Position numbers and translations under genes: made by a program | The notes under the pieces: model-generated | Database searches by the model: none | What the model was told of the DNA's origin: nothing | Seen by the model: only the letters and a program-made list of their open reading frames with translations | Shown: positions 1 to 28,827 of the stretch, in pieces | How positions within the stretch are numbered: the stretch's first letter is position 1 | Layout: each line of letters opens with the position of its first letter | Origin: Bacteroidota bacterium | Lineage (GTDB): Bacteria > Bacteroidota > Bacteroidia > Bacteroidales > GCA-2748055 | Direction: 5' to 3' | DNA: 28,827 nucleotides | Assembly (NCBI GenBank): GCA_030642565.1 | Contig: DAOWNM010000001.1 | Coordinates: forward strand, 1-28,827

Positions 1-49
1 ATCTATTTCGAGGCCCTACAAACTGGTTTTTGAAGATTAAATCTCCTTA

Positions 50-2096
50 TCAGAGATCTTTCAGCAGTCCATTATCTTCCAGCAGTCCATTATCTTCCAG
101 CAGGCTGTCATCCACCAGATTTGGCAGCGTCACCTTCAACAGGGGGGTACGCTCCATCTCCCGCTCAATGGTGCGGATGGCCCCATCATTTCTGGCCCAG
201 CTTCTTCTTGCGATCCCGTTGTTTACATCCCAGTGCAACATCCCCTCCAGCCTGCGATCCGCCTCCGCAGTACCATCCAGCAACATGCCAAAACCACCAT
301 TGATCACCTCTCCCCAGCCCACTCCACCGCCATTGTGCAGCGAGACCCAGGTGGCCCCCCGAAAGGCGTCCCCGATCACATTCTGAACCGCCATATCGGC
401 AGTAAAAGCCGAACCATCGTATATATTGGAGGTCTCCCTGTATGGAGAATCGGTCCCCGACACATCGTGGTGGTCGCGACCCAGTACAACCGGTGCCGAG
501 ATCTCCCCCTCTCTGATGGCCCTGTTAAATGCCTTTGCAATGGCAATACGTCCCTGGCCGTCGGCATAGAGGATTCGGGCCTGCGATCCCACCACCATCC
601 GGTGACCCTCTGCCTCCCTGATCCAATGCAGGTTGTCCTCCAATTGTCCCCGGATCTCTTCAGGTGCCTCAGCGGCCATTTGCTCCAGCACCTCAGCCGC
701 AATGCGGTCAGTTACCGCCAGATCTTTGGGATCCGATGAGGTGCAGACCCACCTGAAGGGACCAAATCCATAATCAAAGAAGAGCGGTCCCATGATCGCC
801 TGAACATACGACTGGTACCGGTAGGTTCCATCCTTTTGGAAAACATCGGCTCCCGCCCTGCCAGACTCCAGCAAAAAGGCGTTCCCGTAATCCCAGAAAT
901 ACATCCCCTTCCCAACCAGTCCGTTTACGGCCTTTACATGCCTGCGAAGGGAAGCATAGACCACCTCCTTAAACCTCTCCGGCTCATCGGCCATCATCCG
1001 GTTGGCCTCTTCAAAGCCGACTCCGGCCGGGTAGTATCCACCGGCAAACGGATTGTGAAGGGAGGTCTGGTCGGATCCCAGTTCCACCGGGATCTCCATT
1101 TCGAGCAGATACTCCCACAGATCCACCACATTGCCCTCGTAGGCCAGGGAGACTGCCTCCCTGTTCTGACGCGCCTTCTCAATTCTTTCGGAGAGCAGTT
1201 TCAGGTCGGTAAAGACCTCATCCACCCAACCCTGGGAATGACGCATGACAGTGGCCCTCGGGTTCACCTCAGCTACCACGCAGATTCCCCCCGCAATCAC
1301 CGTGGCTTTGGGCTGGGCACCCGACATTCCGCCCAGTCCGGAGGTAACAAAAACCTTCCCTGCCAGGGTTCCATCGCTGTCCTTCAGTTTGAGCCTGCCG
1401 GCATTTAATACAGTAATGGTGGTCCCATGAACAATGCCCTGGGGACCGATATACATAAAGGAGCCGGCGGTCATCTGTCCATACTGGGTAACCCCCAACG
1501 CATTCATCCGCTCATACTCATCCTGTCCCGAGTAGTTAGGGATCACCATCCCATTGGTCACCACCACCCTGGGTGCCTCCCTGTGGGAGGGAAATAGTCC
1601 CATGGGATGTCCCGAATAGAGAACCAGGGTCTGCTCGTCAGTCATCTCTGCCAGATACTTCATGGTGAGCCGGTACTGGGCCCAGTTCTGAAAAACGGCA
1701 CCATTTCCTCCGTAGGTAATCAACTCGTCAGGGTACTGCGCCACCACATGGTCCAGATTGTTGGAGAGCATCACCATGATGGCCCCCGCCTGCAGTGATC
1801 GGTGCGGGTATGCATCCAGGCTGCGGGCAGAAATGGCATATGAGGGCCTGTAGCGATACATACATATAGATCCGGCCAGCTTGCTTCAGTTCGGCAGCAA
1901 ACTCCTTTACCATCACGGGATGGTGTTGCTTCGGTATATACCTGAGTGCGTTCCGGAGTGCCAGTTTTTTCTCAGCAGGTGTCAGAATATCCTTTCGCCT
2001 GGGAGCATGGTTCAGCCCCGGGTCAGGTAGTTGTTGTGGCGGCAGTTGTGCTGGAATCCCCTCCAGGATGGCAGCTTTGAATTGTTCTGGATTCAT
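50..2096 (-). pseudogene. hutU: Urocanate hydratase (long, Bacteroidota/eukaryote-like type), frameshifted by a 4-bp duplication near 1856-1865
   Basis: ORF 50..1861 has urocanase motifs (NNLD...ELITYGGNG, GQMTAGSFMYIGPQGIVHGT, GLGGMSGAQ, SDQTSLHNP, GRDHHDVSGTDSPYRET, HNGGGVGWG). The N-terminus (MNPEQFKAAILEGIP...LALRNALRY...GRIYMY) is in a different frame (ORF 1728..2102). Removing one ATAC copy joins them into 680 aa from ATG 2096. Confidence 0.85.
62..103. repeat. 18-bp tandem repeat CAGCAGTCCATTATCTTC x2.3 in the hutU 3' end
   Basis: Exact copies at 62-79 and 80-97, partial copy at 98-103; encodes LLEDNG-LLEDNG-LL. Confidence 0.95.
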
Positions 2097-2290
2097 CTTC
2101 ACTTAAATCTCATATTATGACATAAAAGTACAAAAATCAAAATCCAGCCGGGAAGGTGAACAGGGGGTTATAAAACACATGGCATCCAAATGTTTTCATA
2201 AAGAGATCACAGGCATTCACATCATCTCCTGTTTTGATCGATTTTTCACCGATATTTGGCCATTCCAACAGCAGTAAGCCGGACATTGAT

Positions 2291-2298
2291 TATATTTG
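2291..2298 (+). promoter_or_regulatory. Bacteroidota -7 promoter box (TATATTTG) upstream of lemA
   Basis: Exact TAnnTTTG match 36 nt before the lemA ATG. Confidence 0.55.
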
Positions 2299-2334
2299 CT
2301 CTTTCTAAACTGTAAATGATTAATCAATACTGAT

Positions 2335-2937
2335 ATGAACAAGAAAAACAGAACCTGGATCATCGTTGTCGTGGTCCTTATTGTAGTCGTACTGGGAACA
2401 TTTCGCTGGGGCATCAGAACATATAACGGATTTGTGGCATTTGAAGAGGGCATTGAGGGTCAGTGGGCCAATGTGGAAAATGTCTACCAGCGGCGGGCCG
2501 ACCTGATCCCCAATCTGGTCAGTACAGTGAAAGGGTATGCCGAACATGAACAGGAGACCTTTACCCAGGTGATTGAGGCACGTGCCAAGGCCACCAGTGT
2601 AACCATCGACCCGTCCAACATCACGCCCGAGTCGCTGGCAGCGTTCCAGCAGGCTCAGGATGGTTTAAGCTCTGCACTCTCAAGATTGCTGGTCACCGTT
2701 GAACAATATCCCGAGCTGAAAGCCAACCAGAACTTCCTGGAGCTCCAGGCCCAGTTGGAGGGTACCGAAAACCGCATTGCAGTTGAACGGCGCAAATTCA
2801 ACGAGGTAACCCGGGGATTCAATACATCCATCCGAAGATTCCCGGCCAGCATCGTAGCAAACAGCCAGGGGTTTGAGAAGAAGGGGTATTTTGAGGCTGT
2901 TGCCGGCAGTGAAACCGCACCTGTTGTTGAATTTTAG
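2335..2937 (+). CDS. lemA: LemA family protein
   Basis: N-terminal TM helix; YNGFV...QWANVENVYQRRADLIPNLVSTVKGYA, EQYPELKANQNFLELQAQLEGTENRIAVERR are LemA signatures. Confidence 0.95.
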   Translation: MNKKNRTWIIVVVVLIVVVLGTFRWGIRTYNGFVAFEEGIEGQWANVENVYQRRADLIPNLVSTVKGYAEHEQETFTQVIEARAKATSVTIDPSNITPESLAAFQQAQDGLSSALSRLLVTVEQYPELKANQNFLELQAQLEGTENRIAVERRKFNEVTRGFNTSIRRFPASIVANSQGFEKKGYFEAVAGSETAPVVEF

Positions 2938-2955
2938 AGGTAAAAGAAAGAAGCT

Positions 2956-3402
2956 ATGAACGCTGCAAATTTTTTCTCCAAAGAGGAGAAGGAGCTGATC
3001 AAATCAGCAGTAAAGGAGGCCGAACTCAACACTTCGGGCGAGATCCGGGTGCATATTGATAACCACTGCAAAGAAGAGGTAATGGACCGGGCAGCCTGGT
3101 GGTTTAAAAAGCTGGAGATGCAAAAAACCGAGCAGCGCAATGGGGTGCTCTTCTACCTGGCGGTGAAGGATCATAAGTTTGCCATCCTGGGCGATGCAGG
3201 GATTAATTCGGTCACTCCCGACGATTTCTGGGACACTATCAAATCGACCATGCTGGGCCACTTTATGGAGGGTGAATTTACCACCGGTCTCAAGGAGGGC
3301 ATCCTGATGGCCGGCCAGGCCCTGAAAAATCGGTTCCCCTACCAGGATGGGGATGTCAATGAGTTGTCGGACGAAATATCATTTGGAGGAGAAGCGCAAT
3401 GA
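2956..3402 (+). CDS. TPM domain protein (short type)
   Basis: AELNTSGEIRVHI, TEQRNGVLFYLAVKDHKFAILGDAGIN; usual lemA neighbour. Confidence 0.9.
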   Translation: MNAANFFSKEEKELIKSAVKEAELNTSGEIRVHIDNHCKEEVMDRAAWWFKKLEMQKTEQRNGVLFYLAVKDHKFAILGDAGINSVTPDDFWDTIKSTMLGHFMEGEFTTGLKEGILMAGQALKNRFPYQDGDVNELSDEISFGGEAQ

Positions 3403-4187
3403 AAAAACCGGTAATTATAGTCCTGTCTCTCCTGCTTTTGCTCCCGTTGTGGAGCACAGCACAGGAGAAGCTCCCGGTACCATCGGCACCGCAATCATGG
3501 GTGAACGACTATGCGGGTGTGTTCAGCAGTGCAGAAGCAGATGCACTGGAGAGAAAACTGAATGAATTTGAGTACCGCACCTCCACCCAGATCTTCGTGA
3601 TAACTCTGGATGATAACGGAGGCTATTCCGTCTCCGACCTGGCTCCCAGGATCGGTGAAGCCTGGGGAGTGGGGCAGCAGGGTAAGGATAACGGCCTGCT
3701 GATGGTTGTGGATATGCAGGAGAGGGATGTCTTTATCTCCACCGGCTACGGACTGGAGGAGTATATCCCCGATGCCATTGCCTCACGGATCGTGCAGAGC
3801 GAGATAATCCCCAATTTCAAGAACGGAGAGTACTATGCAGGAATTGATGCGGCCACCGATGTGATGATCTCCCTGCTCGACGGTAAATTCACTGCCGACC
3901 AGTACAGGAAACAGACCTCCTCGGGTGGAGCATCCACATTTGGAGGAGTTATTTTCATGATCATCCTCTTCTCAATTCTCTTCGGAGGAAGGAGAAGAAG
4001 CGCCGGCATGGGACGTAGCAACCTGCCGTTATGGTTGGCCCTGGGAATGATGTCGGGCAGCCGGCACTCTGGCAGCTTTGGTAACTTCTCGTCCGGCAGT
4101 GGAGGATTTGGCGGCGGCGGTTTTGGAGGTTTCTCCGGTGGAGGCGGTGGCTCCTTTGGCGGTGGTGGCGCCGGTGGAAGCTGGTAG
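3399..4187 (+). CDS. TPM domain protein with signal peptide, TM helix and Gly-rich tail (YgcG-like)
   Basis: WVNDYAGVFS, WGVGQQGKDNGLL, ISTGYGLEEYIPD, C-terminal GGFSGGGGGSFGGGGAGGSW; ATGA overlap with the preceding gene. Confidence 0.92.
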   Translation: MKKPVIIVLSLLLLLPLWSTAQEKLPVPSAPQSWVNDYAGVFSSAEADALERKLNEFEYRTSTQIFVITLDDNGGYSVSDLAPRIGEAWGVGQQGKDNGLLMVVDMQERDVFISTGYGLEEYIPDAIASRIVQSEIIPNFKNGEYYAGIDAATDVMISLLDGKFTADQYRKQTSSGGASTFGGVIFMIILFSILFGGRRRSAGMGRSNLPLWLALGMMSGSRHSGSFGNFSSGSGGFGGGGFGGFSGGGGGSFGGGGAGGSW

Positions 4188-4235
4188 CATTCTCTTCCAT
4201 AAAGTGGTAACTTATTGCTATATTAATCCACGCTA

Positions 4236-5321
4236 ATGGTTAATAACACCGCCTTGAAGGGAAGCTGGATCATGATAGCGGGGCTCTGTTTCTGTCTGGC
4301 CGCCGCTGCACAACAGTCGCAGTTGAAACTGGTTTTTACAGGCGACATTATGGGTCACGACACCCAGATCGCCTCGGCTCTGGCCACCGGTGAACCCGGC
4401 TATGACTATAAACCCTGTTTTCAATACCTGCGGCCCTACCTGCAGGAGGCCGATCTGGTCATCGGGAATCTGGAGGTCACTTTTGCGGGGACGCCTCACA
4501 AAGGCTATCCGGCATTCTCAAGTCCGGATCAACTTGCGGGCGCCCTGAAATGGGCCGGGTTTGATATCCTTGTCAATGCCAACAACCACGCACTGGACAG
4601 GGGTCAGAACGGGCTAATTCGAACCATTGAGGTACTTGATCAAGAGCAAATCATTCAAACCGGCACCTTTCCCAATCCTGATTCACGATCCACCTACTAT
4701 CCCCTGATTATAGAGAAGAACGGGGTACGGATCGCCCTGCTGAATTACACTTATGGAACCAACGGGATCAAGGACCGTCCACCTGCGATAGTCAACCGCA
4801 TCGACAGAGCACAGATCAGGGAAGATCTTCAAAAAGCAAAAACGGCACAACCCGATTTTATCCTGGTTACCATGCACTGGGGCAATGAGTATCAGCTTAC
4901 AGAGTCCCAACAGCAACAGGAACTGGCTGCCTTTTTGTTTAAACATGGTGCCGATGCGGTCATCGGTTCCCACCCCCATGTGGTCCAGCCCATCCGGGGT
5001 GAGGGATCGGGAAACCTGGTGGTCTACTCCATGGGCAACCTGATCTCCAACCAGCGCAACAGGTACCGGAACGGAGGTATCGTCTTCGAGATGGTATTGT
5101 CAAAGGAACCACATGAGATCGCCAGTTATGCCTACCTGCCGGTATGGGTATGGAAACCGGTCACAAAAAAAGGCACCCGCTTTACGCTGGTGCCTGCTAA
5201 TCTTGACCCTGCTTCCGCATCCCTTTCGGATATGTCTGCAGAGGATTGGAGTAAAATGACTCAATTCCTGGAAGATACCCGATCCCGCTTAGAAGAGTGC
5301 AGGGAGGTGATCACTCCATAG
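4236..5321 (+). CDS. CapA/PGA_cap family metallophosphoesterase-fold protein (copy 1)
   Basis: Signal peptide; GDIMGHD, GNLE, ANNHALD, HWGNEY, GSHPHVVQP, YSMGNLIS motifs. Confidence 0.9.
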   Translation: MVNNTALKGSWIMIAGLCFCLAAAAQQSQLKLVFTGDIMGHDTQIASALATGEPGYDYKPCFQYLRPYLQEADLVIGNLEVTFAGTPHKGYPAFSSPDQLAGALKWAGFDILVNANNHALDRGQNGLIRTIEVLDQEQIIQTGTFPNPDSRSTYYPLIIEKNGVRIALLNYTYGTNGIKDRPPAIVNRIDRAQIREDLQKAKTAQPDFILVTMHWGNEYQLTESQQQQELAAFLFKHGADAVIGSHPHVVQPIRGEGSGNLVVYSMGNLISNQRNRYRNGGIVFEMVLSKEPHEIASYAYLPVWVWKPVTKKGTRFTLVPANLDPASASLSDMSAEDWSKMTQFLEDTRSRLEECREVITP

Positions 5322-5398
5322 AGGGTATTTCCCCAGAGGGCTATTTCCCCAGAGAGCTATTTCCCCAGAGGGCTATTTCCCCAGAGGGCTATTTCCCC
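5320..5398. repeat. 16-bp tandem array AGAGGGCTATTTCCCC x5
   Basis: Copies at 5320-5334 (15 bp, lacks C), 5335-5350, 5351-5366 (one G>A), 5367-5382, 5383-5398. Confidence 0.97.
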
Positions 5399-6156
5399 GC
5401 CTTATTGTCCCTGGAATCCACCAGGATTCGTCCGCAATATTCACAGACGATAATCTTTTTCCGGGATGCAATATCCAGCTGACGCTGGGGAGGAATCTTG
5501 TTAAAACATCCGCCACATGCATCACGTTCAACCGGCACAACAGCAAGTCCGTTGCGGGCATTTCCCCTGATCTTCTTATAGGCCGAAACCAGACGCTCCT
5601 CGATAATACCCTCCAGGCCGGCTGACTTCTTCTCCATCACACTCTCCTCCTTTTTGGTCTCATCGATAATATTCTCCAGCTCCTTCTTCTTATTCTCCAG
5701 GTCCAGTTTACGTCCTTCCAACACCTCGGTCGACTCCCCTATAACCACCTTCTTCTCGTCAATCTGAACAGTAAATTCACGGATGCGCTTTTCAGAAAGT
5801 TCAATTTCAAGGGTCTGGAACTCAATCTCCTTGGAGAGAGAGTCATATTCCCGGTTGTTCCTAACATTGTTCTGCTGCTCCTCGTATTTCTTGATAAGCT
5901 CCTGTGCCTTGGAAATCTCCTGCTTCTTCCCACTGATGGATTTCTCCAGACTTTCAATGTCATCATCATACTTGGAAACCCTGGTCTGCAGTCCTTCGAT
6001 TTCATCTTCAAGATCCTGAACCTCAAGGGGTAACTCCCCGCGAAGGATTCTGATTTTATCTATGGCAGTGTCTACCAGCTGCAGGTCATACAACGCATTC
6101 AATTTCTCAGCAACTGTCATCTCTGCAACTTCTGCACCTTTTTTTGCTTTCGCCAT
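5389..6156 (-). CDS. C4-type zinc-ribbon coiled-coil protein (DUF164/CT398-like)
   Basis: Long coiled coil followed by CGGCF...CEYCGRIL; usual partner of Nif3. Confidence 0.92.
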   Translation of the reverse strand: MAKAKKGAEVAEMTVAEKLNALYDLQLVDTAIDKIRILRGELPLEVQDLEDEIEGLQTRVSKYDDDIESLEKSISGKKQEISKAQELIKKYEEQQNNVRNNREYDSLSKEIEFQTLEIELSEKRIREFTVQIDEKKVVIGESTEVLEGRKLDLENKKKELENIIDETKKEESVMEKKSAGLEGIIEERLVSAYKKIRGNARNGLAVVPVERDACGGCFNKIPPQRQLDIASRKKIIVCEYCGRILVDSRDNKAGK

Positions 6157-6159
6157 TTA

Positions 6160-7257
6160 CTAAAAATATTTAATTGGATTTTTTTCTGTTTCCGATAAAC
6201 GGACTGCAAATTTAGGGAATTTTTTCATAAGTAGATCATAAAAAAGCTCCCGTGTAAACTGCTCACTCTCAAAATGACCGATATCCATCACCACAATCTT
6301 CCCCTCAGCTTCAAAAAACTGATGATATTTCATATCGCCCGTCACAAAAACATCTGCACCTGCGGCTTTTGCCTTTCCCAGCAGGAAACTGCCCGATCCG
6401 CCGCAAACAGCCACCTTTCTCACTGGTTTTCCCAGCAGGATGGTATGCCTGATAACACCAGCCCTGAAACGGTCCTTTAGAAATCCCAGGAAGAGCTCTT
6501 CCTCCATAGGATCCTCCAGTCGGCCAATCATCCCCATGCCCCTCCGTGGATCCCGGTTATCCAGTGGATAGATATCATAAGCCACCTCCTCGTAAGGGTG
6601 TGCTGTAGTCATGGCCCTGACTACTTTACCCGCCAGGCTGGCAGGAATAATGGTCTCCAGTCTGGTCTCTGGTTCCTTGTGAAACACCCCTGTTTCACCT
6701 GCAAACGGATGGCTCCCTTCTCCTCCCCTGAAAGTCCCTGTACCCTCCATATTAAAACTGCAGCTATCGTATGCACCTATCTCTCCGGCCCCGGCATCAA
6801 ACATGGCCTGCCGCACTTGCTCCAATTGTGCATGTGGCACATAGACCACCACCTTCTTCAGCTCTCCACTCACAGGATCCAGAATTTGTTGGTCAACCAG
6901 CCCCAACCTGTTTGCAAGTGCACTGTTCACCCCACCTGAAATGGCATCAAAGTTGGTATGGCCGCTGTAGATGGCTATATCTTTCTGAATGGCCAGTTTC
7001 ACGATACGCTCGGGCCCCTTTCTCCCGGTAATTGATTTAAGTCCCGTAAAAATTATAGGATGATGAGCTACTACCAGGTTAAATCCCAGTTTTTCTGCTT
7101 CCAGCAACACCTCTTCGGTCACATCCAGTGCCACCAGGATCCCGGTAACATCCATCCCGGGATCGCCCACCTGCAACCCTGAATTATCATACGATTCCTG
7201 GAGAGAGAGTGGTGCCAGGCCCTCCAGGTAGCCTGTAATCTCCCTGAGTGGTATCAT
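6160..7257 (-). CDS. Nif3-like dinuclear metal-centre protein with PII-like insertion (YqfO type)
   Basis: ESYDNSGLQVGD, AHHPIIF, HTNFD, inserted KKVVVYVP...HPYEEVAYDIY domain, TGDMKYH, GHFESE. Confidence 0.93.
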   Translation of the reverse strand: MIPLREITGYLEGLAPLSLQESYDNSGLQVGDPGMDVTGILVALDVTEEVLLEAEKLGFNLVVAHHPIIFTGLKSITGRKGPERIVKLAIQKDIAIYSGHTNFDAISGGVNSALANRLGLVDQQILDPVSGELKKVVVYVPHAQLEQVRQAMFDAGAGEIGAYDSCSFNMEGTGTFRGGEGSHPFAGETGVFHKEPETRLETIIPASLAGKVVRAMTTAHPYEEVAYDIYPLDNRDPRRGMGMIGRLEDPMEEELFLGFLKDRFRAGVIRHTILLGKPVRKVAVCGGSGSFLLGKAKAAGADVFVTGDMKYHQFFEAEGKIVVMDIGHFESEQFTRELFYDLLMKKFPKFAVRLSETEKNPIKYF

Positions 7258-7583
7258 GATACCAGGTCTGTGAGCATCTCCTTGATCTCTTCCAGGGACC
7301 TGATGATTTCGAAATTATGTTCTGTATCCTCCTTGTTCTCCTTCATCTTCTTCCTGGCTCCCTTGAGGGTCATCCCTTTCTCCTTCACCAGATGATAGAT
7401 AATATGAAAATTGCTGATATCCTTTTTAGTAAAAAGCCGGTTACCCTTTTTGTTCTTTTGAGGTTTAATGATATCAAACTCCTTCTCCCAGAATCTGATC
7501 AGGGAGGTGTTGACATCAAACATTTTTGCCACCTCTCCTATGGAGTAAAAAAGTTTTTCAACTTTGGCTTCTTTATAAGGCAT
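7254..7583 (-). CDS. MerR-family HTH regulator (short Bacteroidota type)
   Basis: YSIGEVAKMFDVNTSLIRFWEKEF...KGNRLFT; ATGA overlap with the nif3-like gene. Confidence 0.92.
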   Translation of the reverse strand: MPYKEAKVEKLFYSIGEVAKMFDVNTSLIRFWEKEFDIIKPQKNKKGNRLFTKKDISNFHIIYHLVKEKGMTLKGARKKMKENKEDTEHNFEIIRSLEEIKEMLTDLVS

Positions 7584-7662
7584 ATGGTACTAGTTTACAG
7601 TAAAACAGAGTTCAATTTAATCATTTCCGCTGTAGAATCAAACCGAATAAGAGTCGTGCGAA

Positions 7663-8913
7663 CTACCTCTTCCACAGAATCCCGTCACTATCCACCACCA
7701 GATCCTGACCCGGAAAATCAAATTCAGTCAGCTCTTTCAGCTTTGCTATTGCCCTGCCGGCAGGGTCAACCCTCGGCCCCCCCTCTCCCGGTTGATAGAT
7801 GGAGACCACCTCTCCCCTCAGAAACCTGCCCTCCCTGTCGATGGTCACCTTTACGATGGGGGCAATTCCATTGGGGCCTCTCAGGTTAAAGCGCCTGTAG
7901 GTGGCAAAATTCCCCAGACTATAACAGATCAACCGGTTTGAATACAACTCAACCGCCCTTGTCACATGCGGCCCGTGTCCAAATACCACATCGGCGCCTG
8001 CATCCACCACCCTGTGTGCAAAATGGTATACACTACCCCGGTTGTGCCCCAGGTACTCCTCATCACCACGTACAACATGCTGGTGTTCCTTTCCCTCTGC
8101 GCCACCATGAAAGGAGATAATCACCACATCGGCCATAGAATCGAGCATGGCGGTAATATCAGCAGCCCGGTCATAATCCTTCAGATCCATGGTCCCCCGG
8201 TTGGGAGCAAAAGCTGCAAATCCGTAAGTCACCCCTCCCTTTTCAAACAGGGTCCATGGATGGGACACAAATCCTGCATAGACAACCCCCGTCGAATCGA
8301 GCAGTGCGGCTGTGGATGCCCTGCCTGCCGGACCAAAGTCGTTCACATGGTTATTGGCCACACTTAGCAGATCATAACCTGCATCCAGGATACATGACAA
8401 AAAGTGATCAGGCATCCTGAATACATAGCATTTGGTCGGGTCCTTACATTTTTTTGGTGTTCCTCCCTCCGAACAGAAAACCCCCTCCAGGTTCCCAAAA
8501 AGCAGGTCCCCCGACTGAAGGACATCATGCACCGGTCTCAGTATGGGGCTACAATCCTGACCGGGTGGCAGATAACTCTCGGATGGATAGCTGGTTCCCA
8601 GCATGATATCGCCAGTGCCAATAATGATCAGGGGGGCCTCCTCCTGAGAATCGTCCAGGTAAAGATAGCTCCAGAGCATGGAATCGGTCAACGGTTCAGC
8701 TTCAATGAAAACTTCGAGGCTATCGAAAATCACCTTCAGCTTGCCAGAATCCGGAAGGGTATCCTGACTCCGGTATCCCGAAAGAGGGGCGGGGAGAAAA
8801 ACGGGTCCAGGTTTCATCAATGTGTCAGACTGTGTATGAGGAAGTGAATCGGGATCCTGCGCCTGCAAAGTGAAAGCGAATAACATCACAAAACCTGCAA
8901 CCACCAGCCTCAT
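7663..8913 (-). CDS. CapA/PGA_cap family protein (copy 2) with low-complexity N-terminal linker
   Basis: Signal peptide ending LQA-Q; GDIMLG, GNLEG, ANNHVND, HGGAEG, GHGPHV, YSLGNF. ATG 8913 preferred over GTG 8922. Confidence 0.88.
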   Translation of the reverse strand: MRLVVAGFVMLFAFTLQAQDPDSLPHTQSDTLMKPGPVFLPAPLSGYRSQDTLPDSGKLKVIFDSLEVFIEAEPLTDSMLWSYLYLDDSQEEAPLIIIGTGDIMLGTSYPSESYLPPGQDCSPILRPVHDVLQSGDLLFGNLEGVFCSEGGTPKKCKDPTKCYVFRMPDHFLSCILDAGYDLLSVANNHVNDFGPAGRASTAALLDSTGVVYAGFVSHPWTLFEKGGVTYGFAAFAPNRGTMDLKDYDRAADITAMLDSMADVVIISFHGGAEGKEHQHVVRGDEEYLGHNRGSVYHFAHRVVDAGADVVFGHGPHVTRAVELYSNRLICYSLGNFATYRRFNLRGPNGIAPIVKVTIDREGRFLRGEVVSIYQPGEGGPRVDPAGRAIAKLKELTEFDFPGQDLVVDSDGILWKR

Positions 8914-8928
8914 ACGCTGCACTTTGGA

Positions 8929-9894
8929 TCAGTTTATATCAAATGAAGGATCGGCGTTGGAGAGCATGTCGATCATATGCTCAAACTCTTTAGCCGACAG
9001 GTCGTTGGCATAATAGTTTATGGGATCGACAGGGCGGCCGTTCACATGAACCTCGTAGTGGAGATGGGGCGATTTGGAGAGCCCGGTACTTCCCACCCTG
9101 GCAATTACCTCTCCCCTTTTAACCTGCTGCCCGGCCTCCACGAGAATCTTATCGCAATGGCCATACAGCGTGCGGTAACCATATCCGTGATCGAGCAGTA
9201 CCTTTTTTCCGAAGCCCCCGGCCCTGTAACCCGCCTGGAGCACCTCTCCATCTGCAGTAGCATAGATATTGGTTCCCCGGGGTGCGGTCAGGTCAATTCC
9301 TTGATGGGGCCTGACCACCTTCAGGATGGGATGCATCCGTGTTCCAAAAGAGGATCCGAACCTAACCAGATCTTTCATCCCTATGGGCTGAATAGCGGGT
9401 CGTGCTGCCATCCACTCCTCCTTGGTCCAGGCCAGATCGATCACTTCATCAAAGGAGGTGGATTGCATCACCAGTTTTCGTTCGATCTGGTCAATATTGA
9501 GGTAGGTTTCTCGCAGAAGATCTGCATATTTGTGCTGCTGAAGCCAGCTATATTTTTGCGATCCCCCCACACCCACACTCCTGATAGACCATGGCTGCAC
9601 CCCGAAATAGACCCGGTAGATATTATCATCATTAAAAGCCACCTGATCAAGAGTGCTCTTGTAGTGTTCAAAATCCCTGTTCATCAGGTTCAGTTCATAG
9701 GTTATCCTCTGCTGGGTGACCTCAAGATTTTCAATTTGGGGCGATTGCATATACTGGTCCCTGATAAACAGAAGTGCGATGGAAATGGAGAGAGAGAGTC
9801 CTAAAAAAGCCAGGAAGTGCAAATATTTCTGCCTCTGGCTGAGTTCAATCTTCTGGTAGGACAGTGTTTGGGGGTTAAAACAGAATCTCTCCAT
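8929..9894 (-). CDS. M23 family metallopeptidase (paralog 1)
   Basis: TM + coiled coil + M23 domain: HQGID, TLYGHC, PHLHYEV. ATG 9894 preferred. Confidence 0.93.
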   Translation of the reverse strand: MERFCFNPQTLSYQKIELSQRQKYLHFLAFLGLSLSISIALLFIRDQYMQSPQIENLEVTQQRITYELNLMNRDFEHYKSTLDQVAFNDDNIYRVYFGVQPWSIRSVGVGGSQKYSWLQQHKYADLLRETYLNIDQIERKLVMQSTSFDEVIDLAWTKEEWMAARPAIQPIGMKDLVRFGSSFGTRMHPILKVVRPHQGIDLTAPRGTNIYATADGEVLQAGYRAGGFGKKVLLDHGYGYRTLYGHCDKILVEAGQQVKRGEVIARVGSTGLSKSPHLHYEVHVNGRPVDPINYYANDLSAKEFEHMIDMLSNADPSFDIN

Positions 9895-9921
9895 ACTGGT
9901 GCAATATACCAAAAAAGTGTA

Positions 9922-10884
9922 TTAATCAAAAGACTGTCCTGACATCATCGAGATTTCAATCAGCCGGTCATATTCACCGGGCGAAAGCTCCAGGAAAAAA
10001 TAGTTTATAGGGTTCATCGGTTCACCGTTCAGGTGCACCTCATAATGAAGGTGGGGTGCCACACTCAGGCCGGTATTGCCCACCGTGCCGATCAGATCGC
10101 CCCGCTTCACCCGCTCTCCCTGCCTCACATTCAGATCGTCCATGCATGCATAGAGGGTGCGGTAACCAAAGCCATGGTCGATCAGAATCTGGTTTCCCAG
10201 TCCACGTGCCGAACGGGTTACGGTCCGCACCAGTCCATCTCCCGTAGCATAAACGGGAGTACCCACAGGGGCAGAAAAATCGATCCCGTTGTGCATTTTG
10301 AGAATCTTATAGATGGGATGAATGCGGTGACCAAAACCTGAAGCGATCAGGGTCAGGTCGTGGTTCTCGATAGGCTGGATAGCCGGAATGGCCGGAAGCA
10401 TCTCATTGCGGTTCTCCCCCTTGATCATCAATATATCATACATGGATTCGGTCTGGTTCAAATGGCCGATCATGGAATCCAGTTTCCGTGCTGAGGTAGT
10501 GACAATCTCCTCATCCGGGGTCCTCAGAAGGTTCTGATAGGTCAATCCGGTAGCCTTGCTCTCACCCGGTTGTACCGGTTCTGTCTCAAAGATCACACGG
10601 TATATATCCCGATCGATCTGCTCCACCTCCTGCATCACAGTATCGACCATCTGCTTTCTCTCGCTGAGTACCTCGTACTGCTCCAGCAACATCTCATTCT
10701 CCCTGCGAATCTGTCGCTCCCTGGGCGTATCAAAAAAAAGTGAATAGACCACATTAAGCAAAACAGCGATCACCACCACTGCTGCCACATAAATAACTAT
10801 GCGCCATATACGTGCTCCCAGACTATTGTCCAGCTTATTGTAATTAAGATCTTCCGGGTCAAATTTAAACTGCGATTGCTCCAT
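9922..10884 (-). CDS. M23 family metallopeptidase (paralog 2; YxH His replaced by Cys)
   Basis: HNGID and PHLHYEV are intact, but TLYAC occupies the TLYAH position. Confidence 0.92.
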   Translation of the reverse strand: MEQSQFKFDPEDLNYNKLDNSLGARIWRIVIYVAAVVVIAVLLNVVYSLFFDTPRERQIRRENEMLLEQYEVLSERKQMVDTVMQEVEQIDRDIYRVIFETEPVQPGESKATGLTYQNLLRTPDEEIVTTSARKLDSMIGHLNQTESMYDILMIKGENRNEMLPAIPAIQPIENHDLTLIASGFGHRIHPIYKILKMHNGIDFSAPVGTPVYATGDGLVRTVTRSARGLGNQILIDHGFGYRTLYACMDDLNVRQGERVKRGDLIGTVGNTGLSVAPHLHYEVHLNGEPMNPINYFFLELSPGEYDRLIEISMMSGQSFD

Positions 10885-10913
10885 TCACACAAAATCGGTC
10901 CAATAATACTATG

Positions 10914-10921
10914 CAAAAATA
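10914..10921 (-). promoter_or_regulatory. Bacteroidota -7 box (TATTTTTG) upstream of M23 paralog 2
   Basis: Exact TAnnTTTG followed by CA, 29 nt before ATG 10884. Confidence 0.55.
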
Positions 10922-10925
10922 GAAA

Positions 10926-11918
10926 TTATTTCTGGCTCATGGCAACCGGCTGATACGGACCTTCGGGAAAGCTGGCCTGAGAAGCAAGCAGAGTGTACTC
11001 TTGAGAGGAGAGATTCTCGTAGAAAAAATAGGTGGGATTCACTGCCCTCCCATCTTTCCTGATTTCATAATGGAGGTGCGGACCGGTCGATCTTCCTGTG
11101 CTGCCCAAGGTCCCAAGCACCTGTCCCCGCTTCAGTTTTTGTCCCTTCTTCACATGAATATCATGCAGGTGAGCATAGCGGGAGGTATAGCCAAAACCGT
11201 GATCTACTACCACCTCTTTCCCATACCCGTGCCTGTTAAGCTGGGCCAATATCACTGTCCCTGCACCAGTACAGTGGATATCAAGTCCCACCGGACCGGC
11301 CATGTCAATACCATGATGGGCAGTACGTTTACCGTTAAAGGGATCGTTCCTGTACCCATAACTGGAGGTAAGCCAGTAAGAATCGGCAGGTGATATGGGG
11401 TTGATGGAGGGTTTGCATGCCAGGAAGTGCTGGGTATTCAGTGCCTTCTTATAGACATTCTCCAGACTGTTTGACTGGATTCTTACCTTATTTGATATCT
11501 TATCGATCCGCCGGGATACCTCCATTACCATCCCGGGCTCTCTTATCACCATCAGGTGCTGGTCGCGTACCGATCCACCTGTACCCGCACTGCGGATGGA
11601 GTTGGGAACCGGTTCCAGGTTCAGGATGGCCCTGTAGAAACGATCGTCCCTCTTTCTCAGGTCAACCAATTGCGATTCAACCTCTAGTAACTCGAAGTTG
11701 AGAGCTGCATATTCGGACCTTAACATACTGTTTTCCTGTTGATAAATAATTTGTCGAGGCGTAGGGAAAATACGCTCAAATCCATATCTCATCAAAATTG
11801 CCATGGAAATCAGACCAAAAGAGAAGAGTCCCACATAGCGGAATATCTGCCTTTGTGTTAACTTAACACGCTCATACCGAAGAGTTTCCGAGTTTATGTA
11901 GTACTTCTTCCTTAACAT
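10926..11918 (-). CDS. M23 family metallopeptidase (paralog 3)
   Basis: HHGID, SRYAHL, GPHLHYEI; start MLRKKYYINSETLRY matches the N-termini of the other paralogs (ATG 11918 preferred over 11978). Confidence 0.92.
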   Translation of the reverse strand: MLRKKYYINSETLRYERVKLTQRQIFRYVGLFSFGLISMAILMRYGFERIFPTPRQIIYQQENSMLRSEYAALNFELLEVESQLVDLRKRDDRFYRAILNLEPVPNSIRSAGTGGSVRDQHLMVIREPGMVMEVSRRIDKISNKVRIQSNSLENVYKKALNTQHFLACKPSINPISPADSYWLTSSYGYRNDPFNGKRTAHHGIDMAGPVGLDIHCTGAGTVILAQLNRHGYGKEVVVDHGFGYTSRYAHLHDIHVKKGQKLKRGQVLGTLGSTGRSTGPHLHYEIRKDGRAVNPTYFFYENLSSQEYTLLASQASFPEGPYQPVAMSQK

Positions 11919-11984
11919 CCTCTTGATTATGGGGGCTAAAAATAGAAAATGACCATTAATATCCCAAATATTAGTCAAAAAAAT

Positions 11985-11992
11985 TATTTTTG
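11985..11992 (+). promoter_or_regulatory. Bacteroidota -7 box (TATTTTTG) upstream of alaS
   Basis: Exact TAnnTTTG followed by CG, 74 nt before ATG 12067. Confidence 0.6.
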
Positions 11993-12066
11993 CGCCTCTA
12001 ATGATTTTATTTACGAAATTTACCTTCCCGGGTTACCTTTTTTTTTATCTAACAGAAAATATTTTG

Positions 12067-14697
12067 ATGACATCACAGGAGATCAGACACTCATTTTTGG
12101 AATTTTTTAAGGAGAAACAGCACCTGGTTCTCCCCTCTGCCCCCATGGTTTTAAAGAACGATCCCACATTGATGTTTACCAATGCGGGTATGAACCAGTT
12201 CAAGGACTATTTCCTGGGAACGCGCAAGCCCTCTGAACAGAGGGTAACTGATTCCCAGAAATGCCTGCGGGTTACCGGCAAGCACAACGATTTGGAGGAG
12301 GTGGGTCACGATACCTACCACCATACCATGTTCGAGATGCTGGGGAACTGGTCCTTTGGCAACTATTTCAAAAAAGAGGCGATTGGGTGGGCCTGGGAGT
12401 TCCTCACCAAAAAAATGAAGCTTGAGACCGACCGGATCTATGTCACTGTTTTCGAAGGTGATCCCAAAGACAAGGTGGAACGCGACCAGGAGTCTTACGA
12501 CCACTGGAAGGAGTATCTCCCCCCTTATCGCATTCTCGATGGCTCCAGAAAAGATAACTTCTGGGAGATGGGCGATACAGGACCGTGCGGACCCTGTTCT
12601 GAAATTCACCTGGACCTGCGCGATGAAGAGGAGCGAAAGAGGGTGCCCGGTGGCGACCTGGTCAACCGCGATCATCCGTTGGTGATCGAGATCTGGAACC
12701 TGGTATTTATCGAGTTTAACCGTAAAGCCAGCGGGGAGCTGGAGAACCTGCCTGAAAAGCATGTAGACACCGGCATGGGATTTGAACGGCTCTGCATGGC
12801 CATACAACAGAAAAAATCCAGTTACGATACCGATCTTTTTCAGCCCATTATCGGGGAGATCGCCAGACTCTCCGGTACCCCCTACGGATCGGAGCACTCC
12901 ACCGATGTGGCCATGCGTGTTGTGGCCGACCACCTGAGGGCCATCGCATTCTCCATTGCAGACGGTCAGCTTGCCTCCAATAACAAGGCAGGATATGTGA
13001 TCCGCAGGATCCTTCGAAGGGCGGTCAGGTACGGATTTACCTACCTCGACCAGAAGGAGCCCTTTATGTACACCCTGGTCCCGACCCTGGTCCGTACCAT
13101 GGGAGGTGCCTTCCCCGAACTGGAGACACAACAGGATTTGATTCAACGCGTGATCAGGGAGGAGGAGCAGTCGTTCCTCTCCACCCTCGAAACAGGAATG
13201 GGACTACTCGACCGGCTGGTGGAGAAAGCCAAAGCTGAGAAGAGCCAGACCATCCACGGAAGAGAGGTCTTTATCCTCTATGATACCTTCGGCTTTCCTC
13301 TGGACCTGACCGAACTGATCCTCTCCGAAAAGGGAATGAAGGTAAACCGGGAGGAGTTCCATAGAGAGATGGATGCCCAGAAGAACCGCTCAAGGAGAGC
13401 GGCAGAGAGTGAGTCGGGCGACTGGACAGTGCTGATGTCTGATGATACAGAGGAGTTCGTGGGGTACGAATGGCTCACCATAAATGTGAAGATTACCCGC
13501 TACCGGAAAGTGGTGGCCAAAAAACGTGAGCTGTACCACCTGGTGTTTAACCTCACCCCCTTCTATGCCGAGAGCGGCGGACAGGTTGGCGATCGCGGGA
13601 TCATCGAAAATGAGAAGGAGAAGGTGGAGATCATCGATACCCGGAAGGAGAATGAACTGATCATCCATGTGGTCAAAAAATTACCGGAAGATCCCGCTGC
13701 CACCTTCACCGCAAAAGTGAACCGGGAGCGGAGAGTCCTGACCGCCAATAACCATACAGCCACCCACCTGATGCACCATGCCCTCAGGGAGGTACTGGGC
13801 GAACATGTGGAGCAGAAGGGCTCACTGGTGGAGCCTGATTACCTGCGTTTCGACTTCAGCCATTTTCAGAAGGTAACCGACGAGGAGCTCCGAAAGGTGG
13901 AACATACGGTCAACCGGATGATCCGCCTCAACAGCGCGGCCGAAGAGCATCGCGCCCTCCCCATGAGTAAAGCTAAGGAGATGGGGGCCCTGGCCCTCTT
14001 TGGTGAAAAGTATGGCGATGCCGTCAGGGTCATCAAATTCGGCGACTCGGTGGAGCTCTGTGGCGGAACCCATGTGGCGGCCACCGGTCAGATCGGTATA
14101 TTCAGAATCTTCAGGGAGTCCTCCATTGCTGCCGGCATCCGGCGCATTGAAGCCTTCACCGGGGAGGTGGCAGAACGGTATATCGATGAACATCTGGAGA
14201 TCGTGAAGCAGATCGCAGGCTCCTTTGAGAACCAGAAAGATCTGGTCAAAGCGGTACAATCTCTCCATGATGAGCACAGTACACTGGCCAAACAGGTGGG
14301 TGGATTCCAGAAAAATATGCTGGGTGTCATCGCCAAAACCATGGAGGAGCGGATGGAGCGATTAGGTGATATCATGCTTGCCACCTCCAGGGTCGAGCTG
14401 GACAACCCGGCCCTGTTGAGGGACCTGGCATTCCAGGTACGCTCCAGGTATCCCAAGGTATGCCTGATTCTGGGTGCAGAAATTGATGGGAAGGCACACC
14501 TGGCCATCATGCTGGCCGATGTGGCCATAAAGAGTTACGGCCTCAACGCCTCCACCCTAATCCGGGAGGTTTCCGGCGAGATCCGGGGAGGGGGGGGCGG
14601 ACAACCCTTCTTTGCCACCGCAGGTGGAAAAAACCCGGCGGGCATTGATGCGGCGTTGGAGAAGGCCAGGAAGATTATAGTGGATGCTGCTAGCTGA
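12067..14697 (+). CDS. alaS: Alanine--tRNA ligase
   Basis: LMFTNAGMNQFK, HHTMFEMLGNWSFG, DTGMGFERL, editing motifs HTATHL and ELCGGTHV, C-terminal GGGGGQPFFATAGG. ATG 12067 (MTSQEIRHSFLEFF) preferred. Confidence 0.99.
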   Translation: MTSQEIRHSFLEFFKEKQHLVLPSAPMVLKNDPTLMFTNAGMNQFKDYFLGTRKPSEQRVTDSQKCLRVTGKHNDLEEVGHDTYHHTMFEMLGNWSFGNYFKKEAIGWAWEFLTKKMKLETDRIYVTVFEGDPKDKVERDQESYDHWKEYLPPYRILDGSRKDNFWEMGDTGPCGPCSEIHLDLRDEEERKRVPGGDLVNRDHPLVIEIWNLVFIEFNRKASGELENLPEKHVDTGMGFERLCMAIQQKKSSYDTDLFQPIIGEIARLSGTPYGSEHSTDVAMRVVADHLRAIAFSIADGQLASNNKAGYVIRRILRRAVRYGFTYLDQKEPFMYTLVPTLVRTMGGAFPELETQQDLIQRVIREEEQSFLSTLETGMGLLDRLVEKAKAEKSQTIHGREVFILYDTFGFPLDLTELILSEKGMKVNREEFHREMDAQKNRSRRAAESESGDWTVLMSDDTEEFVGYEWLTINVKITRYRKVVAKKRELYHLVFNLTPFYAESGGQVGDRGIIENEKEKVEIIDTRKENELIIHVVKKLPEDPAATFTAKVNRERRVLTANNHTATHLMHHALREVLGEHVEQKGSLVEPDYLRFDFSHFQKVTDEELRKVEHTVNRMIRLNSAAEEHRALPMSKAKEMGALALFGEKYGDAVRVIKFGDSVELCGGTHVAATGQIGIFRIFRESSIAAGIRRIEAFTGEVAERYIDEHLEIVKQIAGSFENQKDLVKAVQSLHDEHSTLAKQVGGFQKNMLGVIAKTMEERMERLGDIMLATSRVELDNPALLRDLAFQVRSRYPKVCLILGAEIDGKAHLAIMLADVAIKSYGLNASTLIREVSGEIRGGGGGQPFFATAGGKNPAGIDAALEKARKIIVDAAS

Positions 14698-14749
14698 TGT
14701 TATAGACACTTATTTCATCAATCAGAAAAAGTAATATTACCCTTTTCCC

Positions 14750-14766
14750 TTGCTTCTGAGAAGCAA
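14750..14766. promoter_or_regulatory. Perfect 8-1-8 inverted repeat TTGCTTCT-G-AGAAGCAA (candidate operator or hairpin)
   Basis: Seen directly, 10 nt upstream of ATG 14777; function inferred. Confidence 0.4.
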
Positions 14767-14776
14767 AGCTTTAAAT

Positions 14777-16783
14777 ATGACCAAAGAAAAAGCTGAAGAG
14801 TTACTCCGTGCAAAATTTGGATTGCCAGAATTCTACGATGAACAATGGGAAGCCATAAGCAGATTACTAAATGGGGAGCGAGTTTTAATGATCCAACGCA
14901 CTGGTTTCGGAAAATCTTTGGTTTATCAATTTGCCGGAATAGTGCTTGAAGGAACGACTGTGATTTTTTCGCCGCTGATTGCCTTAATGCGTGATCAGGT
15001 ATCTAAACTACAGGAATTAAACCTACCGGCAGCCTTCATAAATTCTACATTGAATAAGGAGGAGAAAGAGGAAATACTTCGAAAAGCAGAAAATGGGGAC
15101 TATAAGTTATTATATATCACTCCTGAAAGACAGGAAGATGAGAAATGGCATCAAGTTATTCGTAAAATGAGGTTAGGAATGGTCGTTGTGGATGAAGCAC
15201 ATTGTATTTCGGCATGGGGACATGATTTTAGGCCCTCATATCGCAGAATAGTAAATGTGGTAAAACAGCTACAAGATGATTTTCCTGTATTAGCATGTAC
15301 CGCAACGGCTACCATGCGGGTTCAACATGACATTGAAACTCAATTTGATAATTCAAAACTAACAGTCCTCAGGGGGAATCTTGGCAGAGACAACTTCAAA
15401 TTGAATGTAGTACACTGTAACAATCAGGAAGACAAAATGATTGGTGTATTGCAACTCGTAAAATCTTTGAAAGGAACAGGTATTATTTACTGCGGAACAC
15501 GAGCTGTATCTGAAACTTATTCAAACTGGCTGGATTTTAATGGAATCAATGCCACATATTACAATGCTGGATTGGACAATGAAACCAGGAAGCGAATTGA
15601 AGTTGCACTCATAAATGATGATTACAAATGCATTGTTTCCACAAATGCTCTTGGTATGGGAATGGATAAACCAAATCTTCGTTTTGTAATACATACCCAA
15701 ATTCCTACATCACCTATGCATTATTATCAGGAAATAGGTCGTGCTGGCAGAGACGATCTTCCAACGACCATTGCATTGTTTTATTCCCCACAAGACGATG
15801 ATCTACCCTTATCTTTTATTAATAACAATAGACCGCCTGTTAGAGAGTATGAGAGGTTAATCCACATCTTAAGCAAAGAACCATTAAGCAGAAACGCCAT
15901 AATAAGGGAGATAAACCTTAAACAAACTGCCGTTGCTGTGATTCTTGCCGATTTAATTGATCAACGGATTGCAACGAAGATTACGAGAGGTAATTACACA
16001 TATTATGAATTAAAGTTTAATGCTCCTGCCCTGAATACTCAGGATTTTGAAGATTTACGAAATGCAAAACTGGCTGATTATGAACAAATGAGAGGATATT
16101 TAGAAGGGAATATATGCAGGATGAACTACCTAAGGAATTATTTGGGTGATGAAACAACCGAACCCTGTAGTAAATGTGATACGGATCTAAAAAAATCATA
16201 CAGAGTGTCTGCATCAGAGGAGCAACTTGAGGTCATTGACAGGTTCAGAGAAAATTACTTCCCTGTTCTAAAATTAAAGCGCAGAACTAGTATCTTAGTT
16301 GATGGAGTAGCGGCATCCTTTTATGGTGTTACAAATGTTGGTAAAATGATTCACCATAGTAAATATGAGAATGGTGGTGATTTTCCTGATCATCTGCTAA
16401 GACTAACGCTAAGAGCATTTCGAAAACACTATCAAGCAGAACAGTTTGAGATGGTGTTGTATGTGCCATCAACAGATTCTGGAGATTTAGTTAAGAATTT
16501 TGCTGAAAAAATTGCCCGTTCTTTGAAGTTTGAAATTTCACATGGTCTGGTAAAAAAAAGACAAACAGAACCTCAGAAAGTGTTTGAATCAGTAATTGGA
16601 AAGAGGGAAAATCTGAAAGGGGCATTCACAATTACTGAGGAGGTTAAAGACAAAAAGATTTTGTTGGTTGATGACATTTATGATAGCGGTGCATCGATTA
16701 AAGAAATTGCTGATATGCTGAAATTTAAAGGGGCAGCTTTAGTTGCTCCACTGGTAATTGCAAAAACAATCGGAGGAAAGTAA
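14777..16783 (+). CDS. RecQ-family helicase fused to a C-terminal ComF-like phosphoribosyltransferase (PsyrT-like toxin)
   Basis: QRTGFGKS, SPLIALMRDQV, VVDEAHCISAWGHDFRPSY, ACTATAT, YYQEIGRAGRD, CRM...CSKCD Zn region, PRTase motif ILLVDDIYDSGAS. No HRDC domain. Confidence 0.88.
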   Translation: MTKEKAEELLRAKFGLPEFYDEQWEAISRLLNGERVLMIQRTGFGKSLVYQFAGIVLEGTTVIFSPLIALMRDQVSKLQELNLPAAFINSTLNKEEKEEILRKAENGDYKLLYITPERQEDEKWHQVIRKMRLGMVVVDEAHCISAWGHDFRPSYRRIVNVVKQLQDDFPVLACTATATMRVQHDIETQFDNSKLTVLRGNLGRDNFKLNVVHCNNQEDKMIGVLQLVKSLKGTGIIYCGTRAVSETYSNWLDFNGINATYYNAGLDNETRKRIEVALINDDYKCIVSTNALGMGMDKPNLRFVIHTQIPTSPMHYYQEIGRAGRDDLPTTIALFYSPQDDDLPLSFINNNRPPVREYERLIHILSKEPLSRNAIIREINLKQTAVAVILADLIDQRIATKITRGNYTYYELKFNAPALNTQDFEDLRNAKLADYEQMRGYLEGNICRMNYLRNYLGDETTEPCSKCDTDLKKSYRVSASEEQLEVIDRFRENYFPVLKLKRRTSILVDGVAASFYGVTNVGKMIHHSKYENGGDFPDHLLRLTLRAFRKHYQAEQFEMVLYVPSTDSGDLVKNFAEKIARSLKFEISHGLVKKRQTEPQKVFESVIGKRENLKGAFTITEEVKDKKILLVDDIYDSGASIKEIADMLKFKGAALVAPLVIAKTIGGK

Positions 16784-16827
16784 AACGAACGAATGTGATT
16801 TTCAGATAATTATAGAATTTTAAGCGG

Positions 16828-17994
16828 ATGACAGAGAACAATATACCTTATTGGATGGCTTTTGCTCATGCAAAGAGATTCACGAACAGGCGAAAGATGG
16901 ACTTTCTTATTGAAATTGTTCATGCTAAGGAAACCATTGGAGATGCATTGAAGAAAATCAAGTCTGGTGATAAACTTGGGTTTACATTTTCCGATATTGA
17001 ATGGGATGGTATTCAGGAAGCGATTGTTGAAATACCTAATTATTCATTTTTAGCAGAAGAATTGACCAATCAAGGCATTGTGATTGTGAGCGTTATGGAA
17101 AAATACGCGTACCCCGGGATATTGAAAGAGAACTTAAAAAAAGATGCGCCAATCGTTATTTATACCAAAGGGAATGCTGATTTGCTGAATAAAAAAAGTA
17201 TTGCGATTGTTGGTTCAAGGAACAGTTCGAAAACATCATTAGACTTCACTGACAGAATCGCCAAAAAAGGTGTCAGGAAACAATCTGTAATAATTAGTGG
17301 CTTCGCTAAAGGTGTTGACAAGCAGGCTCTTGACTCTGCCTTGAAATATCATGGACAAAGCATCATTGTACTACCGCAGGGGATTGACACATACAAAACA
17401 CAAACATACTATCCGGAGGTTATAAAAGGTGATGTTTTGGTGATTAGCACATATCATCCTAAAGCACCTTGGTCAGTTGGATTAGCAATGGATAGAAATA
17501 AAACAATTTATGGGTTAGCAGAGGAAATATATGTAGCAGAATCAGCTGATAAGGGAGGTACATGGGAAGGTGTTATCAATGGTTTAAAAAGAGGTAGAAA
17601 GGTATTCGTAAGAATGGCATTTTCGAATGAGAAGAATGCAAATAATATATTAATTAATGAAGGTGCAACACCAGTTGATTTTGATGGAATTGAAATCAGG
17701 CAGGAAGAACTTGAAAAAATAACTGCAAGTGAACCATTGCATGAGTATCATTCTGCTACAAGTCTATCAGATAAAGAAATAGTCGAAAAAATAATCGTAG
17801 AATTAAAATCAAAACATGGAAAAGGAATTACCGTAAATGAAGTTATTCAGGTTTTGCAATTGGACGAGAAAACAGCTAAAAAACTAAATAGAATACTTTC
17901 AGCAAGTTCGAAACTGAAAAAAGAAAAAAAAGGAAGGTATAATTATTTTCATCTGAGTAGCAGCACTCCTGAACAAAGCAGTATGTTTAGCTAA
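16828..17994 (+). CDS. DprA/Smf-like protein with C-terminal winged-helix extension (PsyrA-like antitoxin)
   Basis: AIVGSRN, IISGFAKGVD, AMDRNKTIYGL, YVAESADKGGTWEG Rossmann motifs; directly downstream of the RecQ-PRTase gene with the same low GC. Confidence 0.87.
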   Translation: MTENNIPYWMAFAHAKRFTNRRKMDFLIEIVHAKETIGDALKKIKSGDKLGFTFSDIEWDGIQEAIVEIPNYSFLAEELTNQGIVIVSVMEKYAYPGILKENLKKDAPIVIYTKGNADLLNKKSIAIVGSRNSSKTSLDFTDRIAKKGVRKQSVIISGFAKGVDKQALDSALKYHGQSIIVLPQGIDTYKTQTYYPEVIKGDVLVISTYHPKAPWSVGLAMDRNKTIYGLAEEIYVAESADKGGTWEGVINGLKRGRKVFVRMAFSNEKNANNILINEGATPVDFDGIEIRQEELEKITASEPLHEYHSATSLSDKEIVEKIIVELKSKHGKGITVNEVIQVLQLDEKTAKKLNRILSASSKLKKEKKGRYNYFHLSSSTPEQSSMFS

Positions 17995-18003
17995 CTCTCC
18001 TTG

Positions 18004-19464
18004 CTAATGCTTTTTAACTTTTCTCTTTCCACTAGTGAGGAGTAACATTGCGAACATAATCGCACCGTTTACAATCAGCAGTTCAAAACCAAACTGGTAA
18101 CCGTTAAACAGAAGCTCGGAGAAGTGACTCAGCAGAAAAGAGAGCAGGGGCGAAAGGATGGCCAGCAGGGGAACGATCCGGTCGCGCACCTGCAGCCTGG
18201 TAAATAGTCCGAATGCATAGAGTCCCAGCAGGGGACCGTAGGTATATCCGGCCACGCGGAAGATGGCCGAGATCACACTTTCGTCGTTGATGACCCGAAA
18301 CAGCATGATTACCAGTCCAAGTACCACCGAGATGGCCAGGTGCACCCTCCTGCGTGCCCGGGTCAGCTTTTTCTCCTCCCACTTCTGTGCCTCCAGGATA
18401 TCTACTGTAAATGATGTGGTTAAGGCAGTCAGCGCCGAATCGGCACTGGAGTAAGCAGCAGCTACCAGTCCCACGATAAAGAAGATTCCCACCACCTGGG
18501 GCAGGTATCCGCCAGTGACCACCATGGGAAAGAAATTGTCGGTGGTTTCCGGTATGGCCATCCCTCTGAATTGTGCAAACTGGATCAGTACGGCACCCAG
18601 GAAGAGAAAGATCAGGTTGACCGGCACCAGGGAGATGCTCATCAGGTACATGTTCTTTTTGGCCTCCTTAATATTCTTGCAGCTCAGGTTCTTCTGCATC
18701 ATATCCTGGTCCAGTCCGGTCATCACAATGGTGATAAAGGCACCAGCCAGGAAGTGCTTAAAAAAATGGTTCTCCTTCTGCCAGCCATCAAAGACCCAGA
18801 TTTTTGCATCCTCTCCTGCCACCACCCTTCCGATCATCTCTCCCAGTGAAAGATCCATGGAACGGGTAATCAGTAGGATGGAGACCACAACCGCTGTCAG
18901 CATACTGAAGGTCTGCAGTATATCGGTCCAGATAATAGTCTTGATTCCGCCACGGAACGTGTAGAGCCAGATCAGAGCGATGGTTACAATCACCGTCACA
19001 TAGAAGGGTATGTTCAACGACTCAAAAACGGTGATTTGCAAAACATTGGCCACCAGGAACAGCCTGAAGGATGCCCCGATGATCCGGGAGAGCAGGAAGA
19101 ATGATGCGCCTGTTTTGTAGGAAAATCTGCCAAAACGCTCCTCCAGGTAAGTATAGATGCTAGTGAGTTTCAACCGGTAGTAGAGCGGCATCAGCAGGTT
19201 GGCAATCACAGCATAACCCACCAGGTAACCCAGCACCATCTGCATATAGGAGAACTGGCTGTCGGCCACCCAGCCGGGTACAGAGATAAAGGTGACTCCC
19301 GAGAGCGATGCACCGATCATGCCGAAGGCCACCACATACCAGGGCGACTTGCGTTCGCCCAGGAAGAAAGCGTCGTTTCCGGCTCCCCGGCCTGAATACC
19401 AGGAGATGACCAGCAGAAGCAGGAAGTACCCGATAACAATGGATATGATCAGTGTAGCTGACAA
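18004..19464 (-). CDS. Sodium:solute symporter family (SSS/SLC5) protein
   Basis: Multiple TM helices; GASLSGVTFISVPG, SIYTYLEERFG, GGIKTIIWTD, GLDQDMMQK, AAAYSSADS. TTG 19464 preferred over the upstream in-frame starts, which overlap recR. Confidence 0.9.
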   Translation of the reverse strand: MSATLIISIVIGYFLLLLVISWYSGRGAGNDAFFLGERKSPWYVVAFGMIGASLSGVTFISVPGWVADSQFSYMQMVLGYLVGYAVIANLLMPLYYRLKLTSIYTYLEERFGRFSYKTGASFFLLSRIIGASFRLFLVANVLQITVFESLNIPFYVTVIVTIALIWLYTFRGGIKTIIWTDILQTFSMLTAVVVSILLITRSMDLSLGEMIGRVVAGEDAKIWVFDGWQKENHFFKHFLAGAFITIVMTGLDQDMMQKNLSCKNIKEAKKNMYLMSISLVPVNLIFLFLGAVLIQFAQFRGMAIPETTDNFFPMVVTGGYLPQVVGIFFIVGLVAAAYSSADSALTALTTSFTVDILEAQKWEEKKLTRARRRVHLAISVVLGLVIMLFRVINDESVISAIFRVAGYTYGPLLGLYAFGLFTRLQVRDRIVPLLAILSPLLSFLLSHFSELLFNGYQFGFELLIVNGAIMFAMLLLTSGKRKVKKH

Positions 19465-19526
19465 GAGGATTGGTTTGAGTTTGGCAAAATTGAAGAAAAT
19501 CGCACGAAGATGAAAATTATAAGTGC

Positions 19527-19534
19527 TATTTTTG
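19527..19534 (+). promoter_or_regulatory. Bacteroidota -7 box (TATTTTTG) immediately upstream of recR
   Basis: Exact TAnnTTTG, 7 nt before ATG 19542. Confidence 0.5.
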
Positions 19535-19541
19535 ATCTCGC

Positions 19542-20177
19542 ATGCATACCTATTCATCAAAACTGCTGGAAGAAGTTGTGGAGGAGTTCGCCACACTACC
19601 CGGGATCGGAAAAAAAACCGCCCTCAGGCTCGTACTGCACCTGCTCAAACAGGAGAAAAGGGATGTGGAACATTTTGGACGTACCATCCTGCGCATGAAA
19701 GAAGAGATAGTCACCTGCAGGGAGTGTCACAATATTTCAGATAGTGATGTTTGTCACATCTGCTCCGACCCTTACCGCGATAAACAGACCATCTGTGTGG
19801 TAGAATCGATCCGTGATGTAATGTCGATAGAGAATACCCAACAGTTTACCGGGGTCTACCATGTGCTGGGAGGGATCATCTCCCCCATGGATGGCATTGG
19901 TCCGGCCGACCTGACCATTGAATCGCTCGTGAATAGGGTTAAAACCGGGGGATGCAGGGAGGTAATCCTGGCACTCAGTACTACCATGGAGGGCGATACC
20001 ACCAATTTCTATATCTACCGAAGGCTCCAGGAATACCCCGTAACCATCACCACACTCGCCAGAGGTGTGGCCATTGGTGACGACCTGGAATATGCCGATG
20101 AGGTAACCCTGGGACGCTCCCTGCTTAACCGGACCTCCTTTGAGGAAACTTTTAAACACAGCAAACATGGAACTTAA
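19542..20177 (+). CDS. recR: Recombination mediator RecR
   Basis: [19 protein letters not shown]...CHIC zinc finger, [16 protein letters not shown], Toprim domain, [18 protein letters not shown]. Confidence 0.98.
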
Positions 20178-21402
20178 GAAGAACCTGTATACCATTGGAG
20201 GGATCCCGGTGATCGGCCTGGCACAAAAGCATGGATCGCCACTCTACATCTATGATACTGCCGTAATGATCAGGCAGTACGAGCGGATCACCAGCGCTTT
20301 TTCGGGGACCAGGTTAAGGATCAACTATGCCTGCAAGGCGCTGACCAATATCAACGTGTTGAAGCTGTTCAGGGGACTGGGTTCCGGACTGGATGCGGTA
20401 TCTGTACAGGAGGTGGAGCTGGGACTGAAGGCGGGATTTGAACCCCGGGATATCCTCTACACACCCAACTGTGTATCCATTGAAGAGATCGAAGAGGCGG
20501 TGGAACTGGGTGTGCGTATCAATATCGATAACATTGCCATCCTGGAGGAGTTCGGAGTTAAATATGGTGCAAGAATACCTGTATGCGTCCGTATCAATCC
20601 GCATGTACTGGGAGGCGGCAATAACAAGATCTCCACCGGTCATATCGACTCAAAATTCGGCATCTCCATCTATCAGATGCCCCATGTACACCGTATTGTG
20701 GAGACCAATAAGATGAAGGTGGAGGGGATTCATATGCACACCGGATCGGACATCCTCGATATGGAGACGTTCCTGCGGGCCTCCGAGGTGATGTTCGGGA
20801 CAGCCAAAGAGTTTAAGGAGCTCGACTATGTCGATTTTGGCAGCGGGTTCAAGGTGCCATACAAGGCCGACGATGTATCGACCGACGTGGAGTCTATGGG
20901 CAAAGATCTCACCAAACGTTTTAATTTGTTCTGCAAGGAGTATGGAAAAGAGCTGACTCTTATCTTCGAACCGGGGAAGTTCCTGGTGAGTGAGGCGGGC
21001 TATTTTGTGGCACGTGTCAATGTAATCAAGCAGACCACCTCCACTGTCTTTGCAGGGCTCGATACCGGACTCAACCACTTTATCAGGCCGATGTTCTATG
21101 AGGCTTACCATGAGATTATCAATGTCAGTAAGCCGGGAGGAAAAACCCGGATATATACGGTGGTGGGATATATCTGTGAGACCGATACCTTTGGATGGAA
21201 CCGTAAGATCAGTGAGGCAACAGAGGGCGACTACCTGCTCTTCAGAAATGCAGGAGCCTACTGTTATGCCATGTCCTCCAACTACAACTCAAGGTTTCGC
21301 CCGGCCGAGGTGCTGGTGCACAAAGGAGTGGACCACCTGATCAGAAAAAGAGAAGAAATGGAAGACCTGCTCCGAAACCAGCTGGAAATCGACACCCTCT
21401 AA
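20167..21402 (+). CDS. lysA: Diaminopimelate decarboxylase
   Basis: PLP lysine [58 protein letters not shown] 20167 preferred. Confidence 0.95.
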
Positions 21403-21460
21403 AATATGAACAACCAGGAACTATCTAACTACTAACTGCGAGCGTAGCGAGCATACTATC

Positions 21461-23440
21461 ATGGATCTCTCCATCATAATAGTCAACTACAATGTCAGGT
21501 ACTTCCTGGAACAGTGCCTGCACTCTGTGGAACAGGCTGTTGACAAGCTAAAGGAGGGAGAGGCTGATGCAGAGGTATTCGTGGTGGATAACAATTCGGT
21601 GGACGGGTCTGTGGGCGAGGTACGTCATAAGTTCCCCCTGGTAAAGATTATCGAAAACAGAGAAAATGCAGGCTTCTCCAGGGCCAACAATCAGGCCATC
21701 GCCCAATCGTCGGGCCGTTATGTCCTGTTGCTGAATCCCGATACCGTGGTGGAGGAGGATACCTTCCGCAAATGCATCGAATTCATGGATTCGCATCCCG
21801 ATGCAGGAGCACTGGGTGTAAAAATGATTGATGGAAAGGGGGCCTTTCTCCCCGAATCAAAACGTGCACTGCCCACACCCCTGGTCTCATTTTACAAGAT
21901 GTTCGGGCTCACCGCTCTCTTTCCCAGGTCCAGACGTTTTGGGAAATACCACCTGGGACACCTCGACAATGACAAAACCCACGATGTGGATGTACTGGCC
22001 GGTGCTTTTATGTTTATACGGAAAGAGACCCTGGAAAAGACAGGGTACCTGGATGAGACCTTCTTCATGTACGGAGAAGATATCGATCTCTCCTACCGGA
22101 TCACACAGGCAGGCTATCGCAACTACTACTTCCCCGGAACCACTATCATACATTACAAAGGAGAGAGTACCAAAAAAGGGAGCCTCAATTATGTTAAAAT
22201 GTTCTACCAGGCCATGATCATCTTTGCCGGTAAACACTTTAGTTCCAGAAAAGCGAGGACTTTCAGTCTGCTGATCAATATGGCCATCTATTTCCGGGCA
22301 GCACTCTCCCTGGCACGTCGCTTTATCAGTCGCATTTACAGGCCCCTGCTGGACGGTATCATTATCTACCTGGGCTATCTGATTGCACTCCCCTTTTGGG
22401 AACAGGTCAGGTTCAATAGCGTAGATTATTATCCGCCCCAGTTCCTCCAGGTGGTGGTTCCTGCCTATATCCTGATCTGGCTGGTCTCCCTCAACTATTC
22501 AGGCGGGTATGATAAACCGATGCGATTTTTTTCCTTTCTGAAGGGGCACCTGGCGGGCAGTGTGATTATCCTGGTGATTTACGCCCTGTTGCCCCTGGAG
22601 TGGAGATACTCCCGGGCACTGATTTTCCTGGGATCGCTCTGGGCCATCATTGGTACACTGAGCATCAGACTGGTTCTTCACATGGCAGGTATCGCCGATT
22701 ATCAAATTGATCTGAACAGACAGAAACGGATGGTTATCGTGGGACTGGAAGAGGAAGCCCGAAGGGTAAGCGGACTGCTGCAGGAGACACAGGCCCGACC
22801 CAATATCATTGGTTTCGTCTCCCCGGTATCAGATACCCCTGCCAGTGAGGGGAACTCAGGCTATATTGGCCATATCGATCAGATAGATGAGATCACATCC
22901 ATACACCGTGTGGATGAGATCGTATTTTGCTCAAAGGATCTCTCCTCCAGAAGAATCATAAAGATTATGACCCGGCTCATAGGAAGTTCGGTGGATTTTA
23001 AGATCGCGCCGCCAGAGAGCCTCTCGGTCATTGGCAGCAACTCCATCAATACCTCGGGCGACCTCTACACCATTCATTTCAACTCCATTGGGAAAGAGTC
23101 GAACCGCCGGAACAAAAGGCTTTTCGATGTGGTGTCCGCGCTCCTCCTATTGATCACCTTCCCCTTCTGGTTCCTCTTTGTGAAGGGTCACTTCAGAAGT
23201 GTGGGAAACACCCTCAGGGTACTTTTTGGATTCCGTACATGGGTCGGATACCTTCATGCAGAGCACCGGGAACAACCCGACCTGCCTCACCTTAAAAAGG
23301 GTATATTGAACCCGGCGGACCTCCATTTACCAGAAACCCTAACACCAGAGAAAATAAATGAGATTAATGTGGTCTATTCTAAGGATTACCGTCTCTTCAA
23401 TGACCTGTTAATAATCACCCGGAGTTTCAGGAAGATATAA
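21461..23440 (+). CDS. GT2 (WbbL-like) glycosyltransferase fused to TM helices, a CoA-binding-like domain and a degenerate sugar-transferase tail
   Basis: SIIIVNYN, VVDNNSVD, LLLNPD, FFMYGEDIDLS, IHYKGES; then TM helices, MVIVG...IIGFV...VDEIVF, and KRLFD...TWVGY. Confidence 0.88.
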   Translation: MDLSIIIVNYNVRYFLEQCLHSVEQAVDKLKEGEADAEVFVVDNNSVDGSVGEVRHKFPLVKIIENRENAGFSRANNQAIAQSSGRYVLLLNPDTVVEEDTFRKCIEFMDSHPDAGALGVKMIDGKGAFLPESKRALPTPLVSFYKMFGLTALFPRSRRFGKYHLGHLDNDKTHDVDVLAGAFMFIRKETLEKTGYLDETFFMYGEDIDLSYRITQAGYRNYYFPGTTIIHYKGESTKKGSLNYVKMFYQAMIIFAGKHFSSRKARTFSLLINMAIYFRAALSLARRFISRIYRPLLDGIIIYLGYLIALPFWEQVRFNSVDYYPPQFLQVVVPAYILIWLVSLNYSGGYDKPMRFFSFLKGHLAGSVIILVIYALLPLEWRYSRALIFLGSLWAIIGTLSIRLVLHMAGIADYQIDLNRQKRMVIVGLEEEARRVSGLLQETQARPNIIGFVSPVSDTPASEGNSGYIGHIDQIDEITSIHRVDEIVFCSKDLSSRRIIKIMTRLIGSSVDFKIAPPESLSVIGSNSINTSGDLYTIHFNSIGKESNRRNKRLFDVVSALLLLITFPFWFLFVKGHFRSVGNTLRVLFGFRTWVGYLHAEHREQPDLPHLKKGILNPADLHLPETLTPEKINEINVVYSKDYRLFNDLLIITRSFRKI

Positions 23441-23479
23441 AAGGAATTTTTGATTATTTTTATAGAAATTGCTTGCTGT

Positions 23480-26014
23480 ATGAGAAGAGTTCTGTTATTA
23501 TCTTTCCTGATATTACTTTCTGCTCCGGCCCTGATTTTTGCACAGAGAGATTCGATACGCCCCATTTTTCTGAATGCAGAGTCATGGTTCCTGTTTGAAG
23601 CGTATTCCGATGCCCTTCCCCTTTACGAGTCCCTTCTTAAAGCGGACCCGGGCAATAACAACCTCAACTACAAAATCGGCATATGCCTCCTGAACGATCC
23701 CTACCAGAAAGACAAAGCGATCCAGTACCTGCTTGAGGCAAGCAGCAACATCAACCCATCTTATAAAGAGAACAACTTCAAAGAACGGACAGCCCCGCCC
23801 GATGCGCTCTACTATCTGGGCAATGCTTACCTGGTCAATGAACTGCTCAACCGTGCCATTGAGTCCTACGAGGAGTTCCTTGAGGTAATGGACCACGAGG
23901 TGTATGATGAAGAGCTTGTTCTGGCACAGATCCGCTCCTGTAAAAATGCGCAACGACTCAAAACCATGCCGGTGGATATCGATCTTACCCTGATCGATTC
24001 TCTTATCAATACTCATTATTCCGATATACACCCTGTGGTGTCGGGCGATGGAACAAAACTGGCATTTGTAACCGTACTGCCATTCTATGACGGGGCCTTC
24101 TATACCGAAAAGAGGGAGGATGGATGGTCCTATCCCCAGATGATTACTCAAATGATGGGATTTGATGCAGATGTCTATCCGGTAGCCCTCTCCCACGATG
24201 GAACCGAAATGATCCTCTATTACGACGATGATTATGTCGGGAACCTCTATTACAGCAAGCTTGAGGATGGTCTGTGGACAACAGCCACCAAAATGGGTGA
24301 AAACATATCCACCAAATTCTGGGAATCTCATGCCAGTTTCAGCAGAGATGGCCAGACACTCTATTTCACCAGTAACCGGAAAGGAACCAGCGGCGGTCTT
24401 GATATCTATATGTCTGAGCTTCAGCCCAATGGGAAATGGGGCATCCCCGTAAACCTGGGAACCACCATCAACACCCGCTACAATGAGGAGTGCCCCTATA
24501 TCAGTGAAGATGGCCAGACCCTTTACTTTAGTTCATACGGTCATTACAACATGGGAGGGTATGACATCTTTTACTCCAAAAAGAACAAGGATGGCACCTG
24601 GGCAGAACCTGTCAATATAGGTTATCCCATCAATACAACTGACGACGACCTCTTTTTCCAGCCCATCAATAACGGCAATGGAGCGTATTATTCCCTGTAC
24701 AGTCCCAGTGGCATCGGACTTCACGATATCTATTACATGAACATCTATTCGGTGAACAATCCCCGATTCTACTCCGTTACCGGCAATTTCCGCACGGAAG
24801 ACGGCAGGATTGATTCTACCCGTATGGCCATCTACGTGATCGATACCGGCAGCGGCGACACACTTATTTACACCACACCGACAGAAGAGGGAGCGTTTGC
24901 CTTCGAACTGAAACAGGGAATCTATAAGCTTCATTTCAAAGGTGAAGGATATGAGGAACTTATCAGGCCACTTCAAATCAATGCCGGGTCAGAAAAGGAA
25001 GGGATCACACTTGCTAACAACATTGAGCTCACACTCATTGAAGAAGAGGCCGAACTGTATGAAGGTGAAGAGAGCAAAATTAAGCTGACGGAATCACAGT
25101 ATGAAGGAGTGGCAAATGTCGCTATTATTGTACCTGTCAATGTACCTAAAGGGAGTACCGTTATTATCAGGACCTACCAGGATTCTACGCTGATCCGCAC
25201 GGATACCATTGTGACAGAGAAACGGAAAACCAACCTGCAGATTGTTCCCCTGCCGGGCAGCAGTGAGGTGGAGCTGGAAATGACCGATAAAAAGGGGAAC
25301 ATTCACAGGAACCGCTTTACAGTGGTGGGCAGCGAACCTGTGGGATTGGCTTCACCGCAGGAAGTTGAGACGGTGGATATTGCTGATGAGCAGCCAGCGA
25401 CCCCGGCAGATCCCATCTATGAGGATCCAATTGGAATCATGATGTTGCAGCTGAAAAGCAGGTCCGATAGCGCCCTTCATGATGAGCTGGTCAGGCAGTT
25501 GCTGATTGAGCAGTCAGACGGACCACTGAAAGAGTATCTGCAGCAACTGGACCTGGAAGCTGAAGGTATCCACACTGACCAGGAGCTACTCGGTCACCTG
25601 GAGAAAGTGGCTGAAGCAGAGGGTTTTACCATGGACGATGTTAGGAAGGCAATGCTGGAGAGCCTGGAGAGGCCGCTGGAGGTTGATCATCTATATGAAG
25701 AGCTGCTCAATACCAGCGATGGAATAATCAAAGATATACTGGAATCACTGGATCTTCGCGGCGAGGAGATCTATACAGTCGATGAATTGATCGATCTGCT
25801 ATCCAGAGAACTGGAGGAGAGAGGAGAGAGCAGGAAGGAGATTGAAAAGTTACTCTCCGAACTGTTTGGAGAACAGTATAGCGGGAGCGATACCCCCAAC
25901 AATAAAACAGGTTGGCCCCTGCTGGTGCTGCTTGCTGTTGCAGGTTCCGGGCTCATCTGGTTGATCATCGCCTGGTGGAGGCGCCGGGAAAAAAGGGAGA
26001 AACAGGGAGATTAA
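23480..26014 (+). CDS. Exported TPR + PD40 propeller + beta-sandwich protein with helical repeats and a C-terminal TM anchor (PorE-like, no OmpA domain)
   Basis: Signal peptide ending IFA-Q; TPRs; PD40 motifs SFSRDGQTLYFTSNR and ISEDGQTLYFSS; SVTGNFRTEDG beta-sandwich; WPLLVLLAVAGSGLIWLIIAWW-RRREK end. ATG 23480 preferred. Confidence 0.82.
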   Translation: MRRVLLLSFLILLSAPALIFAQRDSIRPIFLNAESWFLFEAYSDALPLYESLLKADPGNNNLNYKIGICLLNDPYQKDKAIQYLLEASSNINPSYKENNFKERTAPPDALYYLGNAYLVNELLNRAIESYEEFLEVMDHEVYDEELVLAQIRSCKNAQRLKTMPVDIDLTLIDSLINTHYSDIHPVVSGDGTKLAFVTVLPFYDGAFYTEKREDGWSYPQMITQMMGFDADVYPVALSHDGTEMILYYDDDYVGNLYYSKLEDGLWTTATKMGENISTKFWESHASFSRDGQTLYFTSNRKGTSGGLDIYMSELQPNGKWGIPVNLGTTINTRYNEECPYISEDGQTLYFSSYGHYNMGGYDIFYSKKNKDGTWAEPVNIGYPINTTDDDLFFQPINNGNGAYYSLYSPSGIGLHDIYYMNIYSVNNPRFYSVTGNFRTEDGRIDSTRMAIYVIDTGSGDTLIYTTPTEEGAFAFELKQGIYKLHFKGEGYEELIRPLQINAGSEKEGITLANNIELTLIEEEAELYEGEESKIKLTESQYEGVANVAIIVPVNVPKGSTVIIRTYQDSTLIRTDTIVTEKRKTNLQIVPLPGSSEVELEMTDKKGNIHRNRFTVVGSEPVGLASPQEVETVDIADEQPATPADPIYEDPIGIMMLQLKSRSDSALHDELVRQLLIEQSDGPLKEYLQQLDLEAEGIHTDQELLGHLEKVAEAEGFTMDDVRKAMLESLERPLEVDHLYEELLNTSDGIIKDILESLDLRGEEIYTVDELIDLLSRELEERGESRKEIEKLLSELFGEQYSGSDTPNNKTGWPLLVLLAVAGSGLIWLIIAWWRRREKREKQGD

Positions 26015-26073
26015 TCAACGGTTTTATCGCGATCTCTATTCTCCATATTTTATTGTACTGTCAATTAAATTTT

Positions 26074-26081
26074 TAAATTTG
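26074..26081 (+). promoter_or_regulatory. Bacteroidota -7 box (TAAATTTG) upstream of the OmpA-domain gene
   Basis: Exact TAnnTTTG 26 nt before ATG 26108, with a TTG at 26053-26055 as a possible -33 element. Confidence 0.55.
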
Positions 26082-26107
26082 TAGTATTCACGCTAAATCC
26101 ACCCGAA

Positions 26108-27898
26108 ATGAGAAGGCTTTTCCTGTTCACGTCTTTTTGTCTTCTATCTTCAATTATCCTTGCCCAGAACGTCAGGGTTGACTTTAACGATGGTGAGTTC
26201 TTTCTTGCTGAGGAGGACTACGAGGAGGCCCTGTATGCCTTCGGGAAAGTGTATAACAAGGGATACCAGGACAACGCATATATTAACTACCGGTTGGGAT
26301 TATGTCTGATCAATATTCCCGGGCGAAAAACTGAATCAATCCCCTACCTGGAAAAAGCAGAAGAGAGCATTTCGACCAATGCAAAGGAGGGGAAATTTGG
26401 AGAGAAGAATGCCCCGCCTGTAACTCTTTTATACCTTGGTAATGCTTACAGGATCAATATGGAGATTGATAAAGCCATTGAGAAGTATAACACATTTGCC
26501 AAATATATAGATTCCAAAGATGAAACCTTGCAGGCCTATGTGGACCAGCAGATCGTTGCCTGCGGAAATGCACTGGTGGGAACCACCAGTCCTGTTGAAT
26601 ATAAGATTGGGAACCTGGGACAGCTCCAGGAGACCCATACATCGAGGTATAACATGATGGTATCGGGCGACCTCCAGACCATGGCCTTCATGGGGAAAAA
26701 TCCGTTTTACAGTGGTGTCTACGTGGCAGTTAAGAACGGCGACGTATGGGGCAAACCAATGAACATTACCCCCTCCATCGCTTCTGACGGGAATATGGAC
26801 GTGGTAGGGTTGTCCAACGACGGCAAAGAGATGCTGCTGGCTGTTAGAGACGAATTTACAAGCAACATCTATATCTCAGTCTATGAGAACAAACGATGGA
26901 ACCCGGCAGTCTCCATGGGCAAGCCAGTTAACTCCAGGTATTACGAGGCACATGCAACTCTTTCGCCAGATGGCAAATCGATCTACTTCTCCAGTAACCG
27001 GAAAGAGTCTTTGGGTGGGATGGATATCTTCAGGTGCGACATGTTGGACAATGGCGCCTGGGGAGAGCCCGTCAACCTGGGGCCGGCTATCAATACCATG
27101 CTGAATGAGGACGTACCGGTAATGAGTCCGGATGGAAAACGGCTCTATTTCTGTTCACAGGGACACAGTACCATGGGAGGATTCGATGTATTCTATTCGG
27201 AGTTGCTTGAAGATGGCAGCTGGCACGATGTACCTGTCAACCTGGGCTACCCTCTGAACACCTCCGATGATGACTACACCTTTTCACCCATGGGAGTGAA
27301 GGAGGAGAACAGCTCATTCATATTTACTCAGGGAAAAACGCTGGAATATGATCTCTATAAATACGCGATGATAGGCCGCAACGAAACACCTGTTCCAGTC
27401 AGCATGGACGAAGAGGAGGAGGTGGCAGAAGAGGCAGTGGCAGAAGAGATACCGGAACCAGAACAAAAGGCTCCACCGGAGAAATACTACTTGAGGCCCA
27501 TCTATTTTGGTTTTGACAGCGATGTACTTTCCAGAGAGGGCATATCAAGACTGGATATCCTCACATCCATTCTGGAGAAACATCCCACGCTACAGCTTGA
27601 AATTACCGGGCACACCGATGCCAAGGGCACCTTCGACTACAACCAGCGTCTCTCTGTTAATCGCGCAAAATCCGTATACATGTACCTGATACTTAACGGC
27701 ATTTCAAACGATCGAATGATCGCAACCGGGATGAGTGAGAGCGAGCACGTGGCCAGGAACACAACAAGAGATGAGAGAGATGCTCCCGATGGCAGGAAGC
27801 TGAACCGGAGGGTTGAATTCAAGGTTGGCATTTCGGAAGATGTGATTATCGAAATGGCAAAAGTGGAGGTTCCTGACTATTTGAAACTGGATGAGTAG
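26108..27898 (+). CDS. TPR + PD40 + OmpA_C peptidoglycan-binding protein (PorE-like)
   Basis: Signal peptide ending ILA-Q; TPRs; LSPDGKSIYFSSNR, MSPDGKRLYF; OmpA_C motifs GHTDAKGTFDYNQRLSVNRAKSV and NRRVEF. Confidence 0.9.
   Translation: MRRLFLFTSFCLLSSIILAQNVRVDFNDGEFFLAEEDYEEALYAFGKVYNKGYQDNAYINYRLGLCLINIPGRKTESIPYLEKAEESISTNAKEGKFGEKNAPPVTLLYLGNAYRINMEIDKAIEKYNTFAKYIDSKDETLQAYVDQQIVACGNALVGTTSPVEYKIGNLGQLQETHTSRYNMMVSGDLQTMAFMGKNPFYSGVYVAVKNGDVWGKPMNITPSIASDGNMDVVGLSNDGKEMLLAVRDEFTSNIYISVYENKRWNPAVSMGKPVNSRYYEAHATLSPDGKSIYFSSNRKESLGGMDIFRCDMLDNGAWGEPVNLGPAINTMLNEDVPVMSPDGKRLYFCSQGHSTMGGFDVFYSELLEDGSWHDVPVNLGYPLNTSDDDYTFSPMGVKEENSSFIFTQGKTLEYDLYKYAMIGRNETPVPVSMDEEEEVAEEAVAEEIPEPEQKAPPEKYYLRPIYFGFDSDVLSREGISRLDILTSILEKHPTLQLEITGHTDAKGTFDYNQRLSVNRAKSVYMYLILNGISNDRMIATGMSESEHVARNTTRDERDAPDGRKLNRRVEFKVGISEDVIIEMAKVEVPDYLKLDE
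27422..27448. repeat. GTGGCAGAAGAG repeated with 15-bp period in the acidic linker (VAEEA-VAEEI)
   Basis: Copies at 27422-27433 and 27437-27448. Confidence 0.8.
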
Positions 27899-27917
27899 TT
27901 TTATAAGCCTGAAAGGT

Positions 27918-28827
27918 ATGAAGAGACACCTGTCTTTGTCCATATTGCTTTGTATGGTTACAGTCTCCCTCCTGGCCCAGACAGCAGAGACCAATTTTTA
28001 CGATGCACTCTTTTTCTATGAAGAGGAGGAGGATTTCCAGGAGGCGGGTTATCTGTTTTATGAGGTTCTCAGTTTTGAGCCCAACAACGCCAATGTCAAG
28101 TTCCTGCTGGGCAAATGTTACAACAACATCCAGGGATCGGAACACAAAGGGATTCCCTACCTGAAACAGGCTACCCAAAATGTCACCCTGAAATACAAAA
28201 GCAACAAGTATTCAGAAAAACGGGCCCCTCACCACACCTGGTTCTACCTGGCGGAGGCATATATCAAAACCAACCAGATGGATAAAGCACTTGATGCCCT
28301 CAACAGCTTCCGGGATCTGAAAGATTTTGAAAAAAAATACAATGCCCGGATCACCGAAGAGGCCATACTGGCAGTGGAAAGAGCCAAGATTATCAAGGAT
28401 GCTGAAATCAATATGCGGGGACTCTATTTCAATGAACCCATCAACAGTCCCAGTGATGACTACAACGGAGTGATCTCCGGAAATGGCAAGGTGATGGTCT
28501 GGGCCAATAGCAAGACCTTCTACGAGGCGGTCTATATGTCCATCAGAGAGAACGACCAGTGGGGGCTTCCTCTGTTAATTACACCCCAGATCGTTTCGGA
28601 CGGCGACCTCCTGCCGGCAGGGCTCTCCTACGACGGAACAAGCCTCCTGCTGGTCAAAACCGACAAAAGGGGTAATACCGACATCTGGTTAAGCCGCTTC
28701 AATGGCAACATCTGGAGTCCGGCCGAACCGCTCAAAGGAGCGATTAACTCCAACAGCGACGAGGATCACGCCTCTTTCAGTCCGGACGGCCGGTATATCT
28801 ATTTCTCCAGCGACCGGCGTGGTGGAG
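27918..28827 (+). CDS. Third TPR + PD40 paralog, 3'-truncated by the window edge (absent from the ORF track)
   Basis: Open from ATG 27918: MKRHLSLSILLCMVTVSLLA-QTAETNFYDALFFYEEEEDFQEA...EPNNANVKFLLGKCY...ISGNGK...LSYDGT...HASFSPDGRYIYFSSDRRGG. Confidence 0.88.
   Translation, partial: MKRHLSLSILLCMVTVSLLAQTAETNFYDALFFYEEEEDFQEAGYLFYEVLSFEPNNANVKFLLGKCYNNIQGSEHKGIPYLKQATQNVTLKYKSNKYSEKRAPHHTWFYLAEAYIKTNQMDKALDALNSFRDLKDFEKKYNARITEEAILAVERAKIIKDAEINMRGLYFNEPINSPSDDYNGVISGNGKVMVWANSKTFYEAVYMSIRENDQWGLPLLITPQIVSDGDLLPAGLSYDGTSLLLVKTDKRGNTDIWLSRFNGNIWSPAEPLKGAINSNSDEDHASFSPDGRYIYFSSDRRGG

Follow-up and report, generated by a model that had tools for sequence, protein, structure and literature searches.

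The 844-residue protein encoded on the forward strand at positions 23480-26014 of the window, by which we mean the whole stretch of 28,827 nucleotides that was analysed, is best read as a type I (bitopic) inner-membrane protein with a PorE/TolB-like periplasmic head. Together with two paralogs it probably tethers the envelope, and it would be the arm of this trio that reaches the inner membrane; the tethering and the partner binding we infer, and we would put the probability of this reading at roughly 0.6. To our knowledge, all PorE-like TPR-propeller proteins described so far associate with peptidoglycan or the outer membrane, and their role is debated, with one view making them part of the T9SS and another a Pal-like tether. 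The DNA that contains the window derives from marine sediment and cold seep metagenomes. Computational analysis establishes the domain order of the protein (Table 1), its family and the cassette in which its gene lies, and hydropathy, the positive-inside rule and conservation give good in silico support to the predicted topology, which places the C-terminal helix in the inner membrane and the head on its periplasmic side. The parts that an initial annotation had listed from the sequence (a signal peptide without a lipobox, TPR, PD40, beta domains, linker, helices and terminal helix) are all borne out.

Table 1. Predicted features of the 844-residue protein and its two downstream paralogs, in window coordinates.
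Feature	Position	Strand	Basis
Signal peptide, residues 1-21, MRRVLLLSFLILLSAPALIFA	23480..23542	+	hydropathy peak; predicted SPase I cut before Q22
TPR-like helical region, residues ~22-150	23543..23929	+	weak Pfam TPR matches
PD40 (TolB-like) beta-propeller, residues ~151-430	23930..24769	+	PF07676 E 4.6e-20, 3 repeats
Beta-sandwich 1, residues 431-525, carboxypeptidase regulatory domain (CRD)-like	24770..25054	+	AF2 pLDDT >94
Beta-sandwich 2, residues 526-618, Ig/Fn3-like	25055..25333	+	AF2 pLDDT >92; tandem Ig-like matches in Foldseek
Acidic, Pro-rich disordered linker, residues ~619-649	25334..25426	+	AF2 pLDDT 47-66; composition
Stalk of two acidic ~67-aa four-helix modules, residues 650-796	25427..25867	+	AF2 pLDDT 83-95; internal repeat
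Disordered tether, residues 797-811	25868..25912	+	AF2 pLDDT <50 at model residues 372-385; not conserved
Transmembrane helix, residues 812-833, WPLLVLLAVAGSGLIWLIIAWW	25913..25978	+	hydropathy; helical in AF2
Basic tail RRREKREKQGD (residues 834-844) and stop codon	25979..26014	+	predicted cytoplasmic
Paralog 2, 596 aa: signal peptide (ILA/QNV), TPR/PD40 head, OmpA_C peptidoglycan-binding domain	26108..27898	+	Pfam
Paralog 3: TPR/PD40 head without anchor, cut by the window end	27891..28826	+	complete ortholog

The open reading frame, which runs from an ATG at 23480 to a stop codon at 26012-26014, is a genuine, conserved gene. An in-frame TTG is present upstream, at 23450, and since most family members begin with MRRVL, the ATG at 23480 is the likely start. 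Hydropathy identifies two strongly hydrophobic stretches only, residues 1-21 and 812-833. The first ends in IFA/QRDS (the slash marks the predicted cut), and neither a cysteine nor a lipobox is found within the first 30 residues, so that the protein lacks a PorE-type lipoprotein signal. Five columns relevant to anchoring or export are invariant in a 30-sequence family alignment, namely A21, Q22, R23 and D24, directly after the signal peptide, and R836 in the basic tail. A glutamine at +1 marks cleaved SPase I substrates in Bacteroidetes (the Q-rule; PMC5837995, PMC10653852), and the invariant A21-Q22-R23-D24 block therefore fits the SPase I cleavage that we infer from hydropathy and conservation. 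The predicted site does carry an isoleucine at -3 instead of a small residue, which would suit a signal peptide that stays uncleaved and a protein fixed in the inner membrane at both ends. We give this option little credence, given the invariant block, the +1 glutamine by which SPase I substrates that are cleaved can be recognised in this phylum (PMC5837995), and the presence of the same alanine-glutamine pattern in both neighbouring paralogs.

The TPR and propeller head resembles PorE/TolB-type proteins. Pfam TPR matches at residues 42-84 and 107-135 fall under the gathering scores (best E 2e-4), and homologs of the protein carry PF13432 and PF07719 in precomputed annotation. The best NCBIfam match is to the CHU_0125 family (NF053607; 154.5 bits, E 3.9e-45, cut-off 620) and covers the head only. 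The PorE model NF052230 aligns over residues 107-500 with an E-value of 4.9e-37 and 127.5 bits against a cut-off of 600, the TolB model TIGR02800 reaches 23.7 bits against a cut-off of 343, and a phmmer search of the head against PDB sequences gave no match at E<=0.01. These E-values bear out the homology of the head to the PorE/CHU_0125 superfamily, so that the label "PorE-like" in the initial annotation holds for the head; it does not extend to membership of the PorE family. The true PorE of this genome is encoded on another contig (G000:C130:11414-13333) and scores 691.7 bits with NF052230, and by these model scores the 844-residue protein is not PorE.

Comparison with characterised relatives shows what is shared and what is not. 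PorE of Porphyromonas gingivalis (PGN_1296/PG1058) is also periplasmic and has the same order of TPR, PD40/WD40 propeller and CRD-like domain, an order that is present in the 844-residue protein on the strength of the weak TPR matches, the PD40 match and a structural match of the first beta-sandwich described below. However, PorE is a lipoprotein, and its C-terminus is formed by an OmpA_C domain that binds peptidoglycan and is essential for function (PMC12773672, PMC7192894). The protein described here instead has a SPase I signal, and its CRD-like domain is followed by another beta-sandwich, helical repeats and a membrane helix at the C-terminus. The CHU_0125 family of Cytophaga hutchinsonii and the non-lipoprotein "PorE homologs" of gliding Bacteroidota have in common with it a non-lipoprotein signal and a TPR-PD40 head. 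Those proteins carry OmpA_C at the C-terminus and attach to peptidoglycan (PMC5891637), while the 844-residue protein is without OmpA and is predicted to be membrane-anchored.

AlphaFold2 (AF2) modelling of the C-terminal part, residues 431-844, yielded a mean pLDDT of 86.9 and resolved two sandwiches (431-525 and 526-618), acidic disorder at ~619-649, nine helices between 650 and 796, and a long helix at the end, set off by a short disordered tether. Hydropathy and this model agree with the earlier description of this part as two beta-rich domains, helical repeats and a single hydrophobic helix. The first sandwich matches domain II of carboxypeptidase D (1qmu; rmsd 2.3 over 89 columns, E 4.3e-5); the Pfam model CarbopepD_reg_2 gives E 0.15 at the same place, and PF13620 is seen in homologs. 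The linker differs in sequence and length across the family. Modelled separately, the helical part has a pLDDT of 83.4, and its modules share the core motif SDGxLKxYLxxLDLxxExIxTxxELxxxL. The copy number of this module differs among orthologs, from 0 to >10 in relatives, and it is this variation that makes the 69 complete orthologs range from 555 to 1484 aa. The stalk itself spans from almost nothing to about 750 aa, a range that argues against a ruler of fixed length.

Searches with the stalk returned no usable match from Foldseek against the PDB (best E 1.4), none above the noise level for helical models in VIA-align wide (best Z 4.9), a best E of 0.12 in phmmer against PDB sequences, nothing usable in the ESM Atlas, and no significant match in Pfam or NCBIfam. 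The helical module is an unannotated repeat domain without a Pfam model or a solved fold. Its LDLEAEGIxT loop (DLEAEGIHTDQE) looks EF-like in the 844-residue protein, and an EF-hand or calcium-binding reading, which calls for conserved ligands at loop positions 1, 3, 5 and 12, was considered and dropped because the ligand positions differ in distant members, where positions 3, 5 and 6 vary freely; Pfam gives no significant EF-hand match in the protein. One distant relative of 2108 aa exceeds the whole-protein cut-off of EF-hand_9 without any single significant stretch.

No OmpA domain is matched anywhere in the protein by Pfam or NCBIfam, and in the models the last 230 residues consist of helices and the transmembrane (TM) helix. 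The initial annotation had proposed a hydrophobic helix of ~22 residues followed by a basic tail, and this is what we find (Table 1): the helix reaches a Kyte-Doolittle value of 2.46 over 19 residues, has a tryptophan at either end and contains a mid-helix glycine (G822/G824), with G822 at least 90% conserved among diverse members. A TM helix with an R/K tail forms the C-terminus of 65/69 complete orthologs, and all 65 of these TM-bearing proteins have at least two consecutive R/K residues after the helix. Together with the five invariant columns, this pattern shows that chance does not account for these features. R834 and R835, next to the invariant R836, are at least 90% conserved in the 30-sequence alignment. 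In distant members neither the TM sequence nor the residues preceding it are conserved, as one would expect if the helix is simply an anchor. A putative cleavable signal peptide combined with a single hydrophobic helix and a positive tail predicts a type I inner-membrane protein with a periplasmic head, and the earlier proposal of this topology is supported in silico by the two hydrophobic segments, the positive tail and the AF2 helix. The C-terminus is neither an OmpA domain nor a recognised fold, the helix looks transmembrane, and we found no description in the literature of an architecture that joins a PD40 head to a C-terminal TM helix without OmpA.

A TM helix followed by an arginine cluster at the extreme C-terminus also resembles PEP-CTERM and GlyGly-CTERM, which raises the question as to whether helix and tail could be a removable sorting signal of the exosortase, rhombosortase or sortase type, or a rhomboid substrate, with the mature protein released or re-attached elsewhere. 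The mid-helix glycine is nearly invariant, rhomboids cut proteins in the type I orientation, and at least 30 related loci have a rhomboid gene 4-6 kb downstream. That rhomboid is generic, however, scoring 35.7 bits against a rhombosortase cut-off of 84, and it lies among housekeeping genes (holA, HAD) that are equally conserved. Diverse members have no conserved motif before the helix, and no NCBIfam CTERM model matches the protein, the best being MYXO-CTERM at E 3.9. With neither a pre-TM motif nor a CTERM match, the idea was rejected as highly improbable, and a permanent type I anchor is the reading we retain.

The gene sits in a cassette of three co-inherited paralogs that share a head and differ in their anchor. 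The immediate downstream neighbour, paralog 2, combines PD40 (E 3.8e-18) with OmpA (E 3.4e-17), scores 208 bits with the CHU_0125 model and 181 bits with the PorE model, each under the cut-off, and is of the CHU_0125/non-lipoprotein PorE homolog type. Its head is 41% identical to that of the 844-residue protein, and an OmpA-domain paralog lies downstream of the TM-anchored gene in 51/54 related loci. Paralog 3 has a complete ortholog elsewhere (L011:14402-15871) of 489 aa that consists of TPR and PD40 only. In a quick IQ-TREE phylogeny of the heads with SH-aLRT support, all 18 TM-anchored heads included fall on one branch (SH-aLRT 99), and the OmpA-anchored and free heads fall in clades supported at 97 and 99, with paralog 3 placed among the free heads; the topologies of the three clades are broadly similar as judged by eye. 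The initial annotation had described the OmpA domain as replaced, and the absence of that domain stands. It does not reflect a recent swap, as the TM-anchored heads form an old clade of their own beside the OmpA-anchored and free clades.

The 844-residue protein belongs to an uncharacterised yet conserved family in sediment Bacteroidales, detected only in certain uncultured lineages of the order; all members known so far come from uncultured organisms. At least 551 related loci are present in a collection of species-representative genomes, the best 80 of which all come from uncultured Bacteroidales/Bacteroidota MAGs, and the C-terminal half falls into 142 clusters at 50% identity. The stalk/TM module occurs in 15/148 sampled genomes of the order (~10%), so its function in the envelope is not a core one. 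Two of the genomes with the module, G126 and G169, are single-contig assemblies. A search with a stalk+TM profile gave no match among 300 further genomes of the class, ~290 of them from other orders.

Does the homology to PorE place the protein in the T9SS? The initial annotation had raised the possibility that it bridges the inner membrane to a T9SS-like complex, and it could be imagined as an accessory, an inner membrane-anchored PorE variant that joins the PorLM motor side to the PorK/N ring or to PorP. The head is homologous to PorE, the propeller of PorE is thought to contact PorP (PMC12773672), and the bona fide PorE in the genome makes it probable that a T9SS is present. On the other hand, the score of the protein is far under the PorE cut-off, the true PorE falls far outside the three cassette clades in the head tree, and the protein lacks the OmpA_C domain without which PorE does not function (PMC12773672). 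Neither the window nor the conserved neighbourhood contains a T9SS gene. The distribution differs as well: the module is found in 15 of the 148 genomes of the order and in 0/~290 from the other orders of the class, a far narrower distribution than that of the T9SS. We found no evidence that links the gene to the T9SS, and we regard this role as very unlikely.

The gene neighbourhood raises another possibility. Upstream, across a gap of 39 bp in the window, lies a gene for a 659-aa protein in which a GT2 is fused to a WbaP-like membrane scaffold, and a homolog of this fusion is directly upstream on the same strand in all 65 related loci with room for it. Such close and constant linkage could mean that the 844-residue protein is a periplasmic accessory of the GT2's glycan pathway, for example by leading a polymer through the periplasm. 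The GT2 fusion occurs much more widely, however, with about 100 full-length homologs in the 148 sampled genomes as compared to 15 genomes with the TM-anchored protein. In some lineages a gene for a 2-oxoacid dehydrogenase E2 lies between them, a GNAT gene directly follows the GT2 gene in one genome (G111) from which the trio is absent, and divergent members are found either 26 kb away from the GT2 gene or on different contigs. The wider neighbourhood is a conserved housekeeping order (lysA, recR, holA). On these grounds we downgraded the link from functional to positional: the GT2 gene is probably a mere neighbour, and a shared pathway is unlikely.

How might an inner membrane-anchored head work? 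In the type I reading, Sec would export the N-terminus, signal peptidase I would cut between A21 and Q22, and residues 812-833 would stop transfer and anchor the chain, leaving the 11-residue basic tail in the cytoplasm. From the membrane outward, the periplasmic part would then consist of the tether, the two four-helix modules, the acidic linker, the beta-sandwiches, the PD40 propeller and, at the tip, the TPR region, with the stalk acting as a flexible spacer of variable length. As it has no cytoplasmic domain, the protein is likely an anchor and not a signal transducer. The trio as a whole may be a module that tethers or scaffolds the envelope in the manner of PorE or Tol-Pal, and the 844-residue protein would contribute its attachment to the inner membrane.

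PorE has itself been read as a fused CpoB-TolB-CP-Pal tether (PMC12204202), and the analogy to Tol-Pal can be extended to the cassette: the TPR region would be CpoB-like, the PD40 propeller TolB-like, the inner-membrane anchor with its helical spacer TolA-like in role, and the OmpA partner Pal-like. There are clear differences. TolA has its anchoring helix at the N-terminus and is coupled to the TolQR motor, whereas the 844-residue protein has a C-terminal helix and no motor genes adjacent, and Tol-Pal is built from unrelated proteins whereas the trio has one common head. We take the resemblance to indicate a possible mode of working, not family membership. A bolder version, which we regard as speculative and rather doubtful, is that the trio is a motor-less envelope tether of a kind not described before. 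Identical heads would sit on the inner membrane, on peptidoglycan through the OmpA paralog or, serving as a regulator or cap, on no anchor at all, and would associate with each other to couple the inner membrane to the wall as Tol-Pal does. The acidic module would then be a new periplasmic spacer, with the number of repeats tuning its reach.

The presence of the same head on an inner-membrane anchor, encoded together with an OmpA (peptidoglycan-type) copy and a free copy, suggests that the PorE/TolB-like head is a portable module that can be put to use at different layers of the envelope. With its three proteins, the family offers a natural system in which to test the binding of the head, and it may represent a Tol-Pal-like solution in a phylum in which no pal genes have been detected (PMC12204202).

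The gene analysed here (the target; coordinates in the table) encodes a protein whose hydropathy profile has just two strongly hydrophobic stretches, at residues 1-21 and 812-833. Pfam finds PD40 repeats (E 4.6e-20), weak TPR matches and a sub-threshold CarboxypepD_reg match. NCBIfam alignments are confined to the first ~500 residues, no Pfam or NCBIfam model covers residues 520-844, and neither database detects an OmpA domain. Most relatives start at MRRVL, so that the ATG at 23480 is the likely start. An in-frame TTG lies upstream at 23450, and the 30 bases 5' of the ATG (23450-23479) read in frame as L-I-I-F-I-E-I-A-C-C; a similar MIKFIKIA.. extension is annotated on several database homologs. 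These bases are probably conserved AT-rich leader or regulatory DNA and not coding.

Features of the target, its neighbours and the PorE ortholog of the window's own genome (G000; C130 is a contig)
Feature	Position	Strand	Description
Target ORF	ATG 23480 to stop 26012-26014	+	844 aa
Beta-sandwich 1	residues 431-525		AlphaFold2
Beta-sandwich 2	residues 526-618		AlphaFold2
Acidic linker	residues ~619-649		disordered; AlphaFold2
Nine helices	residues 650-796		AlphaFold2
Short tether	after the nine helices, before the terminal helix		disordered; AlphaFold2
Long terminal helix	spans hydrophobic segment 812-833		AlphaFold2
Second hydrophobic segment	residues 812-833, nt 25913-25978	+	WPLLVLLAVAGSGLIWLIIAWW, then RRREKREKQGD; hydropathy
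OmpA paralog	26108-27898		next gene after target; 596 aa; same kind of head plus OmpA_C domain
Third paralog	after OmpA paralog, cut by window end		head only in complete ortholog
GT2 fusion	21461-23440		39 bp upstream of target; 659 aa; glycosyltransferase fused to WbaP-like membrane scaffold
True PorE ortholog	G000:C130:11414-13333	-	outside the window; NF052230, 691.7 bits, over cut-off

PorE, a lipoprotein, combines TPR, WD40/PD40, CRD and OmpA_C domains, and neither its OmpA_C domain nor the peptidoglycan-binding residues of that domain are dispensable (PMC12773672, PMC7192894). Among the PorE homologs of gliding Bacteroidota, many are non-lipoproteins (PMC12773672), and one interpretation of PorE is a fused CpoB-TolB-CP-Pal tether (PMC12204202). 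The Pal-like member CHU_0125 is required for outer-membrane integrity (PMC5891637). The initial annotation called the target PorE-like, which holds for the TPR-propeller-CRD head common to both, but not for membership: the target scores 127.5 bits against the T9SS_PorE model (cut-off 600), lacks a lipobox, as there is no Cys among its first 30 residues, and has no OmpA_C. Its score against the CHU_0125_OmpA model (154.5 bits, cut-off 620) and the missing OmpA_C likewise exclude it from that family. For the proposed bridging to a T9SS-like complex, or any other T9SS link of the target, we found no support.

An AlphaFold2 model of residues 431-844, made with a 67-sequence alignment (mean pLDDT 86.9), agrees with hydropathy and Pfam in confirming the architecture first described. 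In Foldseek the beta part resembles tandem Ig-like domains and domain II of carboxypeptidase D (1qmu; rmsd 2.3, 89 columns), and because of the latter match the modelled beta-sandwich 1 is assigned as a predicted CRD, a domain also present in PorE. Modelled alone (pLDDT 83.4), the helical part forms two ~67-aa four-helix units, which match no solved fold (Foldseek best E 1.4; VIA-align best Z 4.9), no PDB sequence and nothing usable in the ESM Atlas. This helical repeat module is new.

The residues immediately following the signal peptide's hydrophobic core, A21, Q22, R23 and D24, are invariant in 30 close homologs, and both neighbouring paralogs have the same Ala-Gln pattern. By the Bacteroidetes 'Q-rule', Gln at +1 marks substrates of signal peptidase I (PMC5837995, PMC10653852). 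The second hydrophobic segment, 22 residues long, Trp-flanked and followed by Arg-Arg-Arg, reads as a classic stop-transfer anchor with its positive side predicted to be cytoplasmic. Signal cleavage and orientation are predictions from sequence; hydropathy, the Q-rule site and the basic tail strongly suggest the type I inner-membrane topology proposed at the outset. Three findings that would speak against it, namely an OmpA or other known C-terminal fold, a terminal helix that is not transmembrane and an architecture already characterised, were looked for and none was made. In 65 of 69 complete orthologous ORFs drawn from the related loci, the C-terminus is a TM helix with two or more consecutive R/K behind it. 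The four stop-reaching ORFs without this helix (L033, L034, L061 and L091; 510, 746 and 659 aa, and one of 1196 aa) may be broken genes or MAG assembly errors. An exosortase- or rhombosortase-type sorting signal would also combine such a helix with a basic tail, but a mid-helix Gly and the basic residues are all that distant members keep; the helix sequence and the residues preceding it are not conserved, and no NCBIfam CTERM sorting model matches the target, so that a plain anchor is favoured. One subclade of distant orthologs (L073, L063, L067, L076, L081, L085) has a Glu within the membrane helix (…LEGLLI…). A simple anchor would not usually have such a residue, which may reflect contact between helices in the membrane.

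A word-indexed search with residues 520-844 returned 74 proteins (537-1036 aa) whose fullest annotation is 'PD40 domain-containing' and whose available source names are Bacteroidales/Bacteroidota metagenome assemblies. Exhaustive HMMER with residues 431-844 against 1.84 billion cluster representatives matched 142 clusters, and a hydrophobic helix with an R/K-rich tail ends most listed matches that reach their C-terminus. With each species represented by a single genome, relatives are encoded at no fewer than 551 loci, and the 80 best all lie in uncultured Bacteroidales/Bacteroidota MAGs. With a stalk-plus-TM profile the module is detected in 15 of 148 good-quality genomes sampled evenly across the order and in none of a further 300 from the class, mostly of other orders; it is present in 23/24 genomes of the window's own genus. 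Marine sediment and cold seep metagenomes are the source of DNA containing this stretch; the sequencing runs listed as carrying it include no RNA run. The known members of this uncharacterised family all belong to uncultured organisms. Orthologs are between 555 and 1484 aa long (median 954), a difference that arises from the copy number of the helical unit, zero to more than ten; so wide a spread in stalk length speaks against a precise ruler.

The target has an OmpA-domain paralog downstream in 51 of 54 related loci, and in the window the heads of the two are 41% identical; the complete ortholog of the third paralog (489 aa) has TPR and PD40 only. The window's genome encodes about ten PD40-head paralogs in all. 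When 57 heads are placed in a quick maximum-likelihood tree, one branch holds all 18 TM-anchored heads (SH-aLRT 99), the OmpA-anchored and free heads fall in clades with support of 97 and 99, within-clade topologies are broadly similar as judged by eye, and the true PorE and other PD40 paralogs fall far outside all three. On this tree the three anchoring types are old, co-inherited lineages, and a recent domain swap is rejected as the origin of the target's anchor; the idea of a "replaced" OmpA domain stands only as far as the domain is absent. The trio lies among conserved housekeeping genes (lysA, recR, holA, rhomboid, HAD). At one related locus (L110; G111:C5:25000-40000) it is missing as a block between the GT2 fusion and GNAT genes, so that it behaves as a gain/loss cassette inside this conserved neighbourhood.

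The GT2 fusion has a GT2 domain at its N-terminus, contains four TM helices and a CoA_binding_3 domain, and retains a KRLFD...reentrant-helix remnant of a WbaP-type phosphoglycosyl transferase; compared by eye with PGT motifs, it lacks the catalytic core. The presence of a homolog upstream in 65/65 related loci having room for it, and the short gap in the window, would suit a functional link to the trio. The adjacency is nevertheless probably positional: full-length homologs, 44-57% identical, are present in about 100 of the 148 genomes sampled from the order and are far commoner than the trio, a 2-oxoacid dehydrogenase E2 gene intervenes in some lineages, genome G111 has the GT2 gene directly before the GNAT gene normally 3' of the trio, and more divergent stalk-bearing genes are located elsewhere in the genome. 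The fusion is thus widespread and apparently uncharacterised. Elsewhere in the window (14750-17994), a RecQ-helicase/ComF-like PRTase fusion gene and a DprA-like gene lie between alaS and a sodium:solute symporter gene; six same-genus relatives have no counterpart there, alaS directly preceding the symporter, and the pair looks like an insertion in the window's genome.

From the architecture, family and cassette observed in silico, we infer that the target would be a type I inner-membrane protein whose flexible, length-variable stalk displays a PorE/TolB-like head in the periplasm. The initial interpretation is supported in part, its underlying observation fully. The nearest functional analogy is Tol-Pal: the inner-membrane anchor and helical periplasmic spacer are TolA-like in role, the propeller is TolB-like and a Pal-like partner is encoded next door, whereas the target is anchored at the opposite end from TolA and has no motor genes adjacent. 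The target and its peptidoglycan-anchored and free paralogs would probably act jointly to tether or scaffold envelope layers, with putative head-head or head-wall binding. The interest of the target lies in the uncharacterised family and the new helical repeat module that it defines.
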